Source: Candidatus Latescibacterota bacterium
Lineage (GTDB): Bacteria; Latescibacterota; UBA2968
DNA length: 64,000 nt
NCBI GenBank assembly: GCA_965205975.1
Contig: OZ242195.1
Location: forward strand, 672,001-736,000
Direction of reading: 5' to 3'
Both the position numbers and the translations under genes were made by a program. Of the stretch, positions 1 to 64,000 are shown piece by piece. The notes below the pieces were generated by a model. The model did no database searches and was not told the DNA's origin. It was given only the letters and a program-made list of their open reading frames with translations. Every line of letters begins with the position of its first letter. Positions within the stretch are counted from its first letter, which is position 1.

Positions 1-248
1 ATGTTTGAGGAGATGTCGATCCCAGTAAGGCTGAATGTCCCTGCAAGATGTCGTGCGACTGGGATACCAGCACCACATCCAACATCAAGGATCTTTGCAC
101 CAGGCATCAGATGCTCAGTTATCAAGTTGAGCTCCGCTTCAGGCGTGGTACGCCTTTGCCCCGCATAATCTCTCGCACACCGGTTATAGGCGGTCCTTAC
201 CAGTTCTCGATAATCGGTCTCTGGATCGTTAGCAATTTTGAATGGCAT
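1..248 (-). CDS. Class I SAM-dependent methyltransferase (partial, runs off window start)
   Basis: Manual translation from ATG 248 (RBS AAAGGAG): MPFKIANDPETDYRELVRTAYNRCARDY...KILDVGCGAGIPVARHL...LTGIDISSN. SAM motif I (LDVGCGAG) and post-II (GIDIS) present. Confidence 0.9.
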   Translation of the reverse strand, partial: MPFKIANDPETDYRELVRTAYNRCARDYAGQRRTTPEAELNLITEHLMPGAKILDVGCGAGIPVARHLAGTFSLTGIDISSN

Positions 249-282
249 GGGTCTCCTTTGTAATCTGTGTTATGTGTTTCCT

Positions 283-1191
283 CTATCCGGTTCCGACGAG
301 AACGAGTCCTGTGAAGATGATGGCGGTTCCGAGATATTTGGGTGTGTAGCCGGGTTCTTTGAGAAGGAGGATACCGAAAATAGTGCCCAGGGGAATGCTG
401 ATCTGGCGAAAAGTAACGACATAGCTGACGTTTGAGACAAAGGCCAGGCTGATCAGGACCAGAGTATAAGCGACGGCCATGCCAGCGCCTGCCAGCAGGG
501 CGCGGGATGCCCGCGTTTTCAGGATTTCCCGCATAAGGATGCGACCGCGTTTTTGAAATAAAACCCAAATGCCCAGCCATAGAGAGGTAATGAGGCCTTC
601 GAAAAAGGCGTAGAGCATCGTAGCCTGCCAGCCTGCAATGGGAAGGGCGGGAGTATCTCTGAGGAAGCGCAAAGCCTCGTCGTCGATGATCGAATAACCG
701 GCTGAGGCGAAGGCGGCCATCAATGCAAACAATACCGATACATTCAGGTAGTTGTCAATATGGAAATCACTCAGATGCTTCATGGGCAGGACAAACATTC
801 CAATGACAACCAGAGCAATGCCCCAAATGCACTGTGCGCTGACCTGGTCGGCACGGTCAAAAAAAAGTGTCACGATAATGACTACGATGACCGGAGAGGA
901 CCGGGCGATGGGGTAGAGGATTGACAGGTCGCCTCTCTGGTAGGCGTTGGCCAAGCCGAGGATGTAGATGGTCTGAAAAATACCTGTTGCGATAAGCAAG
1001 AGCCATACGGAGGTAGGGAATGTCGGAATTGCCGAACCGAATAGGATGAGTGCAGGAATCAGGCACAGAGTCCCAAATGTGTTGACCAGGAGGAAGAAGG
1101 CGGAGGACGGATGTTCCCGCTTACACAACAGGTTCCAGCCCACGTGAGTGAAGGCGGAGATGAGGATGAGGATGATGGCGGTGAGGGTCAA
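283..1191 (-). CDS. EamA/DMT family transporter
   Basis: 302 aa, about 10 hydrophobic helices; motifs SAFTHVGWNLL, AYQRGDLSILYPIAR, VSYVVTFRQISI. Confidence 0.9.
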   Translation of the reverse strand: MTLTAIILILISAFTHVGWNLLCKREHPSSAFFLLVNTFGTLCLIPALILFGSAIPTFPTSVWLLLIATGIFQTIYILGLANAYQRGDLSILYPIARSSPVIVVIIVTLFFDRADQVSAQCIWGIALVVIGMFVLPMKHLSDFHIDNYLNVSVLFALMAAFASAGYSIIDDEALRFLRDTPALPIAGWQATMLYAFFEGLITSLWLGIWVLFQKRGRILMREILKTRASRALLAGAGMAVAYTLVLISLAFVSNVSYVVTFRQISIPLGTIFGILLLKEPGYTPKYLGTAIIFTGLVLVGTG

Positions 1192-1256
1192 GGCGACATT
1201 TTTCGAATTATGGAATCAGGAGGGTATCTTATCGTAAAAAACGGGCAAGTCGAGTA

Positions 1257-1559
1257 CTACACTTTATTTCGCGCTTCTAACCATCGCTTTAGCGAACGTT
1301 GGCTCTCTCTCGAAGGTCGGCCAGCCCATACATTTTCGACACTAATATCCTCATCTAAATCAGGCCAATGGATGCCTTCACCCCGACCGATGAGGCGCCA
1401 ATTATTGCGCTCCTGAAGAGTGCCATGCAATAGACGAGGATACCATTCTAAAGGGACGCTTATGCTTCTTCCATCAACTAAGTCTATCATTAGAGACTTA
1501 TCGTCGATAGATATACACTCCGCAAGCGTAGGCTGAATTTCAATCGTTGAAATACTCAT
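1257..1559 (-). CDS. DUF2442 domain protein (putative antitoxin-like)
   Basis: L-x-DGR-x-ISVPLEWYPRL...ERNNWRLIG-x-GEGIHWPDLDEDISVE signature; likely start MSISTIE at 1559. Confidence 0.85.
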   Translation of the reverse strand: MSISTIEIQPTLAECISIDDKSLMIDLVDGRSISVPLEWYPRLLHGTLQERNNWRLIGRGEGIHWPDLDEDISVENVWAGRPSRESQRSLKRWLEARNKV

Positions 1560-1627
1560 TGAAATATGATAATTGTCAAGGGGAATGTGTTCAGAGAGCA
1601 GAACAACCAAAGGTAGTAAAGGGGTAT

Positions 1628-2893
1628 TCAGGCCTCTGCCAACTCGAACTCACCCTCAAATGCAGTTAGGGATTCTTGCATTTCACTTGCCAGTGCCCTC
1701 GAGTCGGACGCTTCTGCCAGGTTCCGGGTTTCCCAGGGATCCGCTTTCATATCGAAGAGCTGGATTACTGGATCGTTCTCATAGGTGATGAGCTTGTGTG
1801 TGTTGGTGCGGAGCATTTTACCGCCTCCGGTGGCGTGTGCTACCACAAAATCTCGCCAATCTGGATTTTTCCCCTCAGCAATCGCACGCAGGCTGTATCC
1901 TCGCATCATGGGAGGCGGCGAGATCCCGGCATAATCACAAACTGTCGGAAACACATCTACGCCCGATACGAGATGCTCCTGGTCGATTACCTGTTCTCCG
2001 ATGTGACTGGGCCAACTCATGATAAAGGGCACCCGCACGGCTTCATCGTATAGAAAGCTCTTAAAGACCATCTTGTGTCGAATATGCCCATCCCCATGGT
2101 CGGATGTAAGGATCACGACCGTATTGTCCTTGAATGCTGAGTTCTCGAGCGCGTCCAGGATCAGACCGATCTGCCCATCCACCTTTTCAATGTAGCGGTA
2201 GTAGGTCCAGATATAGTAACGGTAGAGTTTCTCTTCCCACTTTTCCATACCCGATTCTTCGCCTCGATCTGCCAGTTTCTGATTCCGAGAGCTTATGATT
2301 TTTTCCGGTTCCGCCATGTTTGTCTCGAAATTGGGAGGCAGCGGAGGAAGGTCGTCAATATCGGGGAACGGCATTTTCCCATCGTGCATCGTATGCGTCA
2401 GTACGAAAGAGCAGATATCGTGCGGATTCAAGAGTCCGACTGACAGGAAGAAGGGCTCTTTCTCCTGGTAGTTCTGGAGAAATCCGATCGCACTGCGGGT
2501 CGAAGCAATGTCTCCGGTCTCTGCCGTATTCCGCGGATCGGGGCAGATATGGTGAAAACTCTGTGCGACATCTCTGCCGGGAATATGCCATTTTCCGCTG
2601 TAGTAGGCGTTGTAACCGTTTTTGTTCAGCCATTGTCCAAGGTCCGGCATGGTCGGAACCATGTTGGCACCATTGGCCACGACTCCGTTTTCGGGGGTGT
2701 GGCGTCCGGTAAACCAGCTCGCACGCGCCGGACAGCAGACTGGATTGGCGCTATAGGATTTTGTAAAGCTGATTCCCCTTGCTGCAAGCCGATCCATACC
2801 GGGTGTCTTCACGTCATTGCATCCCAGATGTCCAAGGGCTTCCGCGCTATGCTGGTCGGTCGTAATCAGAAGTATATTCGGTCTCTGTTCCAT
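1628..2893 (-). CDS. Sulfatase (Cys-type)
   Basis: RPNILLITTDQ, CCPARASWFTGR (CxPxR), GKWH, SDHGD. Confidence 0.95.
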   Translation of the reverse strand: MEQRPNILLITTDQHSAEALGHLGCNDVKTPGMDRLAARGISFTKSYSANPVCCPARASWFTGRHTPENGVVANGANMVPTMPDLGQWLNKNGYNAYYSGKWHIPGRDVAQSFHHICPDPRNTAETGDIASTRSAIGFLQNYQEKEPFFLSVGLLNPHDICSFVLTHTMHDGKMPFPDIDDLPPLPPNFETNMAEPEKIISSRNQKLADRGEESGMEKWEEKLYRYYIWTYYRYIEKVDGQIGLILDALENSAFKDNTVVILTSDHGDGHIRHKMVFKSFLYDEAVRVPFIMSWPSHIGEQVIDQEHLVSGVDVFPTVCDYAGISPPPMMRGYSLRAIAEGKNPDWRDFVVAHATGGGKMLRTNTHKLITYENDPVIQLFDMKADPWETRNLAEASDSRALASEMQESLTAFEGEFELAEA

Positions 2894-2896
2894 CGC

Positions 2897-3622
2897 TTAT
2901 GACACCTCCCTCTTGAGAATTACAGTCCGACGCGTACTCACCACGAGAAATAATCGGCCATTCGCATCTACATAATAACAGGTGGGGATAACGGATTCTC
3001 CGTAATGGCAATACACATCTGCTGTTATGGCACTTTGATCTGTTGTGATCTCCGATGTCCCGCGATAAATTAGAAACTGGTTTTCCCGGATCATCGAGAA
3101 CTCTTCTATCAGGTCAAATGCGTGCTTTGCAGTGTCCTTTCTGGCACTTAGCCGCTGGACTGCGTCAAAAAGACACCAGTCGGCGGTATAGGGACCAAGC
3201 GTTTTTGAGCGCGCAGGCTCTTTGCCATCCATAAAAAGCTGGCTATTTTGGATTTCCCCTTTCTGGGTGTATTCAACCAGTCCTTTTCCCGCCGCGGTCC
3301 CGTTGGAATACTTTAGCGTCCAGGTCTTTGGAGATGTGAGTGCGTTGTTCTCGCATAGTGCATTAATTTTTGTCGTGTTATCGAACTTCAGGTCCGAGCA
3401 GGTGATTCCCAAATGACGTTCTTCACCCTCATTCATGGCGGAAATCCTGAGCGTGGCCTCAGGCTCGTGAGACCTGCTCCCTCGCTTCGTCCGAATGTTC
3501 ATCCAGTAGATATCGTATGTCTGCTCTCCCGGTGCCTCTGGATCAAAGGCTCCGGTGGGCAAACCGTATTTGTTCAATACCCTCTTTGTGTGGATATATT
3601 CCCATGGCTCAGCCATTTTCAC
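2897..3622 (-). CDS. Hypothetical protein
   Basis: 241 aa ORF with RBS AAGGAG and an upstream promoter, ending 3 nt before the sulfatase start; no family recognised. Confidence 0.7.
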   Translation of the reverse strand: MKMAEPWEYIHTKRVLNKYGLPTGAFDPEAPGEQTYDIYWMNIRTKRGSRSHEPEATLRISAMNEGEERHLGITCSDLKFDNTTKINALCENNALTSPKTWTLKYSNGTAAGKGLVEYTQKGEIQNSQLFMDGKEPARSKTLGPYTADWCLFDAVQRLSARKDTAKHAFDLIEEFSMIRENQFLIYRGTSEITTDQSAITADVYCHYGESVIPTCYYVDANGRLFLVVSTRRTVILKREVS

Positions 3623-3661
3623 GCTCCTTTCTGAGGAAGGCTCTCAATGAAGGACATTCAG

Positions 3662-3690
3662 ATTCTACGACATAGAGGGGGGAAGTGCAA
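3662..3690 (-). promoter_or_regulatory. Putative sigma70 promoter for the hypothetical-sulfatase operon
   Basis: TTGCAC-17 nt-TAGAAT on the minus strand. Confidence 0.6.
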
Positions 3691-3753
3691 GTATCATCTG
3701 GTAGGGATTTGGAAAGGAGGTCGGAAAACGCCCTATGACCTACTTCGCCGAGC

Positions 3754-3782
3754 TTGACCTGCAAAGGCGAAGTCGCTATTGT
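3754..3782 (+). promoter_or_regulatory. Putative sigma70 promoter for the divergent sulfatase
   Basis: TTGACC-17 nt-TATTGT; an inverted repeat ACTTCGCC...GGCGAAGT flanks the -35. Confidence 0.55.
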
Positions 3783-4962
3783 ATTGGGTCACGAATAGTG
3801 CTGTAGGAGCAACTGATGGAGGACCGACGATGTCGCATGAAAAGCCAAATGTGCTGGTGATTCAGCCCGATCAGCACCGCGGAACGGTGATGGGTTGTGC
3901 AGGTGACTCGCAGGTGAAAACGCCGAATCTGGACCGTTTGGCCTCGGAGGGGATCCGGTTCTCGCGCTGCGCCTCGTCCAGCCCTGTGTGTTCCCCATTT
4001 CGGGGGACGATGCAGACCGGATTGTATTGCCATACCCACGGCGTAGATGTGAACAATATTCTGCTGGATCCCGAACTGATCACATTTGCCGACCTGTTTG
4101 CGGACGCCGGATACGCTACAGGCTATATCGGAAAGTGGCATCTGGATGGGGGCAAGCCCAGGGGAGGGGGTGGATTTATTGAGTCTGGTCCCAGGCGAGC
4201 GGGATGGCAGGAATGGCACGGGTACCAGAAGGGGCACGAGTTCTTTGAAGTCTGGGACTACAACGAGAATCGCGAGAGAGTGCAGATCGAAGGCTATGAC
4301 TGGGAACCGATGTGGCATACGGATATGGCTCTGGACTTTGCAAAACGAAATCGCGACGCTGGTCGTCCCTGGCTCTACTATTTGGGATATGGCCCGCCGC
4401 ACAAGCCCGAACAGTGCCCGCAGAAGTATCTGGATATGTACGATCCTGATACCTTTGAACTGCCAGACGATGTGAAGGGACGGTTCGGAGAGGGGGAACG
4501 CCAGCTTCGAGAGATTTATCAGATGTATTACGCTCAGGTAACGGCGGTGGATGTGGAGATTGGACGTGTGATGGACGGCCTGGAGGAACTGGGAATAGCA
4601 GACAATACGATTGTGGTTTATGTAAGTGATCACGGCGACAAGCTGGGCAGTCACTGCGACCCCGATGAGCGCAACTTTCGTGGCAAGGGAAGTCCTTTTG
4701 CGACTGCGTTTCGCATTCCGTTCATCGTGCGATGGCCCGATCGCATCAAACCAAATCAGGTGTGTGACGCGCTGGTGAGTAGCGTGGATCTCACGCCCAC
4801 GATTTTGGACCTGGCGGGACTGGGAATTCCCGATGTGATGCAGGGCGACAGTATGGCGAACTGGTGCCTGGAGGAGAAAGGCGTGGAGAACGACTGTGTA
4901 TATATGGGACTCCGCGGCGCGACCCAGCCCGGTGGATGGCGTGCCGTATGGGATGGCTGCTA

Positions 4963-6356
4963 CTGCATCGTGGCAAAAAAGGTTCCTTGTATGATCAGCA
5001 TTGCTTATCTTTGTGTGTCCGCCAAGCCTTCAGATAAAATTCGATCCCGTTTATAGTGCCTGTCTCATCGAGGTGTCCATGCCCGGTTATTACAAAAAAG
5101 CCAGCCCGTTGCCCATCAGCGTGATGCAACGTAGCGTCTTAGAACACATTGTCCAACGCCATACCAGTCGCCAAGACCATGCCCGCCGTGCGCGTATGAT
5201 CCTGTTAAGCAGTGAAGGGTTAGGCATCGGTCAAGTCAGCGCACAAGTCGGCGCAGATCCAAAGACAGTTTCTACCTGGCGCAAGCGTTGGCTGGCAGGT
5301 TATGAGGCTCTCAAAGCGATGGAAGCCGAGGGCGATAGCCGTGCCTTGTCCGATGCGGTCTTATCCCTCCTATCGGATGCGCCCCGTCCAGGTACGCCTG
5401 TGAGGTATTCGGCACAGGTGGTCACAAAGATTGTGGCCCTCTCCTGTGAAGCCCCCAAAGCGTGTGGGTATCCCATCAGCCATTGGACGCCTCAAGTCTT
5501 GCGTGAAGCAGTCATCGCCCGCGGCATCGTCCCTGATATTTCAGTTCGCAGTGTGGGACGTTTTTTAAAAAGAGGCCGATCTTAAGCCGCATCAAGTCCG
5601 GTATTGGGCGCGTCCCCCTGATGAAGATCAAGAAGCCTTTTACGAGGCAAGTGAAAAGGTCTGTGCCTTATATCAATCTGCTCTTGACCTTCACGAAGAA
5701 GGTGTGCATGTCATCAGCACAGATGAAAAAACGGGCATACAGGCCAAAGAACGTGCCAAACCCACCCTACCGATGAAGCAGGGACGGGTTGAACATCAGG
5801 AGTTTGAATACAAAAGACATGGCACCTGTTGCTTGATTGGCAATTTTGAAGTCGCCACAGGGCAGGTGATTGCCCCAACCTTATCCCTAACACGAACAGA
5901 GAAAGATTTTAAGACGCACATCCAACAGACCTTTGCACAAGACCCAAAAGGTGAGTGGGTCTTTGTCGTGGATCAACTCAATACCCATAAATCGGAAGCC
6001 TTAGTCCGATGGGTGGCTGATGTGTGCGACATTCAAGACGATTTAGGGGAAAAAGGCAAATACGGGATTCTAAAATCTATGCAAACCCGGGCCGACTTCC
6101 TCAGCAATCAAGCCCACCGAGTGCGCTTTGTTTATACCCCTAAACACGCCTCGTGGCTCAATCAGATTGAATGCTGGTTTTCTATTCTCGTGCGACGCCT
6201 ACTCAAAAGAGGGAGTTTTACCTCTGTCCAAGACCTCCAGCAATCGCTTTTGGATTTCATTGCCTTTTTCAACAAAACCATGGCCAAACCGTTTAAATGG
6301 ACCTATACCGGAAGACCCCTTAATCTATAACACCAATGACTTTTGCCACGATGCAC
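4963..6356 (+). mobile_element. IS630-family insertion sequence
   Basis: Terminal inverted repeats CTGCATCGTGGCAAAA / TTTTGCCACGATGCAC (15/16 match); TA duplication at 4961-4962 and 6357-6358; encodes an HTH plus DDE transposase. Confidence 0.95.
5079..6330 (+). CDS. IS630 transposase, two ORFs joined by a probable programmed +1 shift
   Basis: OrfA 5079-5585 (HTH; RRARMILL, WRKRW, DAPRPGTP, SHWT). +1 frame from about 5572 (EADLKPHQVRYW...STDEKTGIQ...VDQLNTHKS...WLNQIECWF, DDE triad). T6A5 run at 5561-5571. Confidence 0.9.
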
Positions 6357-6551
6357 TACGTGTTTTCACCAGGGATTTACAATGTCCTGTATGACCACGA
6401 ATCCGATCCGCTGGAGATGGAAAATCTCATCGACGCGCCACAGATTTCAGGTGAGAAGAAGCGGTTAGCAGGGCTACTCCTACAGATGGCCGAGAAGACG
6501 GGAGATCCGATGCTGCAGGATGTGAAGGGCCTTTGCGGTATGTGATCCTCC

Positions 6552-7844
6552 CTAATCGCCATCGCGGTCATACGCACGCTCCCACGCTTTCACCCGTTCA
6601 AACAATACGCCCACGCGCTCTTGATATCTTTCATCCTCAATCCGATTATAAAACTCCTTCGAATCCTCCGATAAATCAAAATACTCTCCTGCCTCACCCT
6701 GATATACATTCAACTTTTCCGTCTCCGTCCGAATCATCTGGGTATCACCAATCTGACTGAATACCGCATCCCGCCAATCACCAGGGGCTGTCTCTCCATC
6801 CAGCAAGGGTTTCAACGACCGTCCGTGTACAGAGTCGGGCACCTCAGTTCCGATCAGATCACAAATCGTCGGAAATAAATCAATATGTTCTACCAGTTCA
6901 TCCCGCACCCCCGATTGACTTCTTGGATCAGAAATCAACAACGGCACATGCACCGAAGCCTCTCGCATATTAAACTTCAAAAACATCTCGTGTTCCCACA
7001 TCTGATCGCCGTGATCTGCCGTCCAGATCACAATCGTCTCGTCCCTGATTCCCAACCGATCCAACGCATCTAAAACCATCCCACAATACCCATCCACAAG
7101 TTCAATCATCCCATAATATCCCGCAATCACCTGCCGTAGTTCCACGGGTGTCAAATGCGCCCACTCTTTTCGTTTTCTCAAAATATCACTGTGGGGCAAC
7201 GGCGCATCAGCAGGTGCTTGCTCTGGTAATTCGATCTTTGACTGATCGATCTTTTCATAAATTTCTTTGGGCGGATAAAACGGGGGATGAGGCTCGGTAA
7301 AACTCGTCCAGGACAAAAACTTCTCTCCTTTACTGACGGCTTCTTCAATCTGCCGAATCGACTCTGTTGCCACATGATATCCCCAATACTGCTCCCGACT
7401 TCGCGGACTTGGCCCGCCAGATGACCGCCGCAATACGCCCTCATTTTCCCAATCGTATCGGGCCAGCATATTCTCAGGCATTGTCTCGCGCCACATCTGT
7501 TGTGTAATCTCTGGCTCATAGCCGTTGTCCATATCGGGATCTTTCCAGTGCATATGTCCCAGATGAAAACGACGATAATTCAAGGGTTGCACGGCGTGTG
7601 CGATCGTGTACATCCCCGGATAAGGCATTGAATTATTGGTAAAGACGCCATGTGTATGGACATATTTGCCGGTTGCCAAACTGTGCCGCGCTGGCGAACA
7701 CACAGGCGACTGTGTATAACACTGGTCAAATCGCACACTCTTTTCGGCCAGACGATCCAGATTGGGCGTATGAGCCAGTGGATTCCCCAGGCATCCCAAC
7801 GCATCAAATCTGTGATGATCGCTCATCAAAACAAGCACATTCAT
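6552..7844 (-). CDS. Sulfatase (choline-sulfatase-like, Cys-type)
   Basis: MNVLVLMSDHH, CSPARHSLATG, ADHGD; RBS AAAGGAGA. Confidence 0.93.
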   Translation of the reverse strand: MNVLVLMSDHHRFDALGCLGNPLAHTPNLDRLAEKSVRFDQCYTQSPVCSPARHSLATGKYVHTHGVFTNNSMPYPGMYTIAHAVQPLNYRRFHLGHMHWKDPDMDNGYEPEITQQMWRETMPENMLARYDWENEGVLRRSSGGPSPRSREQYWGYHVATESIRQIEEAVSKGEKFLSWTSFTEPHPPFYPPKEIYEKIDQSKIELPEQAPADAPLPHSDILRKRKEWAHLTPVELRQVIAGYYGMIELVDGYCGMVLDALDRLGIRDETIVIWTADHGDQMWEHEMFLKFNMREASVHVPLLISDPRSQSGVRDELVEHIDLFPTICDLIGTEVPDSVHGRSLKPLLDGETAPGDWRDAVFSQIGDTQMIRTETEKLNVYQGEAGEYFDLSEDSKEFYNRIEDERYQERVGVLFERVKAWERAYDRDGD

Positions 7845-7862
7845 CGATAAATCTCCTTTCAA

Positions 7863-9110
7863 TCAACTTCTTATTTGGTTTCTCCATTGGTTAAGCGCGA
7901 GGAGCATGCTGTCTCTGGTTTCGCGGTTCAGACTCTGAGCCAGGTTGTTGCGTTCATACGGGTCGTCCGCCAGATCAAAGCAATGCGTAATGTCATTCTC
8001 GTTCCGCTTTGTAATTAGCTTTACGTCGCCCCTGATAATGCAATCATCTTTGTGTTCGATGAAGACATCGGTTGCGATATCTGGTTCTCCAGTCATGCAG
8101 GAGAGTAGAGAGCGTCCTCCAGTGTCTCCGGGATTTTCAGCATCGGCCAGATGGAGAATTGTGGCGAATAGATCTACGGTAGATACTGGTTTCTCAACAA
8201 CACATTGTGCTGTTCCGGGTACGCGGATGAGCAGGGGCACGCGAACAGACTCATCGAACATAACGCCTTTTCCGAACAGGCCATGACAACCGGCCATATC
8301 GCCATGGTCAGATGTGAAGATGACGACAGTATCATCTGCCAGTCCAGTCTTTTCCAGTGTTTTCAATACGCGGCCAAACGCGGTGTCCAACTGAGAGACT
8401 TCCCCAAAGTACCGCTTCCTGAATTCTTCGACGCCGTAGTCCGCATTCCAGCCTGTATTCTTGAACCAGGCGTCGCGGTCCGTGTTAGGCGGATCATCCA
8501 GTACGGACTTGTCATATCGCTGCATGTCGTCCACCGGAGGCGAACACGGGGGGTGGGGTGCTTGATACGATACTGCCATGAAGAAAGGGGACTCCGGGGA
8601 TGATAGCGATTCCAGTTCTTCGCAGACAATATCTGTCAAGCCATCGGTTTCGTGCCCACGAAGCTTTACGGGGGTGTCGGGATCGTCGTACCAGATCAGT
8701 CCGGCATTGTGATCTACATGGTGGCTTTCCCACCCAATGAAGTGTTGAAATCCTCCCCGCAGTTCTGGCGGGACCCACCCGTTCTGTTTTTCACCGCTCA
8801 AATGCCATTTCCCGATATAGTGCGTGTCATAACCCGCCTGGTTCAGGTGATGGGCAATGGTCGGCTGATTCACGGGGAGGCGCATACCATTCCCTGTGAC
8901 GCCGGTCTGGCTCGGGTATTGACCGGTTAATAGACAAGCTCTGTATGGGGTGCAGAGCGGTACATTCGTATAAGCGCGATTGAATTGCGCGTTTTGTGCG
9001 GCGAATTGTGATAGGTTGGGGGCGTGAACGAGATGGTTTCCATAGCACGGCAACCATCTGGCGCTAAGCTGGTCGGGAAATATGAATAGAATATTTGGTC
9101 TGTGTATCAT
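7863..9110 (-). CDS. Sulfatase (Cys-type)
   Basis: RPNILFIFPDQ, CTPYRACLLTG, GKWH, SDHGD. Confidence 0.95.
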   Translation of the reverse strand: MIHRPNILFIFPDQLSARWLPCYGNHLVHAPNLSQFAAQNAQFNRAYTNVPLCTPYRACLLTGQYPSQTGVTGNGMRLPVNQPTIAHHLNQAGYDTHYIGKWHLSGEKQNGWVPPELRGGFQHFIGWESHHVDHNAGLIWYDDPDTPVKLRGHETDGLTDIVCEELESLSSPESPFFMAVSYQAPHPPCSPPVDDMQRYDKSVLDDPPNTDRDAWFKNTGWNADYGVEEFRKRYFGEVSQLDTAFGRVLKTLEKTGLADDTVVIFTSDHGDMAGCHGLFGKGVMFDESVRVPLLIRVPGTAQCVVEKPVSTVDLFATILHLADAENPGDTGGRSLLSCMTGEPDIATDVFIEHKDDCIIRGDVKLITKRNENDITHCFDLADDPYERNNLAQSLNRETRDSMLLALNQWRNQIRS

Positions 9111-9147
9111 GTATTCGGGGTGGGGGAGAGGTTGATTGATCCTTTTA

Positions 9148-11610
9148 TCAGTTGCTTTTGAAAGGGTCGCTCAAAACAACGAGGGTGATAAGATCGCGCA
9201 GACCTTTGTCTTCCTCCTGTACATCTCGAACGATTGCATCAATCCCCGGTCGATCAGTAATTCCCAACTCGCGACCAATCGCATAGGTCAGCAATTTTTC
9301 TGTCAGACAACGCGTGAATTCTGCGTGGCGCTTTGCCATTAACTTGCGAAATTCGACGAAGGATTGAAAGGTTTCGCCACTCGGCAATTGTCCCGAGGGA
9401 TCAATCGCTGCGCTTCTGGTATAGTGGGTTCGCCAGCCGCCGATTGCGTCAAAGTTTTCCAGCGCAAAACCAGGGGGATCAATTTTGTTATGGCATTGGG
9501 CGCAGGTCGGGATCTCGCGGTGCTTGACCAGTTGATCTCTGATGGTCGTTGCGCCGCGTGTGTCTGGCTCAATCTCGGGCACATCGTCCGGCGGTGGCGG
9601 TGGTGTGTATCCCAGCAGATTTTCCAGCACATAAATCCCGCGCACCACAGGCGATGTATCCACGCCATTGGCCGAAGCCATAAGAAAACTGCCCTGGCCC
9701 AGCAGACCACCGCGTGGTGTCCCGGTGAGCGAAATCCGGCGAAAATGATCTCCCTCAATACCTCCTATCCCATAATGCCGGGCGAGTTCCCGATTGAGAA
9801 AGGAATAATCAGCAGAAAGAAATTCGCGGGGCGAGAGATTGTTGTCGAGTACGTGCTGAAAAAACGTCTCTGTTTCAGTCACCATAGCAGGGCCGAGATT
9901 ATCGCGAAAATAGACTCTAAAATCGGGGGAGGGTGGCATCTCTCCAATGTTGTCATAGTGGAGCCATACGCGAATGAAATTTTTAACAAAGCGGTGCGAT
10001 TTTGTATCTTGGAGCATGCGATGGATCTGCTTACTGAGCGTGGCCGGGTCGCTTAGTTTTTTCTGTTGAGCAAGTGCTATCAGTTCATCATCTGGCACAG
10101 AAGACCACAAAAAATAGGATAACCGGGCAGCCAGAGAATAATCGTCCAGAGCGCCCTCGCCTTCATGCAAAAACAGAAAAGCAGGCGAACTGAGAATGGT
10201 CTGAAAACCCAGTTGTAAAGCGGGCAACGGCTCCATGCCATTGCTGAGTTTTTCATGCGCAAGCGACTCAAACGGTGCCAGTTCTCCCGGGCGCAAGGGC
10301 CTGCGAAAAGCGGTTGTGGCAAATACACGCAAACGCTCTGAAATGCGCTTCCGGTCCAAATCTTCAGGTTTTAGATCGCCATACATCAACTGATGTCCGC
10401 GTGGAGGCCAGTCTTTCTCTTGAGGACCACTAACCTGAATTTCCCAAACCCTTAGCTTAGGCCCGCGGTAAATTTTGAGCAGCGCGTGATTTCTCTTATT
10501 ACCCGCTTTCTGATCCACAAAGGGCAGGATTTCGGGTTTTGGATCTTTTGCCTTAGTAAGTTTGCGAACCAGGGCTTTGGTTGCCAGCGTTCCATTGCGA
10601 AACCGAACCTCGGGCTCAAATCCTTTTTCCAGATAAACATCCCATTCAAACCACTGAGGCTCTTCGCGGGTCAGTTCAACAGTTGCAAGCGTGTATTCAC
10701 GAGTAATATTGCCCGTGCTCACTACACTGCCTTTGCGATCTACAGCCGCCAGTTCCAGCACAAGCGGGTCGCCTTTGGGGAAATCGTTGAGTTCTCTGTC
10801 ATAATGGTGATTGCGATCAAGTGCCGCCGCCTGCACCCTTATGGTGTAGGTGCCGCTGAAGGGCGCACCACCATCCACCAGCGGATAAAAGCCAATATGA
10901 CCACCCCGGTAGTGACGTCCAGTGAGATCATCGTATCCCGTATCTGACACAAACCGAAAGCGATCCTCTCTAAAAACCTTGGGCAAGGACAAGGAATTGG
11001 CCTGTTTGTTTGTAAAATAGAAGGGTGATTTTTGCACGTAATTTTGGGCTTCGGGTTTGGATTCAAAATGCGTGGCACGTGTGACGGCTTCTTCTGCAAC
11101 GCGCAAATAGTGATTGAGCAACATGCCCGACGTGACAAGCCCGGCAGCATTGTTATCAAAGCCCTTGACCTTCACTTCGGGTGGAAAATCTTCCGTTGGG
11201 TCCCAGGCTTCCATATTCAGACCGAGTAAATCGCCGAGTGTTTGGCGGTATTCCCAGGCGTTGAGCCTCCTCAGAGGTGTGTGCTGTCCTTTGCCCGACA
11301 ATCGCATACGCGCTTCAGCAATTGATGCTGTAATCACCTGAACAGTGGCGAGTACCTCATCTTTACCCGGCTGCATCTGGCGCTTTGGTGGCATCGACTG
11401 CAGGTTGAGTTGATCGACAATATCCTGCCAGAGTTCTAATTCTTTGAAGTTGGCAATTGTCTCGGAAAACTGATCAAAGCGCCGGTCGGCTTTTTGCACG
11501 CTTGGACCGTGACACTTGACGCAATATTGTGTAAGAAATGCCCTGGGTAGTTCTGCCCAGACAGAATGGGCGAATAGGGTGGAGACAATGACCATCAAAA
11601 TCCGTTTCAT
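9148..11610 (-). CDS. DUF1592/DUF1588 (planctomycete PSD/PSCyt-type) secreted cytochrome c-like protein
   Basis: Signal peptide; CVKCH and CAQCH heme motifs; LRRLNAWEY, LAARLSYFLWSSVPDDEL, TSPVVRG, GFALENFDAIGGWR. Confidence 0.92.
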   Translation of the reverse strand: MKRILMVIVSTLFAHSVWAELPRAFLTQYCVKCHGPSVQKADRRFDQFSETIANFKELELWQDIVDQLNLQSMPPKRQMQPGKDEVLATVQVITASIAEARMRLSGKGQHTPLRRLNAWEYRQTLGDLLGLNMEAWDPTEDFPPEVKVKGFDNNAAGLVTSGMLLNHYLRVAEEAVTRATHFESKPEAQNYVQKSPFYFTNKQANSLSLPKVFREDRFRFVSDTGYDDLTGRHYRGGHIGFYPLVDGGAPFSGTYTIRVQAAALDRNHHYDRELNDFPKGDPLVLELAAVDRKGSVVSTGNITREYTLATVELTREEPQWFEWDVYLEKGFEPEVRFRNGTLATKALVRKLTKAKDPKPEILPFVDQKAGNKRNHALLKIYRGPKLRVWEIQVSGPQEKDWPPRGHQLMYGDLKPEDLDRKRISERLRVFATTAFRRPLRPGELAPFESLAHEKLSNGMEPLPALQLGFQTILSSPAFLFLHEGEGALDDYSLAARLSYFLWSSVPDDELIALAQQKKLSDPATLSKQIHRMLQDTKSHRFVKNFIRVWLHYDNIGEMPPSPDFRVYFRDNLGPAMVTETETFFQHVLDNNLSPREFLSADYSFLNRELARHYGIGGIEGDHFRRISLTGTPRGGLLGQGSFLMASANGVDTSPVVRGIYVLENLLGYTPPPPPDDVPEIEPDTRGATTIRDQLVKHREIPTCAQCHNKIDPPGFALENFDAIGGWRTHYTRSAAIDPSGQLPSGETFQSFVEFRKLMAKRHAEFTRCLTEKLLTYAIGRELGITDRPGIDAIVRDVQEEDKGLRDLITLVVLSDPFKSN

Positions 11611-12860
11611 GAAATCTCCATCGCAGAAAAGGTCCCTGTGCTTTTGCCAAAGCTATCTCGCTCTACACCAAACCACTGCAAGACAGAAAGCCAGAGGTTT
11701 GACAGTGGGATCCGTTTGTGTGTCTCGGCAGGACACACGAGATGTCCTTGATGTTTCAAACCGCCCCCAGCGAGAATCACCGGCAAATTCCTATTGGAAT
11801 GCCTTGAGCCATCGCCCATACCACTTCCCAGAACGACCAGCGTGTCGTCAAACACTTTTGCTTCTTTGAGGCGATCCAGAAACCTACCAAACTGAGTCAA
11901 CAAATATTTTTCCACTACCTGAAGGTCTTTCAATATCCCCTCCTCCTTGCCGTGGTGCGAAAGGCCGTGATATCCGCCAAGGTTGAGTTCGGACGTCTTA
12001 AAGCCCATGGGGATTTCAAAGGTCACAACCCGTGTCGAGTCTGTCTGTAATGCCAGTGTTAGCAGGTCATAAAAAAGCGGCATTTCCTCAATTTGCATCC
12101 GTTCGAGGTCTTCCACAGGTTCAATTGGGGATTCTGGCTTGGGTTTGTCGAGCCATTCGCGCGACATTTGCAGGCGACGCTCGACGTCGCGCACCGAAGT
12201 CAGGTATTGATCGAGCTTACCGCGATCCGCTGCATTTAACTGACCATCGAGTGTCTTTGCCGACGCGAGTAAGGCGTCGAGCACACTGCCCCGATTTGAT
12301 AGCGTACGACGCTCTGCGCTTCGCATAGCTTCATCATTCTGTACAAATAAAGCCTGAAAAATGCGGGCGGGATTGTTAATCGGTGCCACATTTACGCCCG
12401 ACCGCGTCCATACCATGTCTGTACCTCTGCCCAGCCCTGCAGTAATTGAGGGAAAGCGCGTTGTACTGCCCACATGCTCAGCCGCTATCTGGTCCAGCGT
12501 CATATTCTTTTCGGGGAAACCTGCGGCTTCTTCCTTGCGTATGCTGCTCAGAAATACATGTACGCCGGCGTGTCCACCGCCCGTACCGTGATCGAGATTT
12601 GAAAAGATAGTAAAATCATTTCGGTGTGAATCGATATACTTCAGCGTCAGGCTCGTCTCATAGTCCTTGCCGGACTGCTCGGGAAAAAAACCGCCCGGCC
12701 AAAATCCCAGATGATTGCCCACGCAGACCAGACGCCTCGGATTTGCCGCACCGTACACCATGCTGCTTTCTAAGAAGGGCAAAGATAGTGCCACGCCTGC
12801 ACCCTGTAAGAAGTGTCGGCGATTAACCCGCGCTTGCAAAAGTTCAGAAATGACGTTCAT
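11607..12860 (-). CDS. DUF1552 domain protein (Tat signal)
   Basis: NRRHFLQGAGVALSLPFLESS Tat motif; DRGKLDQYLTSVRDVERRL; ALQTDSTRVVT; HSNRNLPVILAGG. Usual partner of DUF1592 proteins; ATGA overlap. Confidence 0.92.
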   Translation of the reverse strand: MNVISELLQARVNRRHFLQGAGVALSLPFLESSMVYGAANPRRLVCVGNHLGFWPGGFFPEQSGKDYETSLTLKYIDSHRNDFTIFSNLDHGTGGGHAGVHVFLSSIRKEEAAGFPEKNMTLDQIAAEHVGSTTRFPSITAGLGRGTDMVWTRSGVNVAPINNPARIFQALFVQNDEAMRSAERRTLSNRGSVLDALLASAKTLDGQLNAADRGKLDQYLTSVRDVERRLQMSREWLDKPKPESPIEPVEDLERMQIEEMPLFYDLLTLALQTDSTRVVTFEIPMGFKTSELNLGGYHGLSHHGKEEGILKDLQVVEKYLLTQFGRFLDRLKEAKVFDDTLVVLGSGMGDGSRHSNRNLPVILAGGGLKHQGHLVCPAETHKRIPLSNLWLSVLQWFGVERDSFGKSTGTFSAMEIS

Positions 12861-12911
12861 GGCTTGTCCTCTTCTATATTAAGTTAGGATCTCTATGCCA
12901 AAATCTGTTCT

Positions 12912-12941
12912 AATATAGCAGGAAATAAAATCTTTTGTCAA
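12912..12941 (-). promoter_or_regulatory. Putative sigma70 promoter for the DUF1552-DUF1592 operon
   Basis: TTGACA-18 nt-TATATT with extended -10 TGn. Confidence 0.65.
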
Positions 12942-12963
12942 GCTGGCGAACGGGATGACTCTG

Positions 12964-13053
12964 TCACTTCAACACGTCGAGATGGATGTCGCAGTCTGTC
13001 GTCTTCTTGAAAACGTAGGTTCGGCGCAGGAGTGTGAAAATGGGGTCCGGCAA
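12964..13053 (-). pseudogene. Possible N-terminal remnant of an alpha/beta hydrolase
   Basis: RBS GAGGA plus TTG start, 29 codons LPDPIFTLLRRTYVFKKTTDCDIHLDVLK*; resembles the TYxYK...DCxIxxDV start of BD-FAE-like hydrolases. Confidence 0.35.
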
Positions 13054-13066
13054 AGTATCCTCGTTA

Positions 13067-13720
13067 TTAAAGAAGTCCCAGATGATTCAACTTCTGCTGA
13101 AGACCATCGGCTCCAGCATAGGTGTGTCCGATTATACCCAATCTCGTCGCCGCTGCCACATGCCCGGCGTTGTCGTCTATGAACAGAGCCTGCTCTGGAG
13201 TTGCTTCCACAGTATCTAAGGCTGTGAAGTAGATGTTGGGATCGGGTTTTGCAAACCCGACCTCTGAGGAGTTGATGATGTAATCGAAATCCTCGGCGAT
13301 GCCCAGTCGCTGAAGGTCTGAGTGTAACCTTGAGGTCGCATTGCTGATAAGGACTAAACGCGCCCTCTTTCGACAAGCCCGCAAGATCTCCAGGACCTCC
13401 AAATCGACTTCCCCTGGCGATGCGGACCAGAGTTCAACCGCGCGCTCCGCGTTGGTGTTAGGGAAGTCCTTGCTGAGCAGGTCCGCAATTCTCCGCCGCC
13501 ACTCATCGTCAGAGATTTGTCCTGTGATTACCAGGGGGAGCAAGTCATCTGAGAATGCAGCCCTGGGGATGGCTCCTTCGGGAAGCTCGGTTGCTCGTTC
13601 CGCCTTACGATGTATTTCAGGGGACCAGATCCGAATTACCCCATCGAGGTCTGTCAGGATTACGTTTGTCATTGAGTTTAGTGTTTTCCTGTGTTTTTTA
13701 CACACGATGCTTGCTGTCAC
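13067..13720 (-). CDS. HAD-superfamily hydrolase (HAD-IA)
   Basis: DLDGVI motif I, ISN motif II, KPDPNIY, FIDDN motif IV; GTGA overlap with upstream gene. Confidence 0.92.
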   Translation of the reverse strand: MTASIVCKKHRKTLNSMTNVILTDLDGVIRIWSPEIHRKAERATELPEGAIPRAAFSDDLLPLVITGQISDDEWRRRIADLLSKDFPNTNAERAVELWSASPGEVDLEVLEILRACRKRARLVLISNATSRLHSDLQRLGIAEDFDYIINSSEVGFAKPDPNIYFTALDTVEATPEQALFIDDNAGHVAAATRLGIIGHTYAGADGLQQKLNHLGLL

Positions 13721-14523
13721 TTATCCTCATTCTTGGTCGCAATGAAGATCATCTCTTTTTCGTGTTCAGAACTCAGGGTCTCGTCTGTCCAATCGCCTTT
13801 GACATCGACATCTCGAAAGCCTGCCAATTCCAGCATCCACATCAGTTCATTTCGATGGTACCAGTGCGTCTGTCCGGTGTGAATTTCCTCTTTTATGAGA
13901 CGGTCGCCTTCGTATAGTTCATATCGCCGTTCTCGGACAGCATATTGCGCCACCGTATCTTCAAAAATCTTGTGGTGGTAAACCAGTAGGCGCTTTCCGT
14001 CTTCAAGCTCCTTGTTGGCGATCTGTTTCCACTCGCCAGGCCATGCGTGAATCTCTTTGGGGCCCCAGTAATAAAAACTATGGGCTGGAGCAACATTAAA
14101 GGCGAGAATTCCACCAGGCTCCAAATGAGCGTGGCATCGGCGGAGCGTTTCCAATGCCGCTCGCCGCCCCATTACACACTGGAAACCACCGCACGGGATG
14201 TAGATGGCATTAAATCGATCGGGGAGATCCAACTGCTGCATCTGCTGCTCGTAGAGCACGGGATCCAGTCCCATCGCGTTCGCATGCAGGCGACATACAG
14301 ATAGCATATCGCCCGAAATGTCCACCCCCTGCACATCAAATCCTTCTTGCAAAAAGGTCAGTAGTAACCGCCCCGCTCCGCATCCCAGTTCCAGGGTCTT
14401 ACTTCCAGCTTTCTCAAGGATGCCTTTGTAGAATGACTTGTCTATGCGGGGATCTGACGTCGATATCGTAGCCCAATGAAGTGCGGAGAGTCCAGTGTAC
14501 AGATCTCGTTCATCGAATTTCAT
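13717..14523 (-). CDS. Class I SAM-dependent methyltransferase
   Basis: LELGCGAGRL, GVDISGDML, HLEPGG. Confidence 0.92.
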   Translation of the reverse strand: MKFDERDLYTGLSALHWATISTSDPRIDKSFYKGILEKAGSKTLELGCGAGRLLLTFLQEGFDVQGVDISGDMLSVCRLHANAMGLDPVLYEQQMQQLDLPDRFNAIYIPCGGFQCVMGRRAALETLRRCHAHLEPGGILAFNVAPAHSFYYWGPKEIHAWPGEWKQIANKELEDGKRLLVYHHKIFEDTVAQYAVRERRYELYEGDRLIKEEIHTGQTHWYHRNELMWMLELAGFRDVDVKGDWTDETLSSEHEKEMIFIATKNEDK

Positions 14524-14577
14524 GAAAATATCCTCATAAAGCGGAGACATTCAGTATCCGGGTTTTGTTTTTCCGCT

Positions 14578-15804
14578 TCACAGAAGATTCCCTTGTGCGC
14601 GGGAGTTGTGGCCTATCACCGTGATCGGCTCGGTCATTCCTATACAGACATTGCCACTCACGAGGTTCCAGTCACTGTGGCCACTCTCGACGATGCCTCG
14701 CGTCTGGCACGGTGTGTCTCCTCCAACCGTCGGAGATTTGTCAACATTATCGGCGCAACGGTTGCCCTGGACAAGAAATCTTTTGGCATTGTGCAGGCGC
14801 AGGGCGGGATAAGCGCCAGGCTTCTTCCATGAATTGCTCCGAAGGATGTTCCCGACGATCACATTTTCCACGCCATCGCTTGCGTTAATGCCCCATTTGC
14901 CATTCTCTGAGCACACATTGTTGCTGATGATGTTGTGGTGATCCTCCCCATGCCCCACGCCGCCGATGCCACTGTGGTCGTTGCCTGTGAAGACACTGTC
15001 GCTACATATAGAGTCGCGCACATGGCCGCAGAAGTACAGACCGTCTCCGCCGTTTCCAATGGCGATGTTGTGTGACCAAATGCTGCGTTCTATACCAGTG
15101 CCGGGGTGGTATCCGTGTCCGCGACAAAAGCGAACCTGACAGTGGGTGACCTGCGCATCCGAGCCGCCCTGCACGCTGATGCCGTCACTCGGCCAGTCGA
15201 TGACCGCTACATTCTGGATGCGTACACCTCTACAGTAGATAGTGTGTACAGCGCTGTAAGTGAAGTCTTGCCACCAGCGCCCTTTGGGATCTCTCGCCCC
15301 ACGTAGCGTCAAATCGCGCAAGCTCACATCGTCTCTACGGACAGCAGTAATGCCCGGGAAGAGGCCGACGATCTGGGCTCCCTCTTTTACCCTCAGGCCC
15401 CTGTTCAGTGGCTCGCTCAAGCGAACGAGGTCGCCCTTTACCGACTTCACCAGCGCGTGGGTCCCGTCCCACCATTGGCGAGGTCGATCGTTCAGCCCGA
15501 CACCATCGTCTGCTACAAAAGGCACTCGTCCGCGCAAGTAGATGTTGCGGGAACCTTTGCGGGCATCTCGAATCAGGAATAGTGCCTTGGGTGCAGCTAT
15601 CGTCAGTTCAGTCGCTGATCCATCGCCGATGAGGCTTATGCCACTTCGGAGGACAATCGACTGACGTAGCCGCCATTTGCCTGCCGGAATCCGAACGCTC
15701 CCACCTCGCTCGCCAAGGGCGTCAATCGCCTCCTGAATCCCCGAGGTAGCCGAATCCTGATCGAGAGATGCCGTGATTACTTCGTTCATCATGGGCTTAC
15801 TCAT
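14578..15804 (-). CDS. Right-handed parallel beta-helix protein (pectate lyase 3-like N-terminus)
   Basis: DSATSGIQEAIDAL...GGSVRIPAGKW; Asn-ladder repeats (GNGGDG, NIISNNVCSEN, NVIVGNIL). Confidence 0.85.
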   Translation of the reverse strand: MSKPMMNEVITASLDQDSATSGIQEAIDALGERGGSVRIPAGKWRLRQSIVLRSGISLIGDGSATELTIAAPKALFLIRDARKGSRNIYLRGRVPFVADDGVGLNDRPRQWWDGTHALVKSVKGDLVRLSEPLNRGLRVKEGAQIVGLFPGITAVRRDDVSLRDLTLRGARDPKGRWWQDFTYSAVHTIYCRGVRIQNVAVIDWPSDGISVQGGSDAQVTHCQVRFCRGHGYHPGTGIERSIWSHNIAIGNGGDGLYFCGHVRDSICSDSVFTGNDHSGIGGVGHGEDHHNIISNNVCSENGKWGINASDGVENVIVGNILRSNSWKKPGAYPALRLHNAKRFLVQGNRCADNVDKSPTVGGDTPCQTRGIVESGHSDWNLVSGNVCIGMTEPITVIGHNSRAQGNLL

Positions 15805-16051
15805 TTCGCGCGGTCGTGTTATGTGTCGTGCAATCCTCTATCCGTCGCCGAATGTGCCAATTGCGATCTCGTAATCGTGCCTGTCGGCGAACCCCACCTT
15901 CGTCTGCGATAGGATGGTGGTAGGCGTAGTCCCGGATCGGCTGTATCCAATTCCAGCCCTTCAGTGGCTGGCAGCATTTTCGCAGGAAGCGACTGACGTC
16001 GTCGAAATCGTCTGCGGGATCGAAAAGTCTTTGAGTTATCATAAGATTCAT
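15797..16051 (-). pseudogene. Truncated GNAT acetyltransferase N-terminus
   Basis: ITQRLFDPADDFDDVSRFL...NWIQPIRDYAYHHP resembles the N-terminus of a GNAT subfamily (NWxxxRWxYxxxHP); the acetyl-CoA binding half is missing. Confidence 0.45.
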
Positions 16052-17076
16052 CCGGCACCAGCGCGTGCCAGAGCGCGATCTTCTGCGTCATAGTCGAAGA
16101 TGGACTGGTCGTATTCCTCCGGTGGGTTCTCGCGTGCCCAGTCAACCGTACGCTTCATGCCCACGTTCAAATCCGTCCTGTGTTCCCAGCCCAATTCGTC
16201 GCGAATCCTGCTGACGTCGTAGATGAGGTCTTGCGCGGGGTTCGCCAGTTGTCCGAGATGGTCGGGCAGTTTGTCCTCGGGGAGGGTTCGGATTTCGCCC
16301 TTCCAGCCCGCAGCTTTTGCAATTGATTCAACCCATTCTCGCTCCGTGCAGTAATTTCCGTCTCCCACATTGTAGATTCGTCCGGCAGCTGAGGCGTTTA
16401 CCGTCGCGGCGACAATGGCCTCGGCGACGTCGTCGATATATCCGCGGATGAAGCGCCAGTGCGCGGTCTCTTCACCCAGCAAAATCACCGACCGACCGTC
16501 GAGCATCTTCTTGAGGTATCCCCAGGGACGGTGGTCGCCGGGACCATAAACGGCCGGCAATCTGAGAATTGTCGTGTCGAACGCCTGTGAAAGTATTCGC
16601 TCTATGGGGATCTTGTCGTAGAAATCCAGGTGCTTGTGCGGGTCGTCGTCAGACCGAAGCGATTCGCCGCGGTAGGGATACAGTCGCATTCGGAGGTCAC
16701 CGTCTTCGCGGATGGGGACTTCCTGAAGCGGACCTGTTTCGTATCCTCTCATGATGTCATAGGCGTGATAGACGTCACCGCTCGAGAGGACGACAACTCT
16801 GGGCGCAACATCCTGCATGGTGTCGGTGAATGTCTGCGCGAATTGCTCGTTCATGGCAATCGTGTCAAGGAGGACATCCACTTTCAGCGATAGGAACTGT
16901 TCACGGAAGTCGTCCAGATCCAGTCGATTGCCGTGAATATGCTCGACGCTGTCCGGAACGAGATCGGCGTTGTGCTTCCCCCGGTGGAAGACGGTGACGG
17001 TATGACCGGCTTCAGCCAGCCTGGCGACAGCATGGGCACCGATAAAGCGCGTGCCACCGATGACGAGTATGTTCAT
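16048..17076 (-). CDS. NAD-dependent epimerase/dehydratase (atypical SDR)
   Basis: MNILVIGGTRFIG, SSGDVY, YDKIPIE, LRLPAVYGPGD. Confidence 0.92.
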   Translation of the reverse strand: MNILVIGGTRFIGAHAVARLAEAGHTVTVFHRGKHNADLVPDSVEHIHGNRLDLDDFREQFLSLKVDVLLDTIAMNEQFAQTFTDTMQDVAPRVVVLSSGDVYHAYDIMRGYETGPLQEVPIREDGDLRMRLYPYRGESLRSDDDPHKHLDFYDKIPIERILSQAFDTTILRLPAVYGPGDHRPWGYLKKMLDGRSVILLGEETAHWRFIRGYIDDVAEAIVAATVNASAAGRIYNVGDGNYCTEREWVESIAKAAGWKGEIRTLPEDKLPDHLGQLANPAQDLIYDVSRIRDELGWEHRTDLNVGMKRTVDWARENPPEEYDQSIFDYDAEDRALARAGAG

Positions 17077-17183
17077 GATATCATTGCCCTATCTAATAGA
17101 CCTGTTTTTTATGTTTTGCTGTTCAAATGGATTTCGAATCTCCACCAATATTGCCTTGTTTCCTCAGCTTTCATAGCACTTAC

Positions 17184-17555
17184 CTAAACCTTCACATTGG
17201 CATAGAAATTGACGATGTTCCCATCCGGGTCACGAAACCAAACAGATCGGCGCCCCCATGATTGGGTTGTAGGCGGTTTAACAATCTCAACATTCATGGC
17301 TTTCAAACGCTCAAAGTCCCGGTCGACGTCTTCTACCTCAAACTCGATAGTATAGCTACCATATCCAGCTCCCTTCAGGCATCCAGGAGCCATCTTCTCC
17401 GTGCGTTCTGAGGAGAAGATTGACAAATCTGCACCCTCCGTTGGAATGATCTCAAATATATTTCCTTCTTCTGGTTCAAGTTTTAGTATTTCTCTGTAGA
17501 AAGCGCACAATCTGTCCACATTCTGCGTTATTATACAAATGCCAGTGAACTGCAT
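17184..17555 (-). CDS. VOC/glyoxalase family protein
   Basis: FYREIL...IEFEVEDVDRDFERL...PTTQSWGRRSVWFRDPDGNIVNF. Confidence 0.92.
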   Translation of the reverse strand: MQFTGICIITQNVDRLCAFYREILKLEPEEGNIFEIIPTEGADLSIFSSERTEKMAPGCLKGAGYGSYTIEFEVEDVDRDFERLKAMNVEIVKPPTTQSWGRRSVWFRDPDGNIVNFYANVKV

Positions 17556-17573
17556 GATGGACCTCCAGAAGTC

Positions 17574-18008
17574 TCAGTGAAATTCTTTTGGACGGCGCAG
17601 GACGCGTCGCCTCCTTCGAGGTGGGAAAGTCACGGTTTGTGTATAAGGGTGCCAGTCGGTTGCGATGTCCCAACTTTCTCGCTGCTGGGGGAAGGTGTAC
17701 AGCACAATGCCGCGATCTTTCGGAGGACGCCACCGTCCCTGACCGAGCAACTGATCTACCACTGCTGCAAATTCTGCCGTCATGGCTTCTCGAAAGATGC
17801 GAGAGTTTCTCACGGATCGGCTGACGCCACCCGGGTATTTTCGCCAGGTCGCAGGATCATCCCGCAATACGCCCTCTCTCTCCAGCCGACGCCAGATCGT
17901 TGATTCCATCTCAGCGGCGTCTTCGGCTGTAAAGGCGCGCACCTTGACGTAGCCTCGGGTGCAGAGCTGCTCAAGGTCTTGTTCGTTCAGCGGTCCGTCA
18001 GTCGTCAT
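17574..18008 (-). pseudogene. Truncated phytanoyl-CoA dioxygenase (PhyH)-family gene
   Basis: LNEQDLEQLCTRGYVKV...VVDQLLG...W...TFP...DWH matches the PhyH N-terminal half. Similarity ends at the HxD motif (WHP, no Asp) and the distal His is absent. Confidence 0.6.
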
Positions 18009-18062
18009 GGAATTGCCTTTCTATATCGGTGAATAGAATGAATTCGCCACTGATGTCAATCA

Positions 18063-18167
18063 TGGCAGAGGGTGTGGGGATCGAACCCATATACGGGATA
18101 TCCCACAGGATACCCGTAGCCCTCGGTTTGGAAGCCTCGGGGCCAGCACCACTGGCTCTCACCCCCT
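18063..18167 (-). tRNA. Non-canonical tRNA, 8/4 allo-tRNA-like, long variable arm, 8-nt anticodon loop CUUCCAAA
   Basis: Minus strand: AGGGGGTG AGA GCCAG TGGTG CTGGC C CCGAGG CTTCCAAA CCGAGG GC TACGGGTATCC TGTG GGATATCCCGTA TA TGGG TTCGATC CCCA CACCCTCT G CCA. All four arms fold; T-loop TTCGA, D-loop GG and encoded CCA are present. Confidence 0.85.
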
Positions 18168-18241
18168 GCTCAATAATACGACGATGTCATAAAATGGAAT
18201 GTTTCGGATGGGATAGGGAGGGATTCATATTCCCTGTCTTT

Positions 18242-19378
18242 CTATGGCGTATCGATCCACCAGTGATACACGTTCGTCAAGTGCTGTTCATACGCATGCG
18301 ACGCCTGCAGTAGCAGCCGATTCCGCTTGTGTGGATTCAGCGATCCGACCACGATGCTGTTCGAATATGCTGCGATTCCCTTCTCGCGCATCCTCAAGTA
18401 GATGCCGTCATCCCAGGCAAAGCCATCTCGTGAAGCATATAGAACAAAGTGACCTTTTTCCTCTTTCTTACCCTGCAAGAATGCACTGCGTCCGTGCATG
18501 AAATAACAGCCGTTTAGCACGGCCATCTGAGGGTTTCGGATCTTCTTTTTAAAGTGTGCGATCCTTGGTTCGGACCAGGTCCGACCATCGTCGTCGCTCA
18601 CCACATAGTCCATCGTGTGCTCAGCCTTGCTGTTGTATATGTACACAATGATGTTTCCGTTATCGCGTATCCCCATGGTTCCATACGATTTCCCAATGGT
18701 GTCGAAGGGAAGCTCGCTGCGCTTCTCGAAGGTCCGGCCGCCGTCTCGGCTCACGTGCAACTCGTACACATGCTCGGGCTTGTTGCCCAGGAAATTGATC
18801 TCGTTGTCGTTCCTGAAGTGGAGCGCGAGTATCTCTCCGTTGTGATACTTTGCATCGTAGAGCCTGCCCCGACTGTCGCACAGTGCAGATGGCTCACGCC
18901 ATGTGTACCCTCCATCCGGACTGCTGATGTATGTCGGCACCTGAAATTGCCTCCAAATGACATTGGCCGTGATATCACATACAAGAAAAAAGAGGACGAT
19001 TTCACCCTTGTCCGTTCGAATTGCCTTCTCGGCGAAGGCGGACAATTTCTTGCTGGTCTTCCCGCTCTGTCCGGTGTCGAACAAGTTTTTCGAATAGGCG
19101 ACCACGTTCCGATCGCTCCAGGTCTCGCCGCTGTTTTCCGATCGCTTGTATTCCATCCAGCCTCTAGCCGAGTGGCCCTTGCCAGACTTCTTCGGGTTGT
19201 GGCTTTCGGCGGAGCAGTTCGGATAGAAGGCGAGGATCTTCCCGTCCTCATACTCCACCAGTGCGTGCCCGAGATTTCCACCTCTTTTTGCCGGGGAGTG
19301 ATCGACGAAGAGAATCCCATCGTTCGGTGGGTCTTTGGGGGTGATCTCATAATCTGCTATGTTTGGGTTCGCGTCCAC
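18242..19378 (-). CDS. BNR/Asp-box sialidase-like beta-propeller protein
   Basis: Five Asp-boxes: SENSGETW, SPDGGYTW, SRDGGRTF, SDDDGRTW, SRDGFAW; GTG start with RBS GGGAGG. Confidence 0.85.
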   Translation of the reverse strand: MDANPNIADYEITPKDPPNDGILFVDHSPAKRGGNLGHALVEYEDGKILAFYPNCSAESHNPKKSGKGHSARGWMEYKRSENSGETWSDRNVVAYSKNLFDTGQSGKTSKKLSAFAEKAIRTDKGEIVLFFLVCDITANVIWRQFQVPTYISSPDGGYTWREPSALCDSRGRLYDAKYHNGEILALHFRNDNEINFLGNKPEHVYELHVSRDGGRTFEKRSELPFDTIGKSYGTMGIRDNGNIIVYIYNSKAEHTMDYVVSDDDGRTWSEPRIAHFKKKIRNPQMAVLNGCYFMHGRSAFLQGKKEEKGHFVLYASRDGFAWDDGIYLRMREKGIAAYSNSIVVGSLNPHKRNRLLLQASHAYEQHLTNVYHWWIDTP

Positions 19379-19398
19379 AAGTGCCTCCCTGGATGAAT

Positions 19399-20847
19399 TT
19401 AAATGCCTTTGTAGCTTCTGGCGGAGTACATTTCAAAGCCTTCGGGGCCGGGGTATCCGTCGAAGAGGTTGCATTCGGGTACATTGCCGGGTGCGCCATT
19501 TTTGAGCCAGTCGATGAAGATGGGGTCGGCATTGCGGTGTTCGAGTTCGGCGAGGCCCGATGCGTGAAGGTCTTGAACGCGGTCGGGATTTTCAGAAGCG
19601 ATATTGTCCAGAGAGCCGTAGGAGGTGAGGATGCTGTCTTCGGGGTTGGGGTGCCATTCGAGATAGCCTTCTTGATCGAAGACGGTAAAGTAGCCGCGTT
19701 GAAGATGTCGCATCGCTTTGCCGCGCGCCACGCCTGATAGGGCGATTTTGCGATTGCCCATGCTGTTTTCACGTGCAGCTTTGAGGATGTCATAACTTTC
19801 GATATTGTCGGGAACAGGCGCGCCTGACAGGTTAGCGATGGTGGCGAAGAAATCTTGTGGTTGAAAGATGGCAGAACTGCGACCTGTATCGCCTTCGGGT
19901 GTTTTGATGAAAAGTGGGATGTGGATTTCTTGTTCGCGAACGGGTGCGCCTTTGCCGAATCTGCCGCGTTCACCGACGTTGGTGCCGTGATCGCCTGCGA
20001 CGAGTATGGCGGTGTTTTTATCCAGGCCTGTGGCTTCAAAGGCTTCGAGGAATCGGCCAAAGCAGTGGTCCATCCAGGTGACTTTGGCTGCATAACTCGC
20101 TTTGATGCGTGCTCTGGCTTCATCGGGTAAGTTGGGATTGCTGCGGGCTTGCGTTCCTCCCTTGAAGGTGCGCGGATCGAGCCGACCGTCATAGCCAGGT
20201 GTTTTGTCGTATTTGAGCATGTATTCGGGGGGTACGTCCCAGGGTTCGTGGGGGTCAAAGCAGTCGATCCAGAGGAAGAAATTTTCCCGGTTTTTATTGT
20301 CGCGGAGAAATTCGGCGACGGTGTTGAAGAGTCTGGCGCAGTTCCAGTCGTCTAAGTTTTCACGGCCTCTGTTGGTGCGAGCATATTGTATGGTTGGTAT
20401 TGGGAGTTCGTCTTCAAGGATGTCAAAGAGCGGGTCTTTTGCCCAGTTGCTGGGCCATTTGGCTTCGTCATTCATCCAGGCGCGGTCAACTTCGGCACCG
20501 CGGATGAAGGTCCAGGTGTGAAAGGGATAATCAAAGGCGTGGCCCCCGTTGACGAGGTGGGGGGTGTCGTGCAGGAGTTGCGTTGCGTAGCCTGCTTCGC
20601 CGAGGACATACGGCAGTGCATTGGTGTTGAAGGGCAGTGGTTTCCAGGCGTGAAAGGGGCTGCCGTATTTGCCAGTCATGACGTCGGTGCGATAGGGGAT
20701 GGTGGGGAAGCTCGCTGCGAAGGCACGGTCGAAACACCAGGATTGTGAGGCCAAGCGGTCGAGGTTGGGTGTTTCGATCCAGTCATTGCCGTTGGCACCG
20801 ATATAGTCGTAGCGCATGGTGTCGATGATTAAGAGAATGATGTTCAT
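19399..20847 (-). CDS. Sulfatase-family protein with Thr at the catalytic position
   Basis: MNIILLIIDTMRYD, TPNLDRLA, FPTIPYRTDVMTG (TxPxR in place of C/SxPxR), FDPHEPW, GDHG. Confidence 0.9.
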   Translation of the reverse strand: MNIILLIIDTMRYDYIGANGNDWIETPNLDRLASQSWCFDRAFAASFPTIPYRTDVMTGKYGSPFHAWKPLPFNTNALPYVLGEAGYATQLLHDTPHLVNGGHAFDYPFHTWTFIRGAEVDRAWMNDEAKWPSNWAKDPLFDILEDELPIPTIQYARTNRGRENLDDWNCARLFNTVAEFLRDNKNRENFFLWIDCFDPHEPWDVPPEYMLKYDKTPGYDGRLDPRTFKGGTQARSNPNLPDEARARIKASYAAKVTWMDHCFGRFLEAFEATGLDKNTAILVAGDHGTNVGERGRFGKGAPVREQEIHIPLFIKTPEGDTGRSSAIFQPQDFFATIANLSGAPVPDNIESYDILKAARENSMGNRKIALSGVARGKAMRHLQRGYFTVFDQEGYLEWHPNPEDSILTSYGSLDNIASENPDRVQDLHASGLAELEHRNADPIFIDWLKNGAPGNVPECNLFDGYPGPEGFEMYSARSYKGI

Positions 20848-20904
20848 TGTAAACCTCTGGGGGTGAATAGATGAATCAGGGGTGATATTGTAACACAATA
20901 CTTT

Positions 20905-22143
20905 TCATGGTTCTTTGTCTTCGATACTAACAATAGATGGAATCATCCGGGCAGATGTTCCGAGAATGAGGGTTAGTACTCCCGCTGCTAAGAACCACGG
21001 CTGCGGGCCAAAAATATCGGTTACGGGACCTATCACGATGAGACCAAGCATAGTTGTAAATTGCACGGAACTATGGAGAGCACCAAATACGCGGCCTTGT
21101 AGATGGGGATCGACATTGGCCTGAAGGAGTGCGCGGAGAGGCGCGTTAATTAGCGAGCTACCGACACCGCTTAAAGCTATGCCCGTGATGGCTAAAGCAA
21201 AGCGGGTATGAGGGGCGATACCTACGAGTATTGTTCCAATGCCATACACAATCCAGCCGAAGATCGTCGTCATGATTCGGCGACGGAATCCACCCCAGGC
21301 CCCGACCAGAAGACCTCCCAGGACAATGCCCACTCCCCAGGCAGAATTAAACCAACCAAGTTCGGTAGCACCTCCATTGAAGTGATCTGTTATCAAGAGG
21401 GGCGAGATGGTCATCTTCGTGTTCCCAAATATGTTTAATACGGCAGCAATTAAGATTAAGTTCCGAAGACCAGTCCATCTCCACAAATAACGAAATCCTC
21501 CCAGCATATCAGCCCAGATTCCAACCTCCTGGCTTTGCTTTTCCTCCATCCTTTTTGGTTGTGGAATCATGATGAAGATGAGGGGGCCGATAGCCAGCGT
21601 CGCCGTCAAAACATCGATGGCCAATATGAGATGTATCTCGAACACAGCCAACGCCAGTGCTCCAAGGGGGGGACCTCCCATACTGAGTACTCCATGCAGG
21701 GTTTGATTCGTCCCCTGAATCCTGGCCAGATGTTTTTCGGGTACCATCAAAGGCGTGGAAGTTATCATTGCCAGGCCCTGGAATGCACGGCCTATACTCG
21801 CCAGGAAGTTTACTGCGTAGATATGCCAGATCTCGATAATTTCCATCCAGAAAAGACCAGCAAGACCTGCCATGGCTATTGCAACAAGCGTATCCGAGAC
21901 GAGCATTACAATTCGGCGGTTCCATCTATCATTCAGTGCGCCAATGATGGGAGCCAGGAAGACTTCTGGCAGATAGGCGACAAGGACTGAGGTCGCGAGA
22001 ATGGTCGCAGATCCTGTCTTTTCCGTAAGCCACCACACCAGGGCAAACTGTGCAACTTGGGTTCCAAGAGACGACAGCGTTTGTCCGGTCCAGATGGTAA
22101 AGAAGCCGCCAGCCCATGATCCGTCTCTATTTAGATGAATCAA
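20905..22143 (-). CDS. MFS transporter (MefA/DHA3-like)
   Basis: About 12 TM segments; IWTGQTLSSLG, QFALVWWLT, GALNDRWNRR motif A, QGRVFG. Confidence 0.92.
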   Translation of the reverse strand: MIHLNRDGSWAGGFFTIWTGQTLSSLGTQVAQFALVWWLTEKTGSATILATSVLVAYLPEVFLAPIIGALNDRWNRRIVMLVSDTLVAIAMAGLAGLFWMEIIEIWHIYAVNFLASIGRAFQGLAMITSTPLMVPEKHLARIQGTNQTLHGVLSMGGPPLGALALAVFEIHLILAIDVLTATLAIGPLIFIMIPQPKRMEEKQSQEVGIWADMLGGFRYLWRWTGLRNLILIAAVLNIFGNTKMTISPLLITDHFNGGATELGWFNSAWGVGIVLGGLLVGAWGGFRRRIMTTIFGWIVYGIGTILVGIAPHTRFALAITGIALSGVGSSLINAPLRALLQANVDPHLQGRVFGALHSSVQFTTMLGLIVIGPVTDIFGPQPWFLAAGVLTLILGTSARMIPSIVSIEDKEP

Positions 22144-22728
22144 TCATCTCTCCTTTTTGTCTGAATCGGCAAGAAAGAATGTTCCCCTCTTTTTGAACTG
22201 AAAACTCTCATCGGGTACGACGAACGCCAGTTTATCACACAAAAAAGAGCCAGACGGAACTGAATTTTGGAGCCGTACACAAAGCTCAAGGCTCTCGTCT
22301 ATGGAGATGAACTCAGCAATGGTCATGTGCGGAGCTATGTTGCGCCTGTGATACGCTTCGCCGGAAAATGCCGATGTACTGTGGAGGATCTGCTTTAAAT
22401 TATCGATAGGCTCTCGTGGCCTTATCGGATACGAGACACCAGGATGCCTCGTTGAGGCATGCGGCTTGTCGTAATGAAGCGTGAATGGCTGGACATCAGT
22501 AAGGACGTTGTTGATTTCATCGATAAGATCAGGCGTCATTTTCCGGCTCAAGGGATCTGACAAAGAGATGTGCGTCGGACAGGAGGTAGCTGAGCGGGGA
22601 TCATACTTTGCCCGCAAGAGATCAATCTCCTGAGATACCTCTGGAGGGGGCATGATAAGGATGAGGCCAAAACAGTAGTCGCGTTGCCAATCTTCCCACT
22701 TCGATGTGTCTTTTACGTATGAAATCAT
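22144..22728 (-). CDS. 2H phosphoesterase (2'-5' RNA ligase family)
   Basis: LRAKYDP and two H-x-S/T motifs (THISL, PHMTIA). Confidence 0.88.
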   Translation of the reverse strand: MISYVKDTSKWEDWQRDYCFGLILIMPPPEVSQEIDLLRAKYDPRSATSCPTHISLSDPLSRKMTPDLIDEINNVLTDVQPFTLHYDKPHASTRHPGVSYPIRPREPIDNLKQILHSTSAFSGEAYHRRNIAPHMTIAEFISIDESLELCVRLQNSVPSGSFLCDKLAFVVPDESFQFKKRGTFFLADSDKKER

Positions 22729-22754
22729 GAGGAACTCTCACGGGGTGATAGCAT

Positions 22755-22954
22755 AGACGTGTTAGCCGATCATGGCGCTTATTTGCGCCGCTGATCAGCA
22801 ATATACTCACGTAGCTTCTCGATCGAGGGAGAATCCACATCCCGCAGCGGTGCACCAGCCGGGTGTTTGTGGAAATTTACCTTTTCGTCCAGTTGGGCTT
22901 CAGCTAGGAAACATGCCGCTTCAGTGTTCTGTAGCGGCATGACGGCTAACGTCT
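22755..22954. repeat. About 200-bp segment bounded by imperfect inverted repeats, containing a 53-codon ORF
   Basis: Left AGACGTGTTAGCCGATCATGGCGCT vs reverse complement of right AGACGTTAGCCGTCATGCCGCT; internal hairpin 22912-22941; minus-strand ORF 22779-22940. Confidence 0.45.
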
Positions 22955-23040
22955 TCGACTTAAGAAAAAAATACCTGGCTTCGGTTTATACCCCATTTTT
23001 CGATTTACAGCAAGTATTCGTTCATTATTGGCATTATAAG
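22946..23040 (-). pseudogene. C-terminal remnant of a GNAT acetyltransferase
   Basis: YNANNERILAVNRKMGYKP matches the GNAT motif B end (N-x-x-x-N...N-x-K-x-G-Y/F); no start or N-terminal half. Confidence 0.55.
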
Positions 23041-23588
23041 CTGTAGATCCATTTGTCCCGATGTAAGAGAAATACAGACCGCTCGGGCAACATGCGGTCC
23101 TTAAATTCGCCTCTACCCGGCCCGGGCGGTACGCGCTCAACTTCCTCGAAACCCAGCCGACGGAGAAGACGGACAGACCGTTTGTTTGCTACAACGCATC
23201 TGGCTTCAATTTCGCCGAGGTCCAAATCTTCAAAACCCACCTGCAAGATGCTCCGGACAGCTTCTGACGCAAAGCCCTGACCCCAATAAACGGGCGACAA
23301 TTCGTAGCCTATGTCACCCTGTCGGCTTTCAATGCTTTCTGTGCGTATTCCGCAATTACCGAGTAATATTCCATTTGAGCGGTCCGTGATGGCCAGCTGG
23401 AATTTGCATCTCGGATTTTCTTTAGACCATGCAATGCATTTATCTACAAAGCGGACGCACTCCTCTCTGGTGTAGGCGGGCCGGTAGTAGTATTCCAGAT
23501 ACTTGGGGTCTCTCCTGTACTCGGCGATGGCATCCACGTCTTGTTTGGTGAACTCTCTCAGAAGCAGGCGTTCAGTCAGTTTTTCCAT
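23034..23588 (-). CDS. GNAT N-acetyltransferase, RimJ/RimL-like
   Basis: TERLLLREF, IGYELSPVYWGQGFASEA, NKRSVRLLRRLGF. Confidence 0.92.
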   Translation of the reverse strand: MEKLTERLLLREFTKQDVDAIAEYRRDPKYLEYYYRPAYTREECVRFVDKCIAWSKENPRCKFQLAITDRSNGILLGNCGIRTESIESRQGDIGYELSPVYWGQGFASEAVRSILQVGFEDLDLGEIEARCVVANKRSVRLLRRLGFEEVERVPPGPGRGEFKDRMLPERSVFLLHRDKWIYSL

Positions 23589-23607
23589 ATAGAAAGACCG
23601 TTTTGAA

Positions 23608-24561
23608 TTACGTTTGAAGCCTTTGAAAAGCCTTAAGAGTTGATGGATCAGTGACTATTTCCCTTGCGGCTTCAATAGTCAACCATTTGGCAGCATAAAA
23701 TTCCTGTAGATCAATGTTGAAATTGCTGCCATCTGTAAGAAGTAAATACCAGATGTCATAATGAGACTGGCAGGGTTGCACGGGATTTTCTATTGGTGTA
23801 ATGGTCAACAAAAACGGTTGTGGTTCAGATTTAAAAAAGTTCCATACTCCCAATTCTTCACCTATCTCACGGTTCAAAGCTGCCAAAAGCGTCTCGTCTT
23901 TATCTATATGACCACCAGGAGAAAGCCAAAGACCAGACTTTTTATGGTGGATGACAAATACCTTTTTGCTCTGGGTATCATAGGGCAGAAAATAGACACA
24001 AAAATGGGTCTCCGGATTTTCATCTCGCGTTGGTTTTCCTTCTTTCACTCTTTGTTTATAGAGAGTATAGGTTTCCCCATTGTCACATATATCACGGTCG
24101 ATAACTTTTGCAATTGATTCTTGTGTTTTCATATTGAAGTTTCTGCTCTTATGATACCTGAATACACGCTTGCCGATACGCACTTTGTTACGCTCAAGAA
24201 ATTTGTAGCCTGCCTGTTTCAGCGTATAGGACTTGTATTTGAACTTGCTACGGAATTGTGGCGGTCGCTTGTTGTCTCTGGCAAAGAATCTCTTATAGCC
24301 AAAGTCTATGCGCTCAATCACATTTTGCAATGCCTGAGACGGTAGCAGACGCCAGTGGGCAAAGCGCGGCGTGTCCTTCAGCTTCTTGAGGTGATTGATC
24401 AGTGTGAACTTACTCGGATACTTGCCAAATCGCTGGTAGTATCGCTTATGTAGTGCGATGAAGTGATTATACACTTCGGCAAAGTCGTTTATCTCATGGT
24501 GGAGATACCGATTGCGGTCACACGTTGAATACAACTTGAATTTGTAGGTCAGGTAGTCCAT
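23608..24561 (-). CDS. In-frame fusion of TnpB N-terminal region (about 141 aa) and a Nudix hydrolase
   Basis: Residues 1-141: TYKFKLY...VYNHFIALHKRYY...LPSQALQNVIERIDFGYKRFF...RPPQFRSKFKYKSYTLKQAGYK (IS605 OrfB/TnpB). From M144 (24132): complete Nudix box GHIDKDETLLAALNREIGEELG. Confidence 0.85.
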   Translation of the reverse strand: MDYLTYKFKLYSTCDRNRYLHHEINDFAEVYNHFIALHKRYYQRFGKYPSKFTLINHLKKLKDTPRFAHWRLLPSQALQNVIERIDFGYKRFFARDNKRPPQFRSKFKYKSYTLKQAGYKFLERNKVRIGKRVFRYHKSRNFNMKTQESIAKVIDRDICDNGETYTLYKQRVKEGKPTRDENPETHFCVYFLPYDTQSKKVFVIHHKKSGLWLSPGGHIDKDETLLAALNREIGEELGVWNFFKSEPQPFLLTITPIENPVQPCQSHYDIWYLLLTDGSNFNIDLQEFYAAKWLTIEAAREIVTDPSTLKAFQRLQT

Positions 24562-24791
24562 TATTCTCTTGTTTTTTGTCGGTTTTAGTTTGTATTTTTA
24601 ATGACTTAAACATAAGTAAAATATATACTTATGTATCGTTTTTGTCAAGCAGAAAGAGCACTTGTGCTAAGCATGTTCCGTGACGATTTTACACGGAAGC
24701 AGAAACAAAATCATAAGCCATTGCAAAACAACGCTCGCCAACTCGCGTCTGCTTCCCACGCCTAAAGGCTGTGGGCTTTACGGGCTATTTG
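24133..24791 (-). mobile_element. Truncated IS200/IS605-family element (left end plus 5' tnpB)
   Basis: Minus strand TTTAT|CAAATAGCCCGTAAAG-CCCACAGCCTTTAGGCGTGGG: subterminal hairpin preceded by AAAG, like the IS608 left end. No tnpA, RuvC or right end seen. Confidence 0.75.
24610..24648 (-). promoter_or_regulatory. sigma70 promoter of the tnpB-Nudix gene with overlapping palindrome
   Basis: TTGACA(24648-24643)-17 nt-TATATT(24625-24620); perfect inverted repeat ACATAAGTA-N7-TACTTATGT (24610-24634). Confidence 0.7.
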
Positions 24792-24958
24792 ATAAAGTAA
24801 CAATTTCATATGAATCATTCGGTTCTGAAAAAAGTTTCGATGACCTTCTTGAACTGACTGCAAAGGTCTATGAAGGACTCTCCGCTGACGACATCGACGG
24901 CATTGAGAAGATTGCACACGGCCGTCGCGATTTTTTTGGAGATAGAACAGGTGCTTAA
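24792..24958 (+). pseudogene. 3' remnant of an AF2212/DUF104-like antitoxin gene cut by the IS
   Basis: KVTISY...DDLLELTAKVYEGLSADDIDGIEKIAHGRRDFFG* begins right at the IS left end; the N-terminal part is missing. Confidence 0.55.
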
Positions 24959-25073
24959 CATTCCCATTCTATCAACTAAACATCGGAAAATCAATTTGAT
25001 AATTCGGCTTGCGAGATGTATTTTCGATTATAGATCTCGCTCTGCTTTAAACCTCCCAAACCGAGGAGAAACC

Positions 25074-26684
25074 ATGTTGCGAGTCAGCGACCCCGACCTG
25101 ATCGCCCACTGGCCGTTCCGGGAAGACCTGAAAGACCATTCCGAAAGCGGTCTGCCCATCCAAAATCACGGTGTTGAAATCGGGGAATCAGGTGGACAAA
25201 GAAGCGCCCAATTCGACGGGGCGGAAACCTTTCTGGAAGTTCCCTGCGACCTGTCTATAGGGACAGGCGATTTTTCATGCGCCGGATGGATCTATACGGA
25301 AGAAACTGAAGTGGTCGGCGATATTCTCAGCCAATTCGATCCGGAAACCCGCCAGGGATGGCAGATTTCGGTCCTCACCAATACCGGAATGACCTCCACT
25401 GCCCAATCGAATTACCGCAACCTCCACTTTGGCATCGACAACGGGCATCTCGGGTCCTGGACCGATTGCGGTCGTCCCGGTCAGGCGGTCAAAATATCTG
25501 CACTTTCAACATTAGGTGGACACCTGTACGCCGGCACCTTTGAGAATGGCGAAGAAGAGGTCGGCCACCTGTGGCGCTATGAAGGGGAAAAACGCTGGAC
25601 CGATCTGGGCAATCCAGTCGGATGCAACTCTGTCAACGCCGTCGTCGAATTTCAAGGCGCGCTCTACTGCGCTCTCGGCCGGTATAATAGCATCGGCTCC
25701 GCTCTGGGCGATCCCCTGAACACCACACCCGGTGGCCAGGTTTATCGGGTCGATGCCGATGGTCAATGGACTTTTTGCGGACATCCAGGCATCGAAGACG
25801 CCACACCCGAAGAAACACCCACCACGGGACACAACACGGGCAAAGCCGACAACGCCACCGCGCTCACAGTCTATCAGGGTCGGCTCTACGCCACCAGCCT
25901 CTACCGCGAGGGTGCCTTTGTCTATGATGGCGGCACCACCTGGACGCCCATAGGTCCAGACGTGCGGCTGATGAGTTTCACCGTCTATCGGGACAGGCTC
26001 TACACCCTCGTCAATGGCGGCCCGGTTCTTCGCTACGAAGGCAACGCCGAATGGACCGACTGCGGCTGTCCAGAAACCTCTACCCAGACCTACTCGGCGG
26101 TCACTTTCAAGGGGCAACTCTATGTCGGCACCTGGCCTCAGGGCGAAGTCTATCGATATGACGGCAATACGACCTGGACCTGTCTGGGGCGGGCCGGGTA
26201 CGAACGTGAGATTATGGCGATGGGACTTTACAACGGCAAAGTCTATATCGGCTCGCTCCCAATGGCCAATGTCTGGCGGATGGACGGCAATCGGTTCACA
26301 TTCTTAGAGTCTCTGGACCGCACGTCCGCGCCCCTGCGGCGGGTCTGGTCCATGGCCATTTATGAGGGCCGCCTCTATGCTGGCACCCTGCCGTCTGGAC
26401 ACGTCTATTCGGTCGAAGCCGGAAAAGTCGCCACCTGGGACCGCGCATTTCCCGAAGGATGGCGACACGTAGCCGCTGTCAAGCAGGGCGGCGTTCTGAC
26501 CCTGTACGTCGATGGAATCTCCGTCGCTACAACAGATAGCTTCAATCCAAAACGCTACGACCTCGATCCCAACTGTCCTCTCTTAATCGGCTTTGGTGCC
26601 CACGACTATTTCAAAGGCGCCCTGCGAGACATTCGTATCTATCGCCGGGGCCTCACACAACGGGAAATCCAGCGCCTTCAGTGA
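25074..26684 (+). CDS. LamG-like jellyroll domain protein with inserted beta-propeller repeats
   Basis: N-term LIAHWPF...AQFDG...GDFSCAGWI and C-term WRHVAAV...LYVDG...FKGALRDIRIYRRGL flank repeats of the form (Y/F)xGxLYxGT...VYRY(D/E)GxxxW; RBS GAGGAG. Confidence 0.8.
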   Translation: MLRVSDPDLIAHWPFREDLKDHSESGLPIQNHGVEIGESGGQRSAQFDGAETFLEVPCDLSIGTGDFSCAGWIYTEETEVVGDILSQFDPETRQGWQISVLTNTGMTSTAQSNYRNLHFGIDNGHLGSWTDCGRPGQAVKISALSTLGGHLYAGTFENGEEEVGHLWRYEGEKRWTDLGNPVGCNSVNAVVEFQGALYCALGRYNSIGSALGDPLNTTPGGQVYRVDADGQWTFCGHPGIEDATPEETPTTGHNTGKADNATALTVYQGRLYATSLYREGAFVYDGGTTWTPIGPDVRLMSFTVYRDRLYTLVNGGPVLRYEGNAEWTDCGCPETSTQTYSAVTFKGQLYVGTWPQGEVYRYDGNTTWTCLGRAGYEREIMAMGLYNGKVYIGSLPMANVWRMDGNRFTFLESLDRTSAPLRRVWSMAIYEGRLYAGTLPSGHVYSVEAGKVATWDRAFPEGWRHVAAVKQGGVLTLYVDGISVATTDSFNPKRYDLDPNCPLLIGFGAHDYFKGALRDIRIYRRGLTQREIQRLQ

Positions 26685-27682
26685 CGGCTCTTCAGCCACC
26701 AGCGCATGGTATTACTGACCATATCCGCTGCGTCTCGTTGAACCCAATGGCCGCTGCTGGGGATGGTGACGAGTGTGTAGTCTTTGTTGATCCAATTCCA
26801 CGTGTCGCGTAACCCGTCTTTGTCAACAGCCTTGTCTTTCAACCCGTGGAATTGCAATATGGGCATGGTGAGATTGGGCATCTCCAGGCTCTGGCCAGAC
26901 CCCGCAGTTAGACCGCTATAGGCCGCCCGGTAGTAGTCGAGCATGCCCTTGACCGAGGATTGGGAGAACGCATTGATGTAGCGCTGCCGCACTTCGTCTG
27001 AGGCATTACCCACCGAAATACGTGTAAGCACCTCGGGCGAGAACCGTTTTTCGTATCCAGGCGTTTGAAAGTCGGTAATGTATTTAGTATTCCTCTTTTG
27101 CTCTGCCGTCGCGTTACGCAGCACGGTGCCGTAGCCCTTCGGGTGAGTCAGATTGCAGATCACCAGCTTGTTGACGAGTTGCGGATAGTACATGGCGAAC
27201 CGCCACGAAATGGCGCCCCCCCAATCGTGACCAACGAGGGTGACCGAATCGACCGCCAGATCCTTGATTACAGCTTCGACATCCGACATGAGATGGGACA
27301 TGGTGTAGTGTTCCACGCCTTCGGGCTTGCCGCTCTTGTTGTAGGCGCGTGTGTCCATAGCGACGGTCTTATAGCTGTCGGAAAGAGCGGCCATCTGTTC
27401 GCGCCAGGTATACCAAAAATCGGGAAAGCCATGGACAAAGAGAATAACGGGGCCTTCGCCCAGGGTGACGTAGTGGAGTGTCACCCCGTCGTTATCCGTC
27501 TCATGGTGCTCGACGCGGTCAAATACATCTGCCTTGACGTTAGCTATCGGGGATTTGACGGCACCCTTTAGGCGTTCCTGCTGCGCCTGCCCCTGGGCGA
27601 AGAAAATACAGGAGCAAATGACCACCAGTATTGAGCGTGTTATGCGTTGTTTGGTTCGTTGTGATAGTTTCATGGCGTTCAT
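26678..27682 (-). CDS. Alpha/beta hydrolase, epoxide-hydrolase-like, with signal peptide
   Basis: HGFPDFWYTW, GHDWGG (Asp nucleophile), GHWVQ. Confidence 0.92.
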   Translation of the reverse strand: MNAMKLSQRTKQRITRSILVVICSCIFFAQGQAQQERLKGAVKSPIANVKADVFDRVEHHETDNDGVTLHYVTLGEGPVILFVHGFPDFWYTWREQMAALSDSYKTVAMDTRAYNKSGKPEGVEHYTMSHLMSDVEAVIKDLAVDSVTLVGHDWGGAISWRFAMYYPQLVNKLVICNLTHPKGYGTVLRNATAEQKRNTKYITDFQTPGYEKRFSPEVLTRISVGNASDEVRQRYINAFSQSSVKGMLDYYRAAYSGLTAGSGQSLEMPNLTMPILQFHGLKDKAVDKDGLRDTWNWINKDYTLVTIPSSGHWVQRDAADMVSNTMRWWLKSRH

Positions 27683-27702
27683 CGTTCCAATGGTTTGGGG
27701 GA

Positions 27703-28905
27703 TCAGGCTTTTGATGTTTGTTGGGCTTCACAAGTTTGTTTCCAGACATGGTGTTCTGCCATCATCTTTTCAACTTTTTCAGGGAAGGTGGCGCGCAGGT
27801 CGCGTTGTTCATCGGGATCGGTGCTCAGATCAAACAGGCCATCTGGTTTGCCGTCTGTGGCGTGGAGTTTCAGATTGCCCTCACGGACCGCGTCCTCTGT
27901 TCTATACGTCCAGTGCAGGGTGCGGTCCAGAGGTTGCTCTTTGCCTTTGAAAAGGGGCCACACGTTTTGGGCGTCAATGATGCGGTCGTCGGGCATGGTT
28001 GCACCAGCGAGAGCGGCGAATGTGGCGTAGAGATCGTAGTGTACCCAGGGGGTATGGATTTTTGTATTTGGAGCGATTTTTCCCGGCCAGACCGCGTTGC
28101 AGATGACTCTTAGCGAACGCTCCCAGAGAGTTCGGCCATACCCATTGGTTCGGCTGCCTCCCTGGTCGCTTAAGAAGACGATAAGCGTGTTTTCTGCAAT
28201 ACCGGCATGGTGTACTGCATCCAGCACGCGCCCTACGCACAGGTCCAGATATTCGACCATATACTGGTAGTTTACCATTGGGTCATCGCTGTGATAGTAT
28301 CCGGGTGGGGCCTGATAGGGGCCGTGTGGGGCATAAAAGGGGAGATTCAGATAGAAGGGCTCGGGTTTTTGGGATTGGTGGTTGATAAATTTGATGGCTT
28401 CATCCGTAAACAGAGTGTCGAAGTAACCCTCGTCCGCTATGGGTTCCAGGCCGCGAAAAAAGTGGCTTTTCATGTCGCGGTTGTAAAGGTGGGTGTAATA
28501 GTCGGCATGGCCTGCGTTGCTGCCGTAAAATTCATGAAAGCCGTGGTGTAACGGATTAAATTTTGCGGCATATCCCAGGTTCCATTTTCCAAACAGCCCT
28601 GTTGTGTATCCGGCATTTCGCAAAAGTCTGGCTATAGAGACTTCCCGGAGTGAGAGTCCGGATTCCGGGTCATCTGGACGTGTCTGTGAGTTGATGCCAA
28701 CCCGATATGGATGTCTGCCTGTGTTCCAGGCGCAACGCGCTGGTGAACACAGCGGGGTTGCGATCAGGCAGTTGTCGAATACAACGCCCTTGCTCGCCAT
28801 TGTGTTCAATCTGGGGGTGTCGAATATCCCTTCGCCATAATAATCGACTGCTTCGCAACCGAGGTTGTCGGCGACCATGAAGATGATATTTGGGCGGTTC
28901 TTCAT
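27703..28905 (-). CDS. Arylsulfatase (Cys-type)
   Basis: RPNIIFMVADNLG, CSPARCAWNTGR, GKWNLG, APHGP. Confidence 0.93.
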   Translation of the reverse strand: MKNRPNIIFMVADNLGCEAVDYYGEGIFDTPRLNTMASKGVVFDNCLIATPLCSPARCAWNTGRHPYRVGINSQTRPDDPESGLSLREVSIARLLRNAGYTTGLFGKWNLGYAAKFNPLHHGFHEFYGSNAGHADYYTHLYNRDMKSHFFRGLEPIADEGYFDTLFTDEAIKFINHQSQKPEPFYLNLPFYAPHGPYQAPPGYYHSDDPMVNYQYMVEYLDLCVGRVLDAVHHAGIAENTLIVFLSDQGGSRTNGYGRTLWERSLRVICNAVWPGKIAPNTKIHTPWVHYDLYATFAALAGATMPDDRIIDAQNVWPLFKGKEQPLDRTLHWTYRTEDAVREGNLKLHATDGKPDGLFDLSTDPDEQRDLRATFPEKVEKMMAEHHVWKQTCEAQQTSKA

Positions 28906-28965
28906 TGATATTTCCTTAATTGATTGAAAAATATAAACTTATGGTTGTGGAGATCAGAGGCAATA

Positions 28966-30387
28966 TCAGTTCTGGAGCTCGGAATGGGTCGCATTGGCCA
29001 GTTCGCGCAGTACATTGACCGCGAGGAGGACATCCTCCCTGCGACAGTCGAATTGCCCGACCTGGAAGCGAATGACGAACTGTCCTTCATGGATCGTCTG
29101 CGTCAGGTAGATTCGGCCGTCATCATTGACCGCGCGGAGCAGGCGTTCGGTGGCGTCGTTGGCATTCTCACCGTTGGGGGCGTACTGGAACGTGAAGAGA
29201 GAGAGGTGGCAGTCCGTTGTCAGGCGAAAGCCGTCCAGCGATGCGATCGCGGCGGCGGCCTCTTCAGCCCAGGCAATATGGTTCCGGATGCGCTGTCGGA
29301 GGTCTTTGAGACCGTGGGCGCGGAGCAGGAACCAGAGCTTGAGGGCTCGGAATCGGCGCCCCAGGGGGATCGTCCACTCACTGTAATTGGTGATCTCGGT
29401 TTGACCGAGGGTCTGGAGGTAATCCGGACGGATGCCGAGGGTGCGAACCTGTGGTTCCGGGTCCGCGAGAAACTGGATTGAGCAGTCGAACTGCGCACCG
29501 AGCCACTTGTGGGGATTAAAGGCGATGCTGTCGGCTTCCTCGACGCCCTCCCACAACTTCCGTAGCTCGGGACAGATCATCGCGGAACCGGCCCACGCGG
29601 CGTCGATGTGGACGTAGAGATCGTGCTCTCGTGCCACTTCGATGGTCTGGCGCACATGGTCGGATGCGCCAATCGATGTGCCTCCAACACAGAGGACGAC
29701 ACCAGCCGGGAGAAAACCCGCGGCGCGATCTGCGTTGATTGCCCGACGGAGTGCCTCCGGGTCGAGTGCCCAGGAACCATCGGTCGGGACTTTGACCAGA
29801 TTCCGTTGGCCGATACCGGCGATGCGGATCGCCTTGTCAACCGACGAGTGGGTCTCTGGCGATGCGTAGATCCGGAGTTGTTTCTCTCCCGCTATTCCAG
29901 AATCGATTCCCCGCCAGCCAAGTGTGCGCTCGCGCATCGTCAGTACGGCGCAGACATTTGCCGACGTTGCCGTATCCTGAATAACGCCCTGGAATTCTTC
30001 TGGTAGCCCGAGTGCCTGGCGCATCCAGCCGGTCATCCGAGTCTCAATTTCCGTAGCTGCGGGTGAGGTCTGCCAGAGCATGCATTGGGCAGCCATGACC
30101 GCCGTCAAATTTTCGGCGATCATCGAAACCGGCGCAGCGTTAGCGCTAAAGTACGCAAAAAAGCGCCGGTGTTGCCAGTGCGTCATGCCGTCGGGTACGA
30201 TGCGCTCAAAGTCGGCGAAAATCGTCTCCATGCCAGCCGGCTCTTCTGGTGGCGATAGAGGCAGCATCGCAGCGATCTCGCCCGGTTCGGTCTGCGCTCG
30301 TACGGGCCGCTCTTCGAGCGTGGTCAGGTATTCGGCACCCCACCGTGCCGCTCGTTCAGCCCATTGAAAGTAGTCTTCTCGTTTCAA
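28966..30387 (-). CDS. PLP-dependent aromatic L-amino acid decarboxylase (group II)
   Basis: GMTHWQH, WQTSPAATE, THSSVDKA, HIDAAWAG, FNPHKW (PLP Lys), PLGRRFRALKLW. Confidence 0.95.
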   Translation of the reverse strand: MKREDYFQWAERAARWGAEYLTTLEERPVRAQTEPGEIAAMLPLSPPEEPAGMETIFADFERIVPDGMTHWQHRRFFAYFSANAAPVSMIAENLTAVMAAQCMLWQTSPAATEIETRMTGWMRQALGLPEEFQGVIQDTATSANVCAVLTMRERTLGWRGIDSGIAGEKQLRIYASPETHSSVDKAIRIAGIGQRNLVKVPTDGSWALDPEALRRAINADRAAGFLPAGVVLCVGGTSIGASDHVRQTIEVAREHDLYVHIDAAWAGSAMICPELRKLWEGVEEADSIAFNPHKWLGAQFDCSIQFLADPEPQVRTLGIRPDYLQTLGQTEITNYSEWTIPLGRRFRALKLWFLLRAHGLKDLRQRIRNHIAWAEEAAAAIASLDGFRLTTDCHLSLFTFQYAPNGENANDATERLLRAVNDDGRIYLTQTIHEGQFVIRFQVGQFDCRREDVLLAVNVLRELANATHSELQN

Positions 30388-30421
30388 TGCATTGCGTCCA
30401 GGTTTTTAGAAATCCAGTTCT

Positions 30422-31399
30422 TCAAAGGTAATCGCTGACGTCCATTTCAGGATATGCGTTCTTTATCAGTTCAACGGAGGTGGGTGTGTACATTGCGTCA
30501 CCGGGTTTCGGCCAGCCGAAGAGACTGCGAACCCTCGATGTCGTTTTTCCCAAAAAGGGTTTCAAGCGCCGAATCACTTCAGCTTCCCTTTTTCCGGTCG
30601 ATGTCCATGGCATGGTGTCTCTGCGTCCTATTGAAAAGAAGATAACGGCACGTTGCCTGTCCTTGTCTGCAAAAGGTTGTGCTGCGTGTGGCGTGTGTCC
30701 ACTGTAGAAGAGAACGCTGCCAGCTTTCCCGGTGATTGAGACGGGTTCCTGCGCGTGAAGAATTTTGCGGATATCGGCAAAGCGGTAGGAGTGAGGCACC
30801 TTGCGGATGTCGCCAAAGCCCAGGCCGTCGTCCTCAATCACACGCAAGATATCGCCCATTTTGTCGTGTACTCCTGGGACCAACCGAACAGGCGCGCAAT
30901 CTTCATCAATATCGTCCAGAAAGACCCAGGCCTGAATATGTCCATACCGCTGCCAATCTGGGTGAGGGGGAATAAAGGGTTTGGCCCAATCCAGGTGAAA
31001 TTCGATTTCCGGCTTCGTTGGGGCTTTTCTATCTATTCTGCCGTTTCGGATATAGACGTAACCGTGGTGGTAGTGTATATCAGGCGTATCCAGAAGCTGT
31101 TCCAGAGCATCCAGAAAAGGATCGTGTTCCAGGACCTGGTCTATGACCTCTACCCCTGTTGGAATGTCACAGAATTCCGCTCTGGGGCCGCCCATCCCGA
31201 GACCTGCTCCGGGCAGGCGTAGCTGATCCTCAAGGTCAGGGTTGGCCTTCAGTTCGGCAATGAACCCGGAAAAAGACTTTCCATAAGCGTTTTGTTCCGC
31301 GGTCTCAAGCGTCTCTGACAATTGGCCGGGTGAAAACAGATCCGGGACCAAGAGGTAGCCTTCTGTTTGATAAAACTCATACTGCTCTTGTGTCAGCAT
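30422..31399 (-). CDS. Phytanoyl-CoA dioxygenase (PhyH)-family Fe/2OG enzyme
   Basis: LTQEQYEFYQTEGYL, FHLD (HxD), WVFLDDI, VPGVH, AGSVLFY...TPHAA. Confidence 0.88.
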   Translation of the reverse strand: MLTQEQYEFYQTEGYLLVPDLFSPGQLSETLETAEQNAYGKSFSGFIAELKANPDLEDQLRLPGAGLGMGGPRAEFCDIPTGVEVIDQVLEHDPFLDALEQLLDTPDIHYHHGYVYIRNGRIDRKAPTKPEIEFHLDWAKPFIPPHPDWQRYGHIQAWVFLDDIDEDCAPVRLVPGVHDKMGDILRVIEDDGLGFGDIRKVPHSYRFADIRKILHAQEPVSITGKAGSVLFYSGHTPHAAQPFADKDRQRAVIFFSIGRRDTMPWTSTGKREAEVIRRLKPFLGKTTSRVRSLFGWPKPGDAMYTPTSVELIKNAYPEMDVSDYL

Positions 31400-31423
31400 T
31401 GTGGATCTCCGTTAATAAATCGC

Positions 31424-32956
31424 CTAAATTTCATCGTCATCCAGAGCGCGTTGTCCTTCAAACGGTCCCCAGTGAATACGCGCTCTGGTTCTTCTATCGC
31501 TCTTGTAAATCTCTGGATCATAATCCGGGTTTACCTTCGGGAATCGCGCCTCGACCAGTTCGAGATAGCGCATCATCTCATCGTAGAGTTTCTGGTGTGT
31601 TTCCGGATTCTGCTTTGCAATATTGGTAACCTCGCCAATGTCGCCAGAAAGGTCGAACAACATCGGGATATCCGGTCGTTCGTAAAAATGGATCACCTTG
31701 GATGAACCAGAAATAATGACCGAATGCGGTACAGAATTCCGATAATGGGGATAATGGAAATAGAGATAGCGATTTAGAAAGGCATCGTCCGGCTCTTTCC
31801 CCGCCATGTAATCCGCGAGGCTGACACCGTCGATATTCTGCAATTTTTCCGAGTCGCCACCAGCCCAATCGACGAAGGTGGGTAAGAAATCATAGTTGAT
31901 CACGTTGCCGGTAAAAGCTGAACCAGGTTTGATCCCGGGACCTTTGACAATCATAGGTACCCGGATGCCTCCATCCCACAACCACCACTTTGTTGCGTGT
32001 AACGGTTGCTTGTAGTCGGGTATGATTTCGACTTCTTCGTGTCGGTAGCCGTTGTCACCCACTACGATGACATAGGTATTATCCTCGATTCCCAGTTCTC
32101 TGAGCTTGTCGAGTACTGCGCCGATCCGACCATCCAGGTCCTCACCCATCCCCAACCAGATTGCGGGATCATCTCCCCGGTTGACTGTGTCGGGATGTTT
32201 GTTGTTTTTCTTGTACCACTCCTGCACCAGTGGGTGATTCACATACTTTTCACGCGTTTTATCCAGGCATTCATAACCCGCGTGCATGGCATAATGAGAT
32301 ATCTGAAGGTAAAAGGGATTGCTTTTTTCTACCTGTTCTTCCATGAAGCCAATTGCCTTTTCGGTAATGCTGAACATCAACTTGGGATCGGCCATATCTT
32401 TGGGCAGGCGCCTGGGCGTCCGCTCGCCTCTCTCCAGGTCGTACTTCAGGGTATTGCCGGGATTATTATCGGTAGCACCATCGTGTAATACGTAGCCCGC
32501 CTTTGCAGGATCGCCTCTCATGTGCCATTTGCCAATGTGGGCGCTGACATAACCCAGTGGTTTGAGAGCTTTGGGAATGGTGGCTGCGTCTTCGTCGAGT
32601 TCTCGGTCGGACACGTTCGGAACCAGCGGAAAATGCCGATATTCCCTTTTCGTGTCGTAGTAAGGCTCTCTTGCCCCCAAATATACCGTGAAACCACTGT
32701 GTGGCGCAGACTGCCCCGTCTGTACGCACACACGAGCAGGCGCACATTGGGGCGCTCCATAGGCATTGCGAAACTTCATTCCATCATTTGCCAGTTTTTG
32801 GATGTTCGGCATTTGCAAGACCGGCATGAGGGAATTCTCCATGGTGTCATCCATGGCAACCGGTGATCCGTTCCATGCCCAGTCATCTATATAAAACATG
32901 ACAATGTTGGGCCTCGCTTGTTGCTCCTTAAAACAATTTTTCTTTGGCATTATCAC
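31424..32956 (-). CDS. Sulfatase (Cys-type)
   Basis: [38 protein letters not shown]. Confidence 0.93.
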
Positions 32957-32962
32957 AATCCT

Positions 32963-34249
32963 TCAATTCTCAAAATAGACATCATTCAATTCATCGACAT
33001 TATCCCGCAATTTTTGGAACGCTTCGAGAATGAGGTCCATGTTTTCGCGCGGTCCGAGAAGAATGCGGTGCGTGAGATCAAGGGCTTCGGTTTCGTGAAT
33101 GCGCTCGGCTTCGGGACAATAGACTTTGGTGTAGTCGATGGGATCCGCCTGGTACAACGGGCAGCGGATTGGACAGCCTGTTTCGCCCCATTTGCCGCTG
33201 GCAAACATGCTAAATTGATAGAGGGGCTTTGTCGGGCCAATGCCACAGGGTACGCCTTCGGCCTGGAGCGCTTTGCGGAATCGTTCGCGGTGGATGCCTT
33301 CAAATTCTTCGGAGATGAATTTGAAGTGCCAGCGATAGGGATTCCAGCGGGTGACGCGCTCGTCAATGTCGAGGCCAGTGAGTCCGGGAATAGATTCCAT
33401 TCCTTTGTGGAGGTACTTGAGATTTTTCCACCTGATTTCTGCCTGTTCTTCGAGGCGGGTGAGCGCGATCAGGCCGATGGCCGCTTCAAATTCGCCCAGT
33501 CTCAAGGTTGTGGCAGGCCAGGTGAAGTTCATACTTTCTTCGCCTCTGTCTCGGCCTGCGTGATGATACCGAAAGGCTTTTTCGTACAGGCTTTCGTCTC
33601 TGGTCATCACCACGCCGCCTTCGCCTATGGCGAGCACTTTGCCGGGCATGCAGGAGAAACCAGAAATATCGGCTTGAGATCCCACGCCTTTGCCTCTCCA
33701 TTGTCCGCCGTGCGCATGAGAACAGTCGCTGACCAGGCCGATGTTGTGTTTGCGGCAGATGTCACTTAGAGCATCCGTGTCGCAGGGCATGCCGCCCATA
33801 TCTACGGCGACCACTGCCCGGGTGCGCGGCGTGATGAGGGCTTCTACGCTTTTGGGATCGATGGTGTAGTTGCGCGGATCGATGTCGGCAAAGATGGGAA
33901 TGCCATTGCAAATCATGACGCAGGAAGCAGACGCGATGTAAGTTGACGCAGGGACAATGACTTCACAGCCAGCTTCGACGCCGAGGGCGCGCAAGCAGAC
34001 TTCGAGTGCTGTGGTGCCTGTGGAGACGGCAAGGGCGTATTTGCTGTCGTGAAATTCTGCAAAGGCCTTTTCAAATGCGTAGAGTTTGCTGTCGCCATGG
34101 TTGTAATAGTCAAAGCCACTGCGCCCCCATTTGTGACTGCGAAGGACGCCGACAACGGCTTTTTCTTCGCGTTCATCGTGAACCGGCCAGGGTTGGCGCA
34201 GGTCTCTATTAACCGTTTTTGAACCACCGTTGATTGCGAGTTCAGGCAT
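32963..34249 (-). CDS. DegT/DnrJ/EryC1/StrS PLP-dependent aminotransferase
   Basis: MPELAINGG, STGTTAL, DCSHAHG, FSCMPGK (PLP Lys), GEGG. Confidence 0.92.
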   Translation of the reverse strand: MPELAINGGSKTVNRDLRQPWPVHDEREEKAVVGVLRSHKWGRSGFDYYNHGDSKLYAFEKAFAEFHDSKYALAVSTGTTALEVCLRALGVEAGCEVIVPASTYIASASCVMICNGIPIFADIDPRNYTIDPKSVEALITPRTRAVVAVDMGGMPCDTDALSDICRKHNIGLVSDCSHAHGGQWRGKGVGSQADISGFSCMPGKVLAIGEGGVVMTRDESLYEKAFRYHHAGRDRGEESMNFTWPATTLRLGEFEAAIGLIALTRLEEQAEIRWKNLKYLHKGMESIPGLTGLDIDERVTRWNPYRWHFKFISEEFEGIHRERFRKALQAEGVPCGIGPTKPLYQFSMFASGKWGETGCPIRCPLYQADPIDYTKVYCPEAERIHETEALDLTHRILLGPRENMDLILEAFQKLRDNVDELNDVYFEN

Positions 34250-35486
34250 TGGAGCGTTCCTTGTGGGATGAATTATCGTGCAGTTTTGTGAGTAAGGTTT
34301 GCGTTTCGTCAATCCAGCGTTCACCTGTGCCGGGAACAACGCAGGCGCGGTTGTATTCGAGTGGGTCGCTTGGGTAAGGGATAACGCCGTAGCCTCCGAA
34401 GTTATACGCGCGGCGGTTTGGCACATAGCCACATGATCCCTGGGAATAGCCCATGACAATCGTGCGCGCAAAGGGGGATGACGATTGGGTGGATAGAGAT
34501 AGCTCGATGAAGGGTTCACCCTGCCAGAAGACGAGTGATAGGTCGTCGCTTATGCGGATGGCGGGGATTTCGATTCGGATGTTTTTTTCGTTTGTGTATC
34601 GGTTGGGAAGTGTGTCTTGCCAACGCTCTACTTTAAGTGAAAGATTTGTTTCTGGCGTTGCTTGTGTCCAGGCCACGATGGCTTCTCTGGCGAGCGCTTT
34701 GCCCATTTCTGCGACCGTATCATAATTGTCTCTGGGTTCCTGCATCGGAAGTATGTTGCCACATGCCCCTTGTAAAAATATTGAGAAAGGTACAGATGTG
34801 CCCGCTTCAAAGTGGTGACAGGTAGCGCCGGGATATTCGGCGGTGAAGAGACGATTGGCGGTCATCATGATGACGGGATGAGCGGCAAAGTGGATTGCGG
34901 TCGCGATGGGTTGGCCTTGGGGTGTGTCGAATCGCAGGACGGTGACTGCGGGATCAACAGGGCCGTTGGGTAGTTTTTCGGGATTGAGGTTAAACGATTT
35001 AAAGCTGCCGTCGGGCAATATCTGGCGTCTGTTGTAGGCGAGGTCGGTGTTGACAGCGCCCGTTGAGAGTGTGGCGGGATTGAGATTGGCTATAGATTCG
35101 ACAGCAGCATCGACAACCTGCTTTCTTATGTGAACAATCGCATCATCTTCGGGGCTTCCGCCAAAGTAATAGATGCATTCTGGGCCACTGTGATTGTGGG
35201 TGCTACACAGGATCAGGTTTTCGGGCGGAAGATCGGATTGTGCGGCAAAAGCATTGCGCATGGCATCGACGTCGATCCACTGAAAGCTCAGGAGATCTGC
35301 CGAGCAAATGACGATGGTGGTCGTATCGTCAGATAGTGCCAGTGCTTTGACGTATAATGGGTCATGGATGCCTTCTGCAATGCGGGGTTGCATGGGCGAG
35401 CGGTTTACGGGAAAAGCACCCATGGCCGATCCCGTAGATGGTGTGATGTCCCGTTGTGCTGTACCGATCTTTATTATTTCTGCCAA
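34242..35486 (-). CDS. Neutral/alkaline ceramidase N-terminal-domain amidohydrolase-like protein
   Basis: DITP, HDPLYVKAL, STHNHSGP, YNRR, FAAHP, FLQGACGN. Confidence 0.85.
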   Translation of the reverse strand: MAEIIKIGTAQRDITPSTGSAMGAFPVNRSPMQPRIAEGIHDPLYVKALALSDDTTTIVICSADLLSFQWIDVDAMRNAFAAQSDLPPENLILCSTHNHSGPECIYYFGGSPEDDAIVHIRKQVVDAAVESIANLNPATLSTGAVNTDLAYNRRQILPDGSFKSFNLNPEKLPNGPVDPAVTVLRFDTPQGQPIATAIHFAAHPVIMMTANRLFTAEYPGATCHHFEAGTSVPFSIFLQGACGNILPMQEPRDNYDTVAEMGKALAREAIVAWTQATPETNLSLKVERWQDTLPNRYTNEKNIRIEIPAIRISDDLSLVFWQGEPFIELSLSTQSSSPFARTIVMGYSQGSCGYVPNRRAYNFGGYGVIPYPSDPLEYNRACVVPGTGERWIDETQTLLTKLHDNSSHKERSNA

Positions 35487-35567
35487 GGCTCAGATGTCCT
35501 GTTTTGAATGTTCAGGAAACCCACACTGTTTTGTATTCGAACCATCTTTCTCCTGTTAAAACGCTAC

Positions 35568-36977
35568 TTAAAGCGTCAGCGCATTCCACGGTTGTGTCGG
35601 GTAATCCACCCACTGTTTTGATCCGCGCTCAAACGCCCACCGATACTCAGCCATTGCGCCTGCTTGTAGTTCTGAAATTCGCGGTGAATGTGCCGGATCA
35701 TTTGCCAAATTCACAAACTCATACGGGTCTTCAGCAATGTGATAAAGCTCTGGTCCATAAGGTCCATGAATATATTTCCACTCCTGCGTGCGAATGCTCA
35801 GGTTCAAATCTCGCGGATACTGTAACTCCGTAATCGCCACCTCGCGTTCACGTTCACGACCATCAACCAGCGATTTCAAACTCATGCCGGGTAAATGCAC
35901 GGGAATATCCATCCCTGCGAAATCGAATGCTGTAGGTAGTACATCCAACAGGTTCACAAGTGAATCGTTCACCAAACCCGTTTGAAATCCCTTTGGCGGT
36001 TTCACAATGAATGGAATGCGAATGGCCTGTTCGTAGAGATTGTATTTCGAAAATGCGGTTACCCCTCGCGATCCCAACAGTTCACCGTGGTCAGAAAGAA
36101 AAATGATCAGCGTGTCATCGTACAAGCCATTGCGATCCAAAGCGTTTATCACTTGCTGATGACTCCGGTCACAGGCCGTGACAAAAGCCATGTAATTTGC
36201 AATCGCATCTCGTAGTTCTTCTCGCTCTAATCCGACAAAATTGGGATAAGCATCTCTATCGGGTAAATTATCCGGTGGTTCTGGTGGCAACGCAACGTCG
36301 GCAGGGTCATATAAATCTGCCAAATTAGCTGGCGTTACATGAGGTGCATGAGGGCCTGACAAACTGCAAATCATGAAAAACGGATTGTCCTTGTTTTCTT
36401 CCACAAAGGCAGCGGCCTGTCCGCCGACCCACCAGTCGCGCGTTTGCTCTAATCTCAAGCTGGTCGTAAATCCCTTAAATGCCGCCGCACAATTGTCTCC
36501 GCCCTGACTAATCCCACGCGCTTCTCGCTCGCCCGTCCCCGTCTCCACCCAATCCCGATGTTCCGCCACAAAATGGCTGTCCATGCGCTCGCCCGTCTCG
36601 TGAAACGGCCCTGCCCGATGATCAAATCCGTAATAGTTGTCGCGTTCAATAGCCGCCTGATACGGTATTGTATGCATCTTGCCAAAGGCACCCGTTACAA
36701 AACCCGCCTGTCCAAACGCCTTTCCCATTGTCCACTCGGGGATTTGTGCGGGATTCAGTAAATGCCGATTGGAATAAATTCCTGACTGAAATGCATATCG
36801 CCCGTGCAACATCGAATGCCTACTCGGCAAACACGGCGATACAGCACACGTTGCCTGCGTAAACCGAATGCCCTCTTGAGCCAAACGATCATACGCTGGT
36901 GTCTGCAACCCCGGATAATCCGCACACCCGAGGAAGGAATGCGCGTGCTGATCGTTCATTAAAATCACAACATTCAT
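35568..36977 (-). CDS. Sulfatase (Cys-type)
   Basis: MNVVILMNDQH, CLPSRHSMLHGR, GKMH, SDHGE. Confidence 0.93.
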   Translation of the reverse strand: MNVVILMNDQHAHSFLGCADYPGLQTPAYDRLAQEGIRFTQATCAVSPCLPSRHSMLHGRYAFQSGIYSNRHLLNPAQIPEWTMGKAFGQAGFVTGAFGKMHTIPYQAAIERDNYYGFDHRAGPFHETGERMDSHFVAEHRDWVETGTGEREARGISQGGDNCAAAFKGFTTSLRLEQTRDWWVGGQAAAFVEENKDNPFFMICSLSGPHAPHVTPANLADLYDPADVALPPEPPDNLPDRDAYPNFVGLEREELRDAIANYMAFVTACDRSHQQVINALDRNGLYDDTLIIFLSDHGELLGSRGVTAFSKYNLYEQAIRIPFIVKPPKGFQTGLVNDSLVNLLDVLPTAFDFAGMDIPVHLPGMSLKSLVDGREREREVAITELQYPRDLNLSIRTQEWKYIHGPYGPELYHIAEDPYEFVNLANDPAHSPRISELQAGAMAEYRWAFERGSKQWVDYPTQPWNALTL

Positions 36978-37085
36978 AACTATTCTCCATTGAGCGATCA
37001 GTCATTTGAATGAATAACCACAAGATGCACGAGCGGGGTACAACTGGCCGTTTCTCAGGCCAGTTCAAAATCACAAAAGGGTGCT

Positions 37086-37139
37086 GTTGGAGCGGCATCC
37101 TTGCCGCGATCAAGGTCGGGAAAAGGATTTCCCTCCTAC
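37086..37139. repeat. REP-like inverted doublet (GTAG family)
   Basis: Left GTTGGA-GCGGCA-TCCT-TGCCGC-GA and inverted right GTAGGA-GGGAAA-TCCT-TTTCCC-GA; each copy has its own 6-bp palindrome, with compensatory differences. Confidence 0.65.
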
Positions 37140-37165
37140 GCGACCACAAGAACCTAAATAGTTAC

Positions 37166-38635
37166 TCAGTAAATATATCGCACCCGCCTGAACTCACCGA
37201 GCATCGGGTCCTTTACGCGTTCCATGTGATCTTGCATACATTGCATCAGCGATTCCTGCAATGCCTTGTGTGTCTCGATACCGAAGAGGTTGTGCAGTTC
37301 GTGCGGATCGTTTTTGAGATCATAGAGTTCTCCAATATCCGATTGATTAAACACAAACTTGTGCGTCCTGGTGCGCACCATACGAGACTTGTGCTCCTGA
37401 ATCTGACCGTTGAACTGACAGTACACGCTTTCACGCCCTGTCGGTTCATCCTCTCCCTTCAATAGTGGAAGAATGCTCTGTGTATCGGGTACAATATCGG
37501 GTTGCAGACCTGCTACTTCCAGAAAACTCGGAAATAGATCTTGCAGATAGACAAATTCGTCGTTCTCTCTGCCCGGCTGTCGGCATTCGGGATGCGCTGC
37601 GATCAGAGGCAGGCGAAAACTCTCTTCATCGAAAAAAGGCCCTTTTTCAAACAGCTTGTGTGCCCCCATATTGTCTCCGTGGTCGGTGGAAAATACAACA
37701 AGTGTGTTTTCCGCCAGGCCGAGCGTTTCCAACTCGGAAAGCATACGCCCCACCAGATCATCGATCATGGTCATATACCCCCAGTAGCGCGCCGTAATCT
37801 CCGCCCATTCGTCCCAGTTGTTGGGATCAATCCCCCAATAACGAGACACCAGAGTCTGAACATAGGGACGATTCTCCAGTGTGTCGCAGAAACTCGGGTC
37901 CTCTGGAATTGACTTCGGGTCGTACATTGAGTAATACGGTTCCGGCACAATACACGGACTGTGTGGGCCCCAGAAGTTGGTCCAGATAAAAAAGGGATCT
38001 TCTTCCTGTGCATACGCCCGCATAAGCTCAATCGTTTCCGAGGCAACCATGGCTTCGAAATTGTGCTCAATAGTTCCAGCATGGAGACCGTGCAATTCCC
38101 GATTTCGCTGCCCTGGATTTCCCTGAGCATAGAACGCTTCTATAAGCTCTGGCGGTTCCAGGTTCTTCTCGTTCAAATAGTTCAGGTAATTCCTCGCAAT
38201 CTGGGAATCCTTCCGCGCACCGCTCTTGATACCTGGCATATTGATATTGGATGCGGGATAGCCATATCCGGGGAAATCTCGTTTACAGCGAAATTCCCAA
38301 TCACTCGGATTCTTCTGGTGATCTACATGCCATTTTCCCGCATATCCCAGGTTGTATCCTGACCGGGGTAGCTCTGTCGCGAAATTGGGAAGCGACTGAT
38401 CCAACTGGCCACCGTTGGTTTCAACCCCGGTAATGTGACCGTACCGACCTGTAAATAGCGCGGCCCGACCGGGCGCACATGGGATGATAAGCGGAAAGGC
38501 ATTGTTGAAGCGCACACCCCGGCTTGCCAGGTTGTCAATATGTGGTGTTCTGCACTGGGAGGCACCATAACAACCCAGCAGATCCCAGCGCTGTTGATCT
38601 GTTAGAATGAGCAGTATATTCGGTTTTTCTTGCAT
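37166..38635 (-). CDS. Sulfatase (Cys-type)
   Basis: KPNILLILTDQQR, CAPGRAALFTGR, GKWH, TDHGD. Confidence 0.94.
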   Translation of the reverse strand: MQEKPNILLILTDQQRWDLLGCYGASQCRTPHIDNLASRGVRFNNAFPLIIPCAPGRAALFTGRYGHITGVETNGGQLDQSLPNFATELPRSGYNLGYAGKWHVDHQKNPSDWEFRCKRDFPGYGYPASNINMPGIKSGARKDSQIARNYLNYLNEKNLEPPELIEAFYAQGNPGQRNRELHGLHAGTIEHNFEAMVASETIELMRAYAQEEDPFFIWTNFWGPHSPCIVPEPYYSMYDPKSIPEDPSFCDTLENRPYVQTLVSRYWGIDPNNWDEWAEITARYWGYMTMIDDLVGRMLSELETLGLAENTLVVFSTDHGDNMGAHKLFEKGPFFDEESFRLPLIAAHPECRQPGRENDEFVYLQDLFPSFLEVAGLQPDIVPDTQSILPLLKGEDEPTGRESVYCQFNGQIQEHKSRMVRTRTHKFVFNQSDIGELYDLKNDPHELHNLFGIETHKALQESLMQCMQDHMERVKDPMLGEFRRVRYIY

Positions 38636-38657
38636 ACTTGTGTCCTCACAATTTTCC

Positions 38658-39521
38658 TTAACTCGCCATCGCCAGTATCTGATCTTCATCAATCAGGAAT
38701 TCTTTCGGTAAATCGAGGGGGTGGCCGTTTTCACATACGGGCAAATAATCCAGATATTTATTTCCAGGTCGGATTGCTCGCATCCAGGGCACATCGCGTT
38801 TGGCAATAAATGTCCCTGCCAGACCGATGCGTTGTTTGTCTGAACGGTTTGGTCCGCTATAATGCAACGCATTTTGATGCCACACCAGAATATCTCCGGG
38901 TTCCATCTCACAGGCCACCGCATCCTGTTCCGGGTTATAGCCGTGATCGCGTGGATCCACTTCCGTGAGCTTATTGCCCTGCCGCTGGTGTGCAATGCGT
39001 CCCAGCTTCTGTGAAAAAGGAATCAACTGTAAGCATCCATTCTCTTTTGTTGCCCGATCAATGGCAATCCAAAAATCAAACATCACAGGCTCGTTGGGGT
39101 CATAGGGGGCAGGTGGCATGTTCCAGGCTGCAGAATCCTGGTGCCAGGGGGTAATAGAACCGTGTCTGGGTGGTTTTAAAAAGAAACCACCGGCGTTTAC
39201 ACAAAAGTCATCCTGTAAAACAGAGCGCACCAGTCCGACGGTTCGCGGATTTGAAATCATCTTTTTCCAGAGCGTCTCATTGTGATACGCCGGACTATTC
39301 AATCGATAAAATCGGTGCAATGGATTCCCGGCATTCGGCTGGTCCTCCTTTACATGCCCGATCCCCAATCGCTCGTATATGTCGGCGTGTTCGGCAATAA
39401 ACTGAACGCGCTCTTTGATTATGGGGATATCGTCACGGTTCAACAATCCCTGAAAGATGAAATATCCCTTGTCCAGCAATTCCCGGTTCCAATTCTTGTC
39501 GTGTATCTCGTCTCTTTTCAT
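38658..39521 (-). CDS. Phytanoyl-CoA dioxygenase (PhyH)-family Fe/2OG enzyme
   Basis: FFLKPP, TPWHQD, WIAIDRATKENGCL, PGD...LHYSGPNRS. Confidence 0.93.
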   Translation of the reverse strand: MKRDEIHDKNWNRELLDKGYFIFQGLLNRDDIPIIKERVQFIAEHADIYERLGIGHVKEDQPNAGNPLHRFYRLNSPAYHNETLWKKMISNPRTVGLVRSVLQDDFCVNAGGFFLKPPRHGSITPWHQDSAAWNMPPAPYDPNEPVMFDFWIAIDRATKENGCLQLIPFSQKLGRIAHQRQGNKLTEVDPRDHGYNPEQDAVACEMEPGDILVWHQNALHYSGPNRSDKQRIGLAGTFIAKRDVPWMRAIRPGNKYLDYLPVCENGHPLDLPKEFLIDEDQILAMAS

Positions 39522-39545
39522 AACAGGTTTCCTTATGCTAATGGC

Positions 39546-39810
39546 CTAATCCGCCAGACCATCCTGATTTTCATCGTCTATGCCGGCATAGGGACTTTCG
39601 ACGATTGCCTCCCAGGCCACCCGACGCATAATCCTGTCAACCCGTTCGGGGATCCCCTCCGGCACGTAATCGGCGATGGTTTCCGGGCTTCTCCGGTAAA
39701 GCATTCCGAAGTACATATATCCCGCCAGTTGCTCAATCCCGCTTGTTCTGGATAGGTGACCGCCGTCTCGATAGATCCCGCGTTTGCTGGCGCGTCCCCG
39801 ATTTTCATCG
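39546..39810 (-). pseudogene. Probable C-terminal gene remnant of unknown family
   Basis: Protein-like tail GIYRDGGHLS...LAGYMYFGMLYRRSP...RVAWEAIVESPYAGI (DxxH, reminiscent of SGNH block V); the upstream part of the ORF lacks a convincing start. Left boundary approximate. Confidence 0.4.
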
Positions 39811-40002
39811 ATGGGGTGTGTCTTCGTTCCATTTGCCGAATTCCTTGAGCCATATTGCAGGTGGGAAATACACTTGACAATATAGCTTCCGATACCGGTT
39901 ATTTCCAGCGATATTTCTCTATGCCCTGACATCAGAAAAAGAATGAAACCCTGCGTCGAGAAGTTGAATTACCCGACCCAAATTCCTCTTGCCTGAGAAT
40001 AA

Positions 40003-42228
<2,226 letters not shown>

Positions 42229-42245
42229 TAGAAGGAGAGTGCCAT

Positions 42246-42545
42246 ATGTATTTCGTAGTCTTCGCGACTCACAAAGAAGAAATGGGGCAGGAACGGCTCC
42301 AATTACAGGATGCATTTGCGGCCTACCTTCACGATCTCACCCAACATCCCGATGTGACCGTTCATCATGGTGGGCAGACGCTCAGCGAGAGTGAACAGAT
42401 CGTTACCGGCTTCGTCCTCGTGATCGAAGCTCCCTCGCTCGAGGTAGCGCAGGCATTTGTCGCCGGCAGTCCCTATGCTCAGGCGGGCACCTTCGCCGAG
42501 TCTCACATCCGCCCATGGAACTGGTTGACTGGACGCCCTGGCTGA
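42246..42545 (+). CDS. YciI family protein
   Basis: 99 aa; MYFVVFA...GGQTLSE...GFVLVIEAPSLEVAQAFVAGSPY...IRPW. Confidence 0.8.
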   Translation: MYFVVFATHKEEMGQERLQLQDAFAAYLHDLTQHPDVTVHHGGQTLSESEQIVTGFVLVIEAPSLEVAQAFVAGSPYAQAGTFAESHIRPWNWLTGRPG

Positions 42546-42621
42546 GCGCGTTGCCGCACCGCCCAAATATCTCCGGGCGTGAGGATCACAAGGTGTGCGT
42601 AGGCTGGCCAAGGAGGTATCC

Positions 42622-44382
42622 ATGAGCAACCGTCACGAGCAACGCGCTCCTGACGTTCAATACGAACCCGATGAGAGTCCTCCGGCGCTTGTGTCTCTGG
42701 GCAGCGGCCTGCAACTGGTAGTCCTCGGCATAACGAGCATCATCTTTATCCCCACAATTGTCATCAGAGCCAGCGGCGGAACCGATGCGTACCTGTCCTG
42801 GGCCGTGTTCGGCGCCGTCGCGGTCAGTGGCCTCTGCACGGCCCTGCAAGCGTTCAGGCTGAGCCGGGTCGGAGCGGGATATTTGCTCTTTATGGGCCCC
42901 GCCGGAGCCTATATCGGAGTCTGCGTCAGCGCCCTCATCGAGGGTGGTCCAGCGCTGCTCGCTACCCTGGTCGTCGCATCGTCGCTCGTCCCGATCGTGA
43001 TTTCGATGCGACTGGCCCTGTTCAGGCGGCTTCTCACACCGACCATCGTCGGTACCGTGAACATGCTGATACCTGCGACCGTGCTGCCGGTCGTATTCAG
43101 TCGCCTGGCCGCTGCGCCGCTCGACACGGCGCTCAGTGCGCCGCTCACTGCGGTAGCGACGGGTCTGGTCATCGGAGGCATCTCTCTGAAGGCGGGGGCA
43201 ACGCTGCGTTTATGGGCACCGCTCATCGGGGTGATTGCGGGTTCGGTCATTGGCGGAGCGATGGGACTCTATGACCTCGATCTGGTTGCCAGGGCTGCGT
43301 GGATCGGATTGCCACAGGGCAACTGGCCGGGTATTGGACTCGACCTCGGTCCTGCCTTCGTGGGACTTCTGCCTGCCTTCGCGTTTGTGGCCCTCATCGG
43401 CGCCATCCAGACGATTACTGGTGCGGTCGCCATCCAGCGCGTATCGTGGCGCCGGCCTCGGGCCGTGGACTACCGTGCGGTGGAGGGTGCGGTGACGGCG
43501 GACGGCATCGGCAAACTGCTATCGGGCATCACGGGGATCGTACCGACTCAGACCATCGGAGTCAGCGTCCCGACGGTAGAGCTTACGGGGGTCGCGGCCC
43601 GCCGCGTGGGAATCGTTGCCGCCGGCGTGCTGATCGTGCTGGCGTTTCTGCCCAAGGCACTTGCCATGATACTGGCGATACCCAGCCCGGTCATCGTCGC
43701 CTATCTGACCGTCGTGCTGGCGCTGACCTTTGTCCGTGGGATGACGGAGGTGGTACAGGACGGGATTGATCATCGCAAAGCGCTGATCGCCGGTGTCGCC
43801 TTCTGGGTTGGCGTCGGCTGCCAGAACGATCTCTTATTTCCCGAGCTTCTCGCGGAGTTGGGGGGTGGTCTGCTGGGGAACGGCATAACGGCCGGGGGCA
43901 TCATGGCGATTCTCATGACCTTGTTCTTGGAAGTGACTTCGCCCCGCCGCAGCCGGATCGAAGTGGCGCTCGATCTGTCCGTGTTGCCGAAGATCAGGGC
44001 GTTCCTCAATGCGTTCGCATCCCGCAACGGCTGGGGGGCGAAGATGGTCGATCGTCTCGACGCAGCCAGCGAGGAGACGTTGCTGACGCTGATCGGGCAG
44101 GACGAGGGCCAGGAGAAACGCGAGCAGCGGCGCCTTCTTGTGAAGGCACACAAGGAGAGCGGCGATGCTGTCCTCGAGTTCATTGCCGCGGTGGGCGAGG
44201 AGAACGTTCAGGACCGGATCGGATTGCTGGCGGACCGGCCCGATGACGTGCTGATGGAGCGGGAGGTCTCGCTACGGCTGTTGCGGCACATCGCGTCCTC
44301 TGTTCGCCACCAGCAATTCCACGACACGGATATCGTGACCGTCCAGGTAAAAGTTCCGGAGACGGGCGATGAGAACCGTTAA
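42622..44382 (+). CDS. NCS2 (xanthine/uracil permease-like) transporter with C-terminal HATPase-like domain
   Basis: YEPDESPP...GLQ, LTPTIVG, AAWIGLP, ADG, TGVAARRVG, FLPK, IPSPV are NCS2-like; soluble tail after about residue 445. Confidence 0.85.
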   Translation: MSNRHEQRAPDVQYEPDESPPALVSLGSGLQLVVLGITSIIFIPTIVIRASGGTDAYLSWAVFGAVAVSGLCTALQAFRLSRVGAGYLLFMGPAGAYIGVCVSALIEGGPALLATLVVASSLVPIVISMRLALFRRLLTPTIVGTVNMLIPATVLPVVFSRLAAAPLDTALSAPLTAVATGLVIGGISLKAGATLRLWAPLIGVIAGSVIGGAMGLYDLDLVARAAWIGLPQGNWPGIGLDLGPAFVGLLPAFAFVALIGAIQTITGAVAIQRVSWRRPRAVDYRAVEGAVTADGIGKLLSGITGIVPTQTIGVSVPTVELTGVAARRVGIVAAGVLIVLAFLPKALAMILAIPSPVIVAYLTVVLALTFVRGMTEVVQDGIDHRKALIAGVAFWVGVGCQNDLLFPELLAELGGGLLGNGITAGGIMAILMTLFLEVTSPRRSRIEVALDLSVLPKIRAFLNAFASRNGWGAKMVDRLDAASEETLLTLIGQDEGQEKREQRRLLVKAHKESGDAVLEFIAAVGEENVQDRIGLLADRPDDVLMEREVSLRLLRHIASSVRHQQFHDTDIVTVQVKVPETGDENR

Positions 44383-45018
44383 ATGGGCAGGAAGCATTTG
44401 AAACATGAAGAAGTGTTCGAGCGGGCCTGGACCGACCCGGGCAACACCCGAATTGAGCTGTCTCCGGTTGACATCAATCTGGTGCTCGCCCAGTATTACC
44501 GCACGAACGAACCGCTCAGGTTTACCCGGACCATGTTGTGGGACATGGAGGTGAAAAAGGCGTTTCGGCCCGATCTCTATATTCCTTCTGTTGTAACGGC
44601 GGGCAGCTCCCACTATTGGCGCGAGCAAGCGGCGGCAGACGGAGCCGAATCCTTTGTGCGATGCTCGCGGCAGCGCCTCTGGCTCAAGCCGTCAGAGCAC
44701 GGGTTGGTCCTCGAACAGGTCCTCCTTAATCCTGCGCGGCAGAGTGCCACTTTCATCGGGGCAGCGGAACTCCTCGACAAGGAGGGGAACTTGCTTCGAG
44801 CAGGCAAAGGACAGCCACTCTTTCACGTTGAGCATTCTGTCGATGGTGACGAATTGCGACCTCTGAACCTGTGGCGCATCGTTTATCTCACGGACAGAAC
44901 CGAGCAGAAACTGATCGAGCGGTTCACGCTTGCGAAGGACGTGTGGCTGCGTGAGTTCGTCGAAATCTACATCCGACAGGACTTGAAGATCGAGTTGACC
45001 CGGAGGAATGTCTTGTGA
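44383..45018 (+). CDS. Hypothetical protein, possibly AtaL/DUF1857 (SRPBCC fold)
   Basis: 211 aa; INxVL...TRTMLWDMEVKKAFRPDLYIP resembles the DUF1857 N-terminus; starts directly after the upstream stop. Confidence 0.5.
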   Translation: MGRKHLKHEEVFERAWTDPGNTRIELSPVDINLVLAQYYRTNEPLRFTRTMLWDMEVKKAFRPDLYIPSVVTAGSSHYWREQAAADGAESFVRCSRQRLWLKPSEHGLVLEQVLLNPARQSATFIGAAELLDKEGNLLRAGKGQPLFHVEHSVDGDELRPLNLWRIVYLTDRTEQKLIERFTLAKDVWLREFVEIYIRQDLKIELTRRNVL

Positions 45019-45058
45019 GAGAACTACCCACCGAGAAACCTGCAGGGGAGCCGCTCTG

Positions 45059-45973
45059 ATGAAGATCCAGGACATTCGTCATGTCGGGTTGCTGTCACCC
45101 GTGATCGCGACCCATGCCAGGTTCTACCTCGAGGTCTGGGGACTCCGATCGGCCGGAGAAGACCGGCACGCACGATATCTCCGTGGCGCGTTGACCGAGC
45201 ACCACATTCTCAGCCTGCATCAAGCGGAACGGTGTGGGCTCCACCACTTAGCCTTCAGCGTTGACGGACGCGACGCAGTTGACGCGGCGGCAACCGAACT
45301 CGAGTGCCGGGGAATTACTCTGCTGGCGCCTCCGGATGACCTGGACGAACCTGGCGGCGGATACGGGCTGCGGTTTCTCGACCCCGAAAACCGCTGCATT
45401 GAGCTATCGGCAGGCGTGGCCGAACACCCGAACGGCTGGTCTGTTAGGAAAGTCGGCCCCCGCCAGCTATGCCACGTGGGTCTCAACACCCGGTGGTTCG
45501 AGCAAACCGTGACGTTCTACACCGAAATTCTCGGGTTTCGGGTCTCGGACTGGATTGAGAACGAGATGGTCTTCCTGCGATGCGACCGGAGACATCACGT
45601 CATTGTCTTCAATCGTGCAGATTACGCATCGGTCAACCATGTTGCGTACGTGATGGCTAATGTAGATGACGTGATGAAAGGGGTCTCCAACCTGCGTGCC
45701 CAGGGGCAGGAACCCGACTGGGGACCGGGGCGCCACGGCCCGGGCAACAATATCTTCTGCTACTACAAGGATCCGGCTGGATACGTGAACGAATTCTCCA
45801 GCGACATAGATTACATCGAAGACGACGCAACGCACAAACCCGCGGTGTGGAGACGGGTGCCGGAAACTGCGGACCTCTGGGGTACGGCCGGACCGCCCAG
45901 CCCCGAGGTTCGGAAGGCAATGGCCGGCGACCCTGATCCAGGCTGGGCTGTGAAGGACATCAACGTGGATTGA
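45059..45973 (+). CDS. Two-domain VOC protein, extradiol ring-cleavage dioxygenase-like
   Basis: LCHVGL, RHHVI, VNHVAY, WGPGRHGPGNNIFCYYKDPAGYVNE (metal ligands H, H, E). Confidence 0.88.
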   Translation: MKIQDIRHVGLLSPVIATHARFYLEVWGLRSAGEDRHARYLRGALTEHHILSLHQAERCGLHHLAFSVDGRDAVDAAATELECRGITLLAPPDDLDEPGGGYGLRFLDPENRCIELSAGVAEHPNGWSVRKVGPRQLCHVGLNTRWFEQTVTFYTEILGFRVSDWIENEMVFLRCDRRHHVIVFNRADYASVNHVAYVMANVDDVMKGVSNLRAQGQEPDWGPGRHGPGNNIFCYYKDPAGYVNEFSSDIDYIEDDATHKPAVWRRVPETADLWGTAGPPSPEVRKAMAGDPDPGWAVKDINVD

Positions 45974-45995
45974 TAGGGAGGTCGCCGCAGTGTTT

Positions 45996-46030
45996 AGGGG
46001 GAGGACACCTGCATTCGGTGTCCTCCCCTT
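45996..46030. terminator. Strong hairpin between convergent genes (possible bidirectional terminator)
   Basis: GGGGAGGACACC-TGCATTC-GGTGTCCTCCCC, 12-bp stem; U-tracts are short. Confidence 0.65.
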
Positions 46031-46044
46031 ATGTCTTGTGAATA

Positions 46045-47892
46045 TCATCGGTCAATCGGTTCGTCGCCGGAGACCAGATTAACGAGATCGCCCGGCCGAA
46101 GGGTCAGATTCGGGGAGGTGTGGAGCGCATTCCCGATCGGGTCAGGGTCTGCTTCGGTGTAGGGGAAACCGGTGGGGGGCAGGTCGGGATGTTCTGCTCT
46201 GAACTGGACGGGATCCCCAGAGAGATCCTGCGAGAGCGACCAATGGGAAAGGGACTCCGCGAAGGCGGCGAAACTTCCATCCGGACCCGGTTCCTGAACA
46301 TCTACGAGGACGATACAGTCGAGGGGATGATCACCGCGCTGTAATGACTCTCCTCCATAGAGTCGAAGGTGCAGCCTCAACTCGGTGTCCTCGCCATAGG
46401 CCAGACGTGCGTGACCTTGCCGGGCTTCGCCGTCCTGGGTTAGAAGCAGAGGTACGATCCCATAGTAAAGATCGCCGTAGGAGACAGCGACCGACTGACC
46501 CGGCTGGAGTTGTATGTCTCTGCCACCCCAGTCCACGTTGCCGATGCGCACTTCCCGGATGGTATCCCGCAGGCCGAACAGCACGCGGGGTTCGCAGTAG
46601 AACGTCGGGTCGTTCAGGAATCGCTCTTCCTCGTTTTCCGGTCTTTCGTAGTGGAGGCGACCTATGACGCGAGCGCCTTCCTGGCGAGACGTGAATGTCG
46701 CGCATGGCATATGCAGGAACGATTCATCCGGGATTAGGGGGACGCTGGCGCGCTCATCGGTCCTGTTGCGGACGAGCAGAATATAGGATGGTGGGGAGTG
46801 ACCGCCCACGGTTTGCAGGCACTGGGAGGCCAGGCTCCAGTCGGGGGTCAGGAAGTGCGTTCGTCGCGAACCGAGTGAGATACTGCGGTCGTGGATTTCG
46901 CTGGTGCCTGACTTTTCCCGAGCGAGGGTGCGGACGGCATCGGGAGGCACGTAATCGAACACAGTGTGTCTGATAAAGATTTCATTATTCAAAGTCCCCG
47001 CGTAGATGTTGCCCGCGTCGGGAGGACACGGGGTGCCGAATTTGATGTGGCCGTAAAACGCCGAGGACGTGCTCGCGCCGTGCAGCGCGTCATTTTGATA
47101 CGCCCGGGAAGGTGCCCCTGCCAGGAATCCGTTGGGCAGCATATTGAGCGCAAGCTGGTAGGTGATGAGATCCATCGTCCGTTTCAACTGATCGCGGAAC
47201 TGGCTGTCTCGCGCGTAGTTCCATGCCGCTTCCAGGCCGTGGAGGGTGACCGGGGTGTATCCCGGGCTGTTGAATTCGTGGAACCCATCCGCCGAAGTGC
47301 CTTTGACCCAGACATCGAAGGCTTCGGCTGCCTCGGCTTCGATTGAGGCATCGTCGAGGGTGCGCGAGAGGGCGACCCGACCACCAATATTCAAGGAGTA
47401 GATGTTGGAGTACTGCCACCTGGCGGTGTGGTTGCGGATGCCTTCTACGGCATTCGGAAATGCGGCCTCCATTGCGTTCTTTGTTTCGGGTGTCAGCTTG
47501 TTCTGGAAGTCGAGATAGGCATAAACGAGAGGAATGGTGATAAAAGAAACCGCGTTTCGGTCTTTGACGCGGTCCCAGTGCGTCATCCAGAAGAAATTGC
47601 CGAAGGTCTCGGAGCCAGGTTCGAGATCCTGGCCCTCAAGCACGCTGTGGATGATGCGATTGGCCTCACCGGCGTCATCCGTGCCGTATGTCCGGTCGTC
47701 TGATAAGAGAAGCAGAACGGCGTACCAAATGGAAGCCGTACGCGTGTGTCCTGTGAAGCGGGGAAAAAATGGATCGAAGTTCCGAAGAAGGGCGACGACC
47801 GGATCGTAGTTCCGGTCGTCGTTCTTGCGGAACCGGTCGCGCAGGTACGCAACACGGCCGCGTTGTTCACGAAGGATGGGGTCGATGTTCAT
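46045..47892 (-). CDS. Hypothetical protein, possibly heparinase/alginate-lyase-like alpha-toroid plus beta domain
   Basis: About 615 aa, RBS AAGGAG; helical N-half with GNFFW, DRNAVSF, YSNI, GFHEFNSPGY and a beta-rich C-half. Confidence 0.6.
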   Translation of the reverse strand: MNIDPILREQRGRVAYLRDRFRKNDDRNYDPVVALLRNFDPFFPRFTGHTRTASIWYAVLLLLSDDRTYGTDDAGEANRIIHSVLEGQDLEPGSETFGNFFWMTHWDRVKDRNAVSFITIPLVYAYLDFQNKLTPETKNAMEAAFPNAVEGIRNHTARWQYSNIYSLNIGGRVALSRTLDDASIEAEAAEAFDVWVKGTSADGFHEFNSPGYTPVTLHGLEAAWNYARDSQFRDQLKRTMDLITYQLALNMLPNGFLAGAPSRAYQNDALHGASTSSAFYGHIKFGTPCPPDAGNIYAGTLNNEIFIRHTVFDYVPPDAVRTLAREKSGTSEIHDRSISLGSRRTHFLTPDWSLASQCLQTVGGHSPPSYILLVRNRTDERASVPLIPDESFLHMPCATFTSRQEGARVIGRLHYERPENEEERFLNDPTFYCEPRVLFGLRDTIREVRIGNVDWGGRDIQLQPGQSVAVSYGDLYYGIVPLLLTQDGEARQGHARLAYGEDTELRLHLRLYGGESLQRGDHPLDCIVLVDVQEPGPDGSFAAFAESLSHWSLSQDLSGDPVQFRAEHPDLPPTGFPYTEADPDPIGNALHTSPNLTLRPGDLVNLVSGDEPIDR

Positions 47893-47964
47893 CGGAGGCT
47901 CCTTTAACATTAACCGGTTGAGTAGTATATCCTATTTCGTTCATTCCAAAAATAGAAGAACACC

Positions 47965-49077
47965 ATGTGTCAACGCATTACGACTTTTGCCATCATCGCC
48001 ATCACACTGATATTGGTCGCATTGTTCATCACAGGTAGGACACTGCCCTCAACTACTGCAGCGTGTCCTGGAGATTTTGACGGTAATAGACGTGTTAATA
48101 TAGCCGATTTTCTGGCCTTTGTAGAGGTCTTTGGCACCAGTTCTGTGGATGCGAATTACAATGCACAGATGGATTTTGACAGTAGTGGGCGCGTTGATAT
48201 AGCCGATTTTCTGGCTTTTGTAGAGGTCTTTGGTACAGAGTGCGGTGATGGTGGTGATACAAATGCAACGGGTTTATTTACACAAACACTTTACCATGAT
48301 GGTGTAACAAGAGAATATATTATATATGTGCCTGAGACTTATGATGGAACTTCAAAAGTTCCACTCATGCTTAATTTTCACGGATATGGTGGGATTGCAA
48401 ACCAATACTTAAAATATGCAGATATGCGGCCTCTGGCAGATATAGAAAATTTTATTCTGGTTTATCCTCAGGGGACCTTGCTGAATGGAGATCCGCACTG
48501 GAATTCTGGTTTAAGATCAGATGATAATAAAAGTGATGCGGATGACTTTGGCTTTGCGGAAGCATTAATTGATGAAATTTGTTCCAATTACAACATTGAT
48601 CCAACAAGAGTATATTCCTGTGGTTACTCAAATGGCGCTTTTTTTTCTTATGCACTTGCTTGCTATCACAGTGACAAAATAGCGGCCATAGGTTCTGTTG
48701 CCGGAACAATGATGGAGGAAACATATAACAACTGTAGGCCATCACACCCTACGGCTATGATAAATATTCACGGTACTTCAGACTATGTTGTCCCTTATGG
48801 TGGGGGAAGTGCAGGGTTATTATCAATTGATGGGGTGCTTGCTTATTGGATAGGGTTTAATAACGCCAGTACTGCTCCGATAGTGAATCGTATGAATGAT
48901 CGTGGCGTAACCATAGAACATTATTCATATACGGATGGAGACAACAATACTTCTGTAGAGCATTACAAGGTTATTGACGGAGGGCATGTCTGGTTTGATA
49001 TTAGCTACGATGGCTCTAATACCAGTCGTTTAATCTGGAATTTTGTGTCGAGATATGATATTAATGGATTGAGATAA
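47965..49077 (+). CDS. Secreted LpqC/PHB-depolymerase-type esterase with N-terminal EF-hand/dockerin-like duplication
   Basis: Signal peptide; two DFDxxxRVxIADFLAFVEVFG repeats; REYIIYVP, NFHGYGG, VYPQG, GYSNGA (GxSxG), HGTSD, GGHVW. Confidence 0.88.
   Translation: MCQRITTFAIIAITLILVALFITGRTLPSTTAACPGDFDGNRRVNIADFLAFVEVFGTSSVDANYNAQMDFDSSGRVDIADFLAFVEVFGTECGDGGDTNATGLFTQTLYHDGVTREYIIYVPETYDGTSKVPLMLNFHGYGGIANQYLKYADMRPLADIENFILVYPQGTLLNGDPHWNSGLRSDDNKSDADDFGFAEALIDEICSNYNIDPTRVYSCGYSNGAFFSYALACYHSDKIAAIGSVAGTMMEETYNNCRPSHPTAMINIHGTSDYVVPYGGGSAGLLSIDGVLAYWIGFNNASTAPIVNRMNDRGVTIEHYSYTDGDNNTSVEHYKVIDGGHVWFDISYDGSNTSRLIWNFVSRYDINGLR
48073..48237 (+). repeat. Intragenic direct repeat (99-bp period) encoding the dockerin-like pair
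   Basis: ATAGCCGATTTTCTGGC(C/T)TTTGTAGAGGTCTTTGG(C/T)AC occurs twice, nearly identical even at synonymous sites. Confidence 0.85.
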
Positions 49078-49111
49078 TCATATCAAACATCAACCGGATG
49101 GACGTGACGCG

Positions 49112-50179
49112 ATGAGTGAACAACAACTTTTTCAGGAACGAGTGGTCAAGGTCGAGCGACCAGAGCACCACTTTGTCCTTTTGATTGCAACTGACGGCGC
49201 TATGCTTGGACTGGAGGACGGGGGTGATCTCGCATTGTACGATGAGGCGGATGACCGCGTGATATGGGACCGCACTGCGGATGGTGTGAGGCACGTGGCG
49301 TCCGGTGTGAAACTCGCTGTAGGGATCGATGACACGACCTGCGTGTTGTCGGTTGGCGAGGAGGAGATGACATTCACCGTCAGCCATGGTCCTGAGAAGC
49401 TGCCGTCTGAATATCTCGAGCATCTGCAGCGCGAAGGCTGGGTGTGTCTGACCTGTATTCTGTCACCTGAAGTTTTGGAAGACTTGGAGCGCGTCGCCGG
49501 TACAGATCGTTACGAATATTTGGAGGTGAACAACGAGATACCCAAGGTCTGTCAGAGTGTCGCTGTTGGCAGGGCGGTTACCGAGCCAATCTCCATCTGG
49601 CTGGCCAGGCAGTATATGCAGGCCCGGGATTTACACCTGGGGCATCCCCCGGGCTTTAGAGTGCTGGACCCGGACGATGGCAAAAGCAAACTTGGTGGTT
49701 GGCATTCTGATTTTCCTTATACGGCGTCAACCGGTGGGGACGAGATTGCCTACCGGAAAGAACCCGTCAAGGCCATGCAGCGCAATGTTTGTGTTTCTGA
49801 CTTCACTAAGATTCGCGGTGCGACAGCATTCAAACTGGGCTCGCATCTGTCAGACACACCGCCACCGCCTGAGTGGAACGATACGCAAGAGGGGCGTGTG
49901 CCCTATAGCGGTCCTGAAGCGGATGTGGTGGAAGCGCCCGGCGGTAGCGTCATTCTCTACGATGCCAGGATGTGGCATCGGGCGGGTATCAATCGCAGTC
50001 AGCAGAAGCGGGCCGCAATGCTGCAATCGTTCCAGGTGCCGGGTGTGATGCCCAAGACGGATACCCGAAACGCCTATAAGCTCCTCGTGGAGAGTCCCGT
50101 TTATGACGAACTGAATGCGAGGGAAAAGCGGGAAATAACAGACCTTTTAACCAATCAGCCAGCAATCGCTGGCTCATAA
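49112..50179 (+). CDS. PhyH-family Fe/2OG dioxygenase with beta-rich N-terminal extension
   Basis: GWHSDFPY (HxD), SDFT...GAT...GSH, APGGSVILYDARMWHRAGINRS. Confidence 0.85.
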   Translation: MSEQQLFQERVVKVERPEHHFVLLIATDGAMLGLEDGGDLALYDEADDRVIWDRTADGVRHVASGVKLAVGIDDTTCVLSVGEEEMTFTVSHGPEKLPSEYLEHLQREGWVCLTCILSPEVLEDLERVAGTDRYEYLEVNNEIPKVCQSVAVGRAVTEPISIWLARQYMQARDLHLGHPPGFRVLDPDDGKSKLGGWHSDFPYTASTGGDEIAYRKEPVKAMQRNVCVSDFTKIRGATAFKLGSHLSDTPPPPEWNDTQEGRVPYSGPEADVVEAPGGSVILYDARMWHRAGINRSQQKRAAMLQSFQVPGVMPKTDTRNAYKLLVESPVYDELNAREKREITDLLTNQPAIAGS

Positions 50180-50193
50180 TCTGAGGACACATT

Positions 50194-51027
50194 ATGCAAG
50201 TAGGAATTATGTCAGGTCAAATTGCTCGGCCGACCCTGGAAGAAACGCTCGACGCCATACTTGGACACGACATCAGGCATCTTCAATTCAATTTGGGATC
50301 CCTGAATGTGGAGGGTTCGCTATCTGATAAACTCGCAAAGGCACCCGTGGTTCGGGCGGAGATCGAAAAACGCGGTATGGTCATCGCCGCTCTGGCTGGC
50401 ACGGTCAATATGGTTCATCCCGATGAAGAAAAGCGTCAGGAAGCTATCGAGCATCTCAAATTGCTCATCCCGGCGTGTGCCCCGATGGGGACCTCGGTGA
50501 TTGCCACCTGTACCGGATCGCGCGATTCGGAGAGCATGTGGCACTGGCACCCGGATAACGAAACAGAAGAAGCTTGGCAGGTGCTACACAATACCCTGGA
50601 ACAGGTACTGCCGGTTGCCGAAGCGGCTGGTGTGATCCTTGCGTTTGAACCAGAGATAAATAACGTTGCCAGCACAGTGCATAAGAGTCGGCAACTGATT
50701 GATGAAATGGGTTCACCAAACCTGAAAGTCGTGATGGATGCTGCCAACATTTTTGGCAAAGATGACCTGTCTCGCATGAGAGAGGTATTAGACGAGGCTT
50801 TCGAGCTTTTGGGCGACCACATTGCCATGGCCCATGGCAAAGATCTGGATCGCGGTGGCGATGCCGGACATCTCGCCGCTGGTACCGGCAAGCTCGATTA
50901 CGCCCATTATGTGTCGTTACTCTGCGGGCTTCCCTTCGACGTGTCAGTCATTCTGCACGGTCTTTCCGAAGATCAGGTGGATGCCAGTGTTGCCATGCTC
51001 CGGCGTCACGCTGCAGCACACCAGTAA
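50194..51027 (+). CDS. Sugar phosphate isomerase/epimerase (xylose-isomerase-like TIM barrel)
   Basis: LAFEPE, VMDAAN, AHGKD, AGTGKLDY. Confidence 0.9.
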   Translation: MQVGIMSGQIARPTLEETLDAILGHDIRHLQFNLGSLNVEGSLSDKLAKAPVVRAEIEKRGMVIAALAGTVNMVHPDEEKRQEAIEHLKLLIPACAPMGTSVIATCTGSRDSESMWHWHPDNETEEAWQVLHNTLEQVLPVAEAAGVILAFEPEINNVASTVHKSRQLIDEMGSPNLKVVMDAANIFGKDDLSRMREVLDEAFELLGDHIAMAHGKDLDRGGDAGHLAAGTGKLDYAHYVSLLCGLPFDVSVILHGLSEDQVDASVAMLRRHAAAHQ

Positions 51028-51038
51028 GGATTGACGAT

Positions 51039-52241
51039 ATGAAAGCTAAAGTCGCCATTCTGGGTTGTGGAAGGGCGTCGCAAAAATGGCATTTGCCGAC
51101 AATGCACACGCTCGCCAAACACGGCGAACTCGATTTTGTCGCGCTCTGCGATATGGATAAGTCGTTAGCGAAACAGACTGGAGAAATCTATGGTGTTCCG
51201 TGGTACACCAGTGTCGAGCAGATGCTGGAAAAACACCCGGACATCATGGCCGTAGATGTCATCACCGGCGATCCCCTCCATCACGTACTTGGCAGGCTGA
51301 TCGCAGAACACGGCAAACACGTCATGGTGGAAAAGCCGATGGCGCTGACCTTGCCCTGTTGTGACATTATCATCGATACTTGTCGTCGTAATGGTGTGCA
51401 TTTCGAAGTGGCAGAAAATTATTTTCGCATGCCGAAGCAGCGGATGATCATCAAGCTCATTGAAGAGGGGATTCTGGGTGATATCGTTCGCGTGTATTTC
51501 GTTGAGCCAAAGCGGCAGGATCCGTTTGAGCCGACCGTTACGCCCAGCGGTTTGGACCGACCCATCTCTGGGTTTGGGCGCACTTCTGGCATGTGCATGG
51601 ATATGGGGGCACACCGATTGTCACAGTTGCGGTTGTACGCCCAAAGTGAGCCTCAGCAGATTACCGCGACGGCGAGAAAGTATCGGTCAGATCCCAAGAG
51701 TATCCATGAAGACTGGGCGCATGCTATGATCGATTTTGAAAGCGGCGCAGTGGGTATTTATGAGACGTCGCGCCTGGGTGAGGCACAGAAATACTGCCAG
51801 ATTATCGGTACCCTTGGCGGTATTCTCGATACCGACTATTTCGGTCCGGAAATTCCCCTGCGTTTACGCATCGGCGAGGAGATGCAGGATATTCCTGTTG
51901 AGACAGTACGTCGCAAAATCGACGGGGTGGATGTATTGCAGCGGATCGTCGTGCATACGGATCCCGAGGTCGTCTATGAGAATCCGTTTCGGGACTACGC
52001 CATCGACGACTGGTGTGTCGGTCACGCTTCCGAGATTATGAGCATCGCGAATGCAGCGCTCAACGACGAGCCTCCCGAATACGGTCTCGGCGGTCGCAAG
52101 GATGTTGAGATGGCCATGGCGATTTACGAATCTTCTCTGAATAATATGGCTCCGGTGAAACTGCCGATTGAGGGTATCACCACGTACGAACAGATGGTAC
52201 ACGAGGATTATCGCGAAAAGTTTGGCCGTCTTATTTTATGA
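51039..52241 (+). CDS. Gfo/Idh/MocA family oxidoreductase
   Basis: VAILGCG, GKHVMVEKPMA, AENY, DMGAH. Confidence 0.92.
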   Translation: MKAKVAILGCGRASQKWHLPTMHTLAKHGELDFVALCDMDKSLAKQTGEIYGVPWYTSVEQMLEKHPDIMAVDVITGDPLHHVLGRLIAEHGKHVMVEKPMALTLPCCDIIIDTCRRNGVHFEVAENYFRMPKQRMIIKLIEEGILGDIVRVYFVEPKRQDPFEPTVTPSGLDRPISGFGRTSGMCMDMGAHRLSQLRLYAQSEPQQITATARKYRSDPKSIHEDWAHAMIDFESGAVGIYETSRLGEAQKYCQIIGTLGGILDTDYFGPEIPLRLRIGEEMQDIPVETVRRKIDGVDVLQRIVVHTDPEVVYENPFRDYAIDDWCVGHASEIMSIANAALNDEPPEYGLGGRKDVEMAMAIYESSLNNMAPVKLPIEGITTYEQMVHEDYREKFGRLIL

Positions 52242-52275
52242 GACAATTTTTAGAAACCACGACAGGAAAACAACC

Positions 52276-54000
52276 ATGCAGAAAGACAACGGTCAGGAAA
52301 TGGACGCGCTTTGGGGCGAAGATGTCATTGCACTGCGCGCTGAAAATGCAGAACGGGGTCAGCTCTTTAATGATGGCAATTACGCCATGTTTATCCACTG
52401 GGGGCCCTATGCTCAACTTGCCAACAAAGTCGATGGCAAAACGTACTACGGCATTGGCGAATGGATCATGAACCCGCGCATGGCCAATATTCCGGTTGAG
52501 GAATATATGGAAATGGCGAAAACCTTTAACCCCGTCAATTTTGATGCAACAGAAATAGCACAACTGGCCAAAGGCGCGGGCATGAAATACATCATTATCA
52601 CCAGCAAGCACCACGATGGGTTTGCCATGTATCGCTCAGCCTGCAACGACTTTAACATTGGTGCGGTTACCCAATTTAACCGCGACCCCATGAAAGAACT
52701 CGCCGGGGCATGCGAAAAACTCGGTCTCGGATTTGGATTTTACTACTCTCACAATCAGGACTGGACTTTTCCAGGTGGTGCAAACGGTCCAGACACAGAT
52801 GCCGATGGCAATCCGGCCACCTTCGACGATTATTTTGTCAAAAAATGCCTGCCACAGGTCGAAGAGATCACCAGCGAGTACGGCCCCATCGAACTCATCT
52901 GGTTTGACACACCCGGACAAATGCCCAAAAAGTACATTGAGCAACTCATCGAAGTCGTGCGCAAAAATCAACCCAATGCGCTCGTTTCAGGCCGCGCCGG
53001 GCACGGGCTGGGCGACTACAAGACGCTGGGTGATATGGATGTGCCATCCACCAACGTTGAAGGTATGTGGGAAAGTGTCGATACCACCAACGACTCCTGG
53101 GCTTTTGCCTGGTACGATGAATACTGGAAAACACCCAGAGAAATTCTTCGCCGCCTGATCTCCTGTGTTGCCAGAGGCGGCACTTACATGCTCAACATCG
53201 GTCCCTGCGGTGACGGTTCAATACCCGAAAGAGCTGCCCGCACTTTACGTGCTGCTGGCGAGTGGATCAAGCGCTATCCCCAGGTCGTCTATGGTACCGA
53301 TGCATCACCCTGGCAACATGCCCTGCCCTGGGGAGATGTGACGGTAAAAGACAATACGCTCTTTCTCAGCATTTTCAACTGGCCTGCCTCTGGTACACTT
53401 TATCTGCCAGGCCTCAAAACAGAAATCGAATCTGCATCCCTCCTCGATGGCGATCAATCTATACCTTTTGAGAAAAAACACGGCTGGACCTGCTTTGAGT
53501 TATCGCCGCAGGCACCCGAAAACCTGGTTTCAGTCCTTGAAGTCAAACTCAAAGGCACGCCAAAAGCCGATTCGACCTGGGCAATTGATCCCGAAATAGA
53601 GACCGAAATTTTTTCAGAAGCTGCGGCCGTTGAAAATGCCACATTGGCAAATCAACGCTGGATGGAAAAATTTGGAGAATGGAAACACGTCAGCCGTGTC
53701 CATAAATGGACGCCTGAAGGCAAAGCGACCTGGACGGTCAACGTTCTTGCGTCTGGAGACTACATCGTAGATCTCACCTATTCGGGTGAAGGACGTCTCG
53801 TCTGGGGGGTTAGTATTGAAAATGGTGAACACATTCAAAATCAGCAAAATTCGTCGCATAACTACCAGCGTTTTCCCATTGGCTGGATTAACTTTTCCGG
53901 GCCGGGTACTTACAAAATCAGCGTTTCCTGTCTCGAAGGCGATTTGAGCAAAGCCAGTCTGAAATCGATTCACTTCACGCCTGTTCGCGATATTTGCTAA
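52276..54000 (+). CDS. Alpha-L-fucosidase (GH29) with C-terminal beta-sandwich
   Basis: MFIHWG, AGMKY, TSKHHDGFAM, FYYS, IWFD (nucleophile), GGTYMLNIGP. Confidence 0.95.
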   Translation: MQKDNGQEMDALWGEDVIALRAENAERGQLFNDGNYAMFIHWGPYAQLANKVDGKTYYGIGEWIMNPRMANIPVEEYMEMAKTFNPVNFDATEIAQLAKGAGMKYIIITSKHHDGFAMYRSACNDFNIGAVTQFNRDPMKELAGACEKLGLGFGFYYSHNQDWTFPGGANGPDTDADGNPATFDDYFVKKCLPQVEEITSEYGPIELIWFDTPGQMPKKYIEQLIEVVRKNQPNALVSGRAGHGLGDYKTLGDMDVPSTNVEGMWESVDTTNDSWAFAWYDEYWKTPREILRRLISCVARGGTYMLNIGPCGDGSIPERAARTLRAAGEWIKRYPQVVYGTDASPWQHALPWGDVTVKDNTLFLSIFNWPASGTLYLPGLKTEIESASLLDGDQSIPFEKKHGWTCFELSPQAPENLVSVLEVKLKGTPKADSTWAIDPEIETEIFSEAAAVENATLANQRWMEKFGEWKHVSRVHKWTPEGKATWTVNVLASGDYIVDLTYSGEGRLVWGVSIENGEHIQNQQNSSHNYQRFPIGWINFSGPGTYKISVSCLEGDLSKASLKSIHFTPVRDIC

Positions 54001-54027
54001 ATCAATCAGCCGAGGAGTCAGTGAAAA

Positions 54028-55254
54028 ATGAGTGATATTGCGTTCAGGCGAGCGATGGTGGGGGATGTGGAGGCGGTCCTTCGCGTAATGGCGCAGGCGT
54101 TTGGGCGGGCGCCGGGGTCGGAGAAGTATGCGCGCGACAAGGAGAGAATTGCGCGGGGGACGGACGCGCATTGGGTGCTTGTGCGAGAGGGGGAGATTGT
54201 CGGGGCGGCGCATGTTCGGCGGGAAGAGATTCAGGTGGGGCAGGCGGTCGTGGCCAAGGCGGATGTGGGGGAGGTGTGTATCGCGCCGAGTTGTCAGGGG
54301 GAGGGGCTTGGGACGATGTTGATGAAGATGGTGGTGGCGCAGTTGAAGGCGGACGGATATTCCCTGTCGCGGTTGGGTGGGTATCGGCGGTTCTACGAGC
54401 GGTTCGGGTGGGTGCCGTTTCCGCGGGGCTATATCGACTTCGCGCTGCGGGGATTGACGTCGCGGGGCGGGTTTACCGATCCGGTGAGCTACCTGGATCG
54501 GCCAGAGGAGGATGCGCGGATCCGGGCGTACGACGGACGTCGGGATGCGGCGGCGTGTGAGGCGCTTTACGCGGCGTTTAATGCGGGGCGGACAGGGGCT
54601 GAGCCAGCGCGGTCGTTCGGAGCGGGCGCCGGGAATCCGTGGCGGGTGGTATATGAGGTGGACGGAGCGGTCCGGGCTTACGTTTTCGCGTCACAGAACG
54701 CGCCGCCTTATACGCGGTTTTCGTCGGCGGTGTCGATCTCCGACGGGGCGTGCGATCCGGGTGATACGCGACCGCTTGGCGCAACGCTGCGATACGTTCT
54801 GCGTCAGGCGGCGATCGCGGGGGTGGAATCGGTCAGGGCGCGGCTGCCGCTGGACCCGTCGCTCTACGATCTGTATCGGGATTCGAGCTGCGGGTTCGTG
54901 CCGTCGCTCTGGCAGTCGTCGGAAGGCGGGAATATGCTGCAGGTGCTGAGTCTGAGGGGACTGCTTGAGGCGATTGCGCCGGAACTGACGGCGCGGCTGC
55001 GGACGGCGGAACAGGGGACGGGCGAGGTCGGTCTTCGCGTGCGGGGGGAGACGGTTGGATTGGTGTGGGATGGGGCGCGGTTGACGGTGAGAGAAGGGAA
55101 AGGGGATTGGGTGGAACTCGGGCAGGATGGGGTGATGAAGATGGTGCTGGGGTTGGTGCCGGTGGAGCAGGTCGTGGTAGGAGAGAGGGAGGATGTAGCT
55201 ATGCTGAGGGCGGCGTTTCCGGTACAGGGGACGGCGACGGGGGTTTGGGGGTGA
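54028..55254 (+). CDS. Eis-like GNAT N-acetyltransferase
   Basis: VGEVCIAPSCQGEGLG, FYERFGW, C-terminal SCP2-like region; 408 aa. Confidence 0.85.
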   Translation: MSDIAFRRAMVGDVEAVLRVMAQAFGRAPGSEKYARDKERIARGTDAHWVLVREGEIVGAAHVRREEIQVGQAVVAKADVGEVCIAPSCQGEGLGTMLMKMVVAQLKADGYSLSRLGGYRRFYERFGWVPFPRGYIDFALRGLTSRGGFTDPVSYLDRPEEDARIRAYDGRRDAAACEALYAAFNAGRTGAEPARSFGAGAGNPWRVVYEVDGAVRAYVFASQNAPPYTRFSSAVSISDGACDPGDTRPLGATLRYVLRQAAIAGVESVRARLPLDPSLYDLYRDSSCGFVPSLWQSSEGGNMLQVLSLRGLLEAIAPELTARLRTAEQGTGEVGLRVRGETVGLVWDGARLTVREGKGDWVELGQDGVMKMVLGLVPVEQVVVGEREDVAMLRAAFPVQGTATGVWG

Positions 55255-55297
55255 TGGGCTACGCGAGATGAATAAAATATGGAGGCAAAAGATCAGT

Positions 55298-56170
55298 ATG
55301 TCATCAAATATCCACTTTGCTATGGGCGGCGCCATTTTCGGAGCCTTCACGATTGAATCCGCGGAGTTGATTGCCAGGCACGGTCTGCCGGGCGTCGAAC
55401 CTTACCGCAGTGGCCTGATCGCCTGGCTCGACGACCCGCAAGCTCTGAAGGCCATCCTCGACGAACACGGTATTCGGCTCATTACCGCTTCGAACGGCGG
55501 GCCTGGTCAGTCGGTGGAATTTATCGATCGGTCAAAGCGTGGTGAAACAATCGCCGACCACGTCGCTTTCTGCCGCGATTTCCTGAAGGTCTTCGGTTGC
55601 ACGCACTTCAAGATCAACATGGGGAGCCGCCCACAGAACGGAACAACGGTAGATGACATCAAAGCGATCTCAGAGACTGTGTCAGAACTCGGCAAGCGAA
55701 CGCTTGAGATGGGTGTGACGATTGCGCCACACCCGCATATCTGGGGGCCGATTGAGCGGCCGGAGGAAGTTCGCGCCCTTCTCGATCAGACCGACCCTGA
55801 TATCGTGTCCTGGATTCCCGACACCGCACAGCTCAACCTCGGAGGAGGCGATCCCGTTCAGCTCATCGACGATTATTACGACCGCCTGGCCGCCGTCCAC
55901 TGGAAGGATTCGGAGGCGTCGTATCGCGGTTATACTGGCCCGACACCGACGAAGGAGATGCACGCGGAGGAAATTCTGTACAAAGATCTGGGGTCCGGCG
56001 GCGTCGATCACCCTGCGATTTGGGCCATGCTAAATGCGCGAGGCTACGACGGATGGATTACGCTCGATCTCGATCCCCCGCGTCCAAATGAAGGCGAAGG
56101 TTCAGTTGACGACAAAATGGGGATCAACTGCAGGTATCTGATGGAAACATTGAAAGTTTCCCGCTTTTAG
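55298..56170 (+). CDS. Sugar phosphate isomerase/epimerase (IolE-like)
   Basis: PHPHIW, PDTAQL, GGDP, VHWKD, DLGSGGVD, YDGWIT. Confidence 0.85.
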   Translation: MSSNIHFAMGGAIFGAFTIESAELIARHGLPGVEPYRSGLIAWLDDPQALKAILDEHGIRLITASNGGPGQSVEFIDRSKRGETIADHVAFCRDFLKVFGCTHFKINMGSRPQNGTTVDDIKAISETVSELGKRTLEMGVTIAPHPHIWGPIERPEEVRALLDQTDPDIVSWIPDTAQLNLGGGDPVQLIDDYYDRLAAVHWKDSEASYRGYTGPTPTKEMHAEEILYKDLGSGGVDHPAIWAMLNARGYDGWITLDLDPPRPNEGEGSVDDKMGINCRYLMETLKVSRF

Positions 56171-56357
56171 TGTGCCAATCCCGGTATTTGGCTTGTTTTG
56201 TTATCCCTTTTATCTTTACGTTTAGATATCTTAATGGTCAGGCTGTTGCAAGACAATGGTCATATAGCAAGTTGCAGACACAGATTGGCGCAAGCAGGAT
56301 CGCAACCCGCCCCACGCACGGCAAAATCTGCTGACAACAAAAAAGGAGGCTTGCATC

Positions 56358-57932
56358 ATGCGCTTTTTCAACACCGCTGGCCCTATCAAGCCCGAAATGC
56401 ACTATTGCATTCCGCCGCTGGAACGTCTTAACATGGACGAGGTGCATGCCCTGATCCGGGATGCGAAATATTTCGTCCTGCACGCGCCCCGGCAGACGGG
56501 CAAGACTTCTGCCCTGCTGACACTGTGCGACTTGCTCAACGCGGAGGGCACCTACCGTTGCGTGTACGTCAATGTGGAAGGCGGGCAAGCCGCACGAGAA
56601 GATGTGGAACAGGTAACGCGCACCTTTCTGGGTGAATTGGCATCTCGGGCGCGTTCAGTAGGTGACGAATTTTTGGACGAGATCTGGTTCGACATCCTGG
56701 CGAAATACGGGCCTCACGTTGCCTTGCGCGAGGCGTTGACGCGCTGGGCACAGGCTGCCCCGAAGCCATTGGTGTTGCTCATTGACGAGATCGATTCTCT
56801 AATCGGCGATTCTCTGCTGTCCGTGCTACGACAGTTGCGGGCAGGCTACGACCTGCGTCCAGAGGGTTTTCCACAAAGCGTAATATTATGCGGCGTGCGC
56901 GATGTGCGCGACTACCGCATCCAATCCACTGCAGAGAACGCGATCATCGCCGGTGGCAGTGCGTTCAACATTCGCGCCGAGTCCCTGCGCCTGGGGGACT
57001 TCTCACAGGATGAAGTATTCGCTCTCATCTCACAGCATACGGCAGAAACAGGGCAGGCATTCACAGCCGAGGCACTGGAGACGATCTGGACACAGACCCA
57101 GGGGCAACCGTGGCTGGTGAACGCACTGGCTTATGAAGCCTGCTTTAAGAACAAGACCGGGCAGGATCGCAGCCAGCCCATCACAGCCGAGGCGATATAC
57201 GACGCCCGCGAGCAACTCATCCTGCGCCGGGAGATACACCTCGACCAGTTAGCTGACAAGCTCAAGGAAAACCGCGTGCGGCGTGTCGTTGAGCCGCTAC
57301 TGAGTGGGGGTGAGGAACGCCGCTTTATTGACCGCGACATAGAGTATGTGCGCGATCTCGGCCTGGTGGCTCAGGAGCGTCCCATGCGTATCGCCAATCC
57401 CATCTACGCCGAGGTCGTTCCCCGCGAACTGACGTGGGTGATCCAGGAGGAGTTTGAGCAGGAAACCGCATGGTATGTCACTGATGATGGCAACCTGGAC
57501 GTGGTTGCACTGATGACCGCGTTTCAGACCTTTTTCCGCGAACATTCGGAACACTGGGTTGAAAGGTTTCAGTACAGGGAAGCCGGTCCACAGTTGCTGT
57601 TGCAGGCATTTCTCCAGCGCATTGTGAACAGCGGTGGACGCATTGAACGGGAGTATGGTTTGGGACGTGGACGCACTGATCTGCTCATCTTATGGCCGCA
57701 GGATGATCAGACGCGCAAAATCGTTATTGAGTGTAAATTGCTCCACAAGAGTCTGGAACAGACCATTGCCGAGGGGCTGGAACAGACCGCGGAGTACATG
57801 GATCGGTGCGCTGCAGAGGCTGGCCATCTGGTGATTTTTGACCGTCGCGCAGGCAGGCGTTGGGAGGATAAGGTGTTCCACCGTCGCCATACGTCTGAAG
57901 GTGGTGTTGAGATAGACGTATGGGGCATGTGA
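56358..57932 (+). CDS. AAA ATPase with C-terminal PD-(D/E)XK nuclease-like domain
   Basis: MRFFNTAGP, Walker A APRQTGKTS, Walker B LLIDEID, TQGQPWLVN; C-term REYGLGRGRTDL...IVIECK. Confidence 0.9.
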   Translation: MRFFNTAGPIKPEMHYCIPPLERLNMDEVHALIRDAKYFVLHAPRQTGKTSALLTLCDLLNAEGTYRCVYVNVEGGQAAREDVEQVTRTFLGELASRARSVGDEFLDEIWFDILAKYGPHVALREALTRWAQAAPKPLVLLIDEIDSLIGDSLLSVLRQLRAGYDLRPEGFPQSVILCGVRDVRDYRIQSTAENAIIAGGSAFNIRAESLRLGDFSQDEVFALISQHTAETGQAFTAEALETIWTQTQGQPWLVNALAYEACFKNKTGQDRSQPITAEAIYDAREQLILRREIHLDQLADKLKENRVRRVVEPLLSGGEERRFIDRDIEYVRDLGLVAQERPMRIANPIYAEVVPRELTWVIQEEFEQETAWYVTDDGNLDVVALMTAFQTFFREHSEHWVERFQYREAGPQLLLQAFLQRIVNSGGRIEREYGLGRGRTDLLILWPQDDQTRKIVIECKLLHKSLEQTIAEGLEQTAEYMDRCAAEAGHLVIFDRRAGRRWEDKVFHRRHTSEGGVEIDVWGM

Positions 57933-58023
57933 TCCGTTGCGTCTTGCTCATCTGTTGATGGCTGCAAGAAGGTTTAAATATTATCTCAATGCTCTATTGG
58001 CGATGCCACAATAGGAGATCATC

Positions 58024-59268
58024 ATGCTCAAGAAACTGACTGTCCGAAACTTCAAATCTCTCAACGACGTCACGGTAGAGTTGCCCCGTTTTGCGGTTCT
58101 TTTTGGACCCAATGCCGTGGGTAAGAGCAATCTGCTTGATGCCATCCAAGCTCTTTCATTGATGGGTAACGCACCCACATTATCCGAAGCACTTGGACAA
58201 TCGTCCCCGATACGTGGCTACCCCTTTGAAGCGCTCTCATACGCTCCTGATGGGTTGCCTGGACTGTTCCGCAAAGGGTCCGCACAGTTTACGTTAGAGG
58301 CCGATCTGACTACTGACAGAGAGAACTATCGGTATCGTATTGAGCCACGAATTGATCTCAGATCGGGCCAACTCAGCATTACTGACGAATATCTGGCTCA
58401 ACTTGATGTCTCCGGAAAACCGAAGGGAACCGCAGCTATTGAGCGCTTGGGATCGCTTCTCCACATCCGCCCCCAAGCTGAAACGGATTATATACGGCAG
58501 GAGCAGGTTGGTTTGAACCACTCTATTTTGTCAGACCGAAGTCTGGGACCCAAGGCATACCCCTGGTTGGAGCAAGTGCGCAATGAGTTGCTGAACTGGC
58601 GTACCTACTATTTCGAGCCATGGATGAAAATGCGGGAGGAGCAATCTCCTTCCGACGTGTTCGACATTGGTGTTCACGGGGAGTACATTGCATCATTTTT
58701 GTATAAGCTTCGGGCCGAGTATCCCAAACACTTTGATGCTGTATTTCGAACATTGCGTTCAATCGTACCAAGTATTGAGACGCTGAATGTCGAATTGACC
58801 GAACGACGTGGTACGTTAGAGCTGTGGATCCAACAGGCAGGCATAGAGTACTCCTCTCGAGTCTTATCTGAAGGAACATTGAGAGTCCTCGGACTTTGCG
58901 CCATGGCTGTTAATCCTTGGGGCGGGTCGCTCGTAGCACTGGAGGAACCAGAAAACGGCGTTCATCCGCGCCGGATCGATCTGATTGCTCAGCTTCTGTT
59001 CTCTATAACTGAACAATACCAGCGTCAGGTTGTCGTCACGACACACTCACCGCTATTTGTTGATGCAATCCTGAAGGTGAAGCGCGAAGCAGAATCGAGC
59101 GATATTGGCCTCTTCAGTGTTCGTCTTACAACACAGGGGACAGTCGTCAAGCCTTTTGACGTTACAGGTCCGATGTTTAGGGATCAAGAAATCGCGGAGG
59201 CACTTGCGAACCGGACAGAAGACAGCATGTTTGAAAGTCTGATATTGCGGGGGCTTATTGATGAGTAA
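58024..59268 (+). CDS. ABC-type ATPase (AAA_21/AbiEii/OLD-like)
   Basis: VRNFKSL, GPNAVGKSN, LSEGTLR signature, LEEPENGVHP, TTHSP. Confidence 0.92.
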   Translation: MLKKLTVRNFKSLNDVTVELPRFAVLFGPNAVGKSNLLDAIQALSLMGNAPTLSEALGQSSPIRGYPFEALSYAPDGLPGLFRKGSAQFTLEADLTTDRENYRYRIEPRIDLRSGQLSITDEYLAQLDVSGKPKGTAAIERLGSLLHIRPQAETDYIRQEQVGLNHSILSDRSLGPKAYPWLEQVRNELLNWRTYYFEPWMKMREEQSPSDVFDIGVHGEYIASFLYKLRAEYPKHFDAVFRTLRSIVPSIETLNVELTERRGTLELWIQQAGIEYSSRVLSEGTLRVLGLCAMAVNPWGGSLVALEEPENGVHPRRIDLIAQLLFSITEQYQRQVVVTTHSPLFVDAILKVKREAESSDIGLFSVRLTTQGTVVKPFDVTGPMFRDQEIAEALANRTEDSMFESLILRGLIDE

Positions 59269-59890
59269 TCAGGTTATAGTCGATCTCTTTGTCGAAGACC
59301 GTGCACACGAAAGTTTTCTGGAACCACTGTTGATGCGAATTGCTCGAGAACAGGATCAGGATATCGAAATGGAGATACGCGTACTTTCTGCCAGAGGGGG
59401 TCACAGTCGTGCAATCGCGGAATTCAAGGGTTATCAACAAACAATCGTCACGAAGAGTCGCTTGGGCAATGAGCCCGCAGACATAGTGGTGGTCACCATT
59501 GACGGCAATTGTTTGACCTTCCCGGTTGCACGAAGGCATATACTGGAAGCCACTGTTCCAATGTTGAAAGACCGAGTGGTCATAGCATGTCCGGATCCAC
59601 ACATTGAGCGGTGGTACGTCGCGGATCCTGATTCGTTCGAGACTATCGTGGGTTATCGTCCCAGTGTTGGTGACAAAAAGTGTGCCCGGGGCCACTATAA
59701 GCAGGTTCTGACGACCGCAATTCGACAGGCAGGCCATCTGGTTACACTCGGCGGAGTCGAATTCGCTCCGGAATTGGTAGAGGGCATGAGCTTTTATCGA
59801 GCTGGGAGGAATGATTCATCACTAAAGGCGTTCTTGGACGATTTACGAGCCATGTTACGGCAGGTGACACGAGATAGGGACGAGAATTGA
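59261..59890 (+). CDS. TOPRIM-like (DUF4276-like) partner of the ATPase
   Basis: Overlaps the ATPase stop; FVED (acidic residue after strand 1), VVVTIDGN, HIERWY. Confidence 0.7.
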   Translation: MSNQVIVDLFVEDRAHESFLEPLLMRIAREQDQDIEMEIRVLSARGGHSRAIAEFKGYQQTIVTKSRLGNEPADIVVVTIDGNCLTFPVARRHILEATVPMLKDRVVIACPDPHIERWYVADPDSFETIVGYRPSVGDKKCARGHYKQVLTTAIRQAGHLVTLGGVEFAPELVEGMSFYRAGRNDSSLKAFLDDLRAMLRQVTRDRDEN

Positions 59891-60021
59891 GGGTTATCGA
59901 GACATCATCACGGATTTTCTAAAAACAGAACTCGAGACCGTTGGTCTATCTGATCAACCAGATGTTGGAGGACCTTCTCGAAGGTGACAAAAAGTCTTTG
60001 AGATGCGGTAGAGGAGATCGC

Positions 60022-61239
60022 ATGAACCACACCGAGTTGTTTGACCTGATCCGCAATGGCGAGAATTCTATCCTGGAGTTCAAACGGGACGATATTCAGA
60101 ATCACGTTTTGGCCAAGGAACTTGTGGCTTTTCTCAATCTGGAAGGGGGTACAGTTCTGCTCGGTGTCGAAGATGATGGGCGTATTTCCGGTACGACCCG
60201 GGACCGTCTTGAGGAGTGGGTGAGCGAGCTTTGCCGCGTCAAGATCGATCCGCCGACTGTCCCGGTTCTCTTGTGGGTAAAAGATGCCGAGCCAAATCGG
60301 GATGTGCTCGCCATTTCCATCTCACGCGGTCCAAATAAGCCCTATGCGTGCGTCCACAGCGGTCGCAGAACCTACTATATCCGTGTTGGTAATACCTCTC
60401 GAGAAGCGAGCCGAGAGGAGCTCGAGCGGATGTACCAGGCGTCGGGCCACTTTCGATACGGTTTGAAGCCTGTGCCAGGTGCGAGTCTCGACGCTTTTGA
60501 CCTTCGCCGTCTGCGCGATTACCTGATTCAGGTGATTGACGGGCTGGCCCCAGAAACAGATGATATCGAGGGCTGGGAAACGCTGTTGCGAAATATCGAA
60601 CTGATGACCGTCTCTCATGCACAGCACGTTGCGACTATTGATGGGCTGCTTCTCTTTGGGAGAAATCCGAGCCGGTACGTGCCTCAATCCGGGATCCGCG
60701 CGATCTGCTATCCGGGACCTGATCCCGATTACGCAACCCGCGCCGATGAGGACCTGCGCGGCCCGATGGTTCCGCTGAAAGCCGCCAATGGAAGCATCGT
60801 TGAAATCGGCCTTGTTGAGCAGGCGTGGGATTTTGTACGTCGCAACACGACGCCAACGGCCCATATTGAGCGTGGTCGGAGGATTGATCGATGGGAATAT
60901 CCGGAAATTGTGATTCGAGAAGCCGTGGTGAACGCGCTCGTTCACCGCGATTACAGCATTTCAGGCACGGACATCATGCTGGCTATCTATTCTGATCGTC
61001 TCGAGATTCAGAGTCCCGGCAGATTGCCCAATACAGTGACAATAGATGGGATGAAATCGGGCATGCGCTACGCTCGCAATCAGACGCTGGTCAATATCAT
61101 GCGCGACTACGGCTACGTTGACGCGCGAGGCATGGGCGTGCGGAACAAAATTATTCCAGGGATGCAGGCCCACAATGGCACTGAGCCTGATTTTATCGAG
61201 GAAGAAAATCGATTTACCGTGCGGCTTTGGAAAGAGTAA
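60022..61239 (+). CDS. Schlafen/AlbA_2 domain plus HATPase_c_4 (RecG C-terminal-like) protein
   Basis: GENSILEFK, ELVAFLNLEGG...GVEDDG, YYIRVG; REAVVNALVHRDY, EIQSPG, RN, RGMG. Confidence 0.9.
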   Translation: MNHTELFDLIRNGENSILEFKRDDIQNHVLAKELVAFLNLEGGTVLLGVEDDGRISGTTRDRLEEWVSELCRVKIDPPTVPVLLWVKDAEPNRDVLAISISRGPNKPYACVHSGRRTYYIRVGNTSREASREELERMYQASGHFRYGLKPVPGASLDAFDLRRLRDYLIQVIDGLAPETDDIEGWETLLRNIELMTVSHAQHVATIDGLLLFGRNPSRYVPQSGIRAICYPGPDPDYATRADEDLRGPMVPLKAANGSIVEIGLVEQAWDFVRRNTTPTAHIERGRRIDRWEYPEIVIREAVVNALVHRDYSISGTDIMLAIYSDRLEIQSPGRLPNTVTIDGMKSGMRYARNQTLVNIMRDYGYVDARGMGVRNKIIPGMQAHNGTEPDFIEEENRFTVRLWKE

Positions 61240-61403
61240 AGTAGAGGAGGGTATTGATGTAATTTGTATTGCTTTATCTTGTTCAGATTTTCAACAAATC
61301 CGTGAGCACCGGCTATGCTGGTGCAATAAATTTCCTGGGCCGAATGTGTCGCGTGCAGAATTGACCGTGGCCTATCAACCAAAATGAAAATCAATTAAAT
61401 TCT

Positions 61404-64000
61404 ATGGCTATCAAAAAATCAGAAATTTACAGAAAAATCTGGGAAAGCTGTGACGCGCTACGCGGCGGCATGGATGCGAGCCAGTACAAGGATTATGTCC
61501 TTTCACTGCTGTTCATCAAATACATCAGCGATAAATACACTGGCGAGTTGTATGCGCCAATCACGGTGCCAGATGGCGCGAGTTTCACCGACATGGTCGC
61601 ACTGAAGGGCAAGTCGGACATTGGCGACCAGATCAACAAGAAGATCGTAGCCAAGCTTGCCGAGGTCAACCAACAGCTTTCGCAAGCGGATTTCCCGGAT
61701 TTCAATGACTCGGCAAAGCTCGGCGACGGCAAGGAGAAGGTTGACCGTTTAACTGACTTGATCGCAATTTTCGAGGACCCTTCGCTCGACTTCAAACAGA
61801 ACCTCGCGGGCGGCGACGATATTCTCGGCGATGCGTATGAGTACCTCATGCTCCATTTCGCTACAGAGAGCGGTAAGAGCAAGGGGCAGTTCTATACGCC
61901 CGCTGAGGTCAGCCAGGTCATGGCGCAGCTACTCGGAATCAAGGATGCATCAACCAGTTCGCAAACGACCGTTTATGACCCGACCTGCGGATCGGGTTCC
62001 TTGCTTCTGAAAGTCGCCGATCAGGCTGGCACGTCCGTCACGCTTTACGGGCAAGAGAAAGACGCGGCGACGACCGGTCTCGCGCGCATGAACATGATTC
62101 TGCATGATTGCTCTACCGCGGAAATCCGGCAGGGCAATTCACTGGCCGCTCCGAAATTCCTTGATGGTGAGGCACTCAAGATCTTCGATTATATCGTTGC
62201 CAATCCGCCGTTCAGTGACAAGCGTTGGACGACCGGCCTTGATCCTGAAAATGATCCGCATGACCGGTTCCAAGCCTACGGAGTGCCGCCGCCCCGACAG
62301 GGTGATTACGCCTACCTGCTGCATATCGTCCGGTCACTGAAGAGCACCGGCAAAGGTACCTGCATTCTGCCGCATGGTGTTCTGTTCCGTGGAAATGCAG
62401 AGGCAGAAATTCGCCGGAATCTGGTCGCCAGAGGTTATATTCGCGCCATCATCGGGCTACCGGCCAACCTGTTCTACGGCACTGGTATCCCTGCCTGTAT
62501 TGTCTTGATCGACAAAGAAGACGCGCATGCCCGCAAAGGTATCTTCATGATCGATGCGAGCCAGGGCTTTATTAAAGAAGGGCCGAAAAATCGTCTGCGC
62601 GCGCAGGACATCCACCGGATCGTCGATACATTCTGGAAATCCAACGATATTGCCGGCTATGCTCGCATGGTGTCTCTGGAAGAGCTCGAGAATAATGAAT
62701 TCAACCTCAATCTGCCGCGCTATATCAACAGCCAGAAGGAAGAAGACGAGCAAGATATCGAGGGGCATCTACGCGGTGGTATTCCAGCGGATGACATCGA
62801 AGCGCTGCAATCCTACTGGGATGTTTATCCAACTCTTCGACAATTACTTTTCGACGAGTGCAGACCGTTCTACCACGACTTGAAGATCGGTAAGGCCGAC
62901 CTCCGCTCAACAATTTTTGAGCACCCGGAATTTGTCGCATTCCAAAACGAAATGCGTGACCTTTTCGATCAATGGCGATTCTGCAGTGTGGGCTACCTGA
63001 AAAACCTCGAAAGGGGATGCAATCCAAAGCAAGTGATTTTCGATCTGTCTGAGGACTTGCTTAATCATTACAGCGATAAACCCTTGGTCGATAACTACAA
63101 CATCTACCAGCATCTGATGGACTATTGGTCAGAGACGATGCAGGACGATTGCTACTTGATCGCCGCCGATGGCTGGAAAGCCGAGACCTATCGTATCATC
63201 GAGAAGGCTAAGAATGGGAAAGAAAAAGACAAGGGTTGGACTTGCGATCTGATTCCTACAGAGTTGGTCATCGCCCGCTTCTTCGCTGAAGAACAGGCCG
63301 AGTTCAATCGCCTAATTACTGAACTTGAGAGGGTTGAGACGGAAAAGACCGGATTGAAGGAAGAACACGGTGCCGAAGAGGGGGCACTGGCCGACGTCAG
63401 CAACAAGACGGAAGCTGAAGCGGCATTGAACGAGGCAATTACTTGGGTCTGGGAGCAGGAGAATCCAGAAACGTATAGGGAAGCGAACTCGCTTGAACGC
63501 CAGATCGCGGATGCTGAGAAGCGGATTGCAGAGCTTGCCACTTCGGACATACTTCAGGCCTGCAGGGGCGCGAGAGGTATCACACAAGCCAAAGTGAAAG
63601 CCGCTCTGGTAATCGCCAATTCGATATTGGATCGTAAGATGCTTAATGAGTATCTGGAAACCGTGAAGTTGCTTAGGCCGACCAAGAATATGCTCAAAGA
63701 GTTTCAGGAGAAAGCCTTTACGCGGATCAAAGCGGCCATGAACAGTGACCCAGACAACGAGATCTATGCCGACCTGAGTGTCATCTCACGGTACCTCGAT
63801 CTGATCCAGGAAGAGTCTGGGATAAAAGCCAAACGCAAACAAACGGAAACGGATCTGGATCTGGCGGCCTACAAAAAATATTCTGAACTGACCGTAGAAG
63901 AGATCAAAGTACTCGTCGTAGAAGACAAATGGATGACAACAGTCGGCGATCGGATCGAGGGCAGGATGGGGCGGATCAGCGATTCACTATCCGAGCGCGT
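61404..64000 (+). CDS. hsdM: Type I restriction-modification methyltransferase subunit M (partial, runs off window end)
   Basis: Manual translation MAIKKSEIYRKIWESCDALRGGMDASQYKDY; GQFYTP; YDPTCGSGSLL; VANPPFS (N6-adenine MTase); LPHGVLFRG; NLNLPRYI. No stop seen before the window end. Confidence 0.95.
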   Translation, partial: MAIKKSEIYRKIWESCDALRGGMDASQYKDYVLSLLFIKYISDKYTGELYAPITVPDGASFTDMVALKGKSDIGDQINKKIVAKLAEVNQQLSQADFPDFNDSAKLGDGKEKVDRLTDLIAIFEDPSLDFKQNLAGGDDILGDAYEYLMLHFATESGKSKGQFYTPAEVSQVMAQLLGIKDASTSSQTTVYDPTCGSGSLLLKVADQAGTSVTLYGQEKDAATTGLARMNMILHDCSTAEIRQGNSLAAPKFLDGEALKIFDYIVANPPFSDKRWTTGLDPENDPHDRFQAYGVPPPRQGDYAYLLHIVRSLKSTGKGTCILPHGVLFRGNAEAEIRRNLVARGYIRAIIGLPANLFYGTGIPACIVLIDKEDAHARKGIFMIDASQGFIKEGPKNRLRAQDIHRIVDTFWKSNDIAGYARMVSLEELENNEFNLNLPRYINSQKEEDEQDIEGHLRGGIPADDIEALQSYWDVYPTLRQLLFDECRPFYHDLKIGKADLRSTIFEHPEFVAFQNEMRDLFDQWRFCSVGYLKNLERGCNPKQVIFDLSEDLLNHYSDKPLVDNYNIYQHLMDYWSETMQDDCYLIAADGWKAETYRIIEKAKNGKEKDKGWTCDLIPTELVIARFFAEEQAEFNRLITELERVETEKTGLKEEHGAEEGALADVSNKTEAEAALNEAITWVWEQENPETYREANSLERQIADAEKRIAELATSDILQACRGARGITQAKVKAALVIANSILDRKMLNEYLETVKLLRPTKNMLKEFQEKAFTRIKAAMNSDPDNEIYADLSVISRYLDLIQEESGIKAKRKQTETDLDLAAYKKYSELTVEEIKVLVVEDKWMTTVGDRIEGRMGRISDSLSER

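What the first reader, a model, noticed from the sequence alone, without database searches (positions are those of the whole stretch)
18063..18167. tRNA gene outside the ORF track with a non-canonical 8/4 (allo-tRNA-like) cloverleaf
Seen: a 105-nt minus-strand sequence folds into a complete cloverleaf ending in G-CCA. It has an 8-bp acceptor stem (AGGGGGUG/CACCCUCU), a 4-bp T-stem (UGGG/CCCA) around UUCGAUC, a tRNA-Sec-like 5-6-bp D-stem with a small GG loop, a 6-pair anticodon stem and a 27-nt variable arm (11 bp plus a bulge). Forcing a 7/5 fold creates an A.C mismatch and a 4-nt linker. Known: canonical tRNAs are 7/5 and bacterial tRNA-Sec is 8/5; 8/4 and 9/3 folds define the allo-tRNA/selC* classes (Mukai et al. 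2017, NAR), whose native roles are largely unknown. No selA/selB/selD or synthetase gene is in the window. Inference: a stand-alone recoding or regulatory tRNA in an accessory region. Intact pairing in all arms argues for selection on structure.
Basis: partly seen in the sequence, partly recalled or inferred. Interest (0 to 1): 0.9.

Follow-up and report, generated by a model that had tools for sequence, protein, structure and literature searches.

The report
Odd 8/4 tRNA-like gene, Trp-like loop
This is a real, conserved gene for an unusually shaped tRNA-like RNA, one of a small family found in a group of sponge-associated bacteria, whose anticodon loop is one base too long, so it is probably not an ordinary decoding tRNA.

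Summary
The 105-nt minus-strand cloverleaf at 18063-18167 is real: 8-bp acceptor, 4-bp T stem, 27-nt variable arm, G73 and encoded CCA. The anticodon stem has a tandem G.A/A.G centre, and the loop has 8 nt (CUUCCAAA), so no standard anticodon exists. ARAGORN and Rfam gathering thresholds miss the element; the Rfam tRNA-Sec model gives 34.6 bits (gathering score 47). It is not selC: the genome has a canonical selC, selA and selB elsewhere.

Full-length copies occur in 12 of 21 genomes of the genus. No substitution among them breaks a stem. With four metagenomic relatives, 14 pairs show changes on both sides. Those relatives keep an 8-nt loop NNUCCAAN, which is the tRNA-Trp loop plus one base.

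The genome holds two more 8/4 tRNA-likes with the same acceptor (A1-U72, G3.U70, G73) but 4-nt and 12-nt "anticodon" loops. This family was found in 19 of 29 genomes of one Latescibacterota family and in 0 of 121 other genomes of the phylum.

Verdict: a new variant of the allo-tRNA kind. It is most likely a chargeable tRNA mimic that does not decode normally (0.45). A recoding adaptor for UGG, UGGA or UGA is the main rival (0.33).

The parts
18063..18167 (-). Gene for the 105-nt 8/4 tRNA-like RNA ('E-type')
   Evidence: Sequence; MFE cloverleaf; Rfam tRNA-Sec 34.6 bits; own model R1 125.8 bits; covariation
18160..18167 (-). Acceptor 5' strand AGGGGGUG (RNA positions 1-8); A1, G3 and G5 are identity-relevant positions
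   Evidence: Pairs with 18067-18074; pairs 1-6 and 8 are invariant in 9 of 9 E-like and 21 of 21 A-D-type sequences
18141..18157 (-). D arm (RNA 11-27): A11.C27 plus 5 Watson-Crick pairs, loop UGGUG holding the GG
   Evidence: 4 D-stem pairs show changes on both sides among 9 E-like sequences
18121..18140 (-). Anticodon-arm equivalent (RNA 28-47): stem with tandem G30.A45/A31.G44
   Evidence: the central two positions are unpaired in 8 of 9 and 7 of 9 E-like sequences, and the flanking pairs covary
18127..18134 (-). 8-nt loop CUUCCAAA (RNA 34-41) presenting U-CCA-A
   Evidence: relatives have AUUCCAAA, AUUCCAAA, CAUCCAAA and CCUCCAAG; the genome's tRNA-Trp loop is CUCCAAA
18092..18118 (-). 27-nt variable arm (RNA 50-76): 11 bp, bulged U70, loop UGUG
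   Evidence: 7 of its 11 pairs show changes on both sides among 9 E-like sequences
18075..18089 (-). T arm (RNA 79-93): 4-bp stem UGGG/CCCA, loop UUCGAUC
   Evidence: the first T pair is U-A in 8 and A-U in 1 of 9 E-like sequences, and A-U or G-C in types A-D
18063..18074 (-). Acceptor 3' strand CACCCUCU, discriminator G, encoded CCA
   Evidence: 40 of 48 ARAGORN tRNAs of this genome also encode CCA
18168..18218 (-). Conserved 51-nt upstream flank that travels with the gene (possible promoter or leader)
   Evidence: In 14 of 16 other loci the homology to this locus starts at this point; no sigma-70 consensus match
18039..18062 (-). Conserved 3' flank UGAUUGACAUCAGUGGCGAAUUCA that travels with the gene
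   Evidence: unique in the window
17574..18008 (-). Downstream ORF: a PhyH-like gene shortened to 144 aa by a roughly 470-540-nt deletion at 17649
   Evidence: Homologues are 268-281 aa; junction; 29 of 30 Atlas feature hits fall in one set of PhyH-carrying clusters; contigs of three RNA-library runs carry other sequence before 17649
18242..19378 (-). Upstream neighbour: BNR/sialidase-like gene, same strand, stop codon 74 nt before the tRNA-like gene

Best explanation
The element is a real, selectively maintained gene for a tRNA-shaped RNA of the 8/4 'allo-tRNA' type. It belongs to a gene family that, in the genomes searched, is confined to one family of sponge-associated Latescibacterota. All members share an invariant acceptor arm (A1-U72, G2-C71, G3.U70, G4-G6:C, G73, encoded CCA), a GG D loop and a UUCRANY T loop. 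Their 'anticodon' arms differ greatly.

In this subfamily the anticodon arm has a non-Watson-Crick centre. Its 8-nt loop displays U-CCA-A, which is the tRNA-Trp loop with one extra base on the 5' side.

My committed reading is as follows. The RNA is made, 5'-trimmed at A1, and probably aminoacylated through its acceptor arm. It is not an ordinary triplet decoder. It acts beside the normal decoding path as a chargeable mimic of tRNA-Trp (a sensor, a decoy or an amino-acid carrier). Partners would recognise it through the constant acceptor/T minihelix and the UCCAA loop.

Shown here: the fold, the 8/4 register, selection on structure and on the loop motif, the existence of the family, and its distribution. 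Inferred: transcription and processing, charging and its amino acid (Ala, Ser and Trp determinants are all partly present), and the off-ribosome role.
For: Fold and 8/4 register.

Selection on sequence: the 105 nt are identical in 5 other genomes of the genus, whose aligned flanks are 93-98% identical.

Selection on structure: among 7 distinct genus copies no substitution breaks a pair. Two D-stem pairs are compensated, and one variable-arm pair runs GC/GU/AU. With 4 metagenomic relatives added (9 distinct sequences), 92.8% of cells pair, against 31-56% when partners are slid. Fourteen pairs change on both sides, a figure reached by 0 of 500 shuffles (this alignment was fitted to the model).

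Loop: the motif NNUCCAAN is kept in all 5 divergent lineages while the stem around it changes (CCCAAGG/CUUUGGG is fully paired in L206).

Arguments against standard decoding: the loop has 8 nt, and 9 nt in the +G sister copies (5 of 7 distinct sequences). The stem centre is unpaired in 7-8 of 9 sequences. Paralogues with exactly the same acceptor arm have 4-, 6- and 11-12-nt loops and yet are conserved and covary (97.9% of cells paired, 9 pairs changed on both sides, G3.U70 in 21 of 21).

Chargeability: G3.U70 is the AlaRS determinant. A long variable arm plus G73 is the SerRS determinant (Mukai 2017; Giege and Eriani 2023). G73, the first acceptor pair and the CCA anticodon are TrpRS determinants. 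tRNA-Trp is the only canonical tRNA of this genome that starts with A1.
Against: No direct evidence of transcription, ends or charging. Contigs from RNA libraries cover the gene (depth about 6 against 2-3.6 for its neighbours in two runs), but contigs cannot show a transcript and DNA may be present in those libraries.

The conserved U-CCA-A is exactly what a real anticodon loop would look like. A relative with the same acceptor arm (L204, 95 nt) has a canonical 7-nt CUUCAAA loop, so part of the family may decode.

The sequence identity across species could reflect recent transfer of a mobile module rather than purifying selection.

Four of 16 strong copies are damaged: two carry a T-loop insertion, one lacks its 5' end and one lacks its 3' end. 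The gene is therefore dispensable.

No partner protein is consistently adjacent.
Confidence: 0.45

Rival explanations
1. It is a working ribosomal adaptor with an expanded anticodon loop. One version is an allo-type tRNA that reads UGG with anticodon CCA (extra base 5' of U33). Other versions read the quadruplet UGGA with UCCA, or read UGA near-cognately. It would insert Ser or Ala (missense, frameshift or opal suppression), or Trp (a structurally odd isoacceptor).
For: U-CCA-A(A) is conserved in 5 of 5 E-like lineages and equals the last six bases of the genome's own tRNA-Trp loop in 4 of them. A family member (L204, 95 nt) carries a canonical 7-nt CUUCAAA loop with UCA. Opal-reading allo-tRNAs of type 'tRNA2' are listed by Mukai et al. 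(supplement). Allo-tRNAs with 8/4 branches work in E. coli translation. 8-nt loops are compatible with decoding in yeast mitochondrial tRNA-Thr (passage) and in +1 frameshift suppressors such as SufB2 (abstract start only). All tRNA hallmarks are present.
Against: The loop size is not fixed: 8 nt, or 9 nt in 5 of 7 distinct genus sequences. There are two non-Watson-Crick positions in the middle of the anticodon stem in most lineages. Paralogues with the same scaffold cannot decode. Copies with a 26-nt T-loop insertion persist in two species and in an RNA library. No gene needing a frameshift or readthrough was seen next to it; the downstream ORF is whole in 6 relatives. I did not look genome-wide. 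Proteome-wide UGG to Ser or Ala would be costly (inference).
Confidence: 0.33
2. It is a decaying or selfish remnant: a former allo-tRNA (opal-type or Trp-type) whose anticodon arm was damaged. It would persist as a small mobile or hitch-hiking module without cellular function.
For: The same ~180-nt module (-51 to about +25) sits between different genes in different genomes, with sharp homology borders. Several genomes hold 2 or more copies or fragments. Damaged copies exist: 4 of 16 strong matches, plus a 14-nt stump in G015. It was not found at 79 bits or more in 8 of 21 genus genomes. Mukai et al. describe allo-tRNA pseudogenes linked to transposable elements.
Against: No stem-breaking substitution occurs in 7 distinct full-length sequences. 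There are 14 pairs changed on both sides across 9 E-like sequences, including 7 in the long variable arm. The 'damaged' features (8-nt loop, mismatched stem centre) are themselves conserved in lineages that differ at many other positions. No terminal repeats or transposase travel with it.
Confidence: 0.12
3. It is mainly a DNA-level or RNA-processing signal. It could be an attachment or recombination site at which accessory genes are exchanged. It could also be a tRNA-like 'punctuation' cut by RNase P inside a same-strand gene array.
For: It lies between same-strand genes, with 74 nt to the upstream stop codon and 54 nt to the downstream start codon. Gene order around it is shuffled among relatives, with breakpoints at or inside it: -51, the T loop, +79 and +14. 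An RNA-library contig runs through it into the next ORF (17969-18197).
Against: No integrase or recombinase was found among the 56 window ORFs scanned. No direct repeat of its 3' part occurs in the genome. A processing signal would not need a conserved UCCAA loop, G73-CCA or an invariant G3.U70.
Confidence: 0.05
4. It is a second selenocysteine tRNA (a selC variant).
For: The best Rfam family is tRNA-Sec. It has an 8-bp acceptor, a long D stem, G73, and a loop that resembles CUUCAAA.
Against: 34.6 bits is below the gathering score of 47. The acceptor branch is 8/4 = 12 bp, not 8/5 = 13 bp. There is no UCA in a 7-nt loop. The genome has a canonical selC (70.1 bits) as well as selA and selB elsewhere.
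Confidence: 0.02

Closest known systems
(8/4) allo-tRNAs (Mukai et al. 2017, Nucleic Acids Res 45:2776; PMC5389517. I read the abstract, Results sections, supplementary text and searched the supplementary table)
   Same: 12-bp acceptor branch split 8/4; tRNA-Sec-like long D stem; long variable arm; G73; some members with G3:U70; found through the tRNA-Sec covariance model; missed by standard tRNA finders. Sequence layout closely parallels their 'major' GCG and GUC types.
   Different: The loop has 8 nt and the stem centre is mismatched. The variable arm is 27 nt. The host is Latescibacterota from sponges, not Clostridia, Proteobacteria or Acidobacteria. This acceptor (AGGGGGTG), this loop (TTCCAAA) and any UGG-codon entry are absent from their table of about 730 rows (0 hits).
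Irregular and polycistronic tRNAs of soil metatranscriptomes (tRNA0/1/2, including allo-tRNA(UCA) 'tRNA2') and inactive allo-tRNA(UAU) (same paper)
   Same: Tandem arrays of irregular 8/4 tRNA-like genes. Some members were shown or suspected not to serve in translation. The authors suggested regulatory roles and links to toxin-antitoxin systems or transposons. Here there are arrays of 1-3 genes, one relative lies next to a HepT-like toxin gene and one next to TnpB.
   Different: The acceptor arm here is different and invariant. The loops have 4-12 nt instead of 7. The main locus keeps its gene neighbours (PhyH, then the tRNA-likes, then an AP_endonuc_2 gene) across the genus.
Bacterial tRNA-Sec (Rfam RF01852)
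   Same: 8-bp acceptor, long D stem, 6-position anticodon stem, long variable arm, G73; it is the best Rfam match.
   Different: 4-bp rather than 5-bp T stem; no UCA anticodon; score below the gathering threshold; a true selC plus selA and selB exist elsewhere.
Bacterial tRNA-Trp
   Same: A1-U72, G2-C71, G4-C69, G5-C68, G73 and a loop ending UCCAAA. The genome's tRNA-Trp has loop CUCCAAA, A1-U72 and G73. The identity set is taken from Giege and Eriani 2023, passages read.
   Different: Class II shape with a 27-nt variable arm; 8/4 branch; 8-nt loop; G3.U70 instead of G3-C70.
tRNAs with enlarged anticodon loops: +1 frameshift suppressors (SufB2 and others) and yeast mitochondrial tRNA-Thr(UAG)
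   Same: 8-nt anticodon loop in an otherwise tRNA-shaped molecule (passage; listing and abstract start only).
   Different: Those are 7/5 class I tRNAs with Watson-Crick anticodon stems and proven decoding. Here decoding is untested and the loop size varies between 8 and 9 nt.
tRNA-like domain of tmRNA (recalled, not looked up here)
   Same: Acceptor/T-arm module with G3.U70 and CCA but no anticodon, charged by AlaRS. This is a possible analogy for the family members with 4-12-nt loops.
   Different: No mRNA-like part is present. The genome has its own tmRNA.

Membership tests
allo-tRNA (8/4) sensu Mukai et al. 2017 | 12-bp acceptor branch arranged as an 8-bp acceptor stem plus a 4-bp T stem | tested here: met
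   MFE fold. The 7/5 alternative needs A78.C94. In the family, pair 7 covaries (UA/CG/UG) and the first T pair covaries (AU/GC), while the base 5' of the T stem never pairs with C of pair 8.
allo-tRNA (8/4) sensu Mukai et al. 2017 | Long variable arm and discriminator G73 or U73 (Ser-type identity) | tested here: met
   27-nt arm with 11 bp, covarying at 7 pairs; G102 is G73.
allo-tRNA (8/4) sensu Mukai et al. 2017 | tRNA-Sec-like D arm (long stem, tetraloop) | tested here: inconclusive
   5 Watson-Crick pairs plus A11.C27 with a 5-nt loop, or 6 pairs with a 3-nt loop.
allo-tRNA (8/4) sensu Mukai et al. 2017 | Extended (6-bp) anticodon stem closing a 7-nt loop with a nameable anticodon | tested here: not met
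   4 Watson-Crick pairs plus 2 non-Watson-Crick positions; 8-nt loop (9 nt in +G copies).
allo-tRNA (8/4) sensu Mukai et al. 2017 | Activity as an adaptor in a bacterial translation system | not testable with these tools
   Needs reporter assays like those.
tRNA-Sec (Rfam RF01852; bacterial 8/5) | Score at or above the Rfam gathering threshold of 47 bits | tested here: not met
   34.6 bits. The true selC of the genome scores 70.1 bits.
tRNA-Sec (Rfam RF01852; bacterial 8/5) | 13-bp acceptor branch (8/5) and UCA anticodon | tested here: not met
   8/4 branch; loop CUUCCAAA.
Canonical tRNA (7/5 cloverleaf) | Detected by ARAGORN or by Rfam tRNA at its gathering score; 7-nt anticodon loop | tested here: not met
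   ARAGORN at lowered thresholds gave only misfolded calls.
Bacterial tRNA-Trp (identity set as in Giege and Eriani 2023) | G73, first pair A1-U72, C34-C35-A36, and G2-C71/G3-C70/G4-C69/G5-C68 | tested here: inconclusive
   All are present except G3-C70 (here G3.U70), and CCA sits in an 8-nt loop. Charging by TrpRS was not tested.
Bacterial tRNA-Trp (identity set as in Giege and Eriani 2023) | Class I, 7/5 architecture | tested here: not met
   27-nt variable arm, 8/4 branch.
AlaRS substrates (tRNA-Ala, tmRNA) | G3.U70 wobble pair in the acceptor stem | tested here: met
   G3.U99. It is invariant in 9 of 9 E-like and 21 of 21 A-D sequences. The discriminator is G, not the A73 of this genome's tRNA-Ala genes. 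Charging was not tested.

The most novel reading that the evidence does not exclude
A group of sponge-associated Latescibacterota maintains a private set of 8/4 tRNA-shaped RNAs with one fixed acceptor identity (A1-U72, G3.U70, G73). Within it, the E-type is a natural adaptor with an expanded loop. It would be charged by SerRS or AlaRS, or by TrpRS or its lineage-specific paralogue. It would read UGG, the quadruplet UGGA, or UGA. That would make it a naturally maintained recoding or frameshifting tRNA. Its paralogues with 4-12-nt loops would act as amino-acid carriers or regulators that never enter the ribosome.
Probability: 0.2. Interest if true: 0.9.

Novelty: new variant of a known kind. 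Interest (0 to 1): 0.62.

Why it matters
The native roles of allo-tRNAs are unknown. This case provides three things:
- A covarying subfamily whose enlarged, Trp-like anticodon loop is itself conserved.
- Sister genes with the same acceptor arm whose loops (4-12 nt) cannot be anticodon loops.
- A clear phylogenetic frame: one bacterial family, with complete genomes available.

If the RNA decodes, it would be a naturally maintained tRNA with an expanded loop. If it does not, the family would be a set of chargeable tRNA mimics with a shared identity, comparable in logic to the tRNA-like domain of tmRNA.

In practice, standard annotation (ARAGORN, Rfam gathering thresholds) misses all three such genes in this genome.

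Tried and rejected
- Integron-like cassette array, with the element or its flanks acting as a repeated recombination site. No repeat of either flank occurs in the window. The upstream hairpin motif seen in relatives occurs in this genome only inside a repetitive coding region. Intergenic gaps are too short. Rejected.
- Pairing of leader with trailer to form a larger RNA. The 189-nt fold keeps the cloverleaf, adds only two pairs to the acceptor stem (leader GC with G73-C74), and scores z -1.55. Rejected.
- Sigma-70 promoter or intrinsic terminator next to the gene. No promoter-like site was found, and the only terminator-like hairpin is on the other strand.
- Dedicated SerRS or AlaRS paralogue. 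One serS and one alaS pass the cut-off.
- Second TrpRS as partner. It exists, but the neighbouring bacterial family, which lacks the tRNA-like family, also has TrpRS duplicates. It remains a lead only.
- Phage origin. 0 matches of the family pattern in viral contigs.
- The genome-contig scan used a 3'-end pattern that was too general. Most of the 80 loci held in sequence are ordinary tRNA-Ser genes. Only L090, L108 and L112 belong to this family.
- RNA-library contigs cover the gene, but they are contigs. They give no ends, strand or level, and DNA carry-over is not excluded. The uncovered stretch 18238-18278 and other gaps prove nothing.
- Earlier findings of this scan: nothing was returned by place or by sequence.
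- Shared neighbour hypothesis. PhyH-type genes lie next to both loci, but the two proteins are not alike (best BLASTP E 0.034), and the window has four more PhyH genes.
Full report
**1. What is there**

The minus strand of window 18063-18167 reads AGGGGGUG...CACCCUCU-G-CCA. Its minimum-free-energy fold is a cloverleaf with these parts:
- an 8-bp acceptor stem (1-8/94-101, with G3.U99);
- a D hairpin with a GG loop;
- an anticodon-arm equivalent;
- a 27-nt variable arm (11 bp, one bulged U);
- a 4-bp T stem (79-82/90-93) closing UUCGAUC;
- G, then an encoded CCA.

A 7/5 register would require A78.C94.

First, the anticodon stem is C28-G47, C29-G46, G30.A45, A31.G44, G32-C43, G33-C42, so its centre is a tandem G.A/A.G. 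Second, the loop has 8 nt (CUUCCAAA). Third, the first D pair is A11.C27.

Folding energy alone does not distinguish the element from shuffles (z -1.51; 17 of 200 fold as well). ARAGORN finds no tRNA in the window or at this place in the genome. No Rfam family reaches its gathering score in the window. With relaxed thresholds the only tRNA-type match is tRNA-Sec: 34.6 bits against a gathering score of 47, E 3.2e-5. Over the whole 5.56-Mb genome that model gives 18 matches at E <= 0.001. Sixteen are ARAGORN tRNAs. The other two are this element and a paralogue. A match of this size is therefore specific for tRNA-shaped genes here.

**2. It is not selC and not a missing standard tRNA**

The genome has 48 ARAGORN tRNAs and a tmRNA. 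Among them is a canonical selC at C1:3425281-3425378 (70.1 bits). It also has adjacent selA (582 bits) and selB (388 bits) genes. None of the 56 window ORFs scanned with Pfam is a sel gene or a synthetase. Forty of the 48 tRNAs encode CCA, so the encoded CCA is normal for this genome.

**3. Copies in relatives, and selection**

I built a covariance model (R1) from five distinct copies and searched the 31 genomes of the bacterial family. It gave 16 matches of 79 bits or more, all in the window's genus, in 13 of 21 genomes including the window's own. Of these 16:
- 12 are full length (105 or 106 nt; 123.8-128.5 bits), one per genome;
- 2 carry a 26-nt hairpin insertion in the T loop;
- 1 lacks the first 9 nt;
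- 1 has its 3' third replaced.

No match of 79 bits or more was found in the 10 genomes of the other five genera.

In five other genomes the 105 nt are identical to the window's copy. Their aligned neighbourhoods are 93.2% (2052 nt), 94.9% (1568 nt), 94.9%, 97.7% and 98.4% (570 nt each) identical.

Among the 7 distinct sequences no substitution breaks a pair. Two D-stem pairs are compensated, one variable-arm pair runs G-C/G.U/A-U, and the remaining changes lie in loops. On this small set the covariation measures are only modestly above the shuffles (20-30 of 500 shuffles reach them).

**4. A family, not a stand-alone gene**

The genome holds two more tRNA-like genes that ARAGORN misses. They lie in tandem at C1:5229528-5229613 (86 nt) and C1:5229416-5229508 (93 nt) on the minus strand. 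They have the same acceptor arm (AGGGGGYG/CRCCCUCU, G3.U70, G73, CCA), a 6-bp D stem with a GG loop, a short class-II variable arm and a 4-bp T stem. Their 'anticodon' arms end in a 4-nt loop and a 12-nt loop.

Relatives add versions with 6-nt and 11-nt loops. On 21 distinct sequences of these types, 97.9% of cells pair, against 52-59% when partners are slid. Nine pairs change on both sides (0 of 500 shuffles reach this). Acceptor pairs 1-6 and 8, including G3.U70, never vary. Pair 7 (UA/CG/UG) and the first T pair (AU/GC) covary, which fits the 8/4 register.

A model of these types (R2) found them in 19 of 29 other genomes of the window's family. It found them in 0 of 121 genomes of 13 other families in an even sample of the phylum. 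One further copy lies in a genome of the neighbouring family (L023).

In the genus the tandem locus keeps its gene neighbours: a PhyH gene, then 1-3 tRNA-likes, then an AP_endonuc_2 gene on the opposite strand.

**5. More distant E-like relatives**

A pattern scan of metagenome contigs returned 8 contigs. Four sequences on them are E-like (56.6-71.1 bits with R1). Their loops are AUUCCAAA, AUUCCAAA, CAUCCAAA and CCUCCAAG. Like the window's CUUCCAAA, all have 8 nt and all contain UCCAA.

The stem around the loop changes. In L206 it is fully paired (CCCAAGG/CUUUGGG). In L208 it has U-A where the window has C-G. The two central positions are unpaired in 8 of 9 and 7 of 9 sequences.

Over the 9 distinct E-like sequences, 92.8% of cells pair (31-56% when slid). 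Fourteen pairs change on both sides: 7 in the variable arm, 4 in the D stem, 2 in the anticodon stem and 1 in the T stem. No shuffle of 500 reaches this. This alignment was fitted to the model, which favours the model's structure.

One further relative with the same acceptor arm (L204, 95 nt) has a canonical 7-nt loop CUUCAAA. No match was found in viral contigs.

**6. What the sequence says about identity**

The constant acceptor arm carries G3.U70, the AlaRS determinant. Allo-tRNAs with G3:U70 insert Ala, and those that also have G73 insert Ser as well (Mukai et al., Results). The long variable arm with G73 is the main SerRS determinant (Giege and Eriani 2023, passages).

A1-U72, G73 and C34-C35-A36, with G2-C71, G4-C69 and G5-C68, belong to the bacterial tryptophan identity set. 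The genome's own tRNA-Trp is its only canonical tRNA that starts with A1. It has G73 and the loop CUCCAAA. The E-type loop can therefore be read as U33-CCA-A37 with one extra base on the 5' side. G3.U70 in place of G3-C70 departs from the Trp set. Which enzyme, if any, charges the RNA cannot be decided here.

The genome has one serS and one alaS. It has two TrpRS-family genes. In the window's genome the second one has an in-frame internal deletion of about 85 residues. The deletion removes the KMSKS motif and most of the helical domain. Long forms exist in other species of the genus. Such paralogues also occur in the neighbouring family, which lacks the tRNA-like family. I treat this as a lead only.

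**7. Context, host and expression**

The gene lies in a same-strand run of small accessory genes. These include a BNR/sialidase-like gene, a sulfatase, an MFS transporter, a 2'-5' RNA ligase-like gene, GNAT, NUDIX, glyoxalase, epimerase, methyltransferase and HAD genes.

Among relatives the neighbours differ. In 14 of 16 other loci the homology begins exactly 51 nt upstream of the gene. It ends either about 25-36 nt after CCA or continues through a PhyH-like gene. In the window that PhyH-like gene is cut to 144 aa by a deletion at 17649.

Near-identical family members lie on records titled Candidatus Latescibacterota (L090, L108, L112). Most public runs that hold the stretch are labelled sponge metagenomes.

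Contigs from two sponge RNA libraries cover the gene (17983-18164 and 17969-18197; depth about 6 against 2.2-3.6 for neighbouring pieces). A coral RNA library holds the T-loop-insertion form at depth 30-51. These are contigs, so transcription, transcript ends and strand are not shown.

**8. Reading**

The fold, the 8/4 register, selection on structure and on the UCCAA loop, and the lineage-specific family are shown. Everything after transcription is inference.

I put 0.45 on a chargeable tRNA mimic that is not an ordinary decoder. The reasons are the variable 8-9-nt loop size, the mismatched stem centre, and conserved paralogues on the same scaffold that cannot decode.

I put 0.33 on a recoding adaptor for UGG, UGGA or UGA. 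The reasons are that the conserved loop looks exactly like an anticodon loop with U33 and A37, that a relative has a canonical UCA loop, and that 8-nt loops can decode.

I put 0.12 on a decaying or selfish module, 0.05 on a recombination or processing signal, and 0.02 on a second tRNA-Sec.

**9. Comparison with what is known, and limits**

The element works like, and is built like, the (8/4) allo-tRNAs and irregular tRNAs of Mukai et al. 2017. It fails one of their defining features, a 7-nt loop with a nameable anticodon. It is absent from their table: 0 hits for its acceptor, its loop or any UGG entry. It also comes from a phylum they did not list. I therefore file it as a new variant of a known kind.

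My literature searches found no description of this family. They cover only the held library.

Limits:
- the E-like sample is small (9 distinct sequences);
- model E-values are rough;
- related genomes are not independent;
- there are no raw RNA reads.

Noticed in passing
G000:C1:5229416-5229613 (outside the window; locus L056:1501-1698): Two further 8/4 tRNA-like genes in tandem, 86 nt with a 4-nt 'anticodon' loop and 93 nt with a 12-nt loop. They share the window element's acceptor arm and are missed by ARAGORN at default settings.
   Followed up: yes
L024:327-458 and L025:1128-1259 (two other species); also RNA-library run X17 at window 18080/18081: Copies of the E-type gene with a 26-nt hairpin-forming insertion in the T loop (between UUCG and AUC), otherwise intact. 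The same form appears in contigs of a coral metatranscriptome library at depth 30-51. Part of the insert resembles the 11-nt 3' trailer seen in other copies.
   Followed up: partly
G000:C1:2470713-2471612 (locus L209:2711-3613, minus strand): A second TrpRS-family gene. In this genome and in at least 8 others of the genus it has an in-frame internal deletion of about 85 residues that removes KMSKS and most of the helical (anticodon-binding) domain. Long forms of 384-385 codons with KMGKS exist in other species.
   Followed up: partly
window 17574-18008 (-), junction at 17649: The PhyH-like gene downstream of the tRNA-like gene is shortened to 144 aa by a deletion of roughly 470-540 nt, compared with 268-281-aa homologues. 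Contigs of three RNA-library runs carry the longer form.
   Followed up: partly
window 5001-5585 and 5704-6330 (+): A transposase in two ORFs (HTH_32/HTH_23 followed by DDE_3) among sulfatase genes. By recall this looks like the IS630 type; no call classified it.
   Followed up: no
window 1628-38692: At least 10 sulfatase genes and 4 PhyH-type dioxygenase genes, plus a PSD/PSCyt protein (DUF1585/1587/1588/1592/1595) next to a DUF1552 protein, a fucosidase and a catalase-peroxidase-like gene. This looks like a polysaccharide-degrading accessory region.
   Followed up: no
window 56358-61239 (+): A run of defence-like genes: an AAA_22/AAA_35 ATPase, an AAA_21 (AbiEii-type) ATPase, an unassigned 210-aa ORF, and a Schlafen AlbA_2 plus HATPase_c_4 protein.
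   Followed up: no
L051:1738-3066 and L046:942-1412: In other genomes a TnpB (OrfB_IS605/Cas12f-like TNB) gene and a HepT-like toxin gene lie directly beside family members. This echoes the toxin-antitoxin and transposon links reported for allo-tRNAs.
   Followed up: no
L088 (a Pseudomonadota MAG; 4 pattern matches in 1301 nt): One complete tRNA-Ser gene followed by three copies of its last ~28 nt, each preceded by a shared sequence that is not tRNA. These may be serial integration scars.
   Followed up: no
L204, L205, L203, L208 (metagenome contigs): Arrays of 2-3 irregular tRNA-like genes with the same acceptor arm. One (95 nt) has a canonical CUUCAAA loop, and one (111 nt) has an extra stem.
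   Followed up: partly

Follow-up and report, generated by a model that had tools for sequence, protein, structure and literature searches.

A tRNA-like gene with a conserved eight-nucleotide anticodon loop in marine Latescibacterota, possibly a stress-induced nuclease decoy

The 64,000-nt stretch of Latescibacterota DNA analysed here (the window) encodes, on its minus strand, a tRNA-shaped RNA whose 8-nt anticodon loop is genuine and old. In the reading that we prefer, with a probability of roughly 0.45, this gene would make a stress-induced, likely alanylated, non-decoding tRNA mimic, that is, a nuclease decoy beside the RNA-repair proteins Pnkp-Hen1. What is new here is the biology of the loop together with a first clue to its regulation; the allo-tRNA chassis on which the gene is built is already known.

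Structure of the tRNA-like gene

The original prediction had described two CCGAGG stem strands closing the loop CUUCCAAA on the minus strand at 18140-18121 (loop 18134-18127), on a tRNA of 8/4 architecture. The arm is there exactly as described, inside a 105-nt full cloverleaf with an encoded CCA (18167-18063, minus strand), and the fold divides the 12-bp acceptor branch 8/4, without a bulge. The parts of the gene are as follows.

18063-18167, minus strand: tRNA-like gene on the 8/4 allo-tRNA chassis, a 'type A' member of its family (fold, covariation)
18160-18167, minus strand: 5' strand of the acceptor stem (A1, G2, G3), partner 18074-18067, with the G3·U70 wobble (pair probabilities 0.89-1.0)
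18142-18156, minus strand: tRNA-Sec-like D arm, 5-6 bp with a GGU loop (matches the D arm of the 'major' 8/4 allo-tRNAs of Mukai et al.)
18120-18141, minus strand: anticodon arm, 3 bp followed by tandem G·A/A·G and 2 bp (sequence, fold)
18127-18134, minus strand: 8-nt loop; placed from the 3' stem strand, U33 is 18132, CCA 18131-18129, A37 18128 and A38 18127, with two variable 5' bases (contigs, alignment, fold)
18092-18118, minus strand: long variable arm, 11 bp with one bulge (fold, covariation)
18075-18089, minus strand: T arm with a 4-bp stem and a canonical 7-nt loop (fold)
18063-18074, minus strand: 3' strand of the acceptor, discriminator G73 (18066) and CCA (18065-18063) (sequence)
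18180-18205, minus strand: predicted promoter-like motif of ECF type, GAAAC-N17-CGTC, whose end lies 12 nt upstream of A1 (pattern search)

In the predicted fold the acceptor has 8 bp, beginning with A1-U72, G2-C71 and G3·U70. A split of 8/4 is favoured over 9/3 by the first T-stem pair, which covaries among the 51 distinct family sequences (A-U 29, G-C 11, U-A 8, C-G 2, G-U 1). The whole gene has a minimum free energy of -54 kcal/mol (z -3.09), and none of 200 shuffles was as stable. The anticodon arm by itself is no more stable than its shuffles (z 0.17) and its pairs reach a probability of only about 0.55 within the whole molecule; its stem gains one further C-G pair (18141/18120). Compared with a fully paired 6-bp anticodon stem and a 7-nt loop holding a triplet anticodon, the gene departs by its 8-nt loop and by two stem mismatches. 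The structure of the long-V-arm subtype to which the gene belongs is backed by covariation, with two-sided changes in 13 of 35 pairs (0 of 500 shuffles) and the compensatory changes located in the D, anticodon and V arms.

ARAGORN found nothing at the window gene, and its Rfam match, to tRNA-Sec, reaches 34.6 bits, under the gathering threshold of 47. This class of tRNA-like genes thus escapes both ARAGORN and the Rfam cut-offs, with three copies in the host genome alone. A conserved G-2/Y-1 leader was considered as a longer acceptor and dismissed, since it is also present in three of the four host tRNA-Ser genes.

Relation to allo-tRNAs and tRNA-Sec

The 8/4 allo-tRNAs were described by Mukai et al. 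in 2017 (PMC5389517); G73 or U73 is their discriminator criterion, and the window gene has G (18066). With the 'major' allo-tRNAs of that study it shares the 8-bp acceptor and 4-bp T stem, the Sec-like D arm, the long V arm and G73, and its acceptor and D-arm pattern agrees nearly letter for letter with the 'major' rows of the supplement, save that A3 is changed to G3 (PMC5389517). Diverse triplets at the anticodon position and polycistrons are likewise common to the allo-tRNAs and the present family, and toxin-antitoxin neighbours, known from the allo-tRNAs (PMC5389517), occur beside several paralogs. Unlike the 'major' allo-tRNAs, which have A3-U70 and 7-nt loops, the family has G3·U70 throughout and loops of 3-12 nt; it also differs from the allo-tRNAs of that study in its marine Latescibacterota host and in an ECF-type motif held in common with hen1-pnkp. 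Text matches in the supplement tables (figures apart) gave no row for the UGG codon, and neither TCCAAA, CCCTCTGCCA nor AGGGGGTGA (PMC5389517). On E. coli ribosomes, allo-tRNAs with G3:U70 bring Ala, and also Ser when G73 is present (PMC5389517).

A likeness to tRNA-Sec (RF01852) and to selC* tRNA-Cys is seen in the D arm, the long V arm and the weak Rfam match, and one family member (L051) even has a Sec loop. We rejected both identities. A tRNA-Sec would have UCA in a 7-nt loop, a branch of 13 bp or an 8/4 branch with bulge 51a, and U73, whereas the window gene lacks UCA, has a 12-bp branch without bulge and carries G73; its score stays below threshold, and a true tRNA-Sec (70.1 bits) is found elsewhere in the host along with SelA. 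A selC* tRNA-Cys needs U73 and a GCA or UCA anticodon, and is excluded by G73. In the literature on allo-tRNAs, irregular Latescibacterota tRNAs, natural 8-nt loops, tRNA-like decoy arrays and ECF-hen1-pnkp (subscription papers aside) we found no description of the family or its regulation; PMC7609411 was among the papers drawn on.

Conservation of the eight-nucleotide loop

Contigs from four of four sequencing runs, belonging to four studies, span 18127-18134 with no other letter and no gap, a count that leaves aside the four best-matching runs (X1-X4) as a possible source. The stretch occurs in runs labelled sponge, marine or coral metagenome, or bearing a code as label. Within the genus, the arm was found 16 times in 13 of 21 genomes, with CTTCCAAA in all 16. 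Half of these copies (8/16) are the same as that of the window, and the other eight carry one extra G ahead of the loop, a form for which folding predicts 9 nt in the loop (P 0.91). Damage is seen in four copies of the 16: two have a T loop interrupted by a 26-nt insertion, another is truncated and the last has lost its 5' end; one additional genus genome holds a remnant only, and the subtype's arm is absent from 8 of the 21. The alternative raised earlier, that the extra C is an assembly error and the gene an opal-reading tRNA with UCA, is ruled out by the CC seen in the contigs of all four runs and in all 16 genus copies.

Diverged members were sought with a pattern on the two gene ends (8 metagenome loci) and with a covariance model, yielding five of the same subtype that are 55-80% identical to the window copy. 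An 8-nt loop is possible in all five: AUUCCAAA at L053, where the stem is fully paired, and at L054; CAUCCAAA at L055a and L069; and CCUCCAAG at L055b, where a possible C-G closure would shrink the loop to 6. With the window copy included, an 8-nt loop with UCCAAR is seen in six of six lineages of the subtype. The tandem G·A, which the original prediction had put at the centre of the arm, proved to be kept only in the genus copies. Its position is occupied by A-U/A-U/G·U in L053, by G·A/A·A in L054 and L055a, by C·U in L055b and by A·G in L069, and we therefore do not regard it as a defining feature.

Invariant columns make up 5 of 8 positions in the loop versus 13 of 64 elsewhere in the core (Fisher p 0.02, the subtype having been assigned partly by eye, so that the test is not fully independent). 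Placed from the 3' stem strand, the invariant loop bases are U33, C34-C35-A36 and A37, followed by a purine, and this conserved part corresponds to the loop of the host tRNA-Trp with one variable base added on the 5' side. The loop had been described as the tRNA-Sec loop plus one C. With U-CCA-A-R conserved on the 3' strand, it is better read as a tRNA-Trp-like loop, probably stacked on the 3' stem strand and enlarged on the 5' side, as in SufJ.

In SufJ the extra base lies 5' of the anticodon, A-site binding is normal and decoding is in the zero frame (PMC4238358). The window gene resembles it in its loop length of 8 nt and in carrying the added base on the 5' side of an anticodon with a normal 3' stack (PMC4238358). 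SufJ and sufD, however, arose in the laboratory by one-base mutation of canonical 7/5 tRNAs, whereas the window gene occurs naturally, is conserved and encodes a non-canonical 8/4 RNA with a predicted amino acid that mismatches its anticodon. A natural 8-nt-loop triplet reader exists in yeast mitochondria, tRNA-Thr(UAG), and there too amino-acid identity is uncoupled from the anticodon (PMC3113583). The yeast tRNA is essential and gives a codon family a new meaning (PMC3113583), while here tRNA-Trp(CCA) is retained and the element is dispensable.

A family with a frozen acceptor and variable loops

The acceptor/T arm recurs twice more in the host genome (G000), in an unannotated two-copy array at C1:5229416-5229615 (= L009:6417-6614, minus strand). 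The loops of these two copies, 4 nt and 12 nt, cannot decode. The array locus is orthologous in most genus genomes, with 1-3 copies. More widely, the family is present in 24 of 131 class genomes (21 of 30 in family f1, two of two in genus g10) and in 23 of 149 genomes of a phylum sample. Its copies often form arrays of 2-3, with 1-3 non-canonical copies per locus.

We compared 51 distinct family sequences, a set collected by a pattern that missed the copies with T-loop insertions and L069. Their predicted anticodon-arm loops range from 3 to 12 nt, and only one of the 51 has 7 nt, as judged by an automatic fold that includes a few misfolds (e.g. L054). G3·U70 is present in 49 of the 51, where the pattern had imposed U70 and G73 and not G3. 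Because the acceptor is frozen while the loops vary from 3 to 12 nt, we conclude that the family as a whole is not decoding. Toxin-antitoxin genes neighbour some paralogs, namely HigA (L036), BrnA (L137), MntA-HepT (L081) and PIN (L044); none was seen beside the window copy.

Some individual genes depart from the common pattern. A family member at L086:1681-1815 (minus strand, G024) has about 60 nt, including a hairpin, inside its anticodon loop. Another, in a three-copy array (L051:1501-1595, minus strand), has the Sec-type CUUCAAA in its loop, with a G·G mismatch at the closing position, and is possibly an opal-reading allo-tRNA. Other 8/4 tRNA-like genes, at L075:126-221 (plus strand) and L139:1490-1585 (minus strand, G054), have a different acceptor, no encoded CCA and loops of 7 and 9 nt, and resemble the 'tRNA2' chassis of Mukai. 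A dispersed 26-nt hairpin mini-element has hit family members at the same T-loop position in three genomes (G007, G012, G020; L025:1147-1172, L026, L131), and five related copies of it are found in G000.

An upstream motif in common with RNA-repair genes

The motif GAAAC-N17-YGTC, searched as a relaxed pattern, lies 9-15 nt before A1 in 28 of 41 distinct upstream regions of first copies. One genus supplies 26 of these 28, at two loci whose spacers are unrelated, and L050 and L053 are independent. Among the 13 unmatched regions, those of L052 and L055 differ by a single mismatch and that of L069 reads GAAC (L055 and L069 by eye). Both family loci of the host have the motif 12-13 nt upstream, as opposed to none of its 49 ARAGORN tRNA/tmRNA genes; a search for a sigma-70 promoter found none. 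Across the genome, intergenic sites no more than 300 nt from a gene number 20 with a spacer of 17 versus 2-10 with spacers of 13-16 and 18-21 (Poisson 1e-6), which suggests that about 15 of the spacer-17 sites are real, about a quarter of the hits being expected by chance.

By Pfam, the genes behind the motif include hen1-pnkp, tilS-ftsH, proS-glnS, an RNB nuclease, two RidA, a PcfJ-like gene and GNATs, and also the envelope genes SppA, HlyD and MacB. The exact motif precedes hen1 in 8 of 22 relatives and is absent in the other 14, and other spacers gave no match. ECF promoters are known to have AAC and GTC separated by 16-17 nt (PMC6767563), and we infer that an ECF sigma factor uses the motif as a promoter, which would be switched on by translation or RNA damage. 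Since the regulon includes envelope genes, the stress may not be RNA damage. Candidate loci of the regulon are L145-L164, and a near match to the motif lies upstream of an ECF gene at L162:2043-2642. An RNA contig of run X15 was discarded as evidence of expression (it starts inside the motif, at a depth of 5.9 versus 2.6 next door).

Pnkp-Hen1 counters ribotoxins by repairing RNA (bioRxiv 10.64898/2025.12.29.696909). When 61 genomes were scored for the two, the family and hen1 occurred together in 20, hen1 alone in 3, the family alone in 5 and neither in 33, with the caveat that kin are not independent. The ten family-f1 genomes outside the genus had both (3) or neither (7), giving a Fisher p of 0.008 under the same caveat. 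In repair of this kind the mended junction is methylated. No RtcB was found in G000.

In Anabaena, translational stress induces an otherwise silent tRNA operon along with rtcB and hen1-pnkp; the tRNAs it encodes undergo cleavage and have been proposed to be sponges for toxin RNases (PMC8421152). The present family is like this L-array (trn operon, PMC8421152) and like rsr-yrlBA-rtcBA (PMC7790460), where extra tRNAs or tRNA-like RNAs are regulated with RNA-repair genes and a sponge role is proposed. The tRNAs of the L-array are canonical, charged, translating and controlled by direct repeats (PMC8421152). The family RNAs, unlike these, are non-canonical, have an ECF-type motif and Pnkp-Hen1 repair, and come in 1-3 copies per locus and not in a long array.

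Decoy, decoder or relic

The original prediction had left three roles for the gene: reading UGGA as four bases, reading GGA or UGG ambiguously, or acting outside translation, for example as a nuclease decoy. The last is now the best supported, and a dedicated reading of UGGA found no support. The host genome measures 5.56 Mb (98% complete), and its canonical tRNA set is full, with tRNA-Trp(CCA), tRNA-Gly(UCC) and the true tRNA-Sec among the members. In-frame TGG-A is not depleted, accounting in 1,732 long genes for 3,819 sites or 0.245 of TGG codons versus a background of 0.240. The proposed scan for genes broken by +1 shifts at TGGA gave none among three paralog-supported breaks (671 candidate junctions) and none among six candidates of a stricter scan, both of low power. 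The PhyH-like gene downstream (17574-18008, minus strand), considered as a frameshift target, has been broken by a deletion and not by a frameshift (144 codons, compared with about 270 in relatives). That the gene is a natural quadruplet tRNA with anticodon UCCA, restoring genes broken by +1 insertions at UGGA, is in our view very improbable: the four anticodon bases and A37 are invariant in six lineages and the 8-nt loop is real, but half of the genus copies have the extra G, three of six lineages have A or C at position 33 when the loop is read as a quadruplet (L055a, L055b and L069; the window copy, L053 and L054 have U), and the host's genes give the null results above. The Gly register (UCC reading GGA) also requires U33 and fails in the same three lineages. 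Incidental +1 slippage at UGG-N by the window gene may still occur.

If the gene is a decoy, an ECF sigma factor would transcribe the tRNA-like RNAs together with repair genes under stress. RNase P and AlaRS (through G3·U70), and perhaps SerRS (through the long V arm and G73), would accept the RNA, so that it would be processed and probably alanylated as tRNAs are. The open loops would then absorb anticodon nucleases, with the window copy as a mimic of tRNA-Trp whose conserved U-CCA-A could be the bait for an enzyme recognising tRNA-Trp, and cut copies might be repaired or simply spent. We favour this reading because loops range from 3 to 12 nt while G3·U70 is kept, because the motif is common to the family and hen1-pnkp and the two co-occur, and because of the Anabaena precedent and the toxin-antitoxin neighbours of paralogs. 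Against it, the subtype keeps a ribosome-friendly U33, A37, purine 38 and G-C closing pair, which fit decoding equally well; the motif is lacking in 13 of 41 upstream regions of the family and 14 of 22 of hen1; the window copy has no toxin-antitoxin neighbour; and within the genus the subtype's arm is missing from 8 of 21 genomes and damaged in 4 of its 16 copies. No nuclease matching the putative decoy was identified.

The same loop could serve a back-up UGG reader under stress, a SufJ-like tRNA charged with Ala or Ser that, whenever tRNA-Trp is uncharged or has been cut, would decode UGG in the zero frame with low +1 slippage at UGG-N; its enlarged loop would also shield it from any nuclease that depends on a loop of 7 nt. 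U-CCA-A-R in a canonical 3' stack in all six lineages speaks for such a reader, as do the zero-frame decoding of SufJ with its 5' extra base (PMC4238358), the triplet reading of yeast mitochondrial tRNA-Thr with an 8-nt loop (PMC3113583), the function of 8/4 allo-tRNAs on E. coli ribosomes (PMC5389517) and the engineered quadruplet tRNAs, which also have a G-C closing pair, stem mismatches, U33.5 and A37 (PMC11231383). We nevertheless place it on the unlikely side, with a predicted 9-nt loop in 8 of 16 genus copies, co-regulated paralogs unable to decode, a tRNA-Trp and two TrpRS genes already present in the host, and the finding that missense suppression by allo-tRNAs was lethal to E. coli (PMC5389517). 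That toxicity enters a different account, in which the gene is what remains of a mobile allo-tRNA/toxin-antitoxin cassette, a relic now domesticated and in decay, its loops resized to defuse a toxic missense tRNA and its copies drifting. The patchy presence in 13 of 21 genus genomes, the shuffled gene neighbours, the copies broken by the 26-nt insertion, truncation or 5' deletion, and the many inactive allo-tRNAs at toxin-antitoxin or transposon loci or in polycistrons (PMC5389517) would all suit decay. Drift alone agrees poorly with compensatory changes in three arms, a G·U wobble kept in 49 of 51 sequences, a spaced promoter motif kept despite unrelated spacers, a loop whose conservation exceeds that of the remaining core and an array locus orthologous in most genus genomes, and we consider a relic quite improbable. 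A non-ribosomal Ala or Ser donor, for an enzyme like aminoacyl-phosphatidylglycerol synthase or for RqcH-type tailing, would explain a conserved G3·U70 acceptor with a free loop, and the host does encode an LPG_synthase_C domain protein and RqcH/NFACT. No such gene stands beside any family member examined or among the motif-bearing genes, no FemAB was found in the host and the conserved U-CCA-A loop would be left unexplained; we hold this to be a very slight chance.

Returning to the decoy reading, it can be extended to a lineage-wide scheme in which Ala-charged tRNA mimics with hypervariable, 5'-expanded loops, in short arrays and under an ECF sigma in common with Pnkp-Hen1, form an inducible decoy layer against anticodon nucleases, the window member being a tRNA-Trp mimic and at once a SufJ-like UGG reader with +1 shifts at UGG-N. 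Taken whole, this scheme is doubtful. The role of allo-tRNAs has been open since 2017, and the motif common to the family, Pnkp-Hen1 and translation genes, together with the co-occurrence, gives a first regulatory handle on it. The question of decoy versus decoder becomes testable in E. coli, and a naturally evolved 8-nt-loop tRNA scaffold whose synthetase identity lies away from the anticodon would be useful for engineering quadruplet codes.

Genomic setting

The window gene lies within a run of co-oriented small genes (13067-24561, minus strand; L010-L027) coding for GNATs, methyltransferases, a glyoxalase, an epimerase, an MFS protein, a PhyH-like protein, a 2H phosphoesterase and NUDIX proteins. 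Their order is shuffled between relatives in a cassette-like manner, with no repeat family or integrase nearby, and other samples have a different insert at the 18218-18239 junction. An ORF at 23608-24561 (minus strand) joins a transposase-OrfB-like start (by eye) to a NUDIX domain, where relatives have NUDIX alone (L019). An integron was rejected, with no convincing repeats in 5000-30000 and none of six tyrosine-recombinase hits near the window. Two patterns had no match in IMG/VR, and a phage or plasmid origin was likewise rejected, with only short T-arm matches among 50,697 phage and 72,556 plasmid records.

The second TrpRS gene of the host lies at C1:2470710-2471453 (minus strand; = L087:4711-5454), with relatives at L089-L116. 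In 11 of 21 genus genomes it has lost the KMSKS tail and the anticodon-binding domain by an in-frame deletion, with three breakpoints, and in 10 it is full length. A link between the short form and the tRNA-like subtype was dropped, as the short form occurs in 8 of 13 arm-bearing and 3 of 8 other genus genomes, showing no association. Short TrpRS-like frames adjoin trpS in G050, G051 and G052. Upstream of the second TrpRS gene we observed a terminator-like hairpin and a leader peptide that contains three Trp codons, an arrangement resembling a Trp-sensing attenuator.
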